DNA of 64,000 bases from Malacoraja senta (taxonomy: Eukaryota): NCBI GenBank assembly GCA_038087875.1, contig CM075989.1, forward strand, positions 12,958,001 through 13,022,000, in the 5' to 3' direction. Shown here piece by piece: positions 1-64,000 of this stretch (position 1 is the first letter of the stretch; every line of letters begins with the position of its first letter). The notes beneath the pieces are model-generated. The model was not told where the DNA came from, did no database searches, and saw only the letters and a program-made list of their open reading frames with translations. The translations under genes were made by a program, and so were the position numbers.

Positions 1-279
1 TCTCGCCCCACCCGGTGATTACAGCGGCTGCCAGAAGGGGCGTTACCTTCATGGTGACTGACAGGCGAGTAGACCAATCTGCTGATCGCACGATTTTTTA
101 AACCTTCATAACTTTTGTAATCCTCCACCGATCGGAACAAAACTTGGTGCGCTTGGAGCAGAGAACGGTGAGTAAGGTGGCGAAAAAATCTTAGCGATTA
201 TAGGATACTGTTTTTGCGCACATTTAAAAAAAACGCAAACCGGAAGAGGACAAGATGAGAGTTTTAGTAATAGTATAGA
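1..279 (-). mobile_element. 5' end of a probable non-autonomous Helitron (runs off the window start)
   Basis: Minus strand reads A|TCTATACTATTACTAAAACTCTC..., i.e. a 5'-TC start after a host A, typical of Helitron 5' termini; CpG-rich body. The 3' hairpin/CTRR end is outside the window. Confidence 0.5.
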
Positions 280-549
280 TAGGTAGATAGATTTCAAAAT
301 TAAATCAAACATATTGACAAGTAATCTATGGCAGTTTAATTAATAATAGAAACAGAAAATGCAGCAGGCCAGGCAGCATCTGTGGGGAGAGAAACCATTC
401 ATACTTCAAGTCTGTGATTCTTCTTCATAATTAAGGAGACGGAACAAGTTCATTATTTCTATCCCCACATATGCTGCCTGGCCTGCTGTGTTTCTCCAGC
501 AATTTTTGTTTTTATTTAGGTTTCTAGTATTTGCGGGTTTTTTTTTAGT

Positions 550-852
550 TTCATGAACTTCGATAAAGTCTTTGACAAGATCTCACATGAAAGGTTGGTC
601 TACATAGTTCGATCCAATGGAAACCGGTCTACATAGTTCGATCCAATGGAAACCGGTGCGAGTTGGATAAAAGGTCCGCGTGGTGATGGAGGAAGGTTGT
701 TTCTGAGCTGGAACCCATAACTAGCTGATAACCTTAATATTTAGGGTTTATTAGGATTATATACATTCACAATTTGTATATGAATGCAGGAGGTATCATT
801 AGTAAGTGCAGTTGACACAAAAGTTAGTGATGTTCTGATTGTGAGGATAATT
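550..852 (+). mobile_element. Degenerate CR1 LINE reverse transcriptase remnant
   Basis: Decayed DF.K.FDK..H..L and downstream RT motifs; interrupted by a SINE at ~853. Confidence 0.55.
597..654. repeat. Perfect 29-bp tandem duplication
   Basis: ggtctacatagttcgatccaatggaaacc x2 (597-625, 626-654). Confidence 0.95.
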
Positions 853-1078
853 TTTAGTTAGTTTAGAGATACAGTGTGGGAACAAGCCCTTCAGTCTATC
901 GAGGCCATGCTGACCAGTGATAACCTCGTACACTAACACTATCCCACACACACTAGGGACAATTTACAATTTTACCAACGCCAATTAACCTACAAACCTG
1001 TACGTCTATGGAATGTGGGATGAAACTGGAGCACCTAGAGAAACCCATGGGGAGAAGTTACAAACTCCATACAGATAG
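853..1078 (-). mobile_element. SINE with CR1-derived tail (HE1/V-SINE-like), 5'-truncated
   Basis: (ctaaa)n-type tail, gaagggcttgttcc...ctgtatctct 3' end and central gtttgtaggttaattggc block; related copies at ~14735, ~19995, ~20615 and ~53925. Confidence 0.7.
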
Positions 1079-1127
1079 TTGTAGGCTATAGGATGATATT
1101 GATCAAATGGTTAAAAAAAAGGTTTGG

Positions 1128-1310
1128 TAAAGGAATGTCAGATGGATATTTTTAAGGCAGAGATAGATTCTTGATTAGTACAGGTGTCAGAGGTTATGGG
1201 AAGGCAGGAGAATGGGGTTCGGAGGGAGAGATAGATCAGCCATGATTGTATGGCGGAGTAGGCTTGATGGGCCGAATGGCCTAATTCGACACCTATCACT
1301 TATGACCTTA
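1128..1310 (+). mobile_element. CR1 LINE 3' end
   Basis: F.K.EIDxFL-type ORF2 end, then gatcagccatgat...gggccgaatggcct 3' UTR. Confidence 0.75.
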
Positions 1311-2293
1311 CCTACTGGACATAATGGGCAGAGCTGCCTGTTTCTGTGCTGCACATGACAGAGAATAAAACGTGTAATACATTTACACTGGAAGGGAAGT
1401 GCACAAAACGAACATTGGCAGGTTGTGTTAGTGATCAAACAGACAGCAGATGGAATAAAATGTGAGGTTGTGTTCTTTGGCAGCAAGAATATAAAAGCAG
1501 ATGTTTTAATGGTGAGAAATTACACAAGGGCCTCTAGGTAGGTAGAGAGCAGAGGGTAAACATACAAGTTCAGCAAGCAAGTGGTTCATGCACTGGACCT
1601 CACTGGAGACTGGTGAGCAGAAGGCATTGTTGCTGATGTTGGACAGGGCTGTGTGGAGAACATGATGTATGACCGCACTGCTCCCCTGGTCCTACCTCAT
1701 TTCCCTCTCCCAATCCGCCATGGACCAAAAATATGTCTTGAACCTAAATATTTATTTCTGAATGTTTATTGTAATGGATAACTTGTCTTGGGGCAGCTGC
1801 ATCAGATAAAGTCAGGAATCTGTCACGTTCTTAGAAATACAGTGGTCTTTGTCAACATCTTGGAAATGTGGTGAATGTCTTTTTCAAGCCCAGATTCACG
1901 GTAGTTTTAGTGATATTACTAACCTAAGAAACTGGTCCCACTGGTGTACCTAACCAAGGGAAGCACAATTGTCAGAATAATTGTGGCACAATTCATCCTT
2001 CTACCTCTTTTCAATTAAAGAACATTCAGTGAGTAGAATCCAGGCCAAGTCAACGATCTGCTTTGTAACAAAATGCTTGAAGTAAATTTAAAAGAAAAAA
2101 CTGGAACACATATTCATCGAGTCATTAATGAACGAGCCATGAAAGATTTTATATGACTACAAGCTTGAATAATGCTTTAAAAATGAACAAGACACTTTGT
2201 GTGCATGTCAGGCACTTATAACCCAGGGAGCCTCTGTACAGTGAGGAAACATTGGAATCAATAACAAAGGATACAAGAGAACATCTTGAAAAG

Positions 2294-2394
2294 GGTCTGA
2301 ACATCTGAAGAAGGGTCTCGACCCGAAACGTCAACCATTCTTTCTCTCTAGAGATGCTGCCTGTCCTGCTGAATTACTCCAGCTTTTTGTGTTT
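2294..2394 (+). mobile_element. 101-bp Penelope pLTR-derived insertion carrying a minimal hammerhead motif
   Basis: Flanked by 11-bp TSD atcttgaaaag (2283-2293, 2395-2405). Confidence 0.75.
2305..2332 (+). ncRNA. Minimal type I hammerhead ribozyme core (Penelope-type)
   Basis: CTGAAGA-A-GGGT(CTCG)ACCC-GAAAC-GTC: CUGANGA box, stem II, GAAA box, palindromic ACGU in place of stem III and a GUC cleavage triplet. Stem I is disrupted in this copy. Confidence 0.6.
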
Positions 2395-2649
2395 ATCTTG
2401 AAAAGAATGATCGGTTTAAGCAGACTCACCTTGGGTTAATGAAAGGAAGATTGTGTTCTACCGGTCTGTTGGAGTTTTGTGTGGATGCAACCAGTGGAAT
2501 AGAAAAGGGAAAATCAGTTGTTGGGGTGGACTTTAATCTCTATAAGGTTGTCAAGATGGTCTCACACTGAAGGTTGCTGATCAAGGATATGACACAAGGA
2601 TTTATGGAATTACCTCAATGTGGATGAGTGCTGGTTTATATAGTGAAAC

Positions 2650-2870
2650 TGCCCAAAGTGGAGGAGAATTGGGATGAGATTGAGAATTGGGCATCTTTTT
2701 ATAGAGAGCACATGGATCCTGAGGAACCAATGGCTACTCATCGAGTGAGCCATCCTCCCGCCTGGACCAGCAGCATGTCCGGCCCCATCCACGGGAGGGT
2801 CTGTGGGTCCCACACCAGCCTCAGCAGTCACCTCAGAAGCCATGGGCCCCAAATGCAAGAAAGTCTTCCT
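2650..2870 (+). mobile_element. RTE-clade (BovB-like) LINE 3' remnant
   Basis: Encodes GRVCGSHTSLSSHLRSH, resembling the C-terminal C2H2-like motif of RTE ORFs. Confidence 0.55.
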
Positions 2871-3929
2871 CCAGATAAGATTTGCAAAATGCAGAACATG
2901 TTAACCAGAATTCCTGGGTTTGATGTGGCAAAATTCCAGCTCGTGGCAAAAACAGTTGCCTGCAGCCCCACAACAATCGACAAATCCACCCGCTGATCTC
3001 TCAATCGTTCCTTCATATTACAGGCTGTACATAAATTGGCTGTTCATAAGCTGTGGGTGATCTGTATTGTCATTGTTGATGGAATATTATCTTCAATTGG
3101 CTGGATATCATGATCCTTCTTGTTAAAAATATCACCCATTCTGTACTTGGGTCCAGTACATAGCAGAGAAATGAGAAATCAGCAAATAGACCATCATGGT
3201 CAGAGCAATAGTAGCCAAAGTCTTTAATCGTAGCGTGTGACCTAGGATGGATGGTTTGAGATCTGTAAGCAGTCCCAGGAACATGGATGATGAGAGCAGC
3301 GAGGGTTTAAACCAGGGAGTATAACCAACAGCCACTATAATGAGTAATTCATCACAGCGTGCCAGCCTTGGTGACACGGCCAGCCTTAGTGTCACAGCCG
3401 AATCACTAACTGAGCAGCCCCATCTTTTATATTCTGAATATATTAAACTTGTCAGTATTCATTTTTGATGGCACAATCAAATTTTCTAACTTTGCTAGTT
3501 TACAAACTGTTTAATAGCAAATCCAGTCTAAAGCTAGTGCCTCGTTGACTACAATTACACATCATACGTTACTGGACACGGCCTACAATACAATGCACAA
3601 TTTGAAATATTCCAACACTGTCATTCTATATGCTTGTTTAGTGAATAATTAGTCATTAGCACATTGCAGACATACCCAACTCCCCATTATTGGCAACACT
3701 CAAGTATTTCTGTTCATTGAATGCAACTTCTACATTGAAATAATTTAAAACACAGAATAGGGAAAGCTTGCTTCTTTATTGCACCTTTTAAGACAGTGAT
3801 TGCCCAGCAACTTGTACGTAGGATTCCACAGACAGCAATAAATGTCCTCCAGCAGGGTGGAGTGACCTGGAAGGGGATCCACCCAAGTTGTTTAACTAAT
3901 TCCACAGCTCACCACATTGTATCTACCAG

Positions 3930-4119
3930 GGCAGCACCCTGCCTGAAGTCATTAGTTGCCGGCCCTGATTTGTCTTGGTCTTTTTCTGCCTCCAGCTCTT
4001 CCCCCATCTGCACCCCGCTACTTTCAGTCCGAAGAAAGGTCTCGACCCGAAATGTCACACATCCTTTTTCTCCAGAGATGCTGCCTGACCTGCTGCCACT
4101 TTTGTGTCTATCTTTGGTG
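3930..4119 (+). mobile_element. Penelope pLTR fragment with mutated hammerhead motif
   Basis: ccgaagaaaggtctcgacccgaaatgtc followed by the shared ccagagatgctgcctgacctgctg block. Confidence 0.6.
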
Positions 4120-4121
4120 TA

Positions 4122-4333
4122 CAGTGCCCTCCATAATGTTTGGGACAAAGACCCATCATTTATTTATTTGCCTCTGTTCTCCACAATTTGAGATTTGTAA
4201 TAGAAAAAAATACACGTGGTTAAAGTGCACATTGTCAGATTTTATTAAAGGCCATTTTTATACACTTTGGTTTCACCATGTAGAAATTACAGCTGTGTTT
4301 ATACATATTCCCCCCCATTTCAGGGCACCATAA
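4122..4333. mobile_element. One terminal IR/DR arm of a Tc1-like transposon (different family from the one at 25982)
   Basis: TA|CAGTGCCCTCCATAATGTTTGGGACA terminus; inner direct repeat cagggcaccataa at 4321, cut by the next element. Confidence 0.65.
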
Positions 4334-4870
4334 CAGGGCTCAAAATTAACGGTTGCCCAGGTGCCAATGGACACCTACAGTCCTGCTGGGCAACCTAAAA
4401 GCCGTGCCATTTTTCCCGGCCTGGCAAGCACCCGGGACACCTATCGTTCAATTCTGAGTGAGCCCCCCCTCTCTATCTTTCTCTCTGTCACTCTCCGTCT
4501 CTGCCCGCCATCCGTATCCGTGTCCCGGCCGCCGGTTCTCCACTCTCTGCCTGCTCCTCTTTCGCTGGCACGGCCAGCCGCCTTGCACATGTGCACTGCC
4601 ACGGCCTGCACATCCTCCCCCTGCACATGCGCACAACCACGGCCAGCACATCATCGGCCGCCCTGCAGATGCACACTGCCACGGCAACTGGTCGGCGCCG
4701 GGCATTTTCTCCCTCCCTTTGCATTGTGGGAGATCTGGCCGCCATTGCTGTCCGGTTGCCGCCTCGCTGCGACCGCTGCAAACCAACGCACAATCACTCC
4801 CTGGACTCCCTGGAGTAACTCTTGCTCCTTGGTTTCCTGGTCCTCCAAAAATATTCCAAATGGAATGTAA
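4334..4870. mobile_element. hAT-like non-autonomous element fragment with internal ~40-bp imperfect repeats
   Basis: Begins CAGGGCTCAAAATT; three gca(c/g)atg..cac..ccacggc units at ~4584-4686; no matching right TIR seen. Confidence 0.4.
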
Positions 4871-4981
4871 ACTGGAGTGGACCCTCCACCACCAAACTCC
4901 AAACTCTGAAAAATAACAGCCTATAGCACTTCATCTGTTTATTTATTGTGTATATATATGGTCTACGGTATATAGACACAC

Positions 4982-5690
4982 CAGGGCCGGCCTTAGGGGG
5001 TGCGGGGCCCAATTGGGAACAATTTTGGTGAGCCCCAGGTTCCCAGCCAAGGTCTGTCAGCCCAGTTATTTAGTATATATTATGAAATTGTACACTGAGG
5101 TGCTATGGATTATACACTATCTGAATCTCTCCTGCTCCTGTTTGACTGTCAGTACCTCCACTGGCTTCAAACCTTTACCGTAGCAGCTAATTACCATTAA
5201 ACTGCATTATGTTATTGGACACAATGCCCTTTGAGACAGCGGCTGATTGGACGGGAGACCTATTTGTTGATTGGACAGGAATTTTAAGGCAAGCTGGTTG
5301 GTGATTGGACGCAACCCCCTTAGAGACAGCGATTGATTGGCCGCCACATAATCAGGCACAAAAATATTGACAAATAGGAAAACAAAAATCGCTGGTCAGT
5401 GCGAACTCAGTGGACTATCTGGCTGTAACTCCAAACTAAACAGTATAACATGCAGGTACATTCATTTAAAATAAAATTCAGTGATTATTTCACATGATTT
5501 GTCACTGTGTAAAGCTCAGTATCTGACCAATTTTAATACATTTGGTCTGCGGTGAGCATTTTTCTCTCCCTAAACAGTTCATATCTAGCAATACCATCAA
5601 CGAACCAGACAGCAGTTGGACGCAGTCATGCGATTAGCAAGCGATTGATAAGATTTGATGGGGCACCCTAAGCTTTTTTGCACTAGTCTT
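4982..5690. mobile_element. hAT-like non-autonomous element fragment inserted in a Rex/Babar-type 3' UTR
   Basis: Begins CAGGGCCGGCCTTAGG; flanked on both sides (4900-4980, 5700-5830) by Rex-type tail sequence. Confidence 0.4.
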
Positions 5691-6382
5691 AGGGTTAAGT
5701 TATTGAATTTATTTGTTTCTCATTTGTTCTCATACAATCTATGAGTATTGTGTTTACACACCTGTTATGCTGCTGCAAATAAGAATTTCATTGTTCTGAG
5801 ATGGGTACACATGACAATTATACATTCTTGACGCGACTCTCCACTCATGAATTTGTGCAATAGAAAACGGGTAACCATTGCACTCTGCGTCAAGTTAAAA
5901 AGAGTCAGCAGTTAGTCAGGAAGTGACTATTCGCCTCCAAAGAGCAACCCTTTGTTAGGTGGCTTCACTAAATGGTGTGACTCAATATTCCTCCAGCAGT
6001 TTTTTTTTTTTTGCTCAAGATCTGCAGCATCTGCAGTCGCTTGCGATTTAATACTATGTTCCGCTGCGATCTAACTAATGGATGGCCCATGCTGAAGCAC
6101 ACGGAGCATTGAAATGCTAATACGACAATTAGGAAGAATATTAAACAATACAGTAACACGTAAAATTAAACTGGGGTTTAATTTTACAAATGCCCATTTT
6201 CACGAAGCAAGTCACTTTTGGCAACTATACCAGTTTTTAAGAAGGCAGAATTTGCACTGACCACTTGAAAATAAATCAGTGGTTAACTGGCAATGTAAAC
6301 GTGATGGTGTGCCTGCCACCAAAGCAGCAGGCACCGTGGGAGGAAGGTGGGGGAGAGGGAGATGAATGTGGACGGACAGGGG

Positions 6383-6518
6383 GTGAAACAAAAAGATAAA
6401 GAGCTGGTTTCAGTCCAACAGCAGTACAAAACTTGAAACAGCTGGTGACAGGGCTAAGAGGCTGACGTCCTTCAGGCTGCTGTTGGACTGAAACCAGCTC
6501 TTTATCTTTTTCTTTCAC
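6383..6518. repeat. Inverted repeat: 35-bp perfect arms (42 bp with one mismatch), 52-nt loop
   Basis: 6390-6424 aaaaagataaagagctggtttcagtccaacagcag is the exact reverse complement of 6477-6511. Confidence 0.95.
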
Positions 6519-6684
6519 AGAATCACTTCAAGCCCGGTCTCTGCATTATAAGTGCAACATGAACAGTGATGGAAATGGGTTTTAGGAACTAGGGGTACGC
6601 TAAGGTCCGTGAGGCTGAGGTTGGGAAGGGGGGGGGGGTAGACGCTATAAGCCCCCCGTGAGAAATTTGATTTCTCTGAAATTG

Positions 6685-7185
6685 AAGATAGACATAAAGC
6701 TGGAGTAACTCAGCAGGACAGGCAGCGCAACGACTCTGGAGAGAAGACCCTTCTTCAGACTGAACTGAACTCTCATCGGTGAGAGTACTTGTGATTGTCT
6801 GAAGGGTCTCGGCCAGAAACGCAACCCTCTCCCCAGAGCCCATGCCCGCTGAGCCACCTTCAACTTCAGAGCCAAACAAAAAACATAGAGTGCTGGAGGA
6901 ACTCAGCGGGCAAGACGGCACCCGCGGAGGGAACGGTCCAGGAGCCGCCATGGGCCAGGACTCTCTCTCTCCCTCCCCCCCCCCCCCACCAACAGAAAGG
7001 AACTGCAGATTAAGCCGTCACCGCAAAATGTCTAAGAAGGAATTGCAGATGCTGGAAAATCGAAGGTAGACAAAAATGCTGGAGAAACCCAGCGGGTGAG
7101 GCAGCATCTATGGAACGAAGGAAATAGCCAACGTTTCGGCCCGAAACTTTGCCTATTTCCTTCGCTCCATAGATGCTGCCTCACC
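6685..7185. mobile_element. Cluster of inverted Penelope pLTR/hammerhead fragments
   Basis: Alternating minus and plus copies of the gatgctgcc/gctgagttactccagc unit; 7095-7185 is a near-perfect palindrome ending at the gap. Confidence 0.65.
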
Positions 7186-7385
7186 NNNNNNNNNNNNNNN
7201 NNNNNNNNNNNNNNNNNNNNNNNNNNNNNNNNNNNNNNNNNNNNNNNNNNNNNNNNNNNNNNNNNNNNNNNNNNNNNNNNNNNNNNNNNNNNNNNNNNNN
7301 NNNNNNNNNNNNNNNNNNNNNNNNNNNNNNNNNNNNNNNNNNNNNNNNNNNNNNNNNNNNNNNNNNNNNNNNNNNNNNNNNNNNN
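7186..7385. other. Assembly gap (200 N placeholder)
   Basis: Exactly 200 N, as for the other two gaps, so the true size is unknown. Confidence 1.
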
Positions 7386-7879
7386 ACTCCCTTGGACTTG
7401 GCAGCGTTCTCTGTGACACCCCTCCCACAACATGGCACCCCTTCCACACAGCGCAGTTTCCTCCACGCTGCCTCCCCCCACCATCAAGGCAGGGCAGTTC
7501 CGGAGCAGAGCACATCCTCAGCAATACTCCTCCCACAGCGTGGGCATGAACTACCTGCGTAGCTTTGGTTTTATTTTTCTGGAGGTGGCATTAAGGCTCT
7601 GAATCACAGTCAGTTCCAGAATGGCTATTCATGATTATTATATCATTCAATGTTGAGCAATTAAAGTAGGTGTTTTGAATATGTCAGGTGTTCATTAGAG
7701 CTCTTTCTAAAACGTTTCACCATTTGCTGGCCAAGTAGAGACATGTAGTAACCTGAAGCAGAAAGTACAGTAATCTTGCTGAAGTTTTCCACAGGGGCCC
7801 ACCCTATTGTGGACAGGGTCTTGTACTGCAACAGCTCCAAAAACAAGGGGACAGGGTCTTGTACTGCAACAGCTCCAAA

Positions 7880-9316
7880 TCCCTCAACAAGCTGGATTCC
7901 GACCTGGCAAATCCACAACAAGTCAACTTCTGAATCTCACACAGCACATTGAAGACGGGTTCCAGAAAGGACTGGTGACAGGAGCCGTCTTTGTTGATCT
8001 GTCTGCCGCGTATGACACTGTGAACCACCGCCTCCTCCTAAAAAAGATCTTGGAGAATACTAAAGACCTGGCACTCACGGACCTCATCGGAGCCCTCCTG
8101 AAAGATAGGCGCTTCTATGTTGTCCTTAACAACAAGCAAAGTCGCTGGCGACGACAACGGAATGGCTTGCCTCAAGGTAGTTTGCTGGCTCCACTACTAT
8201 ATAACATCTACACCAATGACCAGCCAATGGACCAGAACACTGAGCGGTTCATCTACGCCGACGACCTCTGTGTAACATCCCAAGAGAGTACGTTTGAAGC
8301 TGTAGAAGCGAATCTCACCTCAGCCCTAGATGAGCTACACCTCTACTACGAGCGCAACCACCTACACGCAAACCCTGCGAAGACCCAAGCCTGCTCATTC
8401 CATCTCAGGAACCGGGAAGCAAACAGACCCCTTAACATCACATGGTCTGGAACACCTCTTGAGCACTGCACCAACCCTGTCTACCTCGGTGTAACACTGG
8501 ATCGCACTCTCTCCTATAAGGAACACGTCAAAAACACCAAACTGAAAGTAAACTCCCGGAATAACATCCTCCGGAAGCTGACCAACTCCAAATGGGGAGC
8601 CACAGCTCACACATTAAGATCTACTGCTCTGGCCCTGTGCTACTCCTCTGCGGAGTATGCGTGTCCTGTTTGGGAGAGATCATCCCATGCCAAGAAACTA
8701 GACCCAGCGTTGAATAACACCTGCCACTCACTTGAAGCCCACCAACATAAACAACCTGCACCTCCTCGCTGGCATTGCCCCTGCTGATGTGAGACGGGAA
8801 GTCGCCAGCCGAGTAGAGATGACCAAGGCCACCAATGATGAACGCCACCTCCTCTACGGACGTGTACCCCCGGCCCAACGGCTGAAGTCCAGGAGAAGTT
8901 TTCTCAGCCATGTCCAGCCCCTAATAGCATCACGGGAAGAAACCAGACTCCAACTATGGACAAAAAGGCTTGAGGACGACCCCCCTCCTACTGACATGGG
9001 TATCCCTCCTTCTGAAGCCCTCCCTCCGGGCTCAGAAGCACCATGGGTCCAGTGGAAGACGCTCAACCGCCTGAGAACAGGAACAGGGCGATCAAAAGAT
9101 GCCATGGCCAGATGGGGCTATGAAACTGGCCAAACCACCTGTGAATGTGGAGAAGAGGACCACACAATGCAGCACCGCCTTGTCTGCCCCCTACTACCCA
9201 ACCAGTGCAGCTCAAAGGATCTTGCAGTATTCAATAAAAACGCAAAGTACTGTGTAAAGGAATGGGAAACTGCCATATAGCCAACCAGCTTCAAAGACAC
9301 GAAAAGAAGAAGAAGA
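7880..9316 (+). mobile_element. 5'-truncated Ingi/Vingi-like (I-group) non-LTR retrotransposon: RT plus C-terminal Cys/His finger
   Basis: QQAGFRPG, VDLSAAYDTV, GLPQGS, YADD, YLGVTLD, then RLRTG...CECG..HTMQH...CP; no RNase H; one frameshift near 8725-8732; stop at 9280; (AAG)n tail; 13-bp TSD agctccaaaaaca (7833-7845, 9317-9329). Confidence 0.88.
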
Positions 9317-10730
9317 AGCTCCAAAAACACCAGCTCCCGAAGCCTCAATTCACTTGCAACCAAAATATTTAGCCTTTAAAACTCCTGAACAGTGCATCTG
9401 CAGCCGGAGATCCACATTTCCAGCCTGAGGGCAATGCAGCAGGAAAATGGTAGTAGTTTTAATGGGACAATTACAAATTACAGCATCGCAAAGGTGAAAA
9501 GCATATAACAATCAAAGAACCTTGCAAGAATGCAATATGCCATCATATCTGCTCCCCACAATTAGCGATCCTGACGAAGATTAAGCACGCACATTGTAAA
9601 GTGAACCATTCACTTGGTCCACACTGAAGTTTCTCCACCCCTTTCACGTCACGGAGAAAGTTCTTGTTCCAAAGAGTGTTGTGCAGAAAAATATGACATT
9701 TAACCTGTGCATGACAACAGCAAATTCTGCAGGAGAGCACACACATAATGGACTGACTGACCTCTCAGACTTGCCTTTTTTTCAAGAATTAAACTACTGA
9801 TTAATCTAAGTATTTAACTTCACCCATTGCAAACCTGAATAAACCAGGATCTTCCAACAGGATGTAATAATCAGTTACTGCACTAAATTATTACTTGCCG
9901 CGTGATTCTTTTTAGTTGTTGGCATTTGCAATTTTTTTTAACTGCTTTAACAATCTGTGTAATCTTTATGTGTAACGTAATTACTTATATGAGACTTGAA
10001 GAAATTTAAGGGATTTCAGTTTGATGTTGGGACTGTTGGTGTAGAAACATTAGCCTTTAAACAGGGAAGTAACAACTCAGAAATCATGCTGGTGTCAAGA
10101 GAAGGGACCTTGTATGGGCTGAAGGGCATGATGTTCACAGGGAGAGGGCAAGTGTGAATCAAGAAAACGCAGGTGGATGGACTGAGGAGGCTAAAAAGAC
10201 ACTGGGAGCGAGGTGAATGGATTGAAGTGATGGAGGGAGCAGAGCAGGTGCCAGCATTTTTTCTCTGGCATCATTGAGCATCATTTCCAACCACACCACA
10301 GCAAGTACTAGTCAAGGTAGTTTTAAAGACATGCTGAGATTCCGCCTACACCCTTCCAAACCACAGAGGTCAGAATAATTTTCAAATTCTCTCTAATCCT
10401 ACACTCATTTCTTAAAATTGCCCAACAAGGAACATAGTCTTAGATGCATGTTTACTGTTGACAACACAATCTTTGTCTCTGAAGCAGCAGGAGTTCAGAA
10501 GGTGCATGGACAAAGCTAGGGAGTGAAAAACCTGAAACACTCTGAAAATTAAGTGCTGCCCTCCAATGAGGCTCTGGTGCAGGGGAGTTCAGGTGGACAG
10601 AGGAGATTAAAACACAAAGAATCAAGATATCATCATCATGGTGAAAAATAAAATGGAGTTTTAGCTGGAATGGAAAAGCATTTCTGACAGCACCATCAAG
10701 AAGTCTGTGTACAGCACAGAAGTTCACCCA

Positions 10731-10772
10731 CAGCACAGAGCAGGCCTCAGCACAGAGCAGGCCTCAGCACAG
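10731..10772. repeat. 17-bp tandem repeat, 2.5 copies
   Basis: cagcacagagcaggcct x2 plus cagcacag. Confidence 0.9.
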
Positions 10773-12272
10773 CCAGGGTGTGCTGGTGCTAAAACTCTGC
10801 AACCACCTCCCCCATCTCTGCCCTCAAGTTTCTCCAGTTAGCCTGTCCTTGCACTTGTGGTTCCTCTCCTCTAAACACGAGGCCAAGGTTGAGCTGATGA
10901 ACCCCGTCTGTCCATCATACCTCCACACCAGAATGGAAATCAGATCATTAAAGCATCCGTTCCAAATGGACTGGGGAAGTTTCCAGCAGGAGACCGAGGG
11001 ACACCTACAGCACATGCAGCCCACTGCAACAACTCCAGGGTTATTGAGGGAACCCCACACTTTATAGGGAATGGATTTTCAGAATCAAAGTTAAGATACA
11101 TTGCTATAAACATCTGCAGTCCATTTTCATCCTGGAACTCAATATTGAGCAGGCTGAGAATTTCCAAACAACATTAATTTGTGGAAGAAAATATAAATAA
11201 GGCGCAAGAAAATAGTTTCATTTGCATTTCTTGGCAGTGAGCTCATGTGCAAGGCCACGGAAAAATGAGTTAAACCACTGCTTGTAACCTCCCTTTCTTT
11301 CCAGGCAGTCACAGCGTTTAGATCAACTGATCCTCTATACCCAGCTCTGTTTGGATAGTAAAGCTGCTTACATTACAAGTTATCTGGGCCAGATTAATCA
11401 TTGCCGCTGATAAACTTTTGGTGCGATAAAGCTGAAAACGCTGGAGATGTTCAGACGGTTATGAGGTCAGAGGGGAAAGGGGTCAATGTTGCAGCCTGAG
11501 AATCCTTCACAGAATGTGTTATGAAGGCTTTATGGTCTTTACCAAACTTAAAATGCACTTTAATGTATAACATAGTAAGGCAATGATTTGGGTGCAATGG
11601 AGTGCTGCACAGTTAATGTAATCAGTCAATGGACGCAACAGATGTGACTGGCTCCGGACATGAGGGAAGAGATCTTTTTGTTGTTCCAAGTGTAGTGCAT
11701 CATTTTACATGGAACTTGGCTTGGGACAGCAAGGGCAACACAACACAACACAACTGTTAGAAATATTAAGCGAGCTTTGGCAGCCAGAACAGATCTGTCT
11801 TGATTGACACTATGTGAGCAGGAAGGGAAGGTTATCTGCACATGGACAGAAGGTGTTGGCCGTTTACTCTTAGCGTCAGATGGCATATATTCTGGTAAAC
11901 TGAATGTTTTGATAGATCGAAGATAATTCAATAGGTATCAGGTAAGTGATGATTGGCCAGTAATAATTAGAAATATTTTAGTGCTACAGAGATATTCAAT
12001 GGCTTTGATGGTTTTATGAAAGGTTCTGCCACTTGCCGAGGCAAATACCCTCAACGGTTGGCAAAAGGGATTTATAGCAACAACACTTGAGTGTAATCTA
12101 AATACTGCTTACTTATATAATTTAGCTATGGGGGCTGGGGGCACAAAGAAAGGTGGGAGGACGTGCAGTCATTTTAATGATCTGCCTGACACCTTTGGCT
12201 TTGTCAGTAATAGGTTTATTAAGGCTTTGGACAGGATGAGGTTTGTCCTCCATTTCATCGACCTTGTCTTTG

Positions 12273-12563
12273 ACATAGGTTCAAGGTGAAGGGGAAAAGA
12301 TTTAATAAGAATCCGAGGGGTAACTTTTCACACCAAGGGTGGTGGATGTATGGAACAAGCTGCCAGAGGAAGTAGTTGTGGCTGGGACTATCCCATTGTT
12401 TAAGAAATAGTTAGACAGGTACATGGATAGGACAGGTTTGGAGGGATATGGACCAAGCGCAGGCAAGTGGGACTAGTGTAGTTGGGACATTGTTGGCCGG
12501 TGTGGGCGAGTTGGGCCAAAGGGCCTGTTTCCACACTGTATCACTCTATGACTCTCTATGACT
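12273..12563 (+). mobile_element. CR1 LINE 3' end
   Basis: H.FKVKGKRF..N.RGNFF...VV..WNKLPEEVV motif; gggcctgtttccacactgta and (ctctatga)n tail. Confidence 0.85.
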
Positions 12564-13036
12564 TGCAGTCAAGCCCTACCACTTTTATTGAGAATAGCAA
12601 GCAAAGACTGAGAGGGATTTAGTATCATGACGGACATTTCATTATGTTCATTGGATAGAAATGGGTGCAGTTCCAATTTAGAAATGGACAACGTATATTG
12701 TACTTGTGCGTGATTCTCACAAGGCAAGTCGAAAAATCTCAAGAACGTGGAAAAATTCTGTAATAAGACAGGCCTCAAGATTAACATCAACGAAATACTG
12801 GGTTTTCAATGGCTCTTAAGAACAAAACATTATTTTTCAATATCGTTGAGGTGGGTTTTAAAATGTATTAGTGCTGGTACTTTCAACCATAACCTAAGTG
12901 CCAGGATCAGTCCATGGATAGGCTGTTCCATGGATTAATGGGTAATTAACTCAAGGAATCAGCTAACAACCTCTCCAGAACAAGACTTAAGCCAACCCAA
13001 AATTGGAGATTTTTGAGATCTATTTTACCCTTCATT

Positions 13037-13042
13037 TTTATT
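13037..13042 (-). terminator. Candidate AP3S2 polyadenylation signal AATAAA
   Basis: About 500 nt downstream of the stop codon; other AATAAA sites exist further downstream. Confidence 0.3.
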
Positions 13043-13536
13043 TCACACTTGCTTTGAATAAGGTATTATGGAACATTATAACTAGGTTAGAAGAGATTAT
13101 AATGTTAAAGAATATTTGCACTTCCCTAATTGTATAAATAATGGGATTTAATACTTCAGGAAGAGGGATGGTAAATTAGGTGAAAAAAAGAGTTAAAAGC
13201 TAAAGCAGAACAAAGGGAATGTTTAGACAGTGTAGAGACCAAGGTTGTTTAGGTGAGACAATGACAGGTCATCGACCAAAAATTTAATTCTGCTTCTCTC
13301 TCCATGGATCCTGCCTGACCTGCCGAGTATCTCCAGCATTTTCAGATATATCCCACATGCAATACTACTGACACATGTGCTCAACACAAACAGGTCGCTT
13401 CTGTACCTCTAATTTTGGATCTGTTAAAGGATGCGGATTCTGGACCAAACACAATCAAATCTTCTAGTGAAGTGCTGGTCATGTTGTATCTGGGGAGTGC
13501 AGTGAATGAAAAGATAACTTCATTCAAAATGTCCTT

Positions 13537-13644
13537 TTATACAAACGGGGATAGATTGGAAACTTTGATGTTGCGTGGAATCTCTGGGAGATTGATGTTC
13601 TTGACAGCAGAGACTGCACGGGCCGGAGCTGCAGAGAACCCAGC
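13537..13644 (-). CDS. AP3S2: AP-3 complex subunit sigma-2, exon 6 (last coding exon)
   Basis: tag acceptor; AGFSAAPARAVSAVKNINLPEIPRNIKVSNLSPFV*. Confidence 0.95.
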   Translation of the reverse strand, partial: AGFSAAPARAVSAVKNINLPEIPRNIKVSNLSPFV

Positions 13645-14734
13645 CTAGAACGGCAAAGAAAGATTAGTCACTAATGTCACATAGACAAACACCAAAATAT
13701 CCAGAATACCGCAGTTGCAAAGAACGTAATCACTTTATAAGCTTGTTCAAAAGGGCATTGCTCAAAGCAAATGTGAGGTTCTTCCACAAAAACTGGAGAA
13801 AGAAAACTAGGAGAGGGTAGAGAGAAAGAGATAGGTCAGTGGGAAGGTGAAAGGTGAGGAGGATATACTGTAACGTTAAATATGTACTTAGATTTACAAT
13901 TTAGTTTTGTATAAAAATGTAAAACACTCAGCAGTTCGGTTAGCATTTGATGAATGGCCCACCACTTATTTTGAGACAGTGACCACTGGTTTGACTTTTC
14001 ACCCTCCCTGTATCTACCCTGTCAAGCCCTTTAAGGGCTGTGTCTCATTTCATTGGACCTTTTGTCTTCCATTAACTACTTAATTGGCCACCTGCATTCA
14101 CAACTAGATGTAGTTAGACTGCAGGACCTCAATCTGATCCACTGTGAGATTGCTCAGCTCGGTCTACTGTTTGCTGCTTTTGCAGCTTAGCTCACGTGTT
14201 AAAGTTTCACTAGGCCAGCACCTCATTTTTAGCCAGGCTCGATGCTCCTCCTTGCAAGCCCTTCTATACACTTGAGTGAACAAGGGTTAAGCATCTGGCG
14301 TGATAATGACAGTAGTTGGAAGAATATGTTGGGCCATGAAGTTGTAGATTGGGAGGCGAACATTTTACTTGTTTCAAAAGAATGGAATGGATCACACTGT
14401 TCAGATGCTTAGTGGTGGTACAGTGGTGACGGTAAAGATCGAATTGAGGAATGTGAAATAAATGGCCTGTTAAAGTAATGGTGACCACAAAATAACCAAT
14501 TGCTGTAAAATCTCTAAGTTTTCTTCCTTGGCTTTAGGAAGACCTTCTGTATCTTCTTAAATGTAACATTTATGACTCTAAAATGCCTTCTCAGTCAAGC
14601 CCAGCAGTTTCGAGGTAAGCAATATATGCTAGCCTAGCATACAACTTTTGACAGAGGAAAGAAGAAACAATTCTGTAGATGATGTATGGTAGCAAGGGAG
14701 GCAACATCACATAGCAACTCTTTCAAAACCTCTA

Positions 14735-14868
14735 GTTTTGTTTAGAGATACAGCATGGAAACAGGCCCTTCGGCCCACCGAGTCCGCACCGACCAGCGAT
14801 CCCTGCACATTAACATTAGGAACAATTTTCATTTATACCAAGCCAATTAACCTACAAACCTGTACGTC
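14735..14868 (-). mobile_element. SINE 3' fragment
   Basis: Same family as 853-1078. Confidence 0.7.
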
Positions 14869-14989
14869 GCTACTACCATTATACCATCCAGTTTTCCACA
14901 ATATGCCTTCTATCCACTGCTCTTGCAATAGAGTGAATATTGAACTCCCACACGTTCGCATAATATACTTGCACAAGGACAATTCTTAC

Positions 14990-15097
14990 CTCTGCCTTTT
15001 CCAGTTTAGTTTGTGCCTCGACCTGAGACACAATCTCATTCATGTTGGTCTCCAACACCATTCCTCCCATTACAACTTCCTGCAGAATACAATGGAC
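14990..15097 (-). CDS. AP3S2: AP-3 complex subunit sigma-2, exon 5
   Basis: 108 bp, cag/gtaag; VHCILQEVVMGGMVLETNMNEIVSQVEAQTKLEKAE. Confidence 0.97.
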
Positions 15098-15709
15098 CTG
15101 TGCAAATATAATCAGATAAATCACCAGTTAATAAGTGCACTCGGAAATCTGATCTACTTCATGAATTCCGACAGGCTGGCAAATAATGACTAGCTTCTTG
15201 ACGATCAATCACTGGCTGGCATCAGGAACTCGCTGCCAGTAGAGGTTGTAGAATCAGATACAATCACCACGTTTTTAGGGCATTTCAAAAGCCATTTGAA
15301 TAATTAAGGCATGGAAGGAAAATTTCCCATTTCTGTGTTGTGCAACTCTATGACCCAAATCTTAAACATTCAGAATATCTTTTAACCAATGACGCACAGG
15401 TTCAGATTTTTTAATTTCATTTTCAGGATCTGGACTTTGCTGAGAAGGCTAGTATTTACTGATGCAATCCAATACATCGACCACCATCCTGCCTCCTCAG
15501 ACGCTGCTTGACCTGCTGAGTTCCTCAAGCAGTTTGTTATTTTGCTAGGATTTATTGCCAAAAAAATAGACACTGGAATAATAACAGTTGTTTAGTAATA
15601 GCACTGGAAACACAAAACAAATCTTCGACCTGAAACCTTAACTCTGTTTTAGTTCCCTCTGATGCTGTCTGTCCTGCTGAGTTCCTTCAGTAGGCTGATT
15701 GCATTCTGT

Positions 15710-16135
15710 GCCCATGCCTCAATGAATGGCATTTTTGAACTGCTGGAGCCCTTTTGCTGAAGGCGTTCCTTCAGTGCTGTTGGGAGGGAGTTAGTTCCAG
15801 GATTTAGAGACAGTGACAATGAAGGAACAGCGATGTATTACTAAGTTCGGATGGTGAACAACTTGGAGGGGAGCCTGCAGATGGTGGTGCGTCCCTGCAT
15901 CTACTGCGCTTGTCCTCCTTGGGGGCAGAGGTGGCAGGTTTGGCAGGTTCTGTCCAGATAGCCTTGGTGAGTAACCACAGGGCAATTTGTAGACAGTGCG
16001 CACCCCAGTCACGGAGCACTGGTGTTGGAGGGGTGAACGTTTAGGTTTAGGTTGGTGGATGGGCTGCAACAATTAAGCTACTTTATCATGATGAAGTTGA
16101 GCTTTTGAAAGTTGTTGGCACTGGACTCAACCAGG
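15710..16135 (-). mobile_element. Old CR1-group LINE ORF2 3' remnant
   Basis: ...PPRRT.A.DA..HHHLQ.PLQ..HHP.L.I.R.SF.V..SKSWN; related copies at ~32700-33200 (-) and ~61300-61560 (+). Confidence 0.6.
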
Positions 16136-18734
16136 TAGTCATAGAGCCATGCAGCACAGAAATATGCCCTCAGGACCACCTGGCCATGCCCATCATTGTA
16201 TTATCTAGATTTGTCCCATTTACCTGCTTTGTCCCTTAGCCTTGGTGATTCAAATGCTTGTCTAGATGCTTCTTAAACATTGGAGTCTCTGTCTCCACCA
16301 CCACCAACCAACTTCTGGGTGAAAAATATTTCCCCTGAGATCCCCACTAAACATCCTACCTCTTAACTTAGGGTTTGATTTAAGAGAGGAATTTACCATC
16401 TACACTCCTATAATTTTCTATTCCTCACTCTGATCCTTTCTCAACTCCTAGGAAAGCAAACCCAGCCTATCTAGCCTCTCCGTTGTAAGTGGAGAGCATC
16501 TCATTGCACTCTGGACGTGCCTCGGGACTGGTGGGATAGGGTGCGTCACTCTGATCTGCTCTTGCGGCCATCATATTTAAGAGGCTGGTTTATTTGAATT
16601 GCTGTTCAATGATGACCTCTAGAATGCTGAAAATACAGAACTCCAAATTAAAAAATGAAGAAATCAGTTCCCTTTTTCAACTGTATAAGTCTCTGCCTTC
16701 CCATCTCCTTCACAGGGAAAGGTGAATCAGCAAACTGGTTCAGCTTGGCTTCCCCGTCCGCTCACTTTAATCCCTGAGCAAAGAACTACCAGAAAGCAGT
16801 AATACATACGGACATTTTTGTGCACCACTGTTACATGGCGAGAGATAGACAAAAGATTGTTTAAGTTAAACTTCTCCTTCCTAGCCTGTTGCACAACTTT
16901 CAATGATTGGTGCATGTGTACTTAAGATACATAAGTGTAGCATCTTTGGTTGTAAATCAGATAAGTACATTTCAATCGTGTAGAAGGAACACAAGATTAA
17001 AGTTGAACCCTGACAACAGAATCTAACCCAATGAGCAGCAGGGTACACAGTTGTTTAGTAATTGACCTGTTTATCAGCTTTGAGCAGCAAAAGTCAGTAA
17101 GCGTATCAAGTGAGACAAGATGTATACAGTGGTGCCAATGAGAGAACCCCTGAGAATGGGAGTGAATAAAGAACTGGTCAACATGAAAATGGGCAAGGCT
17201 CCCAATAATAGGTCACTGATTAGCAACACAAGAATTGGAGAGTTTACTAAAATCTTCTCTACATTCCCAAATTTTAAGAGGACAAAGTTTATGCTTGAGA
17301 ATCGCGGTCAGACTGCGACCAGCAGGATGGAACTGCTGGGAGAGGCAGTGGAGAGGCTCGCAGGTGAAGCTGAAGGCCGTAGAGCAGATGGAGGCTAGGA
17401 AAATCTGACTGCTTTAAAATCTGCCGTGCCTGGATTACTGTGCAATATGTCAAATATTTAAAGTCACCAATAAGTTACAAAGAACAAAGACTGAAAATCG
17501 AAATGGGTCCTGAATATTTCCACATGAACTTTGGTGTTGAGTGTCTCTGAGGAACAGGACCTCTGGTCTTCAAAGCTCATCACCCAATCTGGGTGTTCCC
17601 CAGTTGTGCTGGAGCGAGCAACATCACCAGAATAGTGGCAAGCACAGCAGCTCAAGCCATTATGGTCATTATGGACATCAGCAGCTTGGACTGTGAAAAT
17701 AGCACCAAACCTTGCAACACTTGCATATAGACTCTGTGAGCTGTTTCTGTGTATTCTGTACTTAATTGGGGATTGTCCATATGGAAAGCAATAATCTTAC
17801 TGATCTGCATGCAAACACAAATCTCACAGTACCTGGTACATGTGATAATAAAAAAAGAAATAAAGTGAATCTATCTTCTTTTTAACGGATGCAGTCGAGA
17901 TCTATTGCCATTCACATCATAAACCATGATAAGGGCATAATTGGGAGTAAAGGTTTGTGAGGAATTGGTATGCAAATATAATTCTATATAAATAGCAATA
18001 AAAAAAACATTAGCAATTGTAAGGTGCTGCTTTACAAAATCTCTTCTAAAATTAAAAAACTGTCTTATCTATTTAGCTGACAAGAGCATTTTGTGATTGC
18101 CCCTGCGGAATATGAATCAGACATATTTGTATTACTACATATGCAGTAATATTGCAAAAGTCTCAGTGGAACTCAGCTCAGTAGAAAAGATATAAAATGC
18201 AGACACAGGTCGTTCAGCCCCACCATTTATGCTTTACTCCTGCTCCTCTTGTCTACCGTGTATTCCGTGTGGGCTTCTCCAGTTTTCCATTACTAATTGC
18301 TTTACATTTTAACCACTTTTTGCTCTTTGGGCAAAGAAGTTTCAACAGAATTTCCTGCTGGATTTCTTGGGGAGGTGGTTACATTCTTCCCTTTGTGGCA
18401 ACATCCTCTCCCAATCCACATCGAGAATTCGTCATTTTAACGATATGTATTAGGTCTTCATTTCTCAAGGGAAACAGAGCTCTTTTTCAAATGTCCCTAT
18501 ACATTTCTGGTATCACCTTTGTACTCTGTACTCTCACAACTGCCTATAAATCATTATAATGCAGCCACCATCATTGTATACAGTGCACCGTATGATATAA
18601 CCATGGTACAATACAGATTTAACATTACTTTCTTACTTTTCCTCTGTGAAATATAGCGTAGTGTTGGCTTGCTTTATATTTAAGTGCCCGTGAGAATTTG
18701 AGATACATTTCTATTTCAAAGTCCTTTATTCTAA

Positions 18735-19528
18735 TGGGCCTGTCCCACTTAGGCGACTTTTTAGGCGATTGCAAGAGACTTTGCAGCCGTCACATGGTCG
18801 CCACATGTTCGCGGGTGGTTGCCGGGGAGTCGCCTTCATGGTCGTGAGGAGTTCCCACATTTTGGGAACTAGTTGCGGCCTCATTATGGTTGCAGAGAAT
18901 TTTTCAACATCTTTCATTTGTCTCCTTCCCAACATGTTGAAAAATTAGCGGCGACTAGAATGAAGTCGCCATGGAGATTAGCGAGAATTCTCGAGCCGTA
19001 GGTGGGTCGCAAGGAGGTCCTCGGGTGGGTTGCCAGCAAGTGGGTTGCCAGGAGATCGAAGGTTCTCGGAGGTTGTCGTAGGTTGGAGCCGGTGCTGACC
19101 GGTGAATTTCATTGGCTCATTGGGGGAAAAAAAAAGGTAAGCAGTAGTTTTCAGAACCAGGGAACTGACCGGTAATGTTAAATGTCCGCCGAACTTCACA
19201 GCCGTGATCTGTGGCTTCTTAAAAGTTGTCTCCACTCCTTCTCCCCCTCTTTTAAAGGACTTACCATACACTGTGCTTTAGCTGTCTTAATTACAGCGCC
19301 AACCTTCCTGTTCATCGTGGTGTGTGTCTGTATCACCTTGGCTTTGCACCATGGGAATTTTTTAGACAGCGCTCCCCCCGCTTGCCCTGTCCCCTGCCTG
19401 CGATGTGTGTGTGTATGTGTGTTCCACTCTGACAGTCACCGTTCCAGTTCCCGTTTTTTCAGGCGACTGCCAGCAACTTGACAGTCGCCGGCAGTCCGCT
19501 GAAAAATCGCCCAAGTGTGACAGGCCCA
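18735..19528. mobile_element. PIF/Harbinger-type non-autonomous DNA transposon (794 bp)
   Basis: TIRs tgggcctgtcccacttaggcga...tcgcccaagtgtgacaggccca; TAA TSD at 18732-18734 and 19529-19531. Confidence 0.85.
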
Positions 19529-19666
19529 TAATCCACCTAGCCCCATTTACAAGTAATAAGTGATCTCTTCAGTCTTCCCACCAAAATGACTACCTCACAT
19601 TTATGCGCTGATTGGAATTTACCGATTAGTTATCTGTTCTTCAAGTAAACGAATATCCTCCTGCAA

Positions 19667-19767
19667 TATCCCCCAGATCTAAATCCCCAGGTCTGAAGAA
19701 GGGTCTCGACCCGAAAAGTCTCCAGAGATGCTGCCTGTCCCGCTGAGTTACTCCAGCATTTTGCGTC
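19667..19767 (+). mobile_element. 101-bp Penelope pLTR-derived insertion carrying a hammerhead motif
   Basis: ggtCTGAAGAAgggtctcgacccGAAAagtc; 13-bp TSD tatcctcctgcaa (19654-19666, 19768-19780). Confidence 0.78.
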
Positions 19768-19929
19768 TATCCTCCTGCAAGTTGTTCCAGACTCCTCAGC
19801 CATGACCATCTCTCAACCCATCTCTCAATTTGGTAAAAATTGCCTTTTGATCTGTTGTTCACACCAGCCACTCACAGCACATTCCCAACAACGACGGCTG
19901 ATGCAACATCTGATCTTTCATTTGTCTCC

Positions 19930-20470
19930 TTCCCAACATCCAAGAACCCAAGCAGTCTTTCCAAGTGAAACAATGGTTTACTTCCACTCAGTTTTAGTTT
20001 AGCGATACAGTGTGGAAACAGGTCCTTCAGTGTCTGCGCCGACCAGCAATCACCCGTGCACTAGTTCCATCCTATGTACTAGGGACAATGTTACAGATGC
20101 CAATTAACCTACACATCTTTGGAATGTGGGAGGAAATCAGAGCATCTGGAGAAAACCCATGCAGCGACTGGAAGAGTGTACAAACTCAGTACAGACCTCT
20201 TCCGACCTAATGTACTGCACTTGGTGCTTATATTGTGGTCTCCTCCACATTGAAGAAATCTAACAGAGATTGGATGAACACTCTGCCTGGCACCTCTGTT
20301 CTGTCTGCACAGGGGACCCTGAGCTGTTAATTCTCCATCCCAGTCCCACTCTAACCCAATGGTCTGTGTCCTTCTGCACTTTTATAAAAGTAGAATGTGA
20401 GCTGAGGAACAGCATCCGTCCGGGCATGTTGCAGCCTTCTGGCCTCAATATTGAATTCTACTACTTCAGA
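19930..20470 (+). mobile_element. Decayed Penelope-like GIY-YIG remnant, interrupted by a SINE (~19995-20195, minus)
   Basis: Q.P.QSFQV.Q.FT, L.YC..C..CGLL.I.E and G.LQPSGLNIEF motifs. Confidence 0.6.
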
Positions 20471-20687
20471 TAATTTAGTATCTGGAGAAAAAAACTAAGT
20501 TGGAGGAACTCTATGGATCGAGCACAATCTGCGGTGGGAGGGGAATTGTAAGTGGATTGGGAGCTGAGGAAGCTCTGGTTATGATTCATTTGTGGGATGT
20601 GGGGGACAACCCATGCGATCACAGGGAGAACATGCAAACTCCACACCGACAGTACTCGAGGTCAGGATCGAACCTGGGTCTCTGGCT

Positions 20688-20778
20688 GAAAAAGGGTCTC
20701 GACCCGAAACGTCACATATTCCTTCGCTCCATAGATGCTGCCTCACCCGCTGAGTTTCTCCAGCATTTTTGTCTACCT
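20688..20778 (+). mobile_element. 91-bp pLTR/hammerhead insertion nested in the tRNA-derived head of a SINE
   Basis: 13-bp TSD tgggtctctggct (20675-20687, 20779-20791); the host SINE (~20615-20830, minus) is colinear once the insert is removed. Confidence 0.8.
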
Positions 20779-22488
20779 TGGGTCTCTGGCTCTGTGAGGC
20801 AGCAGCTTTACCAGTTACACCACTGTGCTGTACTTGTTCCTGAGAGAGCCTTTGACTCCATCCTACAAAAGCTGCTTACTGCAGCCAGATCTACAAAAGT
20901 AAAACATTCCAACTGCAAAGCAAGGCCTCTAGGGACTGAGGGAACTCTGGTTATGGTTCCATTTGTGGGAAGGGGAGGATATTCCCTCTGTCTTCGTGAA
21001 TCTCTGCTGCAACGAGTGTGTACACACATGGTCCTCAATGGAGAAATCTGGGATCCAGTGTCAGTGACTAATTTGTATACCGAATGCCATCAGTTCTGGC
21101 TTCTGTCGCTTTAACCCTGAAAAGCATGTCCCACTTTACAATTCGTTTTCCTAGTGTCAAACATCAAATAAAGTCACACAACCTACTGTATTTGTTCAGG
21201 ACTCCTTTGCAAACATTTTGTTAAGTAAACTGTTTACTTCTAACTTATTTGACTTTAAACAAGTTTGCTAACTTAGTCACGTAATGGAATACTTAGACAA
21301 GAACGTATCCTTGATCACCATGGTTAATGGATCCTTTTACCATTGTTTACAGTTTACGCTATCAAGCAAAACATTAATCAGCCATGGTGGATAACATCAC
21401 TGATACTTACTCACTTGACAAGCATTTCTTATATACAATCCACAAACACAAATAGAATACTACCAAGCTCCTCATGTCATTTCAAAACAATCCTGTTTAT
21501 TCAGGAAAGTCAGAGTACAAAAATTTGATTGTTATCCTTTCTGCAACAACATCCAATAAACATTAGTTTAAACAAATTTCACACAATCTGGGCTAATATT
21601 CGAAATGATGGGAACTAAGTCCTTAAGATATCCAACTATAATTGTGGCTTCAATCACTAACAATCAGGGAGACTGCATAAGTAAACATGGCTTGCTTACT
21701 CTGAGCATAATGTACTAGTAAACCCAAACAAAGCCAAAGCCTCCAAAGAAATTTCTATTATAAAAGCATCTCCAGCAAAGTTTCACTTTCTTAAATCTAA
21801 CCTCTGTTCCCACAGGATGCTGTGAACTGCTGTAACGCCTGCAGCAACACAACACCAAGAGATTTACACACACTGCTGGAAAGTAAAAGAGAAGCAAGAA
21901 ACAGTTGGATGAGATAAACCATTACCCCTGAGGTGGTAAGGAATGCTCAGAGACATACGTGGAGGAGAGGGGTTTCCGTAAACAAAATGACCCTGTGGTG
22001 CTGCTCCAGGAGTGCAAACAGAATCAACATATTACCCAGCATGCAATCTTGTGCATGGCTGAGTTCAGCAAAATCTGGGTTTGTCTACAATATCCATGGG
22101 TTCTGGCTGATAGCTTCTCGTCTCGAGTCCTTCCATTTATTCTTAATCCAAAGTAAACAATGCACAATTTATATTGGAAGGCTTTATGTCGGACTGCATT
22201 GTGAGAACAGATCCCAAGTTACCAAGATAAACTAATCTGACAGCCTTCAGAGCTGATCCGATCTGAACATTTAACACTGAAATGCTCTAAACTCTATCAA
22301 CTCGGTACTACAAATGCAGTGTGTAGTTATCAGCTTCAGTATTTTACCAAACCAGATATATTTCTAAGTTCTTAGTAATATTTATCCAGCATTCTTATTC
22401 CATCAGCTATGAATGGTATGATAGAACTGAATTCCAAACAGTTATGCACAATTTAAGACAGGATAAACAGCAGCAGATGAAGACTTAC

Positions 22489-22560
22489 CTTGTCCATGTG
22501 GAATATAAGATCGAGCTCACAAACGTTTTCAAAACACTTGTCCAATGTTTCCACAAACAC
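22489..22560 (-). CDS. AP3S2: AP-3 complex subunit sigma-2, exon 4
   Basis: 72 bp, cag/gtaagt; VFVETLDKCFENVCELDLIFHMDK. Confidence 0.97.
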
Positions 22561-24344
22561 CTGAAAGAACAGATTAAGCAAACAGCAACGTATTATTCAG
22601 TGGTCAGACAATGCCAACACCATCCAATTTGTTTGACTACAATGCACTCACACAGGATTCTAGACCACCACAATTGGATAAAATGTCCATTGCCATTGCA
22701 TAGTTTGCTCGACCTTGCTCAAGTCAGGCTGTATCATTTGAAGAGAAACAATTCACATTACAGGTTGACAATCTTTTAGAGCCTGGATTGTTAACTTTCT
22801 CTCTATCTCAGACGTTGCCTAATCTGTATTTCCAGTATTTATTTAGATTTCCAACAACAATGGTGTTTTGCTCAGAACGATGGCCTGGCTTTAGATGTGC
22901 ACATCGCCACAATCAATCGTTGTAGAATGGCCCATTGGGCTTTGACCGAATTTAGACATATGGGAAGAGGAAGGCCAAAAGTGATAGGTCTGACTAGAAA
23001 CATTGAAGTCACGCCAACCACAGTATCATTATTAAAACTGGGAGTATTTATCTGTTATGCGGTTAACATTGAAATGAAGCTCAGAGAAAACAGTGTACAC
23101 ACAATTATCCACAGTCCAGAGTTTCTTGTACCATGCATCACTGACTTTTACTATTTAGCATGGATTCCTCCATTTGAAAATATGAACAGTGGATTGTGTT
23201 ACAAAGGTACACAAACTGAATCAGCATCATGAAATTTGAGTTAAAAAATGTCCCTATAATCCCCGAACATTTCAGAAACCACCTTATCACTTCACCTTAG
23301 ATAGACTACTCATCCAATAAGAAAACAAAGGAAAAGATAAGCAACTAATTTCTGGTCTGGGGAAGATTGATAACTATTACCAAGCAAATGTGCTGAGTAC
23401 ACACAACTGCTAAAACAGATAACGAGGTAAAACACGAAGCCGCTTCAGATAAACAAATTCAGAATTGCACGATATAATGATGCCCATTTCAGCCCCACTG
23501 ATCCTGCAATGTCTTTTTGATAGAGCTGTGTATCTTATTGCTTTATTTATAAGATGTGGCCATGACTGCCTATGCTAAAGGTTATTGCTTGGAGTCAATC
23601 ACAGTGGAGTTACAAAGGCCAGAGTGAGTAAGCAGAGCCCGATGCTCACTCCTTCTCCTATTTTCTTGTATTCTCTGAAGGACATTAAGAAACTAGTAGA
23701 ATTTAGTTGTTTCACAGTCACTATTACCTGTTCATATTAGATCTACATATGTTACTGAAATTAAATGCACCAAAACAACGTGCTGGATCACCAGCTTTGG
23801 GCAAATTCAGAGCAATAACCAGGCACACCCTCACCGTTGTTAACAGATGCATCCTGCCTTGCATTTATAATCTGTATTGTTCCAGGAGATGTTCAATTTT
23901 GTCTCAGGTTACTCTCTCTAAATGTTCTCCAGTTACTGGCCTTTACTTTTTAATTAATAAATCTGGCAGTGTTCCAATGCCATACATGGATTAAAGGGAG
24001 ATTGGCAACAAAATTAAAACAGAAATAATCACCTGATCCCCTCGACTGGTTTGACCGTATCTACCATCCAATGGTCACACTCTAAAGTAGATTGCGACCC
24101 AGCCCGTCGGTAAACCTCTCTCGTACAAAAACGTACTAATGGTTTACCGGCGCCTGCAGGAATCAGCCGTGGAAAATAACCGCTGTCAAGTCCTGGCCAA
24201 GAGCACCGCTGCCAAATTCAAACTGCAACCAATGGCAGGGGCCTGCATCCGAACGAGCCCCCCCATGGAAGCAAAGTGCTATGGCTACAGACTCGGCACG
24301 CAAGGCAATACACACAACGCTATCGCCTTGGCATGACAAGTTTT

Positions 24345-24500
24345 AAACATAGCGTACCAGCCACTGAACATAGCGCTACCTGCCACTGAACATAGCGCTA
24401 CCAGCCACAGAGCTTACCAGCCATTGAGCATAGAGCTACCGGCCACAGCACTATGAGGCTTTAAACATTGTGCTAACAGCCACAGCACTTTGAGCCATGG
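24345..24500. repeat. Imperfect ~22-bp minisatellite
   Basis: Unit tgaacatagcgctaccagccac, about 6 degenerating copies. Confidence 0.85.
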
Positions 24501-24924
24501 ACTGTTCAGGAAAAACTCTTACTACACAAAGGGTGCAGAAAGCATTTACTGAAATGGATCTCGGGATGAAGTATTTCAGCTCGATAATTAGACTGGAGAA
24601 GCTGGAATTGTTTTCCTTGGAGCACAGAATATTGAGAAGAGATTTGATGAGGTGTTCAAGAACAGGAATAAATTAGATCGGGGAAGTAGAGGGAGCTCTT
24701 TCCATTAGCAGAGAACTAACAAACAAAGGAGCATTGATTTAAAACGTAGGCCAAAATATATAAGGGTGTGTGCAGAATAACTGATTCTACCAGAAAGCAG
24801 ACAGGATCTGGAATTCACTGTCAGTGTGGATGTAGGAGACGGAATCAATCGAGGCATTCAAAAGGGAAATGGATAGGAACATGCAAACATATTTTGCCAG
24901 ACAATGGAGAAAGAGGGCAGGAAA

Positions 24925-25051
24925 GAAACATAGAAACATAGAAAATAGGTGCAGGAGTAGGCCATTCGGCCCTTCGAGCCTGCACCGCCATTCAATATGA
25001 TCATGGCTGATCATCCAACTCAGTATCCTGTACCTGCTTTCTCTCCATACC
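24925..25051 (-). mobile_element. Young CR1 3' tail nested in an older plus-strand CR1 (~24520-25130)
   Basis: (gaaacata)n tail and aggccattcggcccttcgagcc block. Confidence 0.8.
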
Positions 25052-25981
25052 AATGGGAATGCTCTGCTTAGAACTGGTATAAACTCACTGGGCTGAATTG
25101 CCTCCTTCCATAGCAGAACAATTCCATGGCAATGGGCGTGGAGGTGCTGTAGGGTGATGTTGTAGGAGTGTTAGGAACTGGGTCACATGGTGTGATAAGA
25201 GAGTAAGCTGGGAAAGTTAGTACAGTGGTGATCCTACCCAGCCATAGAGATGATTTTGTTGCTCTCCTGATCCAAGCATGAGGAATAACCATTGTGCCCA
25301 CCTGCAATTGGTGATACCAGCTTGGTCAGCAACAGTTCACCCATACAAAGCCAGGGAAAGATTTCTTAGGCATAGCAGAAGAGGGGTGTTTTTCTGACAG
25401 GAGGTCTGTGATCAGTGATATTTTTGGATGAAAATATAGGTGGTCTATGTTTGCAGATGAAACAAAAATTGGGGGTTGTGCATCGTGAAGACAATTAGGA
25501 TGTAGACCAGTTGAGAATGTGGGCAGAAAAATGGCAGATGGAATTTAATGCAGACAAGTGCAAGGTGATGCATATTCAGAGGTCAAATGTAAGAGAAATT
25601 AATACAGTAAATGACAGGACACTTGGGTGCATTGATGTACAGAAGGATCTTGGGGTACAGGTCCATTGCTTCACAAAAGTGGCAACATGAGTGGATAGGG
25701 TGGTAAAGAAGACTATGGTATGATTGCCTTTCTCTGTCAGGACAATGAGTATAAAAGATGACAAGTGATGCTTCAGTATAAAACTTTGATTGCACTGCAT
25801 TTGGATTATTGTGGGCAGTCAAACATTATAGGAAGCACTTGAAGACTCTGGAAAGGGTGCGGAAGAGGTTCACCAGGATGCTGCCTGGATTGGAGAGCCT
25901 TAGCTACAAGGAGAAGTTGTACAACCTTGGATTATTTTCTCTGGAGTATCAGAGGCTGAGGAGCTATCTGTTAGAAGTATA

Positions 25982-27589
25982 CAGTGGCTTGCAAAAGTTT
26001 TCATACCCCTTGAACTTTTCCACATTTTGTCACGTTACAACCACAAACGTAAATGTATTTTATTGGGATTTTATGTGATAGACCAACACAAAGTGGTGCA
26101 TAATTGTGAAGTGGAAGGAAAATGATACATGGTTTTTAAATTATTTTACAAATAAAAAACTGAAAAGTGTGGCGTGCAAAAATATTCAGGCCCCCGAGTC
26201 AATAATTTGTAGCACCACCTTTCGCTGCAATTACAGCTGCAAGTCTTTTGGGGTATGTCTCTACCAGCTTTGCACATCTAGAGACTGAAATTTTTGCCCA
26301 TTCTTCTTTGCAAAATAGCTCAAGCTCAGTCAGATTGGATGGAGAGCGTCTGTGAACAGCAATTTTCAAGTCTTGCCAGAGATTCTCAATTGGATTTAGG
26401 TCTGGACTTTGACTGGGCCATTCTAACACATGAATATGCTTTGATCTAAACCATTCCATTGTAGCTGTGGCTGTATGTTTAGGGTCGGTGTCCTGCTGGA
26501 AGGTGAACCTCCGCCCCAGTCTCAAGTCTTTTGCAGATTCTAACAGGTTTTCTTCCAAGATTGCCCTGTATTTGGCTCCATCCATCTTCCCATCAGCTTC
26601 CCTGTCCCTGCTGAAGAAAAGCATCCCCACAGCATGATGCTGCCACCACCATGTTTCACAGTGGGGATGGTGTGTTCAGGGTGATGTGCAGTGTTAGGTT
26701 TCCGCCACACATAGCGTTTTGCATTTAGGCCCAAAACTTCAATTTTGGTCTCATCTGACCAGAGCACCTTCCTCCACATGTTTGCTGTGTCCCCCACATG
26801 GCTTGTGGCAAACTGCAAACGGGACTTCTTATGGCTTTTTTTCAACAATGGCTTTCTTCTTGCCACTCTTCCATAAAGGCCCGATTTGTGGAGTGCACGA
26901 CTAATAGTTGTCCTGTGGACAGATTCTCCCACCTGAGCTGTGGATCTCTGCAGCTCCTCCAGAGTTACCATGGGCCTCTTGGCTGCTTCTCTGATCAATG
27001 CTCTCCTTGCCCGGCCTGTCAGTTTAGGTGGACGGCCATGTCTTGGTAGGTTTGCAGTTGTGCCATACTCTTTCCATTTTCGGATGATGGATTGAACAGT
27101 GCTCCGTGAGATGTTCAAAGCTTGGGATATTTTTTTATAACCTAACCCTGCTTTAAACTTCTCCACAACTTTATCCCTGACCTGTCTGGTGTGTTCCTTG
27201 GGCTTCATGATGCTGTTTGTTCACTAATGTTCTCTAACAAACCTCTGAGGCCTTCACAGAACAGCTGTATTTATACTGAGATTAGATTACACACAAGTGG
27301 ACTCTATTTACTAATTAGGTGACTTCTGAAGGCAATTGGTTGCACTGGATTTTATTTAGGGGTATCAGAGTAAAGGGGGCTGAATACTTTTGCACGCCAC
27401 ACTTTTCAGTTTTTTATTTGTAAAATAATTTGAAAACCATGTATCATTTTCCTTCCACTTCACAATTATGCGCCACTTTGTGTTGGTCTACCACATAAAA
27501 TCCCAATAAAAAACACATTTACGTTTGTGGTTGTAACGTGACAAAATGTGGAAAAGTTCAAGGGGTATGAATACTTTTGCAAGCCACTG
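25982..27589 (-). mobile_element. Full-length Tc1-like (DD34E, IR/DR) DNA transposon, 1608 bp
   Basis: ~215-bp TIRs starting CAGTGGCTTGCAAAAG with inner direct repeats; TA TSD at 25980-25981 and 27590-27591. Confidence 0.97.
26199..27208 (-). pseudogene. Tc1 transposase with a single frameshift
   Basis: Paired-like HTH, GRPPK, WSDETK, FQQD-34 aa-E (SPDLNPIE); frame switch at ~26593 joins the 222-aa and 143-aa ORFs. Confidence 0.95.
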
Positions 27590-29352
27590 TATATAATTAT
27601 GAGAGGCATAGATTGAGTAGACTGTCAGAATCTTTTTTCTAGTATGGGAATGTCAAGTACGAAAGGATACATACAGCTTTATCGAAGAAGGGGAAAGTAT
27701 AAAGGAGATGTGAAGTCAAGTTTTTTTTTTGACAGAATGGTTGTAGGTTTCTGGGACACACTGCAAAGGGAGGTGGTGGAAGCAGATACGATAGGAATGT
27801 TTAAGAAGCTTTTAGACAAACACGTTAACAGCAAGGATTAGAGGGAAATGGACCATGTGCAGGCAGATGGATTCAGTTAGATTAGGTATCATAGTCAGCA
27901 CAGACATGGTGGGCCCTTCCCCTGTATTACTGTTTTGTGATCTACATTATAAACATTTGCATTGTAAAAATTTGCATTGCGTAAAATAACTGTCAACAAG
28001 GGAATAAAAAACAAGGAAATGGGCATTTAGAAAATATCTGCTAATCTGCCATAATTCGCAGTAACAATGTCTGCGGTAATGACTGACATGGACTTTGGGA
28101 AAATAACAGAGAGCAAGGTTTTAGTGAAATTGCTGTCTTTAGTGTGGCACATTAGTAGGCAGCACTCCATCCCCAGCACTCCGTAGTTGGGCAAAATAAA
28201 AATCAGATCTAGCCCGAGAGATCAATTTTAATGTCTGCTGTTATTGAACCATAAGGTGCCAAATACTGGGTTACTGGATGACTAAAATGGTGGGCAGGTG
28301 AGGACAAGCCGAGGGGTGATGGGGGGCAGATGTTTTATTAAAATCAGAAAGACTCACTTCTATGTCTCCACCAATGCTGTACCAGCTAGACTCCACAATG
28401 TCTTGGACAACATTCTGCAATCATTCGAGAAATGCCCCTTTGATCTGGGAGTTTCTGAACAATAAAACCATTCCACCTGATATGAGCAATGGAAAGATAT
28501 GAACTCAAGGCCATTGATTCGTGAAACAGTAAAAGGGAAAGATTACTATGCACATCCTTATCAAACCATTTGAGAGAAAGGACATGATTAGATTGCTTAT
28601 TGGAATGAAATTCAGCAGTTTTTGCAGATTGTCAGAGCCATAGAACCATAAATCTTAAAATATCTACTTAAGATAGATGATGCATAATAAAACAACGCAT
28701 CTTGATTACTATAATATTTAAGTTTCAGCTAAAATATATTTATAGGTCACAAATAAAACTGTGTTCTTTCCTTTCTTTAATGCTGACTGCAATGTTAACA
28801 GTTGGAATGTGTTGTAATTTATCTCCTCGATATTGCCCAGTTGGCATTAAGGTAATTCCCAACTGCTCATCCAGGGTTCTCTATTACCTCCAAGTCTTAC
28901 CTCTCCATCCCAAAAAGCTCTTTTTTAAATTCAAAACGTCGGTCAACACCCCTCTACAAATCTCTCCTGCCTTCCTCTTTAATTAATTCAATGGATATTC
29001 AGGATATATTTTCTGGTTTATATAACTCTGAGCATCTGTAAAAATCACTAAATTTCATTCAAAGGCACAACCTAACCTGTCTTTTCTCTGAAATGGTTTG
29101 ATAAGGATGTAGCTAATCCTTACAAATAAGGTACAGGAGAATAGAAAAGATTCTTTAAGTATAATAAAAGCACACGGGTAACTTGGGAGAGAGTAGGTCC
29201 CCATAAGGATCGGTGTGGTCATCTTCGTGTGGAGCCACAGGTGATGGGTGTGGTCTTAAATGAATATTTCCCATCTGGGTTTGCCATGGCAAAGGACATG
29301 GAAACTCTCAAGTAAAATCAGTAAAAGTAACGCGTCAAAATCACCTTAAAAC

Positions 29353-29517
29353 AAAGAACTGCAGATGCTGGTTGAAACATAAAATGACACAAAGTGCTCG
29401 AGTAACTCAGCAGGTCAGGCAGCATCTCTGGAGAACATGGATATGTGATGTTTCGGGTGGGACCCTTCTTTAGACTGATTTACACCGCTGAATTTCTCCA
29501 GCACTTTGTGTCGTTTT
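29353..29517. mobile_element. pLTR/hammerhead insertion with inverted partial copy
   Basis: Minus-strand unit followed by a plus-strand partial unit; 10-bp TSD accttaaaac (29343-29352, 29518-29527). Confidence 0.7.
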
Positions 29518-29527
29518 ACCTTAAAAC

Positions 29528-29735
29528 TAGGCGCCGATGCCACTGATCTGCACCAGCAAGCACTTCTTCACGTGGCTGTTGTTGTGGCTCACTTTGTAAC
29601 TCTGGCTGATAGCACTTTCTACAGGCCTCCGCAACCGACAGGACGTGCTCGGTCACTGTGGGACTCTCTCCTCTCTCACCAGCTGCAGTTTCTTCCTGTA
29701 GACAGTCACTTTGTCCACTTCCCTTCTTTCCTTTT
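29528..29735 (-). pseudogene. Decayed linker histone H1-like fragment (copy B)
   Basis: With frameshifts: PTVTEHVLSVAEA / GL*KVLSAR / YKVSHNNSHVKKCLLVQISGIGA, matching the H1 globular domain pattern LKK.L...GYDV.KNNS...LV.KG.LVQ..G.GASG. Confidence 0.7.
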
Positions 29736-29774
29736 CCCCGGAGTCAAGGTGGAAAGTGTCAGTGACTGTAGGGG

Positions 29775-29966
29775 AGGAGGAAGCAGCGGAGTGGACAAAG
29801 CGACGGCCGACAGGAAGAAGTGACAGCTGGTAAGAGGGGAGGGAGCACGCGGCGACCGAGCGTGTCCCGTCAGTGGCGGCGGCCTGAAGAAAGTGCTGAC
29901 ATCCAGGGGCTACAACATGAGCCACAATAACACCAGCAGCTGGTGAAGAAAGTCTCGCTGCTGCAG
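29775..29966 (+). pseudogene. Decayed linker histone H1-like fragment (copy A)
   Basis: With frameshifts: ATERVPSVAAA / GLKKVLTSRGYNMSHNNTS / LVKKVSLLQ; inverted homolog of copy B. Confidence 0.7.
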
Positions 29967-30249
29967 CTTGTGGAAGATGACGGCGACTTGGCAGGGAATT
30001 GCTCTCCAATGTCTTCCCCGTTCTCGCTAGTCTTCCCAGTGTCACACTGACGGTGGTCGAAACTGGAAAGGCAGTGTACCCGGACGATGATTTATATCGA
30101 TGAAGCCGAGGGCGCGGAAGCCCTGACCATCCTCCCATTGCAATGACACACGTCATTCAGGAAATGGGACCACCTATTGTGAATTGTATACTTAAGTGCA
30201 AGTTTACATAACTCGCCAATTAAGCAAATCGGGAGTGCCTGGAAAAGGC

Positions 30250-30836
30250 ATAGAGTGGTATTCTGAAGCATACTGACATTACATGGGAAGAGATGCTGGT
30301 GCTCTTGAAGTGGTGAAATCCCTGGGGCCTGACCAGCTATATCCCAGGTCATTGTGGAAAGTGAGGGAGGAATTTGCTGGGACCCTGACAGAGGATTTTG
30401 TACTTTCATCCACCACAGGAATGAAAGTACTGAAGGACTGGTGGATGATTAACACAGTACCTTTAATTAAGCAGGGCTGCAAGGAAAATTCAAGGAACTA
30501 CACGCTCTGGTGAGAAATTTATTGAAGAGGATTTGCATTTGGAAAGGCAAAAACTGAATAAGAATAATCGGAATGTTTTTCTATGTGGGAAATTGTGTCT
30601 CAAGATGTTATCTAGATGGACTTTAGCAAAGCCTTTGACAAGGGCACAAATGGTCCAGAAGGTTGGAATACATCGGATCCTGGGTGAGTTAGCCAATTAG
30701 ATACAAAATTAGCTTGGTGGTAGGAGACGGGGAATGGTAGTGAAGGGCTATATTTCACATTGGAGGCTCGTAACCAGTGGTGTGCCGGAGGGATCAGTGC
30801 TGGATCTTTTATTATTCGTCATATATATTAATGATA
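30250..30836 (+). mobile_element. CR1 LINE RT remnant
   Basis: KS.GPD.LYPR.L, MDFSKAFDK, VTSGVP.GSVL...LF.IYIND. Confidence 0.8.
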
Positions 30837-31196
30837 ATTAAACTCAGTGATAATACCAATACTACCAATCCAAATAAATTCAAGGGGATCTTCAGTAATG
30901 AGCAAACAGGTCAACCTATTAAACTTCACTTTACTCTATAGCTAACACAAGTGCAGTCAGACATTGATCTGCCTTCTTTGGAGTGCTTATCCAGTTCTTT
31001 CCCTCGAGTGGGATTTTCCTTCCCTGTGAGGTGCTCCGAGATGCAGATACAACCTCTCCCCACATCCTGGCAGATGAGGTGTAAATTATTTTCTCAAAAA
31101 TGTTTAGCGGTCTGAACGCATGGACAACCTGGGACGTTCCCAGTCAATCCCAAAGGAATAACGAAGGTAAGCCACAAGAATGGAATCAGCACCAAC

Positions 31197-31308
31197 CTGT
31201 ATCAGATCCAGGATCCCCAACTCGCTCTCCGAAGAGTCGACACAGAACAAGAAATAGAGGGTGGCATAGTGTCGGTAGATCAGCTTGTAATCTGACCCTC
31301 CAATCAAA
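31197..31308 (-). CDS. AP3S2: AP-3 complex subunit sigma-2, exon 3
   Basis: 112 bp, cag/gttggt; (S)LIGGSDYKLIYRHYATLYFLFCVDSSESELGILDLIQ. Confidence 0.97.
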
Positions 31309-31944
31309 CTGTAACAAATCAGAGGCAATTACAAACTAAAGGGAAAAAACAGGGCAAGTACACGGATATGGCAGACAATAACTCAAAGAAGGTCACGGGG
31401 AGCAAGATCTCTTTGTTGGAAGTAGCTGGATTGCATTCATAAATGTTAGGAGCAATGCCTTGCTGTCAGATGCAGGCATAAAAAGGGAGCAACAATGATC
31501 TAATTGAGACACTAACAGGAGAAAATGGGTGGAAAGTAAGAGACGGCTGAGGCTTCATTGAGATATTTTGTCCCCATTTGTGATATCAACAGAGGAGAGC
31601 CCAAATCCCAACTGCAATAAGGAGTTCAATGAACATATTAGACAGAAAGAACTGAAGCAACTACAGGATGTAAAACCAACTGATCCTTCAGACTTCACGA
31701 GCCACAGCTCAAGGTTCCACACAAGGTCGCTATTGAGACTGCAAATGAATTAATGATGATCTTCCAAAATTCCCCAGTTTTTAGAAAAAAAATCCAGAAG
31801 GGAGAAAGTAAAAATTGTAATTTAAAAAAGAAAAACATGGAACTTGGAGTTAGTCTAACTACAATTATTGGCAATATTCTGGAATGCACCATTAAAGATG
31901 TGGGTGATGAAGTTCAAACTAAATGAATGGCACCTTATCAAAGC

Positions 31945-32400
31945 GAATGCAGACAGAAACTGCTGGAATTACTGCGCAGATCAGACAGCCTGTGGGGAGC
32001 GGTCCAGGGAAATACAGTCAAGGACCTTTCAGCGCAATCTGGAAAAACATTGACAGAGAAAGGAAAGGTGGAGAGACGAAAAATAAATGATGTGAGCAGG
32101 TGAGGATAGATGGCCTGACACCCGTAGTGGTTTCTGAAGCTGGTTGGTAATGCTCAGAAAACAGAGAAGGATGTGTCTGGGGCAGAGGTCAAGAGGAGTG
32201 GGAGGATGCAATCGGAAGTTACAAGAGAGGGAAAGCAAACAAAATGCTGAAAATGGGAGATGCTGGTGAAGTAGCTGATTATCTGAATCAGTTATTGAAT
32301 TCAGTGTTGAAACCAGGGAGGCTGTAATATAGCCAGTCGGAAAACGAGGTGCTATCTATTGTGCTTCCTGGGAGCAACATCAGCGACCAAAGGTGGAGAG
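31945..32400 (-). mobile_element. Decayed Penelope-like 3' region
   Basis: HLVFRL..LQP.GFN.EFNN followed by a decayed pLTR. Confidence 0.5.
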
Positions 32401-33264
32401 GTCGTTGTGAAAGATAATTGGAAGCTCAAGATTACCCTTGAAAGATTAACCAACAAAGGTCTCTGCAAATCTATACTGGGGATTATTATAAACATAAAAA
32501 GCAGTGCACTACAATAGTACACAATCCGCAGGAAAAGGTGTGTCTCTGGATAATGAGACAAAGAGGTAAAAGGAGGGTGCTGTATCTGTTGCATCTGCAT
32601 TGGAGGTGCCAAAAGGAGGGAGTAAGGATGGATGCAGACTTGAGCCAGAGTTCGACCAGGAATGTCCCTTTGTCTTGTTTATTTATTGTTTTTAGGATGT
32701 AGCGTTGCTGACAAAGTCGGCATTTATCACCTTTCCCTAATGCCGCCAGCCACGGGCATTACCAGTGAAGGTGCTCTCACGGTGCCATTAAAGAGTGAGT
32801 TCTGATACTCAGTCCCAGCAGAGATGAAAGGCTAACAACATATTTTGCAAGTCAGTTCACCATCTTACCTAGAGGGAATGTGCACGTGCCTGCTGCCCTT
32901 GGTGTAGAGGTTGCAGGTTTGGGATTGTGGGAGTAGGCTGGGCACGGAGCTGGTGTGAATTTTGCAGCTGTTTTGTGCCGGTGGTGGGAGGGAGGGTCTA
33001 CAATGGTAGGTGAATTGGGTAGGTAGGTCCCAATACAGTGGTGAATTGGGTATGTAGATCCCAATACAGTGAATTGCTTTGTCTTGGATGATATTCAGCT
33101 TCTTCCGTTACTGGAGCTGCACTCATCCACAGAATGCATTAGAGATATTTTATCCTCTTGGCCCGATCTTTGCAATAGATGTTTTCTCTGTCAGGCTGTG
33201 GAACTACACATGCATGTTGGAAACCAAATGATATATTGTCCTTTATTATTTGTTCTCTGAAAAT

Positions 33265-33905
33265 AGGTGCACAGGTTCGACAGGGTGGCGAAGGTGGCGT
33301 TTGGCACACTTGTCATCATCAGTCAGGGCACAGGATACAGGAGTTGGGATATCATATTACAAATGTACAAGTCGTTGATGACACCACACTTGAAGTATTG
33401 CGTACGTTTCTTGTTTCCCTCCTATAGGATGGATGTGATTACACTGGAAAGGGTGCATTAAAAAAATCACAAGGACATTACTGGAACTGAAGGATTTGAG
33501 TTACGAGAATGTTCTAGATAGGCTGGAGCCTTATTCCCTGGAGCGTATGAGATTGAGAGACGTTAACGAGATATAAAAATCTTGCACTGATAAGGTAGAT
33601 GGTCACAGTCCCGAGTTAGGGGAGTCTAAAACTAGAGAGCATGGGTTTAAGATAAGAGGGGAGAGATTTAGAAAGGACTTGCGGGGCAACCTCTTCACAC
33701 AGAGGGAGATGGATAAGTGGAACAAATTGTCAGAAGAAGTGGTACATGTGGCTACAATTACAACTATGGAAAGACAGTTGGACAGTTGCTTGGATAGGAA
33801 TGGTTTAGAGAGATATAGGCCAAACGCAGCCAAGTGGGATTAGCTCAAGAAGGCATCTTCGTTGGCATGGACATGTTTGGCTGCAGTGCCTGTGTCTACG
33901 GTGTA
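33265..33905 (+). mobile_element. CR1 LINE 3' remnant
   Basis: L.MYKSL..PHL.YCV, GESKTR.H, FTQR....WN.L.EEVV and 3' UTR. Confidence 0.75.
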
Positions 33906-34459
33906 AAAAGATCCACTTAATCCAGCCACTCCTTAAAATTCAAACTTTCCACATCTGGCAGGATTCTTGTAAAGTTTTTTTTTTTTGCACCCTTTCTAGT
34001 TTAATGACATCCTTCCTAACCATGTACTTGTCTAAATGTCTCTTAAATGTTGTTATAGTTCTGGCCTCAACTACCTCCTCTGGCAGCTTGTTCCATTTCC
34101 CGACCACCCTGTGTGAAAATGTTGTCCCTCAGGTTTCTGAACATTCACCAGAGTAGCTGCAGGATAAATTCATTCACACAAATGGTGTTAAATCTTGTTA
34201 TTCATTATTCTAGGCAGTTGCAGAGATTTAGTCTCCAAGTTCATTCAAAACACAAATCGATAGGTTTCTCAGCAGGAAGAGTATTGAGTAAGGTGGGGGC
34301 AGTGAAGGAAAATGCAGCCAAGGTAAAGATCACCATGATCTAGATGGAGGCTTAATGGGCTGGGTGACCGACTTTTGGTTACTGGTCTCATGCAAAGACT
34401 GCGGCCCACTGTAAACTATCGCTCTCTGCTGGAACTTGTTTCTTGCTAGCACCACTTAC

Positions 34460-34551
34460 CTGCCACCTTCCAGAAAGTTGCAAACATTTTCATCTCTCCT
34501 GGACACCAGTTGGAAAGTTTCACGGATAATCTGCTGTTGCATATCCTCCGA
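34460..34551 (-). CDS. AP3S2: AP-3 complex subunit sigma-2, exon 2
   Basis: 92 bp, cag/gtaagt; SEDMQQQIIRETFQLVSRRDENVCNFLEGG plus 2 nt. Confidence 0.97.
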
Positions 34552-36704
34552 CTGAACACATAAAAGAAACACAATCAGTTGCAAAGAACGCAAACCCAAA
34601 CTGCTCAACCCCTTTGTCCCAGAACCAGCTTGTGATCCTTATCTGATCCACTTCCAACTCGCGTATATAAAGGAGGCCACCACTTTATACCATATCTAGA
34701 CATGGCCTCACCAACATCCTGCAGAGATGTTGCAGAACCTGTCCTTGGAATCTATAGTAACGACAGATATGAGGTGGATGGAGTACATTGGCAATCCACA
34801 CACAAGTTACAGCCAACGCAGCAGGACCGGTAACCTGGCCGAAGGCTCATCGGACATTGTAACGGGGAGGGAGCTGGAGACATCGGATGTGAGGAGCATG
34901 GAGGGTGCACTGGCCTTAATGGTTGGCTACAGGAAGCATCCCCGGGACACAAAGAAGACCGGGAGAGGAGAGGGACATCTATTCATGGAAACTGCACCAG
35001 TACATCGAGCGCATGGGCCAACCGGAGTTTGGACTTTGAATAATGCCGCCAAAACATGGCGGCATCTGCATGTGTAAATATGGAAAAATAATTTTACTGT
35101 GCAGTTGCATATGTGACAAATAAAGCACTGTTGAACCATAACTTAAAAACATCTACCTTGTCTAATCTGATTTCTCTTGCACTAAACCATGTTCAATGTG
35201 CCAGTTTGGTTAAGACTTTCTCAATGTTCTGCTACTATTTCTCCACTCTTGGATGCCAGCTTTCAGACAGATGTTAGGCTGCATGGGTTGTATTTTCATA
35301 CTTAATGACTCTCTCTCTCTCTCTGACACTCCCTCCTTTCTTGCATTGGGACGTTACATTTACTGCTTCCAACTGGCTGGAACCCTGACTAAGGTACAGG
35401 CTGTTTGCCCTGTCCTGGCTGCCTGCAATGTAATAAAAACTCACATAAAACTCCCCTCAGCCTCTCTAATCCAAAGAATAACTACACCTCTATACAATTT
35501 AAGAATGTCATTGTCCCATCCGGGACATATGACAATAAAACACTCTTGACGACTTGAATTTCTCATTAAATCCTCGCCAGTACTTTACATCCAGTCTTCA
35601 GGCTGGTTATCGAACTCTACCCGATATCCTAGCTGTGGCCTAACAAAAGATTTATGCAGTCCTGCACGGCCTCCTTTCTCTTCACTCGTGCTTCAACCAG
35701 TAAAGGCAACTAGCCGATGACACTCATATTACCTGCCCTTCTACCTTCAGGTTTGTGGAAATGCAGTCAAGGTACCACTTTGCAAAATCCATAATGTATT
35801 CAGCATTCTCATGTCTTGGCCACCCCAAAATGCATCGCTTCTACCCATTAAATTTCATTTCCAGTGATGTCTTTCTGTTACCTAAACTATTTTTCCCCCT
35901 ATCAACCTTCATCATCAGCAAACATGAATCATTGATGGATAGTAAAAATAAACCATGAAAAGCAAATGTACATAGAACAGTTCAGCACAGGAGCAGGCCC
36001 TTCGGCCCACAATGAAACTGCCATCTTCCCCTGAATAACAATGTATTTTACATTTCCATGAGAAAACTGATCCAAACTTTATTAAACACCAAGCTAAATC
36101 CATAAAGATCTCTTCAATCATGTTCCCTTCAACATTCCTAGTTCATAAAATAAAAATATGAAGCTGCAATCACTTATTACCAAATCAATGGAATTAAAAG
36201 GGTAACACTCCAATATTAATCACTAGACAGAGTGCAGACAGTGGGGGTGGACAATTAATTTTTAGACTGGTAGTATATAATAAGATAAGGAACAGAGGGA
36301 GGAGATCATTCCAGCCCTTAAGTATGTGGTCATTCATCATCTATTTTCCTGCCCTTTCACCACAATTTCATTCAATTGTCCAAAACGTATCAATCTCTGT
36401 TCTGAATTAACTCAATGACCCAGCCTCTAGGGTAAGGAATTCCAAGGATTTGCCTCCCTCTGCGTCATAAAAGCTTGTATTAATGGTCTCCCCTTTCTTT
36501 GAGATTGTCACAACCTCAAAATCCCTTTTGACAAGGTCCTGCATGGTATGCCAGTCCAGGTTAAATTACATGGTACCCAGGGTGAACTAGCCAATTGGAT
36601 ACAAAATTGGTTTGGTATAAGGAGTCAGATTGGGGGCCTGTCATCAACAGTGTGCCGTTATTTGTGCATATTAATGATCTGAAAATGTAAGTGGTGTGAT
36701 TAAT

Positions 36705-37180
36705 TACAAGGTTAATTCCCGGGATGGCGGGACTGTCATTTGCTGAGAGAATGGAGCAGCTGGGCTTGTACACTCTGGTGTTTAGAAGGATGAGAGGGCA
36801 TCTCATTGAAACGTATAAGATTGTTAAGGGCTTGGACACGCTAGAGGCAGGAAACATGTTCCCGATGTTGGGGGAGTCCAGAACCAGGAGCCACAATTTA
36901 AGAATAAGGAGTAAGCCATTTAGAACGGAGACGAGGAAACACTTTTTCTCACAGAGAGTGGTGAGTCTGTGGAATTCTCTGCCTCAGAGGGCAGTGGAGG
37001 CAGGTTCTCTGGATGCTTTCAAGAAAGAGCTAGATAGGGGTCTTAAAAATAGCAGAGTCAGGGGATATGGGGAGAAGGCAGAAACGGGGTACTGATTGGG
37101 GATGATCAGCCATGATCACATTGAATGGTGGTGCTGGCTCAAAGGACCGAATGGCCTACTCCTGCACCTATTGTCTATTT
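36705..37180 (+). mobile_element. Young CR1 3' fragment nested in an older CR1 (duplicate at 44543-45018)
   Basis: Open 123-aa ORF2 C-terminus (RMRGHLIETYKI...FFSQRVVSLWNSLP) plus 3' UTR. Confidence 0.9.
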
Positions 37181-37820
37181 GCAGACACCAAAGTTTGCAG
37201 ACACCAAAATTGGTGGTATAATGGAGGGTGAAGAAGGCTATCTAGAGCAACTGGGAAAGTGGGCGAAGGAATGACAGATGGAATTTAACCCCAAGGTGAT
37301 GGATTTTGGTAAGTTAAACCAGACCAGTACATACAGTGCATGACAGGGCGTTGGGGATGTTTGTAGAGCAGACAGACAGACAAATGCAGGTATGTGGTTC
37401 CATGAAAGCGGAATAGGTGTGGTGTTTGGCAGGGTTTTGGGCACAAAAGTTGGGATGACATGTTAAAAGACATTGATGAGACAGCACTTGGAGCATTGTG
37501 CGCAGTTCCGGTTGCCCAGCTATATGAAGGATGTAGTTAAACTGGAAATAGCGCAGAATAAATTCTCCAGGATGTTACCAGGACTGGAGACTGGAGTCGT
37601 AATGAGAGGGTGGAACTATATTTCGGGGAGCAAAGTTGTGACCTCCGAGGAGTTGATAAAATCATGAGGGGGCACAGATAAGATGGATAACCACAGCCTG
37701 TTCCCCAAGGCAGTCCCAGACCAGAGGGACAGGTTTAAGGCGAGGGGAAGGCATGGCTGGAGCTCGCCCCAGGAGTGCGGTATCCCGTGGAGGAGGCCGG
37801 CCCCGAGCTCGGCTACTCAC

Positions 37821-37889
37821 GAAGTGCTGGTAGAAACGGCTGAGCCGCGGCTTGCCGTGATTGTTAAACACCAAGATCGCCTTGATCAT
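37821..37889 (-). CDS. AP3S2: AP-3 complex subunit sigma-2, exon 1
   Basis: ATG at 37889; MIKAILVFNNHGKPRLSRFYQHF; gtgagt donor. The sigma-2 call rests on YKLIYRH, FHMDK, LQEVVM, NLS.FV and adjacency to ARPIN. Confidence 0.95.
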
Positions 37890-38120
37890 CCTCCCGGACA
37901 ACCCGCACCACTTCCGGACGGGCTTGCACCGCTTCCGGCTCCGTTGACATCAGCGCCTGACCGAGGGCGGCGGCGCCGTGCTGCCCCCTGCCGTCCTCCC
38001 CATGAGTTGACGTCGCGGCTCCAACATCTCACTAACGCGGATAGAGTGTATTCCTGTGCGCGGTGGCTTCTGGGCAAGGCGAACCACCATTGAGTCAGGA
38101 TGCCCAGAACGGCGTCTGGA
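37890..38120 (-). promoter_or_regulatory. AP3S2 CpG-island promoter (duplicate at 45728-45958)
   Basis: CpG-rich; two ETS/GABP-type CCGGAAG sites (37910-37917, 37931-37938) and a CRE-like TGACGTC at ~38008. Confidence 0.7.
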
Positions 38121-40381
38121 GCTCTAGCAGCGGAGAAATCGAATTTCAACCGAGATTTAATAGATTAAAAAAAACTCAGAAACTCAGCTTGTCAGGCGGT
38201 GTCCGTGGAGAAAATGGACAGACGATTGAAGAAAGGTCCCGGCCGGAAACGTCGCCTGTCCGCTTTCCTCCACAGTTACTGCCTGAGTGGCTGAGTTCTT
38301 CCAGCACTTTTTCTTTGTTCAGCATTTGAGCGTCTGCAGTTTTTTGTGTCTCCATTTAATAGAATGGAATTCTCTGCCTCCAAAGCAGATGCAGATCACT
38401 AGATATACAAGGTGAAGATGGATAAATATTTGAAAGATTGAGGAATTGTAGTACAGAAGGGCAGCTGTTGCCTACATAGGATCAGCCTTGATCATACTGA
38501 ATGCTCAATGGCCTGTCCCTGCTGTTTTGTGTTCTGATGCTGGATTACAATCAATACACCCACCATCTCTGTAGTTACATCCTTTAAGATCTGAAGCTGA
38601 CCATTATCCAGTAGACATTGGCCTTTAGCCTCATTATTGTCCAGTATTTCTCCTCAAGTGACATTAAGATTGTCTGAATTTACTCCAAAGCCCCCAATGC
38701 GTCAAAGTCATGCAGCATGGAAACAGGCCCTTTGGTCCCATCCAAACAAACTAGCCCCATATAGACGACGTCTATGACCCTGCCATCATCCACCGTCTTG
38801 GTTACTTCTTCAAAACGTTCTAAATCATGACACAACCTGCACAAAATCATGCTGACTATCCCTAGTCATCCCTTGTCTTTCCAAACGCATGTGTATCATA
38901 TCCCTCAGAATCCTCTCCAGTAACATTCCTACCATAGATGTTAGGCCTACTGGTCTATGGTTCACAGGTTTCTCTTTGCAGCTTTTTGATTTAGCTACAC
39001 TTGCACTAAGATGTCATCAGTAATGTGAAATACCTGATCCTATGAATCCATTACACCTGTCCCATCCAATAAAGCCTGCCATCTACACAACAGTGCAGCA
39101 CAGAATACAGATGAGAGTTCTCCAAAATGCTAACAGTAGCAGAGTGAAATTATTAAAGTACATTTGATAACTTTTATTCATTGAGGAAATTAAAATTTTG
39201 TTCAAATAAACAACAAAAGCATTAGAGTAAAAAAGTACAAATATATTGTTCACAGGCAAGCAAACATTAACAAAAGGATATTAAAAAACACTTAATAAAA
39301 AGCAGATTTTTCCATCGCATCTCTCAGAATTTCCTGTTTAAAGTTGGTTAATGCTGGGCCCAGCCCCGTCTGGAGAGGTTCTTTCCTGGCTCTGTACCAG
39401 TGGCTCAAATCAGCCTCAGCATCTCTCCCTCCTCAACATACTGACCTTGTTAACCCTTGCATCCCAAAAAGCTTCTGGTAGGGACAGCACACACTTGCTT
39501 CTATTCTTATCTATCCACACACTCGTGATATTTCCTGTAACAGGTTCACTTCCCTTCCAGAATCTGGCAAGGATTGAATCCACCTCTTCGATTTCACCTG
39601 GCTTCACCTCACCATCGCCTCCAGTGGCCCCTCTGTTGCAACTGCATCATCAGGCTACTTGTCCAACATCCAGTAACGGAGGAGTGGAAATGTCCTCCTA
39701 TTAACAGTGAAGGATGAAGCCATCATCTTCAACCCCGTCACAAACTCCATTCCCTGATGACTGACTATTCCTCTCTTTGAATATAAACTCTATTGTTTGC
39801 AACCTCATGTTGTACTCAGCAGAGGTCACTTATGAACCGCAAGCCTATTCCACACGAAGATAACCTGGTTTGAGCTCAGTAAATCACTAACTCTCACCCT
39901 GGTTCACTGCAGATCAATTCCCACCCAAACATATCACTGACATAACACTGCACTCGCTGACCAATATTCCCTCAGAGTTGTGCTAAAATTAATTTCAAAT
40001 AAAAGCAAAATTTCAACCTTTTTCCCCAGACATTGGTTTGCTGTCAGCTCATCAGTAACCCATATTCTCAGACTAAGCATAAAATGCCAAAGAAGAAGGA
40101 AGAGTGTAATTCAACACACACAACAGTGCTCGGGTTCAGGAAAGGCATTAGATACGCGATTTAGTTCAAAAGCAAAAAAAAAGCATAGAAGTTCAGATAT
40201 AACTTTCGAGCAAAACACCAAGCTTCTTTGAATAGTGTTCCACAGTTGGTAAATCCAAAGGGTCATAGAATCTAAGTAAATTTTAGTGCCAATTAAAGAA
40301 CGTCAAACGATGAGAGGGAGTGTAAAAAATAATGCGTTGTCAGGGCTGGTCATTTCATCGTCTCGCTGACTGCCTGGACCT

Positions 40382-40390
40382 TCAATCAAC
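40382..40390 (-). CDS. ARPIN: Duplicate of ARPIN last coding exon (VD*)
   Basis: Identical to 48364-48372; probably an assembly duplicate. Confidence 0.55.
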   Translation of the reverse strand, partial: VD

Positions 40391-40749
40391 CTGGAAGGCA
40401 AAAATAATTGTTAAAATTGTGCGGGGATCGCTGGTCGGCGTGTCTCAGTGAGCCAAAGGGCCTGTTTCCGTGCTATATCTTATATTAAATTAATAAATAT
40501 ATATAAATCACTAATGAAACGAATCACTCCTCAAATATAAAACTTGAACTGCTGAATTTAAAACAGTGTTTGTGTTTACAATACAGACATCAACCGTGCA
40601 CGCAAAGAAAAAATAAATTGGGAGGAATTGAGAGCCGGGGAACACATCTCCAACAACCCCTAGTTCTAATTCTTGGTTTTTCTGTTTAGAAAATGTTGTG
40701 ACATTCCACCAATACCTGAACTTGCATGTCTAGATCTTCATAAAGTTCT

Positions 40750-41070
40750 AAACGTTTTCCGCAGAGTCCATTCCCTCCGCAACTCCCTGGTCAACTCGTC
40801 CCTTTCCTCCCAAACCACCCCCTCCCCAGGTAATTTCCCCTGCAACCGCAGGAGATACAACACCTCCCCCTCGACTCTGTCCAAGGACCCCGACAGTCTT
40901 TTCAGGTGAGGCAGAGGCTCACTTGCACCTTCTCCAACCGCATCTACTGTATCCACTGTTCCAGGTGTGGACTCCTATATATCGATGAGGCCAAGCACAA
41001 GGCTCGGCGATCGTTTCGCTGAACATTTCCGCTTAGTCCACCTAAACCTACCTGATCTCCAAGTTGCTAC
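40750..41070 (+). mobile_element. Penelope-like GIY-YIG endonuclease remnant (duplicate at 48732-49052)
   Basis: SLRNSLV...PG.FPCNRRR, FQVRQR.TC..SN.IYCIHCSRCGLLYI.E, RLGDRFAEH. Confidence 0.85.
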
Positions 41071-41624
41071 TCTCAACCCAAATATTGATCTTCCTGATTT
41101 TGAGTAAAATAATTTCTCAGCATTGCTCGTCTCTTCCATTCCACCTTTCCTTCGTAAACGTAGAACTACGGAGGATTTAGTGTCAGTTTTGTTCACCCTG
41201 CCCTCTTTACCTGTAAAGACTATTAGATCAAACCCACGCACCTTCATTATGCCATCGATCTGGTTTGGAATACTGTGTGCATTCTGATAATGTCTTTGTT
41301 TTTTCCTTCTTTCTTTCGTTCCTTTGTATAAGTACTTACTCATCTTGGCAGTTTATAGATTCATGTTAGTCCAACTATAATTGACTAAAGAAAAGTTCAT
41401 TGTCTGACTGCAAAGTTTTCTGATCATTCATTTAACCAAATGCATTTAATGTTCTGTCCGATACAAATTTTTTCCTTACTACAGCAGGTTGGCTTCACTC
41501 TGCCAACTTCTTTGTGGTTCAATTCAAGTGACAATGAACTTCACAATCAGTTCACCTCTTCAAAATATCAGACACATTTCCCAATAGGAGTTTGTGAAGT
41601 GGGCATTTTCCATCGATAACTTAC

Positions 41625-41688
41625 CCACTCATCCTCCTCAGCACCCTCTCCTCGGCTGCTGCCTTTATCCTCTTGCTCGTTTTTAGAC
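41625..41688 (-). CDS. ARPIN: Duplicate of ARPIN exon 5, 3' part, cut by the gap
   Basis: SKNEQEDKGSSRGEGAEEDEW, identical to 49607-49670. Confidence 0.55.
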
Positions 41689-41888
41689 NNNNNNNNNNNN
41701 NNNNNNNNNNNNNNNNNNNNNNNNNNNNNNNNNNNNNNNNNNNNNNNNNNNNNNNNNNNNNNNNNNNNNNNNNNNNNNNNNNNNNNNNNNNNNNNNNNNN
41801 NNNNNNNNNNNNNNNNNNNNNNNNNNNNNNNNNNNNNNNNNNNNNNNNNNNNNNNNNNNNNNNNNNNNNNNNNNNNNNNNNNNNNNNN
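41689..41888. other. Assembly gap (200 N placeholder)
   Basis: Separates the two duplicated copies. Confidence 1.
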
Positions 41889-42297
41889 TGTTATAGTTCT
41901 GGCCTCAACTACCTCCTCTGGCAGCTTGTTCCATTTCCCGACCACCCTGTGTGAAAATGTTGTCCCTCAGGTTTCTGAACATTCACCAGAGTAGCTGCAG
42001 GATAAATTCATTCACACAAATGGTGTTAAATCTTGTTATTCATTATTCTAGGCAGTTGCAGAGATTTAGTCTCCAAGTTCATTCAAAACACAAATCGATA
42101 GGTTTCTCAGCAGGAAGAGTATTGAGTAAGGTGGGGGCAGTGAAGGAAAATGCAGCCAAGGTAAAGATCACCATGATCTAGATGGAGGCTTAATGGGCTG
42201 GGTGACCGACTTTTGGTTACTGGTCTCATGCAAAGACTGCGGCCCACTGTAAACCATCGCTCTCTGCTGGAACTTGTTTCTTGCTAGCACCACTTAC

Positions 42298-42389
42298 CTG
42301 CCACCTTCCAGAAAGTTGCAAACATTTTCATCTCTCCTGGACACCAGTTGGAAAGTTTCACGGATAATCTGCTGTTGCATATCCTCCGA
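42298..42389 (-). CDS. AP3S2: Duplicate of AP3S2 exon 2
   Basis: Identical to 34460-34551. Confidence 0.6.
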
Positions 42390-45300
42390 CTGAACACATA
42401 AAAGAAACACAATCAGTTGCAAAGAACGCAAACCCAAACTGCTCAACCCCTTTGTCCCAGAACCAGCTTGTGATCCTTATCTGATCCACTTCCAACTCGC
42501 GTATATAAAGGAGGCCACCACTTTATACCATATCTAGACATGGCCTCACCAACATCCTGCAGAGATGTTGCAGAACCTGTCCTTGGAATCTATAGTAACG
42601 ACAGATATGAGGTGGATGGAGTACATTGGCAATCCACACACAAGTTACAGCCAACGCAGCAGGACCGGTAACCTGGCCGAAGGCTCATCGGACATTGTAA
42701 CGGGGAGGGAGCTGGAGACATCGGATGTGAGGAGCATGGAGGGTGCACTGGCCTTAATGGTTGGCTACAGGAAGCATCCCCGGGACACAAAGAAGACCGG
42801 GAGAGGAGAGGGACATCTATTCATGGAAACTGCACCAGTACATCGAGCGCATGGGCCAACCGGAGTTTGGACTTTGAATAATGCCGCCAAAACATGGCGG
42901 CATCTGCATGTGTAAATATGGAAAAATAATTTTACTGTGCAGTTGCATATGTGACAAATAAAGCACTGTTGAACCATAACTTAAAAACATCTACCTTGTC
43001 TAATCTGATTTCTCTTGCACTAAACCATGTTCAATGTGCCAGTTTGGTTAAGACTTTCTCAATGTTCTGCTACTATTTCTCCACTCTTGGATGCCAGCTT
43101 TCAGACAGATGTTAGGCTGCATGGGTTGTATTTTCATACTTAATGACTCTCTCTCTCTCTCTGACACTCCCTCCTTTCTTGCATTGGGACGTTACATTTA
43201 CTGCTTCCAACTGGCTGGAACCCTGACTAAGGTACAGGCTGTTTGCCCTGTCCTGGCTGCCTGCAATGTAATAAAAACTCACATAAAACTCCCCTCAGCC
43301 TCTCTAATCCAAAGAATAACTACACCTCTATACAATTTAAGAATGTCATTGTCCCATCCGGGACATATGACAATAAAACACTCTTGACGACTTGAATTTC
43401 TCATTAAATCCTCGACAGTACTTTACATCCAGTCTTCAGGCTGGTTATCGAACTCTACCCGATATCCTAGCTGTGGCCTAACAAAAGATTTATGCAGTCC
43501 TGCACGGCCTCCTTTCTCTTCACTCGTGCTTCAACCAGTAAAGGCAACTAGCCGATGACACTCATATTACCTGCCCTTCTACCTTCAGGTTTGTGGAAAT
43601 GCAGTCAAGGTACCACTTTGCAAAATCCATAATGTATTCAGCATTCTCATGTCTTGGCCACCCCAAAATGCATCGCTTCTACCCATTAAATTTCATTTCC
43701 AGTGATGTCTTTCTGTTACCTAAACTATTTTTCCCCCTATCAACCTTCATCATCAGCAAACATGAATCATTGATGGATAGTAAAAATAAACCATGAAAAG
43801 CAAATGTACATAGAACAGTTCAGCACAGGAGCAGGCCCTTCGGCCCACAATGAAACTGCCATCTTCCCCTGAATAACAATGTATTTTACATTTCCATGAG
43901 AAAACTGATCCAAACTTTATTAAACACCAAGCTAAATCCATAAAGATCTCTTCAATCATGTTCCCTTCAACATTCCTAGTTCATAAAATAAAAATATGAA
44001 GCTGCAATCACTTATTACCAAATCAATGGAATTAAAAGGGTAACACTCCAATATTAATCACTAGACAGAGTGCAGACAGTGGGGGTGGACAATTAATTTT
44101 TAGACTGGTAGTATATAATAAGATAAGGAACAGAGGGAGGAGATCATTCCAGCCCTTAAGTATGTGGTCATTCATCATCTATTTTCCTGCCCTTTCACCA
44201 CAATTTCATTCAATTGTCCAAAACGTATCAATCTCTGTTCTGAATTAACTCAATGACCCAGCCTCTAGGGTAAGGAATTCCAAGGATTTGCCTCCCTCTG
44301 CGTCATAAAAGCTTGTATTAATGGTCTCCCCTTTCTTTGAGATTGTCACAACCTCAAAATCCCTTTTGACAAGGTCCTGCATGGTATGCCAGTCCAGGTT
44401 AAATTACATGGTACCCAGGGTGAACTAGCCAATTGGATACAAAATTGGTTTGGTATAAGGAGTCAGATTGGGGGCCTGTCATCAACAGTGTGCCGTTATT
44501 TGTGCATATTAATGATCTGAAAATGTAAGTGGTGTGATTAATTACAAGGTTAATTCCCGGGATGGCGGGACTGTCATTTGCTGAGAGAATGGAGCAGCTG
44601 GGCTTGTACACTCTGGTGTTTAGAAGGATGAGAGGGCATCTCATTGAAACGTATAAGATTGTTAAGGGCTTGGACACGCTAGAGGCAGGAAACATGTTCC
44701 CGATGTTGGGGGAGTCCAGAACCAGGAGCCACAATTTAAGAATAAGGAGTAAGCCATTTAGAACGGAGACGAGGAAACACTTTTTCTCACAGAGAGTGGT
44801 GAGTCTGTGGAATTCTCTGCCTCAGAGGGCAGTGGAGGCAGGTTCTCTGGATGCTTTCAAGAAAGAGCTAGATAGGGGTCTTAAAAATAGCAGAGTCAGG
44901 GGATATGGGGAGAAGGCAGAAACGGGGTACTGATTGGGGATGATCAGCCATGATCACATTGAATGGTGGTGCTGGCTCAAAGGACCGAATGGCCTACTCC
45001 TGCACCTATTGTCTATTTGCAGACACCAAAGTTTGCAGACACCAAAATTGGTGGTATAATGGAGGGTGAAGAAGGCTATCTAGAGCAACTGGGAAAGTGG
45101 GCGAAGGAATGACAGATGGAATTTAACCCCAAGGTGATGGATTTTGGTAAGTTAAACCAGACCAGTACATACAGTGCATGACAGGGCGTTGGGGATGTTT
45201 GTAGAGCAGACAGACAGACAAATGCAGGTATGTGGTTCCATGAAAGCGGAATAGGTGTGGTGTTTGGCAGGGTTTTGGGCACAAAAGTTGGGATGACATG

Positions 45301-45658
45301 TTAAAAGACATTGATGAGACAGCACTTGGAGCATTGTGCGCAGTTCCGGTTGCCCAGCTATATGAAGGATGTAGTTAAACTGGAAATAGCGCAGAATAAA
45401 TTCTCCAGGATGTTACCAGGACTGGAGACTGGAGTCGTAATGAGAGGGTGGAACTATATTTCGGGGAGCAAAGTTGTGACCTCCGAGGAGTTGATAAAAT
45501 CATGAGGGGGCACAGATAAGATGGATAACCACAGCCTGTTCCCCAAGGCAGTCCCAGACCAGAGGGACAGGTTTAAGGCGAGGGGAAGGCATGGCTGGAG
45601 CTCGCCCCAGGAGTGCGGTATCCCGTGGAGGAGGCCGGCCCCGAGCTCGGCTACTCAC

Positions 45659-45727
45659 GAAGTGCTGGTAGAAACGGCTGAGCCGCGGCTTGCCGTGATT
45701 GTTAAACACCAAGATCGCCTTGATCAT
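45659..45727 (-). CDS. AP3S2: Duplicate of AP3S2 exon 1
   Basis: Identical to 37821-37889. Confidence 0.6.
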
Positions 45728-47164
45728 CCTCCCGGACAACCCGCACCACTTCCGGACGGGCTTGCACCGCTTCCGGCTCCGTTGACATCAGCGCCTGACC
45801 GAGGGCGGCGGCGCCGTGCTGCCCCCTGCCGTCCTCCCCATGAGTTGACGTCGCGGCTCCAACATCTCACTAACGCGGATAGAGTGTATTCCTGTGCGCG
45901 GTGGCTTCTGGGCAAGGCGAACCACCATTGAGTCAGGATGCCCAGAACGGCGTCTGGAGCTCTAGCAGCGGAGAAATCGAATTTCAACCGAGATTTAATA
46001 GATTAAAAAAAACTCAGAAACTCAGCTTGTCAGGCGGTGTCCGTGGAGAAAATGGACAGACGATTGAAGAAAGGTCCCGGCCGGAAACGTCGCCTGTCCG
46101 CTTTCCTCCACAGTTACTGCCTGAGTGGCTGAGTTCTTCCAGCACTTTTTCTTTGTTCAGCATTTGAGCGTCTGCAGTTTTTTGTGTCTCCATTTAATAG
46201 AATGGAATTCTCTGCCTCCAAAGCAGATGCAGATCACTAGATATACAAGGTGAAGATGGATAAATATTTGAAAGATTGAGGAATTGTAGTACAGAAGGGC
46301 AGCTGTTGCCTACATAGGATCAGCCTTGATCATACTGAATGCTCAATGGCCTGTCCCTGCTGTTTTGTGTTCTGATGCTGGATTACAATCAATACACCCA
46401 CCATCTCTGTAGTTACATCCTTTAAGATCTGAAGCTGACCATTATCCAGTAGACATCGGCCTTTAGCCTCATTATTGTCCAGTATTTCTCCTCAAGTGAC
46501 ATTAAGATTGTCTGAATTTACTCCAAAGCCCCCAATGCGTCAAAGTCATGCAGCATGGAAACAGGCCCTTTGGTCCCATCCAAACAAACTAGCCCCATAT
46601 AGACGACGTCTATGACCCTGCCATCATCCACCGTCTTGGTTACTTCTTCAAAACGTTCTAAATCATGACACAACCTGCACAAAATCATGCTGACTATCCC
46701 TAGTCATCCCTTGTCTTTCCAAACGCATGTGTATCATATCCCTCAGAATCCTCTCCAGTAACATTCCTACCATAGATGTTAGGCCTACTGGTCTATGGTT
46801 CACAGGTTTCTCTTTGCAGCTTTTTGATTTATCAATTATGTTTAAAGCTTTGAAGACTGATCCAAAATAATTTAGAATCAATGTAATTTCCTCTACGCAC
46901 ATTTCCCTTAGCTTGTCTATTCCTTTTCATACACATGTAGCAGTTCTCACTATCTGCAGAGTATTAACATCTTGTCCTGCACAATGCTACACTTGCACTA
47001 AGATGTCATCAGTAATGTGAAATACCTGATCCTATGAATCCATTACACCTGTCCCATCCAATAAAGCCTGCCATCTACACAACAGTGCAGCACAGAAGAC
47101 AGATGAGAGTTCTCCAAAATGCTAACAGTAGCAGAGTGAAATTATTAAAGTACATTTGATAACT

Positions 47165-47170
47165 TTTATT
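47165..47170 (-). terminator. Probable ARPIN polyadenylation signal AATAAA (duplicate at 39173-39178)
   Basis: Ends a U-rich ~1.2 kb 3' UTR-like tract downstream of the ARPIN stop. Confidence 0.55.
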
Positions 47171-48363
47171 CATTGAGGAAATTAAAATTTTGTTCAAATA
47201 AACAACAAAAGCATTAGAGTAAAAAAGTACAAATATATTGTTCACAGGCAAGCAAACATTAACAAAAGGATATTAAAAAACACTTAATAAAAAGCAGATT
47301 TTTCCATCGCATCTCTCAGAATTTCCTGTTTAAAGTTGGTTAATGCTGGGCCCAGCCCCGTCTGGAGAGGTTCTTTCCTGGCTCTGTACCAGTGGCTCAA
47401 ATCAGCCTCAGCATCTCTCCCTCCTCAACATACTGACCTTGCATCCCAAAAAGCTTCTGGTAGGGACAGCACACACTTGCTTCTATTCTTATCTATCCAC
47501 ACACTCGTGATATTTCCTGTAACAGGTTCACTTCCCTTCCAGAATCTGGCAAGGATTGAATCCACCTCTTCGATTTCACCTGGCTTCACCTCACCATCGC
47601 CTCCAGTGGCCCCTCTGTTGCAACTGCATCATCAGGCTACTTGTCCAACATCCAGTAACGGAGGAGTGGAAATGTCCTCCTATTAACAGTGAAGGATGAA
47701 GCCATCATCTTCAACCCCGTCACAAACTCCATTCCCTGATGACTGACTATTCCTCTCTTTGAATATAAACTCTATTGTTTGCAACCTCATGTTGTACTCA
47801 GCAGAGGTCACTTATGAACCGCAAGCCTATTCCACACGAAGATAACCTGGTTTGAGCTCAGTAAATCACTAACTCTCACCCTGGTTCACTGCAGATCAAT
47901 TCCCACCCAAACATATCACTGACATAACACTGCACTCGCTGACCAATATTCCCTCAGAGTTGTGCTAAAATTAATTTCAAATAAAAGCAAAATTTCAACC
48001 TTTTTCCCCAGACATTGGTTTGCTGTCAGCTCATCAGTAACCCATATTCTCAGACTAAGCATAAAATGCCAAAGAAGAAGGAAGAGTGTAATTCAACACA
48101 CACAACAGTGCTCGGGTTCAGGAAAGGCATTAGATACGCGATTTAGTTCAAAAGCAAAAAAAAAGCATAGAAGTTCAGATATAACTTTCGAGCAAAACAC
48201 CAAGCTTCTTTGAATAGTGTTCCACAGTTGGTAAATCCAAAGGGTCATAGAATCTAAGTAAATTTTAGTGCCAATTAAAGAACGTCAAACGATGAGAGGG
48301 AGTGTAAAAAATAATGCGTTGTCAGGGCTGGTCATTTCATCGTCTCGCTGACTGCCTGGACCT

Positions 48364-48372
48364 TCAATCAAC
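48364..48372 (-). CDS. ARPIN: Arpin (Arp2/3 inhibitor), exon 6 (VD*)
   Basis: Strong acceptor ttatttttgccttccag|GTT GAT TGA; completes the acidic tail EEDEWVD (human EDEEWDD). Confidence 0.8.
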   Translation of the reverse strand, partial: VD

Positions 48373-49606
48373 CTGGAAGGCAAAAATAATTGTTAAAATT
48401 GTGCGGGGATCGCTGGTCGGCGTGTCTCAGTGAGCCAAAGGGCCTGTTTCCGTGCTATATCTTATATTAAATTAATAAATATATATAAATCACTAATGAA
48501 ACGAATCACTCCTCAAATATAAAACTTGAACTGCTGAATTTAAAACAGTGTTTGTGTTTACAATACAGACATCAACCGTGCACGCAAAGAAAAAATAAAT
48601 TGGGAGGAATTGAGAGCCGGGGAACACATCTCCAACAACCCCTAGTTCTAATTCTTGGTTTTTCTGTTTAGAAAATGTTGTGACATTCCACCAATACCTG
48701 AACTTGCATGTCTAGATCTTCATAAAGTTCTAAACGTTTTCCGCAGAGTCCATTCCCTCCGCAACTCCCTGGTCAACTCGTCCCTTTCCTCCCAAACCAC
48801 CCCCTCCCCAGGTAATTTCCCCTGCAACCGCAGGAGATACAACACCTCCCCCTCGACTCTGTCCAAGGACCCCGACAGTCTTTTCAGGTGAGGCAGAGGC
48901 TCACTTGCACCTTCTCCAACCGCATCTACTGTATCCACTGTTCCAGGTGTGGACTCCTATATATCGATGAGGCCAAGCACAAGGCTCGGCGATCGTTTCG
49001 CTGAACATTTCCGCTTAGTCCACCTAAACCTACCTGATCTCCAAGTTGCTACTCTCAACCCAAATATTGATCTTCCTGATTTTGAGTAAAATAATTTCTC
49101 AGCATTGCTCGTCTCTTCCATTCCACCTTTCCTTCGTAAACGTAGAACTACGGAGGATTTAGTGTCAGTTTTGTTCACCCTGCCCTCTTTACCTGTAAAG
49201 ACTATTAGATCAAACCCACGCACCTTCATTATGCCATCGATCTGGTTTGGAATACTGTGTGCATTCTGATAATGTCTTTGTTTTTTCCTTCTTTCTTTCG
49301 TTCCTTTGTATAAGTACTTACTCATCTTGGCAGTTTATAGATTCATGTTAGTCCAACTATAATTGACTAAAGAAAAGTTCATTGTCTGACTGCAAAGTTT
49401 TCTGATCATTCATTTAACCAAATGCATTTAATGTTCTGTCCGATACAAATTTTTTCCTTACTACAGCAGGTTGGCTTCACTCTGCCAACTTCTTTGTGGT
49501 TCAATTCAAGTGACAATGAACTTCACAATCAGTTCACCTCTTCAAAATATCAGACACATTTCCCAATAGGAGTTTGTGAAGTGGGCATTTTCCATCGATA
49601 ACTTAC

Positions 49607-49770
49607 CCACTCATCCTCCTCAGCACCCTCTCCTCGGCTGCTGCCTTTATCCTCTTGCTCGTTTTTAGACTTTGTAGCAAATATATTGTCTGTCCAAGAA
49701 TTTCCTGCCTTTTTATCACCTGCAAAGTTGCATTTGGTCACAGTTCCTGCATCCAATTTGGCCACTGTAA
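49607..49770 (-). CDS. ARPIN: Arpin, exon 5
   Basis: 164 bp; (L)TVAKLDAGTVTKCNFAGDKKAGNSWTDNIFATKSKNEQEDKGSSRGEGAEEDEW; gtaagt donor. Confidence 0.96.
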
Positions 49771-49829
49771 CTGAAAATCAAGTACTTGCATTACTGGAGA
49801 GCACTGCACACCCTCCTGTATTTCAATCT

Positions 49830-50450
49830 TTGTATCATCAGGTTTGCTGATGATACAAAGATAGGTGGAGGGACAAGTGGTGTTGAAGAAGTCAGTAGTC
49901 TACAGAAGAGTGTGGACAGTTTGGGAGAGTGGGCAAAGAAGAGGCAAATGGAATACAGCGCAGCAAGGTTTACGGTTAGTCCTTTGGTAGAAGGAATAAA
50001 GGCATAAACTACTTTCTAAATGGGGAGAGGATTCAGAAATCAGAGACGCGAAGGGACTTGGGAGTGCAGGATTTCCCAAAATGTTAATTTGCAGGTTGAG
50101 TCAGTGGTAAGGAAGGCATATGCAATGCTAGCATTTATTTTGAAGAGACTAGAATATAAAAGCAAGGATGTAGTGCTGGGGCTTTATAAGGCATTGGTAA
50201 GGCCACATTTGGAATATTGCAAATAGTATTAGGCCCCATATCTGAGGAAGGATATGCTGACGTTGGATAGGGTACAGAAGTGGTTTACAAGAATGATCCC
50301 GGAGATGATAGTAAAGGTTCAGAAGAAAATGGATCAAATGCAGGCAAGTGAAGCTCGTTTATGGGAAGGCACCTTGCTCAGCATGAACAGGTTGGGCAGA
50401 AGGACCTATTTCCAGGCTGTATAACTGCCTGCATTTATATGTTCTATGAT
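49830..50450 (+). mobile_element. CR1 LINE remnant
   Basis: RFADDTKIGG, VVRKAYAMLAFI, LYKALVRPHLEYC. Confidence 0.8.
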
Positions 50451-51187
50451 CACTTCTAATTTACCCATCTCTGTGAGAAGTTCCACGCACCTCAGTTTTA
50501 AATGACCGCCCCCATATCTTATAACTATGTTCCCTCGATCAAGACTCTGCCCTTTGTGGTAACATGTCAACATCTGCACTGCCGAGTCCTCTCAGGATCT
50601 TTCGTGTTTTGATAAAATCACCACTCATTCTTCTGATGACCACGAATACCTGATCTAACTTCTGTGTCATTGCAACTGTCCCATCTCAGAAATTAGCCTG
50701 GGAAAAGTATTTTGGATAGCCCACAATGTTCCTGAATTTTTTTCTTAAATAAGAGGACCAATATACAGAGTGGTGCACAATAATTGGATGAGGTTTTGGG
50801 GAAATAAGGAGATGTTTCTCACCTAGAAGCTGGTGGGACTTTGGAAGTTGCCTCCTGGGAGTCTCCTCCTGGGACCTCCCTCCTGGGAGGTGGGACAGTC
50901 GGAACCCCCCCCCCCCCCCCGACCCCCCAAAGATGAATTAACTAGCAGCTGGATGTGTACTTGAAAAGCTCTGACTGGCAGGGTTGTGAACCTGGTGCAG
51001 AAAGTGGGACCAAGCCATTAGGTTGACTAGCATGGAAATAATGGCAAACGTCCAACCATTAAGGTTCCGTGATAACATTTCAGTAGTAAATTGTCTGGGA
51101 CAATCTGGTGACAGTGAGAAGTTCTGGCGAATATCCAGTTTTATCTTTCAGATCCAAAACCAGCCAATTCCACAGCGCAGTACTTAC

Positions 51188-51394
51188 GGATAAATGGGCT
51201 GTCGCCCTGCGTTTTCAGACGCAATGCATCTCCAACGTCCAGCTCAATGTTTCCCATCTCTTCTTCAGTGATCCAAAATGCAAGACTTTGGTCTGGGGTG
51301 TGTTGCTCGGAGATCTGCACCAGCTCTGGTTTGTAAATCAACTTCTTCAACTCTTCTGTCGAAATCTTATCCGACTGTCCTTTAGCTTCCACCT
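51188..51394 (-). CDS. ARPIN: Arpin, exon 4
   Basis: 207 bp; (K)VEAKGQSDKISTEELKKLIYKPEL...LAFWITEEEMGNIELDVGDALRLKTQGDSPFI. Confidence 0.96.
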
Positions 51395-52587
51395 CTGTCA
51401 CATGATATAACAAAGGGGAAAGAGAAAACAAAGGCCAAATTAGTCTCAACATTTTGCTTCAGGTAACTGCCCTCTATGGGCCCCTTAACCTCACCAAGTT
51501 TACAAGCATTCGTTTACCACTTAACAACCAGAGAATTGGGTGCAGAAGATTCCACAAGCAAATAGCAGGAATAAGCCACTTGCCTCCTAAAACCTGCCCT
51601 TGCCTTCATTATGATCATTGCTGATATATGCTGGCCCAATTCTACTTCTGTGCCAGTTCCACATAACCCACACTTCCATGATCTTTCAATTATTTCTCTA
51701 CATATAAATATCTTCCACCTTAAATATACCTAATGACCCAGCCTTCACCACCTGAGAGTTCCAGAGATTCACCACCTTTTTGGAGAAGACATCTCTACAC
51801 TTCTTAGTTTTAAATGACCACCCCCTTATTTTGGATCGGTGTCCTCTTGTTTGTAATTTTCCAACTAGAAAACAAATCCCAACATCTACCCTATCCAGTT
51901 AGGCCAGACTGTCTCTTCCAACGAAATCTCCTCTTCTGGTATATCTATTAATTCCTAAGTAAGAACATCCACCTTTAGGTATAGAGGTGCACGATACTCA
52001 ATGAGGGTAAGTGCTGATCTTGCCAGCAATGCTCATATCCCATAATTGGTGCAAAATTATTTTTGACTGTTTCTGATAAACCAGTACCCTCTGTACACCA
52101 ATGTATCCAGGTCCTCCCCAGCTTTACAACAAATACCTGGATTGTGGACAACCCATACATACGAGTGAGTTTTTGGAGACCAGTGGGACGGGCTTGCTGG
52201 CTGCTGCGGAACTACAGGTATCTTCTGCCGGTTGGGAATAGGGCATTTACATGCACCTTCACCTCCACACATCCCCACTGAGTCAAGCAGCACTGGGAAT
52301 GCTGCATAAACTCACATGACTCATTGAGAGCTGTGCTCTGAGCCTTGCAGAGCTGTGTCTGTTCATTTACAACTTACAAACAGATCTCAGGAACAGAACT
52401 CTGTCGTAATCTGCGGACTTCCTGAACTTAGTTCCTCTTCATTTAAAAATCCCACTTTCCATTAAAGTTTATAATATCAGATTAAGTATATCTGCCAACC
52501 TCTTGCCCACTCACCTGACCTGTCCAGATCCTTCACAGACTTGTTGTATCCTCACAGCTCATTTTCCAACCTTGCCTTGGATATGTT

Positions 52588-52883
52588 ATAGAAACATAGA
52601 AACATAGAAAATAGGTGCAGGAGGAGGCCATTCGGCCCTTCGAGCCAGCACCGCCATTCATTGTGATCATGGCTGATCGTCCTCTATCAATAACCCGTGC
52701 CTGCCTTCTCCCCATATCCCTTGACTCCACTAGCCCCTAGAGCTCTATCTAACTCTCTCTTAAATCCATCCAGTGACTTGGCCTCCACTGCCCTCTGTGG
52801 CAGGGAATTCCATAAATTCACAACTCTCTGGGTGAAAAAGTTTTTTCTCACCTGTCTTAAATGACCTCCCCTTTATTCTAAGA
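52588..52883 (-). mobile_element. Young CR1 3' fragment
   Basis: (gaaacata)n tail; FFTQRVVNLWNSLPQRAVEA on the minus strand. Confidence 0.88.
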
Positions 52884-53487
52884 TTATATTGATATATTCT
52901 AAGGTTATATTGATATCTCATCAGTCAATAATATAAACTAGGAAAAGCTGAGGTTGGAACCCATCACTGCGGCATCACAAGTAATAGCCTGCCAAACCGG
53001 AAATAATAATTGGTGGTTTTCTGTCCTCAAACCAATCCTCTGTAACTACAAATGTTATATCTAATGCCTCATCAGATGCCCTTGAAACTCCAAGGTCTCA
53101 AGGGAACCGATTGTTCACTACTCTGCCCATTCCAGACCTCTTAGGTTTGAACTCCTCCAATCCCAACTATCACATGAAATAAAAAAATCAGCAGATGAGG
53201 ATCATGTGGAGATAATAGAATAATCAGGTGAATAACATCGTAACAGTGAACAATGAAAAATGTGAGCCAATGTGAGAACAGCGTAGAGAGGGGAGGAGGC
53301 AGAAAGGCCTGTTCTGGGGTAGCAACAAAGAGATCTTGAATGGCACGTGGTGGTGGGGCCATCTGAGAGGATGGGGAAGGGTACTGTGACAGACAATGGG
53401 TGTACTTGCAAGCCAGCAGCCTGCTAAAAATGTGTTTTAAAACTAGCTGGATTCAGCTCTCCATTAGAGGCCACCAAACAATCACAT

Positions 53488-53723
53488 TGTAGCGGGGACT
53501 CACAGGAGTCCAGCCAAGAATTAGTCGTGATCGAACGTATTTATTACTACTTCAGTGCTGCTCCCTACTCCAACAACGTGCACGAGCGTTACCCGACCTT
53601 TACCCGACCTTAAACCCAGGGCCAGGCCCCGTGACCCTATGCCTCCCATTCCGAGACGCTCAACCCCTCCCTCCTGAGCCGAGGGTTCGCTATGCCTGTG
53701 GCCAGCCACCAGGTGCCGCCACA
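53488..53723 (-). mobile_element. Solo LTR (Gypsy-type), 236 bp
   Basis: TG...CA ends with short inverted termini tgtagcgg/ccgccaca; 4-bp TSD acat (53484-53487, 53724-53727); AATAAA on the minus strand at ~53541. Confidence 0.8.
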
Positions 53724-53924
53724 ACATTTCCAATATTTCCCATTTTCATTAATTGATGGTGAAATCTGGTTTAAAGGTGTCAGAACTATGCAGCACAATA
53801 TAAAAGCTGGTGTACTGGACATCTAGGATTCAGGGAAGCCAATCTCACTTTTGGAGAAGTGGCGAGGAATTTCGAATTAGAGATCGAAACAGTGGGAAAA
53901 TGCAATGTAGTTCTTCTTGGTGCA

Positions 53925-54200
53925 TCTGGCAGAGCTCCTGCCTCACAGCTTCAGCAACCCAAGTTCAATCTGCATCTCTGGTGTTCAGTGCTAGTTTGCA
54001 TAATCTGCCTGTGACCATGAGGATTTCCTCCTGTGCTCTCACGTCCCAAAAACACGCAGGTTAAATAATCCTTTAACTGGCTCCAAGTATATTGGTAAGT
54101 GGTAGAATCTGCTGGGAATTCTTGGGAATGTGGAGAAAATAGGTTGCAGGGAAAACAAATAAGGAGAATGAAATGGCTCATTGAGCCTGCTTAGACTCAA
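53925..54200 (+). mobile_element. Old tRNA-headed SINE
   Basis: gcctcacagc...acccaagttcaatc B-box-like head and gtgaccatgaggatttcctcc body. Confidence 0.55.
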
Positions 54201-54407
54201 ATTTGCAAAGAGATATGGAAATATAGCAAGGTTAAGAGGACATCAAATGAGAGACATGAAAGTCACTGACATTTATTGGGAGATGGGGACCTCTCCCAAA
54301 GAATCATTGACTCTGATACTCAAAGTATAAGAAGGGTATTTGCCCCCCGAGGTGGACCCCATTTAATGAGATAGCGGCTCAATTGCAACCTAACTCTCTG
54401 TACTCAC

Positions 54408-54540
54408 TGAAGGATGACATTAAGTATCCAGTGTTGACTTTCTTGGTTTCACTGAAGTTTGGTTCAATCTCCACTCCCTCAGAATCAAACTTTCTTTTGT
54501 GGATTTTCGTTGGCTTAATATACAGAATGAAGTAACGGTA
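54408..54540 (-). CDS. ARPIN: Arpin, exon 3
   Basis: 133 bp; YRYFILYIKPTKIHKRKFDSEGVEIEPNFSETKKVNTGYLMSSF. Confidence 0.97.
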
Positions 54541-56001
54541 CTGAAAAAGATGCAAAAAATTCAACATGGTAAGGTAATACATATTTGATTACTTACGTAT
54601 TAATAGAAACACTTAAACAATTATGAATTATGGTAATTACATTTGCATTTTTCGGACTGCTATTCATGGCTTTAACATGGACATCCTGAACTTCGCAATG
54701 ACATCACTGGCCGGCAGGAGAAAGTACAAAATTGGCCAGAAACGAGGCAGGTGCTTCAGCACAGTCAAATTAAAGGGAATGTTCTGTAACAGAGGCCAGG
54801 CCCATCCTCCAAATCACCAGGGACAGGTGAAGATTCCGCAGGTTGAGACACTTGATGCAACTCTGCAAAGGTGGCCCTCAGGATGAAATCCACAACGGGT
54901 ACCTTTCTGCAGGCTCTCTCTGAACACCTACATTTCACACCCCAAACGATGGATCCACCTAGGATCTCCAGATGAAATGGAAGATAGCCTGGTGACTGCC
55001 GTGAGAGGCTTAAAGGCCACACCTGCTCAGCACTCATGCTTCTGCTCAGACCAGCCTCCGATTATTGCCATTCGTTCGCAGCTTCATTACTTGATCTTAA
55101 CCAGTCCTCGCTGCACTTTTCCTCTGGCATCCCCTCCCCAACATAGCCAGCACTCTCCCACTAACTCCCACACAATCCAGGAGGGGCTGACTCTACACCA
55201 CTTGGCCCTAAATTACCATATAGGGGGGCTGCACGTAAGGTCATCGGGTCAAAGGGCATGATGCCGGAGCAGCTCATTCCATGTGGAGGACATGACAGCT
55301 TCCGGCACACACTGTTAACACACAGAATGCGTACCTTCTTACCTGTTAAAAAATGCTAAAATTGTCATTTTTTGTGCTATAAATATTTGTGGGTGCTGTC
55401 ATTGAAAGTGGGAAGGTTTGCTCTGAACCCGAGCACCAAGGTGTAAGCAGCCGAAGGAGCGCATCCCTCGGGACAGCTCCCACTCTCCCACCCGGGTCAG
55501 CGCTGTCCGGCCACAGCTGCCCTCCGCCCCGTCTCCCTCTGTGTGCCGCACTATCACGGGGCTGTGGGTCGGCAGTGCCCACACACGGGGCCGGGTGGAG
55601 CAAGGCCGAGGCCGCGGCTCCAGGCAATGTCAGCTGCAGCAGAGTTGGGGACAGTCTGCTCCCTCCGCCCACCAAGTCACTGACCGTGCTGCATCGGCAC
55701 CCCGACCTTTTCCGACCCCCTCCTCCTCCTCCCACCCCTGGCCGGGGGGATAGAGGGCCTGGGGTCCGCGGGTGTGCAACCAGTCCGGGTGCAGGGCTAG
55801 AAGGGCCGGCTGTGCTGACAGCCATAGTAAATGCTTACCTGCAGTTCACCGCGTGTACTCCAGTTGGCGTTGCATGGCAACAGTACGGGTCATGGGTCGT
55901 GACCTTGACTGCGTGCAACCTCCCTATAATCCCCCAACATTATCACACCGCTACCCCAGAATCGTCCCCATCCAAGTACCGACACCGACGGACCCGCTCA
56001 C

Positions 56002-56077
56002 CTTGCTGTCGGTCTCGTCCTCGATCTGATGCCGGGTCACCAGCAGTAGTTCCCCTTCCAGCACCGCACCGGGACCA
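56002..56077 (-). CDS. ARPIN: Arpin, exon 2
   Basis: 76 bp; (C)GPGAVLEGELLLVTRHQIEDETDSK; gtgagc donor. Confidence 0.93.
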
Positions 56078-56374
56078 CTGTAAACATATACCAAGTCAGT
56101 GTGGCTCAATGATACTTCGTTGTCACATGTACCTAGGTACAATGAAATACTTTGTTTTGCATAGAACCCGGTAAATTAGTCGCCGCGTTTCTGGCACTGA
56201 CAAAGTTATAAAAAGTTCACCGGGCATTCCTGTCTTCTGTGTAACAAGGAACTGAAGATGCTAGTTTACACCTTAGACACAAAATGTTGGAGTAACTCAG
56301 CGGGACAGGCAGCATCTCGGGAGAAAAGGAAAAGGAAAAGGAAGGTTCTCGACCCGAAACACAAACTATTCTAT

Positions 56375-56800
56375 CTCTGAACATCCAGGTTCAGGAATAG
56401 CTACTTCCCCACAGCCATCAGGCTATTAAACTCAAATGAAACAAAACTCTGAACATTAATAGACCATTATCTGTCTATTTGCACTTTATCTGTTTATTTA
56501 TTCATGTGTGCATATATTTATATAAGGGTATATGGACACACTGATCTGTTCTGTATTCAAGTTCAAGAAGGAACTGCAGATGCTGGAAAAACAAAGGTAG
56601 ACAAAAAGGCTGGAGAAACTCAGCGGGTGAGGCAGCATCTGTGGAACGAAGGAAATAGGCAACGTTTTGGGCCGAAACCCTAGTTCAGACTGATCAAGTT
56701 TCAGTTCTGTATTCAATCATGCCTGTGCTGTTCTGTTGTGCTGAAGCAAAGTAAGAATTTCATTGTTCTATCTAGGACACATGACAATAATCTCTCTTGA
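56375..56800 (+). mobile_element. Rex1/Babar-type LINE 3' end
   Basis: RFRNSYFPTAIRLLN, then 3' UTR ending gaatttcattgt...acatgacaataa; similar tails at ~5830, ~17850, ~35130 and ~61980. Confidence 0.7.
56561..56703 (-). mobile_element. 143-bp pLTR/hammerhead insertion nested in the Rex tail
   Basis: 13-bp TSD gttctgtattcaa (56548-56560, 56704-56716). Confidence 0.75.
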
Positions 56801-56928
56801 ATCACCAGAGGTGCTGCCTGTCCCCCTGAGTTACTCCAACAGATTGTATCCTATCTTCCCGCCTGCGGCCGTATGTGGCGGGCAGCGCTAAGCCCCCAGA
56901 CCCCCCCCCCCCCCCCCGGGAGCCTCAC

Positions 56929-57029
56929 CATGGTGTCCGTGTGGCAGTGGCCGGAGTCCAGCAGCCGGGGAGCCGCTGTCGATGCACCGGGCCGACCCGC
57001 AGCCGCTCGTCGCTGTAGATGCGGCTCAT
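56929..57029 (-). CDS. ARPIN: Arpin, exon 1
   Basis: ATG at 57029; MSRIYSDERLRVGPVHRQRLPGCWTPATATRTP plus 2 nt (human starts MSRIYHDGALR..V...RLPG.W); gtgagg donor. Confidence 0.92.
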
Positions 57030-57277
57030 CGTCCGACTCAAAGATCCTCTTTGGTCCGACCCAAAGATACTAGAGGAACAAGATAGACCACTCGACGAAA
57101 AAGCCGCAGTACGGTCATGGGATCATGGGTAATTTTTTTGCGCCATTTTGGCAATCAAATATATGAGGTTTTTTTTTAATGGGCTTCTGTCAATGGCGTC
57201 CACATAGTAGCTTTGGTCCGACCGGAAGCTGAAAAGGCTTACGGCGGAAACTAGTCGATCGCCCAGGTAACGGCGCC
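57030..57277. promoter_or_regulatory. Bidirectional promoter between ARPIN and AFG2B within a CpG island (~56870-58500)
   Basis: 248 bp between divergent ATGs; YY1-type cgccattttg (57141-57150) and ETS-type accggaag (57221-57228). Confidence 0.8.
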
Positions 57278-58354
57278 ATGGAGGGGCCGGAGCTGCGGCT
57301 GTTGCCGCCCGATGCTCGGGACCGCGGCTCCCAGCGATGCCGCCTGGGGCCCCGGGCTCTGGCAGCGCTGGCCGTGCGCCTCGGTGCCCCGCTGCGGGTG
57401 TGCGTGGCCGGTGGCCTGGCCCTCTGCTCCGCCTGGCCCCGGGCTGACCGCGCCGACGGTTTCGTGCAGCTGGACACCAAGTGCGCCAGCCCGGGCTTCC
57501 CCGACAGCGCGGCCCGAGGCCTAAGCCTGGGCATCGGGCAGTTGCAGCCCGTCGGCTGCAGTAGGGCCCGGCGGGTGTGTGTGCGGGCGGTGGTGGCGGC
57601 GGCGCGGCCCGACGGCCCCGAGCCTCCGTCCCCGCTCCCACTGATCCGCGGCCTGCTGAAGGGCGTCTACCTGAGCGCCGGGCTGGTGGTGCGGGTGGCA
57701 GGCCCAGAGGCCTCGGCCTGTCCCGGCGCCTTGCTCCAGCTCGAGGTCGTCTGGCTGGATCCACCGGCCGCCGGGGCCGCTCTGTTAGCGGCAGGTGCAG
57801 AGGTGCAGGTGGCTGAGGTGCTGAGTTTGGATCAGTACCGGGCCGAGAGCCGAGCCCCGCCCGAGGCTCCGGGGCCGGGACCCGAGCCTGTTCTCACCTC
57901 CCTGCGGGAGGCGCTGGCCTGGCCGCTCCTCTACCCCAAGACGTCGGCGCGCCTGGGCCTGGACTGCCCGCGGGGCGTGCTGCTGCTCGGGCCATCAGGC
58001 GTGGGCAAGACCCGGCTGCTACACTGCCTGGCCCGGGAGCTGGGCGCCACGGTGCTGGAGGCCTCAGCCTCGGCCTTGCTCGGGCCGCGGCCCGGGGACA
58101 GCGAGCGCCGTCTCCGGCGTCTCTTTGGGCGGGCCGCGGCCGAGCGTCGGCCTTGCCTGCTCTTCATCGACCAGTTGGACGCCGTGTTTTCCCGCAGGGC
58201 GGGTCGGAGCCAGGGCGCTGAGCACCGGCTGTTAGCTCAGCTCCTCTGCCTGCTCGACGGGCAGGACCGCAGGCCGTTCGTGTTAGTGGCCGCCACGGAC
58301 AGACCCGACGCATTGGACCCCGCACTGAGGAGGCCAGGACGATTTGATCGGGAG
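57278..58354 (+). CDS. AFG2B: AAA ATPase AFG2B (SPATA5L1), exon 1: N domain and D1
   Basis: gccATGG Kozak; LLP.DARDRG.QRCRLGP...C.AWPR.D.ADGFVQLD..CASPG N-terminus; Walker A GPSGVGKT; DPALRRPGRFDRE|gtgagg; 359 codons. Confidence 0.96.
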
Positions 58355-58699
58355 GTGAGGGTTGCGCCCAGCGGGAGTCGGTGTATAGAGGGAGGGGAGG
58401 CAGCAATAGCCGGGGTGAGTCCACCCCAGGGAAGTAGGGACTCCGGGCTGGGACTGATCCTCTTTCCCCCTGGACACCCTCCGGGCAGAGCCTGTTGGTT
58501 ACTTCAGTAGTTGGTCGCACTCAAGACCAGTGCCAGGCTTCACCTGGAACCAGTGGTTGCCTGTACATGGGTCGAGTTAGAGGTGCAGCAGGTGGGGAAC
58601 ATGATTTCAAATGTAGCGGAGGAAATTGTAAACAATTTCTCGAGCTGTACGTTTGTCAGAAATATTAAACCAATAATGTTCTGTGGAACTTAGTATGCT

Positions 58700-59460
58700 G
58701 TTTATTTAGAGTCGTACAGCACCCAAACGGCCCTTTGGTCCAGTGTGTCCAGCCGAGATGTTTGCCCATCTAAAATAATACGGCTATATTTCGTAATACA
58801 ACTCCTTACCCCCACGACTGAATAGCTGTGAAAAGTTCCCAGCATATGATTGATGCAAATGTGGCAGATGATAGTTTCTCATGAGTCAGGAGTATTTTAT
58901 TGTCATATGATTTCATTTACAGCTAATACGCTCTCATCCAGGCAACATCCTCGTGAACCTCTTCAGTGTCTTCCAAAGCCTCCATATCCATTCTGTAATG
59001 CGGTGACCAGAACTGTACATGATACTCCAAATGTGGTCGAAACAAAGTTTTATGCAGCTGCAACTTGACTTTGTGGCTATTATACTCCATGTCCCAACGC
59101 TAAAGGCAAACATGCTTCCACCTTCTTTACCACCATGTCTGCTTGTGTTGTCATCTGCAGGGAGCTATGGATTTGTATCCCCTCAATACTGCTAAGGACC
59201 CCGCTATTTATTATATACTTTCTCCTTTCAAAATGCACACCTCGCATCTACGTATTAGGCTCCATCTACCATTTCTTCACCCACATCGCCAACAGCTTTA
59301 TTTCCTCGTGAATCTTTGAAAACTCCCATAGTTTTTGTGTCATCAGTAAACTTGCTAAATCGGTCTGTTTACATTTTTATTCAAATTGTTTATATACATC
59401 ACAAACAGCAAAGTTCCCAACACCAACACCTGCGAAACACCATTGAACACCACCCTGGAA
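58700..59460 (-). mobile_element. Old CR1 LINE remnants
   Basis: Minus strand SKFTDDTK, L.KT.VRPHLEY.VQFWSPHYR.D...LE. Confidence 0.65.
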
Positions 59461-59739
59461 CAATTGCTGCCAGTCCTGCCCTTCACGCAATCATGTTTTC
59501 TGTGTTTCCACTTTCACTGGTGACACAATGAGGGGAGAATTGGGTCTTGCCCCAGCCACCTTGCTCCATCTATTCAACCTGTTTGAGCAGTAAATGTGCC
59601 CCCTTCCCTGGTTGCCGCAGTGCATCCACTGACTTCCTCATTTCTTGGTTCAATCGCATCCCATCTTGCCGGTTGTTTTACGATTACATTTTTGCACTCA
59701 GCATCAGACTCGGTCACCCACTTCTGTTCCTTCCTTCAG

Positions 59740-59925
59740 ATCACAATCGGAGTCCCTACTATGTTGCAACGCCAATCCATTTTGGAAGCGGTCACTGCCC
59801 CGATGCCTCTGAGCACTGATGTTAATGTGTCCTGGCTGGCGGAAGCAACAAGTGGCTACGTTGGGGCTGACCTGACAGCCCTGTGTCGAGAGGCCGCACT
59901 GCAGGTCATCAGGCGCAGTTCCCAG
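59740..59925 (+). CDS. AFG2B: AFG2B exon 2
   Basis: 186 bp; ITIGVPTMLQRQSILE...LAEATSGYVGADLTALCREAALQVIRRSSQ; cag/gtatgg. Confidence 0.95.
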
Positions 59926-62190
59926 GTATGGAGATAAACAAACTGCCAGAAACACAAGTGGTACATGTGACAATAAACTGACCTTGAAACCTTGAGGCTG
60001 GGTGCAGAGGCCAGCCTCTAATCCACCTGCCCAGTGGAGTGAGTGAGATTTAAGCCATCGAGAATCATGCAAAATGATGTAGAATTGAACTGGTTAGCCA
60101 TGAGATGCTCTAGCCCATTAGTAGCAGGACAGATGTTTGCTACCATCATCTGCAGCCTCATGATCAGGCAGATTCCTCACAGATGTTCAGGAAAACAATG
60201 AGTGCCAGTTTATAGAGGAATGCAACAGAACTACCTGCATGCAAAGCAGGCAATGTGAAGAGCTAAGCCACCCACGATCAACAGGTCAGATCAAAGCTCT
60301 GTTGTGTCTGATCCAGAATAGTGCTACGAATAAAGTGGCAATGGGAATAGATGTTCCAAGAATACCTTCCTTAACAATGACGAGGAACACATGGGAGATG
60401 TGGGTCCCAAGGTCGAGAATGCTTCAGCCAAGACAAGGCCAAAGCTTTCTCAATCATGTTCAGCCACAACATTAAGTGGATGATCCACAAATCCTTGCTT
60501 TTGCTGGTTCAGTGGTGAGCAAGCAGCAGCGAGGACTGACCTCAGTGAAGATGATGAAAATAGAATATTGTACCAGAACTAGCCTCTAGGTAAGCTGGTT
60601 GTGCACAGTTACAACACTGGCACCTCCCCGACAATAGAGAAAATTATGCCCTGCTTAGAAAAAAAAAGACAAATCCAATCTAGCTAATTATTCTCATTGA
60701 ACTGATGGAAGCGATCACCAACACTGCATTCAAATGGTACTTAATTGTCCAATAACCTACCAAACCTACTGGGCTCCAAACCTCATCAGAGGCTTGTTCC
60801 CAATATGGACCAAAGAACTGAATTCCATGTGAGATGACAGAAACTACTCTTAAGACAGTATTCAACCAAATGTGACATCAACAACCCTGATAAAAATGAT
60901 GACAGAAGTTATCAAGAGGAAAATGATGGTTGGAGTCATAACATGGACAGAGGAGAAAGGTTAAGGCTATCGCAGGTCAAGCGTCCCTGCCTCAGAACCG
61001 TTTGCTGGGCTCAAATGTCTTCAGCTGCCTCTGCGGGCCTTCCATTGTAACTTCTCAGATGATTGGTTCAGTTCCATTAGAAGCAGCTCTGCAAATGAAC
61101 CAGTTCATGTAGCAAGATCTGGACAATATTCGAGTGTGAGCTGACGGTGCCTATCAACGTCTGACCTGTAATCATTTCACAAATGAGCATCTTAGCAAGT
61201 GAGAATTGAGCAACCCAATTATGATGTTCATTGGTTTTACTGTCATTGACTCGTTACCCATCAGTATCCCGAGGATGATCACTGTCTCCAGAAAGTCACT
61301 GAAACAGCCATGAAAATACTGTGGTTACAGGAACAGGCCAGAGACTGACTGTCCTGTTATAAGATCCCTTCCGAGTCACACACATCGTGGAAGTGTATCC
61401 CCATTTGTCAATGCTGGCTCTAAATCCTGGAACTCCCTCTTCAACAGTACTGTGGGAGTACCTTGACCAGAAGGACAGCAGTGGTTCAAGAAGGCAATTC
61501 ACCATCTTCGCCTCAGGCATTTGGGAATGGGCATTAAATGCCGGCCTTCCCAGGAAACAGGCCCTGGAAAATAAATGTAAAGCTCCAGGATTCGGCCACT
61601 CTGATGTCGACTTACAGGTGTTACGCCGGCTCTCTGCACACAGGGTGGGAATGCCTCGACAGTATCCCACCTCCAAACACATGGGACTGGGTCAGAACTC
61701 GTACTGGCAGAGCACTTAAGTTGGGAATCGTTGCAGGTTTTTCTAGTCCAAGGAGGCACGCCCCCATGGGGCACAAAGGCTGATGGACCGGAGAGGAGAG
61801 GGAGCCAAGAACAGGTGGTGGTGGTGGGGGGGGGGGGGGGGGAGAAAGAGGGACTTTTGGGATTATAATGAGTACTTTAACTTTGTCGACTACGTGGTGA
61901 CTCTTTACGTACTTTGTACATTGTATGCAAAAACAAAGATTTTCGCTGTACCTAGGTACATGTGACAATAAAGTATCATTGAATGGTTTGTCAACAGGTC
62001 ATTACAGAGACCAGGGAACTGCTGTAGGTCAATGTTCTCTGAAGTAGCCTCCTCCTCCTCCCCATAAACTTTATCCTATGCTGTACTATAACCCTGAGTT
62101 AGCAGTATGCCAGGTACTTTGCCAATCTTCCAACATTGCTTGTTTGTTGAAATCACTTATTTTCTAAACTTTTGATTTTTTTTGAGGAAG

Positions 62191-62349
62191 GGCTCGGTGA
62201 AGCTGCAGATTACACTGGCAGACTTCCAGGAAGCGCTGAAGATCGTGTTCCCTTCCTCTCTGCGGAGCAGCATTGGCCTGACTGACTTCAGACCCGTGCC
62301 CTGGGACCAGGTCGGAGGTTTGGATGATATCAAGTTGAAACTAAGGCAG
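62191..62349 (+). CDS. AFG2B: AFG2B exon 3
   Basis: 159 bp; [53 protein letters not shown]; aag/gtaaag. Confidence 0.92.
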
Positions 62350-62542
62350 GTAAAGTTCATCAAACCCTTCCCCATCTGCTTCAAACCAATTTAATTCTCC
62401 CTCTGCTGCTCTTTCTCTCTTTGTGCATCCCTATCATTCTGAGATTTCTGTATGTGTTTCCCTCTATACGTGTCTCTGTCTCTCTCCCTTTTGCTCTCTG
62501 TCTCTCAGCAGAGTTTGACCACTTTGGCATTGCTTCTGGCAG

Positions 62543-62752
62543 AGTGTCGAGTGGCCACTGATGTACCCGGAAGCGTTTGTGAGGATGGGACTGATGCCTT
62601 GTCGGGGTATCCTCCTGTATGGACCACCAGGATGTGCAAAGACCACGTTGGTGAAGGCCACGGCCTCCAGCTGCCGGTGCTCCTTGCTGTCGGTCAGTGG
62701 GGCTGAGCTCTTCTCCCCCTTTGTGGGTGATTCTGAAAAGGCGTTGTCTGAG
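62543..62752 (+). CDS. AFG2B: AFG2B exon 4 (D2 Walker A)
   Basis: 210 bp; [16 protein letters not shown]...[19 protein letters not shown]...[22 protein letters not shown] is characteristic of SPATA5L1 rather than SPATA5 (GCSKT). Confidence 0.96.
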
Positions 62753-62981
62753 GTGAGCATTTACTGTCCTCTGCTCCGGGCTGACTATGTTGTGAGTCAT
62801 TGCAACGTGGACCTCATTTTCGGCAGTAAAGTATTTGCTGCATATTCCTTGGGTAATCAATGCTCATAATGTGATAGATATGATACAGTCCCTTTATATT
62901 TGGAGGAATTTGGCCATCCACTGTCCAGCTGCTTGCTCGTTCCGTGTGACTGTCTACTGGTTGGCTGGCCCCATCCCTATT

Positions 62982-63181
62982 NNNNNNNNNNNNNNNNNNN
63001 NNNNNNNNNNNNNNNNNNNNNNNNNNNNNNNNNNNNNNNNNNNNNNNNNNNNNNNNNNNNNNNNNNNNNNNNNNNNNNNNNNNNNNNNNNNNNNNNNNNN
63101 NNNNNNNNNNNNNNNNNNNNNNNNNNNNNNNNNNNNNNNNNNNNNNNNNNNNNNNNNNNNNNNNNNNNNNNNNNNNNNNNN
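62982..63181. other. Assembly gap (200 N placeholder) hiding AFG2B exons
   Basis: D2 Walker B and SRH coding sequence is missing between exon 4 and the next visible exon. Confidence 1.
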
Positions 63182-63248
63182 CCTGAAGGAGCTAGGAACA
63201 GTGACCGCAGGATTTACTGGAGCAGATTTACAGAATTTGTGCAAGGAG
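63182..63248 (+). CDS. AFG2B: AFG2B, 3' part of a late (probably penultimate) exon
   Basis: LKELGTVTAGFTGADLQNLCKE|gtgagt, the D2 lid motif. Confidence 0.88.
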
Positions 63249-63870
63249 GTGAGTCTGCGCTGACAGCATGGGATTGTAGTGGCCGGATTGGGAGTCAGGC
63301 CAGGGCTTTCACTCTGTGTATCAAGTGAGGGTTTACAAGCAGTCATTATCAGGGCAGCCAAACAGGGAAAGGGCAAAAATGTAAAAACAAACTCTTTAAA
63401 GGGAAATAGAGATGTATTTTAGATTTTGAGTGAACAGAGAAATGTGGATTGTGGTGCAGGTCAGACAAGGCTGGAGCTACATGTATCTTAAACTAGCAAA
63501 GCAATGCTGAGTTGGAACCATAAGTGTCCTCAGACGTCAGACACTGCGGTGAGTTTGTCATGCCGTTAGTTTATAATGCCTCGTCCCATGGGCAGTATAA
63601 CTGCTTACGTGGGATGTGAACCTCGATGGGGAAATTGGCAGATGCATTCAGTTTGCTGAAACACAGCAAGAGAACTGTAACTCTACTGTCTGCTTACCTG
63701 TGGTGAGTGCACAGGTTGAGGTGGTGGAACTCACTAATCGCTGCTGCTGTGTTATGGTGAAACAGACATTTTCTTGAGGCATTTACTGTGGTGCCTTTTG
63801 CTATCACAACACATCCTCTAGCCATTGCAATACTTTGCAAATCTACTGAAGTCCTCTGTATATCTGTATA

Positions 63871-64000
63871 CCCCACAAACTTCTAGCACGAGAACTTAAA
63901 AAACGGGAAAAAGAGAATGCAATATTAAAGATTAAATCAGATAGAGGGGAAGTATTAACACTACCCAAGGATATTAATAAAAGATTTGCTCAATTTTACC
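63871..64000 (+). mobile_element. L1-clade LINE ORF2 fragment (continues beyond the window)
   Basis: PHKLLARELKKREKENAILKIKSDRGEVLTLPKDINKRFAQFY, the L1 endonuclease-RT linker. Confidence 0.75.

What the first reader, a model, noticed from the sequence alone, without database searches (positions are those of the whole stretch)
57850..58354. AFG2B D1 ATPase site carries both Walker B E->Q and sensor-1 N->D
Seen: Walker B reads LLFIDQLD (CAG at 58172-58174, Q299) and sensor 1 reads AATDRPD (GAC at 58298-58300, D341). The GGL motif that normally precedes D1 is replaced by PGPGPE, while Walker A (GPSGVGKT) and the arginine fingers (LRRPGRFD) are intact. Established: classic AAA domains, including human SPATA5L1 D1 as I recall it, have hhhhDE and ATNRP; E->Q is the standard engineered hydrolysis-dead trap; the Walker B Glu and sensor-1 Asn both position the catalytic water; AFG2B works in a heterohexamer with AFG2A/SPATA5 in 60S maturation. 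Inference: either D1 is a natural ATP-binding, non-hydrolysing module in this lineage, or the reciprocal acid/amide swap has moved the catalytic base to sensor 1. Two complementary changes in an otherwise open 359-codon exon are unlikely to both be base-call errors.
Basis: partly seen in the sequence, partly recalled or inferred. Interest (0 to 1): 0.72.

Follow-up and report, generated by a model that had tools for sequence, protein, structure and literature searches.

The report
Ray AFG2B lost its D1 catalytic residues
In this skate, and in every ray and skate checked, the first ATPase site of the ribosome-maturation factor AFG2B carries a natural glutamate-to-glutamine "hydrolysis-dead" change plus a sensor-1 Asn-to-Asp change, most likely leaving a site that binds ATP without burning it; a known kind of degeneration, not a new catalytic mechanism.

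Summary
Window 57278-58354 (+) is exon 1 (359 codons) of the AFG2B/SPATA5L1 orthologue. It reads D298-Q299 (CAG 58172-58174) at Walker B and T340-D341 (GAC 58298-58300) at sensor 1. Human AFG2B has DE and TN there.

It is not a base-call error. The same two codons occur in a skate transcript contig and in the Pristis and Narcine genomes. The same residues occur in all 12 batoid sequences, which span four orders.

Nine galeomorph sharks read DD at Walker B, with Ser or Asn at sensor 1. The chimaera and 108 bony-vertebrate sequences all keep the Walker B Glu, and 106 of them read E/N. D2 is canonical wherever it can be read.

Batoid D1 is under purifying selection (dN/dS about 0.2). A burst of change on the elasmobranch and batoid stems is confined to the exon-1-encoded domains and has a GC-rich amino-acid signature.

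Engineered SPATA5L1 E304Q and yeast Drg1 E346Q are tolerated. NSF D2 and PEX1 D1 are natural precedents.

Best reading: an ATP-binding, non-hydrolysing assembly site. The acid/amide "swap" gets no comparative support but is not excluded.

The parts
57278..58354 (+). AFG2B/SPATA5L1 exon 1: N-domain (residues 1 to about 195), linker, and D1 alpha/beta subdomain (about 205-359)
   Evidence: ORF. phmmer E=1e-98 to human AFG2B chains. Pfam AAA at residues 234-359. Spliced match to transcript L001 ending at 58354. Foldseek top hits are the SPATA5L1 chains of 9lgo.
57869..57886 (+). PGPGPE in place of the GGL/GGM/AGL that precedes helix alpha0 of D1
   Evidence: Alignments: all batoids lack the GG(L/M); sharks, chimaera and bony vertebrates keep it. 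AF2 pLDDT is below 50 at residues 192-202.
57989..58012 (+). D1 Walker A, GPSGVGKT (K244 intact; the P-to-S change is skate-specific)
58082..58105 (+). D1 pore-loop-1 region, GPRPGDSE; no aromatic residue, as in human SPATA5L1
   Evidence: PMC12019325: the D1 pore loop I of SPATA5L1 lacks an aromatic residue, with R274 at that position.
58157..58174 (+). D1 Walker B, LLFIDQ; Q299 (CAG 58172-58174) replaces the catalytic Glu
58253..58261 (+). LDG at the position that I take from memory to be the inter-subunit-signalling (ISS) DG motif. The Gly is kept in skates but is S or N in other batoids and some sharks, and a one-residue deletion follows in batoids
   Evidence: alignment. DG is invariant in the chimaera and bony vertebrates shown.
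58289..58300 (+). D1 sensor-1 segment, AATD; D341 (GAC 58298-58300) replaces Asn
   Evidence: In the AF2 model D341 directly follows strand beta4 (334-340) and Q299 directly follows beta3 (293-298).
58325..58348 (+). LRRPGRFD carrying the two arginine fingers (R352, R355). These act in trans on the neighbouring subunit's site
   Evidence: Invariant in all sequences.
59740..59925 (+). Exon 2: D1 lid subdomain
   Evidence: Transcript alignment. Pfam AAA_lid_3, E=5.5e-15.
62191..62349 (+). Exon 3: D1-D2 linker and start of D2. The 3' boundary is uncertain by up to 5 nt
   Evidence: ORF translation.
62538..62754 (+). Exon 4: D2 Walker A (GPPGCAKT) and aromatic pore loop (SPFVGDSE). The 5' boundary is uncertain by up to 5 nt
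62983..63181 (.). Run of N that hides the stretch where the D2 Walker B and sensor-1 exon(s) would lie.
   Evidence: Transcript positions 2354-2776 of L001 find no match in the window.
63182..63249 (+). Partial exon: D2 lid (…TGADLQNLCKE)

Best explanation
This is the single, syntenic AFG2B (SPATA5L1) gene of a skate. Its D1 nucleotide site has lost the two residues that handle the attacking water: the Walker B Glu is now Gln and the sensor-1 Asn is now Asp. It keeps what is needed to bind Mg-ATP (Walker A Lys/Thr, Walker B Asp) and to serve the neighbouring subunit (both Arg fingers).

The most likely working is that D1 of AFG2B binds ATP, probably tightly, and holds it. It would act as a structural and assembly element of the 4:2 AFG2A:AFG2B hexamer. 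The work of extracting RLP24 from pre-60S particles would be done by the D2 sites and by AFG2A.

Shown here: the residues are present, they are fixed in all batoids sampled, D1 is under purifying selection, and D2 is canonical in the relatives.

Inferred: ATP is still bound and hydrolysis is lost.

The history is probably as follows. Exon 1 became extremely GC-rich in the elasmobranch ancestor. A burst of substitutions followed in the two domains it encodes. Because hydrolysis at this site is dispensable, the Glu and Asn were lost independently, as Q/D in batoids and D/S in most sharks. The new state was then conserved.
For: Identity and orthology: phmmer E=1e-98 to human AFG2B; Foldseek top hits are SPATA5L1 chains; the neighbours are shared with the Narcine, Pristis, Carcharodon and Chiloscyllium loci (Arpin upstream in all four; a cation-efflux/ZnT gene downstream in Narcine); the gene tree follows the species tree.

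Fixation: Q+D occurs in 12 of 12 batoid sequences from Rajiformes, Torpediniformes, Rhinopristiformes and Myliobatiformes, with identical CAG and GAC codons in four sources including a transcript contig.

Lineage pattern: sharks read DD plus S or N. The chimaera and 106 bony-vertebrate sequences read E/N, and two more read E/S. In Chiloscyllium the codons are GAC GAC and AAC. At nucleotide level an E/N ancestor with independent single-step losses is the most parsimonious history.

Constraint: dN/dS of D1 among batoids is 0.12-0.27. Walker A Lys, Walker B Asp and the Arg fingers are invariant. D2 reads LFLDEID and AATNRPD in every batoid and shark.

Burst: D1 alpha/beta branch lengths are 0.42 on the elasmobranch stem and 0.47 on the batoid stem, against 0.12 for the whole chimaera branch. 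The D1 lid shows no excess. The GARP amino-acid fraction rises and FYMINK falls only in the exon-1-encoded domains. Exon 1 has GC 0.74 and GC3 0.84.

Literature: human SPATA5L1 E304Q lowers complex ATPase but has only minor effects on RLP24 release, and all six D1 sites hold ATP in an inactive configuration (PMC12019325). [quoted passage not shown] NSF D2 naturally has Asp at this position (D604Q mutant, PMC2120109). PEX1 D1 has LDN or LDD and is thought to keep binding nucleotide for assembly (PMC9265785). The DnaA sensor-1 residue D269 is described as important for stable nucleotide binding (PMC4245941, citing Kawakami 2006).
Against: There are no biochemical data for any elasmobranch protein.

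The human E304Q complex did show reduced ATPase (PMC12019325), so this site is active in humans and its loss is a real change.

Batoids also lost the GG(L/M) before helix alpha0, which in related AAA sites contacts the adenine through the backbone. ATP binding itself could therefore be weakened.

Strict retention of exactly Q and exactly D across four orders could mean these residues are doing something specific. With only two sites and a slowly evolving crown group, this is weak evidence either way.

E-to-Q mutants of some AAA proteins keep residual hydrolysis.

The window's own D2 Walker B cannot be read because of the N run. No squalomorph shark was sampled.
Confidence: 0.62

Rival explanations
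1. Relocated catalytic base. Asp341 on the sensor-1 strand activates the water while Gln299 takes over the hydrogen-bonding role of the lost Asn, so D1 still hydrolyses ATP.
For: The exchange conserves charge (E/N to Q/D). Both residues sit at the tips of adjacent strands beta3 and beta4 in the model. Both are invariant across all batoids, with unchanged codons, and D1 is under purifying selection. From memory, not tested here: in some other ASCE P-loop NTPases (RecA/F1 type) the catalytic acid is not next to the Walker B Asp.
Against: Q+D arose once, so the co-occurrence is one event. Sharks lost the same Glu to Asp with Ser or Asn at sensor 1. The orphan AFG2B-like P0037 has Q+S. In 150 Cdc48-family representatives, domains that lost the Glu mostly lost the Asn to V, H, R, S or E, which shows generic co-decay. 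The only literature precedent found for a sensor-1 Asp concerns nucleotide binding, not catalysis. N-to-D (AAC to GAC) is also the direction favoured by the exon's GC pressure.
Confidence: 0.08
2. D1 no longer binds nucleotide usefully and is only a scaffold. Loss of the GG(L/M) adenine contact, the P-to-S change in Walker A (skates) and the acidic sensor-1 residue together disable binding as well as hydrolysis.
For: All batoids lack GG(L/M). The residues around the position I take to be the ISS motif are eroded. AF2 confidence is low at 192-202.
Against: GxxGxGK[TS] is invariant in every elasmobranch, and the Walker B Asp and the hydrophobic beta3 strand are intact. dN/dS is about 0.2 in the D1 alpha/beta subdomain, lower than in the N-domain. 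Human D1 sites are all ATP-occupied.
Confidence: 0.13
3. Purely non-adaptive decay driven by GC-biased substitution in exon 1, with no settled new function. On this view the site is still drifting and Q/D are retained only because batoids evolve slowly.
For: Acceleration and the GARP enrichment are confined to the exon-1-encoded domains. GC3 is 0.79-0.95. Same-site, different-residue replacements in sharks and batoids occur at many otherwise conserved D1 columns.
Against: Crown-group rates are low and dN/dS is about 0.2. E-to-Q and E-to-D are G-to-C changes, which are GC-neutral. This account explains how the residues were lost rather than what the domain does now, so it largely complements the best explanation.
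Confidence: 0.12
4. Artefact: sequencing error, pseudogene or retrocopy.
For: None beyond the oddity of the residues.
Against: The codons are the same in four independent sources including a transcript contig. The reading frame is open with conserved splice sites. The locus is syntenic and intron-containing. D1 is under purifying selection.
Confidence: 0.01

Closest known systems
Human AFG2B/SPATA5L1 D1 in the 55LCC / SPATA5 complex (PDB 8RHN, 9LGO)
   Same: Orthologue with the same N-D1-D2 layout, 46-47% identity over exon 1, the same non-aromatic D1 pore loop, and the same Walker A and Arg fingers. The engineered E304Q is exactly the batoid Walker B state and only mildly affects RLP24 release.
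   Different: Human has DE at Walker B and Asn at sensor 1 (N345 by my count in the alignment), and its D1 site contributes measurable ATPase. Batoids carry Q and D naturally and lack the preceding GGL.
Yeast Drg1/Afg2 D1
   Same: A type II AAA protein of the same subfamily. The D1 Walker B E346Q mutant is viable, and D1 is described as a high-affinity ATP site that supports hexamer formation.
   Different: Drg1 is a homohexamer with canonical D1 residues (D345/E346, N390). The dead state is engineered, not natural.
NSF D2
   Same: A natural AAA domain with Asp instead of Glu after the Walker B Asp, as shown by the D604Q mutant name. PMC9646744 lists it as the high-affinity ATP site that facilitates nucleotide-dependent hexamer formation. 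This matches the shark DD state.
   Different: A different protein and a different ring (D2). No sensor-1 Asp is known to me.
PEX1 (and PEX6) D1
   Same: A heterohexameric type II AAA whose D1 ring has Walker B LDN or LDD and is considered inactive in hydrolysis, with the Walker A Lys kept for assembly.
   Different: PEX1/6 D1 also lost the Arg fingers and pore-loop motifs, across eukaryotes. In elasmobranch AFG2B the Arg fingers are intact and the loss is restricted to one vertebrate subclass.
DnaA sensor-1 Asp (D269)
   Same: An AAA+ protein with Asp at sensor 1. The residue is described as important for stable nucleotide binding.
   Different: DnaA belongs to the initiator clade and is a remote relative with a different Walker B context. 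It is an analogy only.

Membership tests
AFG2B / SPATA5L1 orthologue group | Best sequence match, over the full length of exon 1 including the N-domain, is to AFG2B rather than to AFG2A, p97 or NVL | tested here: met
   AFG2B chains score E=1e-98 and cover residues 2-359. AFG2A, p97 and NVL match only residues 200-359, at about E=1e-62; named AFG2B/SPATA5L1 proteins are the top hits for the Narcine orthologue.
AFG2B / SPATA5L1 orthologue group | N-domain + D1 + D2 type II AAA architecture | tested here: met
   Exons for the N-domain with D1 alpha/beta, the D1 lid, the D2 Walker A and the D2 lid lie in order in the window. The middle of D2 is hidden by the N run. Full architecture is seen in the 97%-identical skate proteins.
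AFG2B / SPATA5L1 orthologue group | Single-copy syntenic locus; gene tree congruent with species tree | tested here: met
   Arpin lies head-to-head upstream in the window, Narcine, Pristis, Carcharodon and Chiloscyllium. A ZnT-like gene lies downstream in Narcine. ML tree.
AFG2B / SPATA5L1 orthologue group | D1 pore loop I without an aromatic residue (Arg at that position in human) | tested here: met
   G-P-R-P-G-D-S-E in the window, against G-S-R-P-G-E-(S/T)-E in other vertebrates. PMC12019325.
Hydrolysis-competent classic AAA site | Walker B hhhhDE, with Glu as the catalytic base | tested here: not met
   D298-Q299.
Hydrolysis-competent classic AAA site | Sensor-1 Asn at the tip of beta4 | tested here: not met
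   D341.
Hydrolysis-competent classic AAA site | Walker A GxxGxGK[ST] | tested here: met
   GPSGVGKT.
Hydrolysis-competent classic AAA site | Trans-acting arginine fingers supplied by the neighbouring subunit (AFG2A or AFG2B) | not testable with these tools
   AFG2B's own fingers are intact, but they serve the neighbour's site. The batoid AFG2A partner was not retrieved.
Degenerate, nucleotide-binding but non-hydrolysing AAA domains (NSF D2, PEX1 D1 type) | Catalytic Glu absent while the Walker A Lys and Walker B Asp are kept under constraint | tested here: met
Degenerate, nucleotide-binding but non-hydrolysing AAA domains (NSF D2, PEX1 D1 type) | ATP bound but not turned over | not testable with these tools
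   Needs biochemistry or cryo-EM of a batoid complex.

The most novel reading that the evidence does not exclude
In batoids the catalytic acid of a classic AAA site has moved from the Walker B strand to the sensor-1 strand (E/N to Q/D). D1 of AFG2B would then still hydrolyse ATP through Asp341, which would be a natural example of active-site rewiring in the AAA family.
Probability: 0.07. Interest if true: 0.75.

Novelty: new variant of a known kind. Interest (0 to 1): 0.36.

Why it matters
Rays, skates and sharks provide a long-running natural experiment: vertebrates in which the AFG2B D1 site lacks its catalytic glutamate. In batoids the state is exactly the E-to-Q "trap" mutation used in the laboratory.

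This supports, from evolution, what mutagenesis of human SPATA5L1 and yeast Drg1 suggests. Hydrolysis at this site is not needed for the essential job of the complex, whereas ATP binding, the arginine fingers and D2 are.

It also gives a clean example of catalytic residues lost during a GC-driven burst confined to one exon.

The practical value is modest. It guides which sites matter when SPATA5L1 disease variants are interpreted. It also offers natural sequences for testing whether a sensor-1 Asp tightens ATP binding.

Tried and rejected
1. Base-call error or pseudogene: rejected.

2. A skate-only oddity: rejected. All batoid orders share Q/D, and sharks also lack the Glu.

3. Correlated evolution as support for the swap: rejected. 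Q/D is a single event, the other lineages give D/S, D/N and Q/S, and co-loss is generic in the family.

4. A search for relatives of the orphan Q/S protein P0037, to gain an independent replicate, found nothing closer than 33-34% identity. It remains a single unplaced sequence.

5. Shark DNA for codon-level parsimony: files for Carcharodon, Mobula and S. torazame were too large, and Heterodontus was not on record. Only Chiloscyllium was obtained.

6. Earlier-findings look-ups returned nothing.

7. The AF2 model gives secondary structure and confidence only, not coordinates, so the Q299-D341 distance and the ATP pose could not be measured.

8. The batoid AFG2A partner was not retrieved. A search seeded with a generic vertebrate AFG2A would not have ranked batoids near the top, so I ran no further search on it.

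9. The first MAFFT run timed out and was repeated with faster settings.

Full report
**What is in the window**

An ORF opens at ATG 57278 and runs through 58354, where GAG|gtgagg marks a splice donor.

A 3.1-kb transcript contig from a closely related skate (Logan SRR11241626, locus L001, about 96% nucleotide identity) aligns in spliced blocks. Exon 1 ends exactly at 58354. Further exons lie at about 59740-59925, 62191-62349 and 62538-62754, with a fragment at 63182-63249 that abuts a run of N at 62983-63181. I left the N run alone, so the window's own D2 Walker B and sensor 1 cannot be read.

The exon-1 protein matches human AFG2B (SPATA5L1) chains 9lgo_F and 8rhn_O over residues 2-359 at E=1e-98. 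AFG2A, p97, NVL and Drg1 match only the AAA part. Pfam finds AAA at residues 234-359, and AAA_lid_3 in exon 2. An AlphaFold model (pLDDT 73) has SPATA5L1 chains of 9LGO as its best Foldseek hits.

The upstream head-to-head neighbour is Arpin. The same neighbour flanks the gene in Narcine, Pristis, Carcharodon and Chiloscyllium, and a ZnT-like gene lies downstream in Narcine. This is the single syntenic AFG2B gene of a skate. It is 97-98% identical in exon 1 to Amblyraja and Leucoraja, but identical to neither.

**The observation**

- CAG at 58172-58174 encodes Q299, directly after the Walker B Asp (LLFIDQLD).
- GAC at 58298-58300 encodes D341 (AATDRPD).
- Walker A is GPSGVGKT.
- LRRPGRFD is intact.
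- PGPGPE stands where other vertebrates have GGL, GGM or AGL.

Human AFG2B aligns LLFLDEMD and GATNRPD at these columns. In the model, Q299 directly follows strand beta3 (293-298) and D341 directly follows beta4 (334-340), the canonical places for the catalytic Glu and sensor 1.

**Not an error, and not confined to this species**

The codons at both positions are CAG and GAC in four sources: the window, the skate transcript contig, the Pristis pectinata genome and the Narcine bancroftii genome.

At protein level, all 12 batoid sequences have DQ and TD and lack the GG(L/M). They are:
- skates: the window, Amblyraja, Leucoraja and three Logan assemblies;
- the electric ray Narcine;
- the sawfish Pristis;
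- the stingrays and devil rays Hypanus, Hemitrygon and two Mobula species.

Nine galeomorph sharks all have DD at Walker B. They are Heterodontus, Carcharodon, Cetorhinus, two Scyliorhinus, Mustelus, Hemiscyllium and two Chiloscyllium. Their sensor 1 is Ser, except in the three hemiscylliids, which keep Asn. In Chiloscyllium the codons are GAC GAC and AAC.

The chimaera Callorhinchus has the canonical DE and TN. So do 106 of the 108 bony-vertebrate sequences in the sample. The two exceptions, Menidia and Hymenochirus, keep the Glu and have Ser at sensor 1.

D2 reads LFLDEID and AATNRPD in every batoid and shark.

**History**

The gene tree follows the species tree.

At nucleotide level, Glu (GAR) is one step from both Gln (CAG) and Asp (GAY), whereas Gln and Asp are two steps apart. 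Likewise Asn (AAY) is one step from Asp (GAY) and from Ser (AGY). The simplest history is an E/N elasmobranch ancestor with independent losses in batoids (to Q and D) and sharks (to D, then S). This is an inference; only one shark was checked at codon level.

Of 96 D1 alpha/beta columns conserved in the chimaera plus bony vertebrates, 34 are changed in elasmobranchs.
- Some changes are shared by sharks and batoids: V248L, V255L, I262A, C304F and D344E.
- At several columns the two groups carry different residues: 246, 264, 265, 277, 299, 310, 313 and 341.

With branch lengths re-estimated per domain on the fixed tree, the D1 alpha/beta subdomain shows 0.42 substitutions per site on the elasmobranch stem and 0.47 on the batoid stem. 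The whole chimaera branch shows 0.12. This is a 6- to 8-fold excess from the chondrichthyan ancestor. The other domains show about 1-fold for the D1 lid, 3- to 3.7-fold for D2 and 2.4- to 2.7-fold for the N-domain.

Within crown batoids the rate is low (0.12). Pairwise dN/dS for D1 is 0.12-0.27, lower than for the N-domain. The pattern is a burst followed by conservation, not continuing decay.

**A compositional driver**

The acceleration coincides with exon 1. In elasmobranchs the two exon-1-encoded domains are enriched in Gly, Ala, Arg and Pro. The GARP fraction is 0.43-0.47, against 0.20-0.38 in the chimaera and bony vertebrates. They are depleted in Phe, Tyr, Met, Ile, Asn and Lys. The D1 lid and D2, encoded by later exons, show no such shift.

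Exon 1 has GC 0.74 and GC3 0.84 in the window, and GC3 of 0.79-0.95 in the relatives. The flanking introns are at 42-50% GC.

The sensor-1 changes N-to-D and N-to-S are A-to-G changes, in the direction of this pressure. The Walker B changes are G-to-C and therefore GC-neutral.

I read this as GC-biased substitution, probably biased gene conversion at a promoter-proximal exon, raising the substitution load. Positions whose function was dispensable gave way. The mechanism is inferred, not tested.

**What the site probably does now**

The residues kept invariant are the Walker A Lys/Thr, the Walker B Asp, the hydrophobic beta3 strand and both Arg fingers. The Arg fingers act on the neighbour's site, so their conservation says nothing about AFG2B's own site.

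Published work on the same site fits a non-hydrolysing role:
- In the human complex (4 SPATA5 : 2 SPATA5L1 : 2 CINP : 2 C1orf109) all six D1 sites hold ATP in a configuration the authors call inactive.
- The SPATA5L1 D1 pore loop lacks an aromatic residue.
- SPATA5L1 E304Q lowers ATPase of the complex but has only a minor effect on RLP24 release, whereas SPATA5 D2 E-to-Q is the severe mutant (PMC12019325).
- In yeast, Drg1 E346Q does not affect growth while E617Q is lethal. D1 is grouped with p97 D1 and NSF D2 as a high-affinity site that supports hexamer formation (PMC9646744).

Natural precedents for the degenerate residues exist:
- NSF D2 has Asp at this position, as the D604Q mutant name shows (PMC2120109).
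- PEX1 D1 has LDN or LDD with a retained Walker A Lys (PMC9265785).
- The sensor-1 Asp of DnaA (D269) is described as important for stable nucleotide binding (PMC4245941, citing Kawakami et al. 2006).

The most likely working is therefore an ATP-binding, non-hydrolysing assembly site (confidence about 0.6).

Caveats:
- Batoids also lost the GG(L/M) that in related domains contacts the adenine.
- The Gly at the position I take, from memory, to be the inter-subunit-signalling DG motif is replaced in most non-skate batoids. Weakened binding is therefore possible.
- Nothing here was measured biochemically.

**The swap hypothesis**

The exchange conserves charge and the two residues are neighbours, so the idea is chemically reasonable.
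- Q and D co-occur only because they share one ancestor.
- Sharks lost the same Glu with Ser or Asn at sensor 1.
- An unplaced AFG2B-like protein (P0037) has Q with Ser. It has no relative closer than 33-34% identity.
- Among 352 AAA-domain matches (some partial, where an insertion split a domain) in 150 diverse Cdc48-family representatives, 301 are DE/N. The few complete domains without the Glu have sensor-1 D, S, V, H, R or E, and one keeps Asn. Joint loss is the general pattern of a retired site.

I put the swap at about 7-8%.

**Novelty and score**

Degenerate D1 or D2 rings are well known in type II AAA proteins. The dispensability of this particular site was already indicated by mutagenesis. 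What appears new is the natural, subclass-wide loss in elasmobranch AFG2B, with two different end states, and its link to an exon-limited GC-driven burst. My two literature searches on SPATA5L1 and Drg1 Walker B motifs were not aimed at elasmobranchs and turned up no report of it.

I rate it a new variant of a known kind, with interest about 0.36.

Noticed in passing
window 49641-57037 (exon blocks at 49641-49770, 51185-51394, 54408-54542, 56002-56078, 56929-57037), minus strand: The upstream neighbour is an Arpin gene (Pfam PF10574, E=2e-79 for the ORF on the reverse strand of L001), arranged head-to-head with AFG2B. The Logan contig L001 joins both genes. This is presumably an unstranded assembly merging overlapping 5' ends at a bidirectional promoter.
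   Followed up: partly
window 56929-57277: The 797-aa Amblyraja, Leucoraja and Logan proteins carry an extra N-terminal stretch of about 38-50 residues, read from an upstream exon spliced across 57038-57215. In this window that reading frame is closed by a stop upstream of ATG 57278. The conserved MEGP… start, shared with Narcine, Pristis and other vertebrates, is therefore the likely true start, and the longer models are probably over-extended.
   Followed up: partly
window 62983-63181: A run of 199 N lies inside the AFG2B gene, where the D2 Walker B and sensor-1 exon(s) are expected. About 420 nt of the related transcript (L001 2354-2776) have no match in the window.
   Followed up: no
window about 58850-59320, both strands: The first intron holds short ORFs with a …RPHLEYHVQFWSPHY… motif. 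It resembles, from memory, the C-terminal tail of LINE (CR1/L2-type) reverse-transcriptase ORFs common in cartilaginous fish. Not tested.
   Followed up: no
P0294 (Scyliorhinus torazame GCB77719, 885 aa; contig of 57 kb): This cat-shark AFG2B-like product is called from a gene span of only 2658 nt, which means no introns. The syntenic shark genes span 15-32 kb. It may be a retrocopy or an annotation or assembly artefact. The DNA could not be fetched.
   Followed up: no
P0037 (Logan, 762 aa) and P0106 (889 aa): Two other family members have degenerate first AAA domains. P0037 (AFG2B-like, organism unknown) has FFDQIE with ATSQP. P0106, whose length and match position suggest AFG2A, has IMDDVD with ATVNP. 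Both keep Walker A and the Arg fingers.
   Followed up: partly
P0233 (Menidia menidia) and P0250 (Hymenochirus boettgeri): These are the only two of 108 bony-vertebrate AFG2B sequences with a non-Asn sensor 1 in D1 (Ser). Both keep the Walker B Glu, so sensor 1 is somewhat more tolerant than the Glu.
   Followed up: no
window 57278-58354 against later exons: Exon 1 is 74% GC (GC3 84%) while its flanks and the later exons sit at 42-51%. In elasmobranchs the GARP-rich, FYMINK-poor amino-acid shift stops at the exon 1 / exon 2 boundary.
   Followed up: yes
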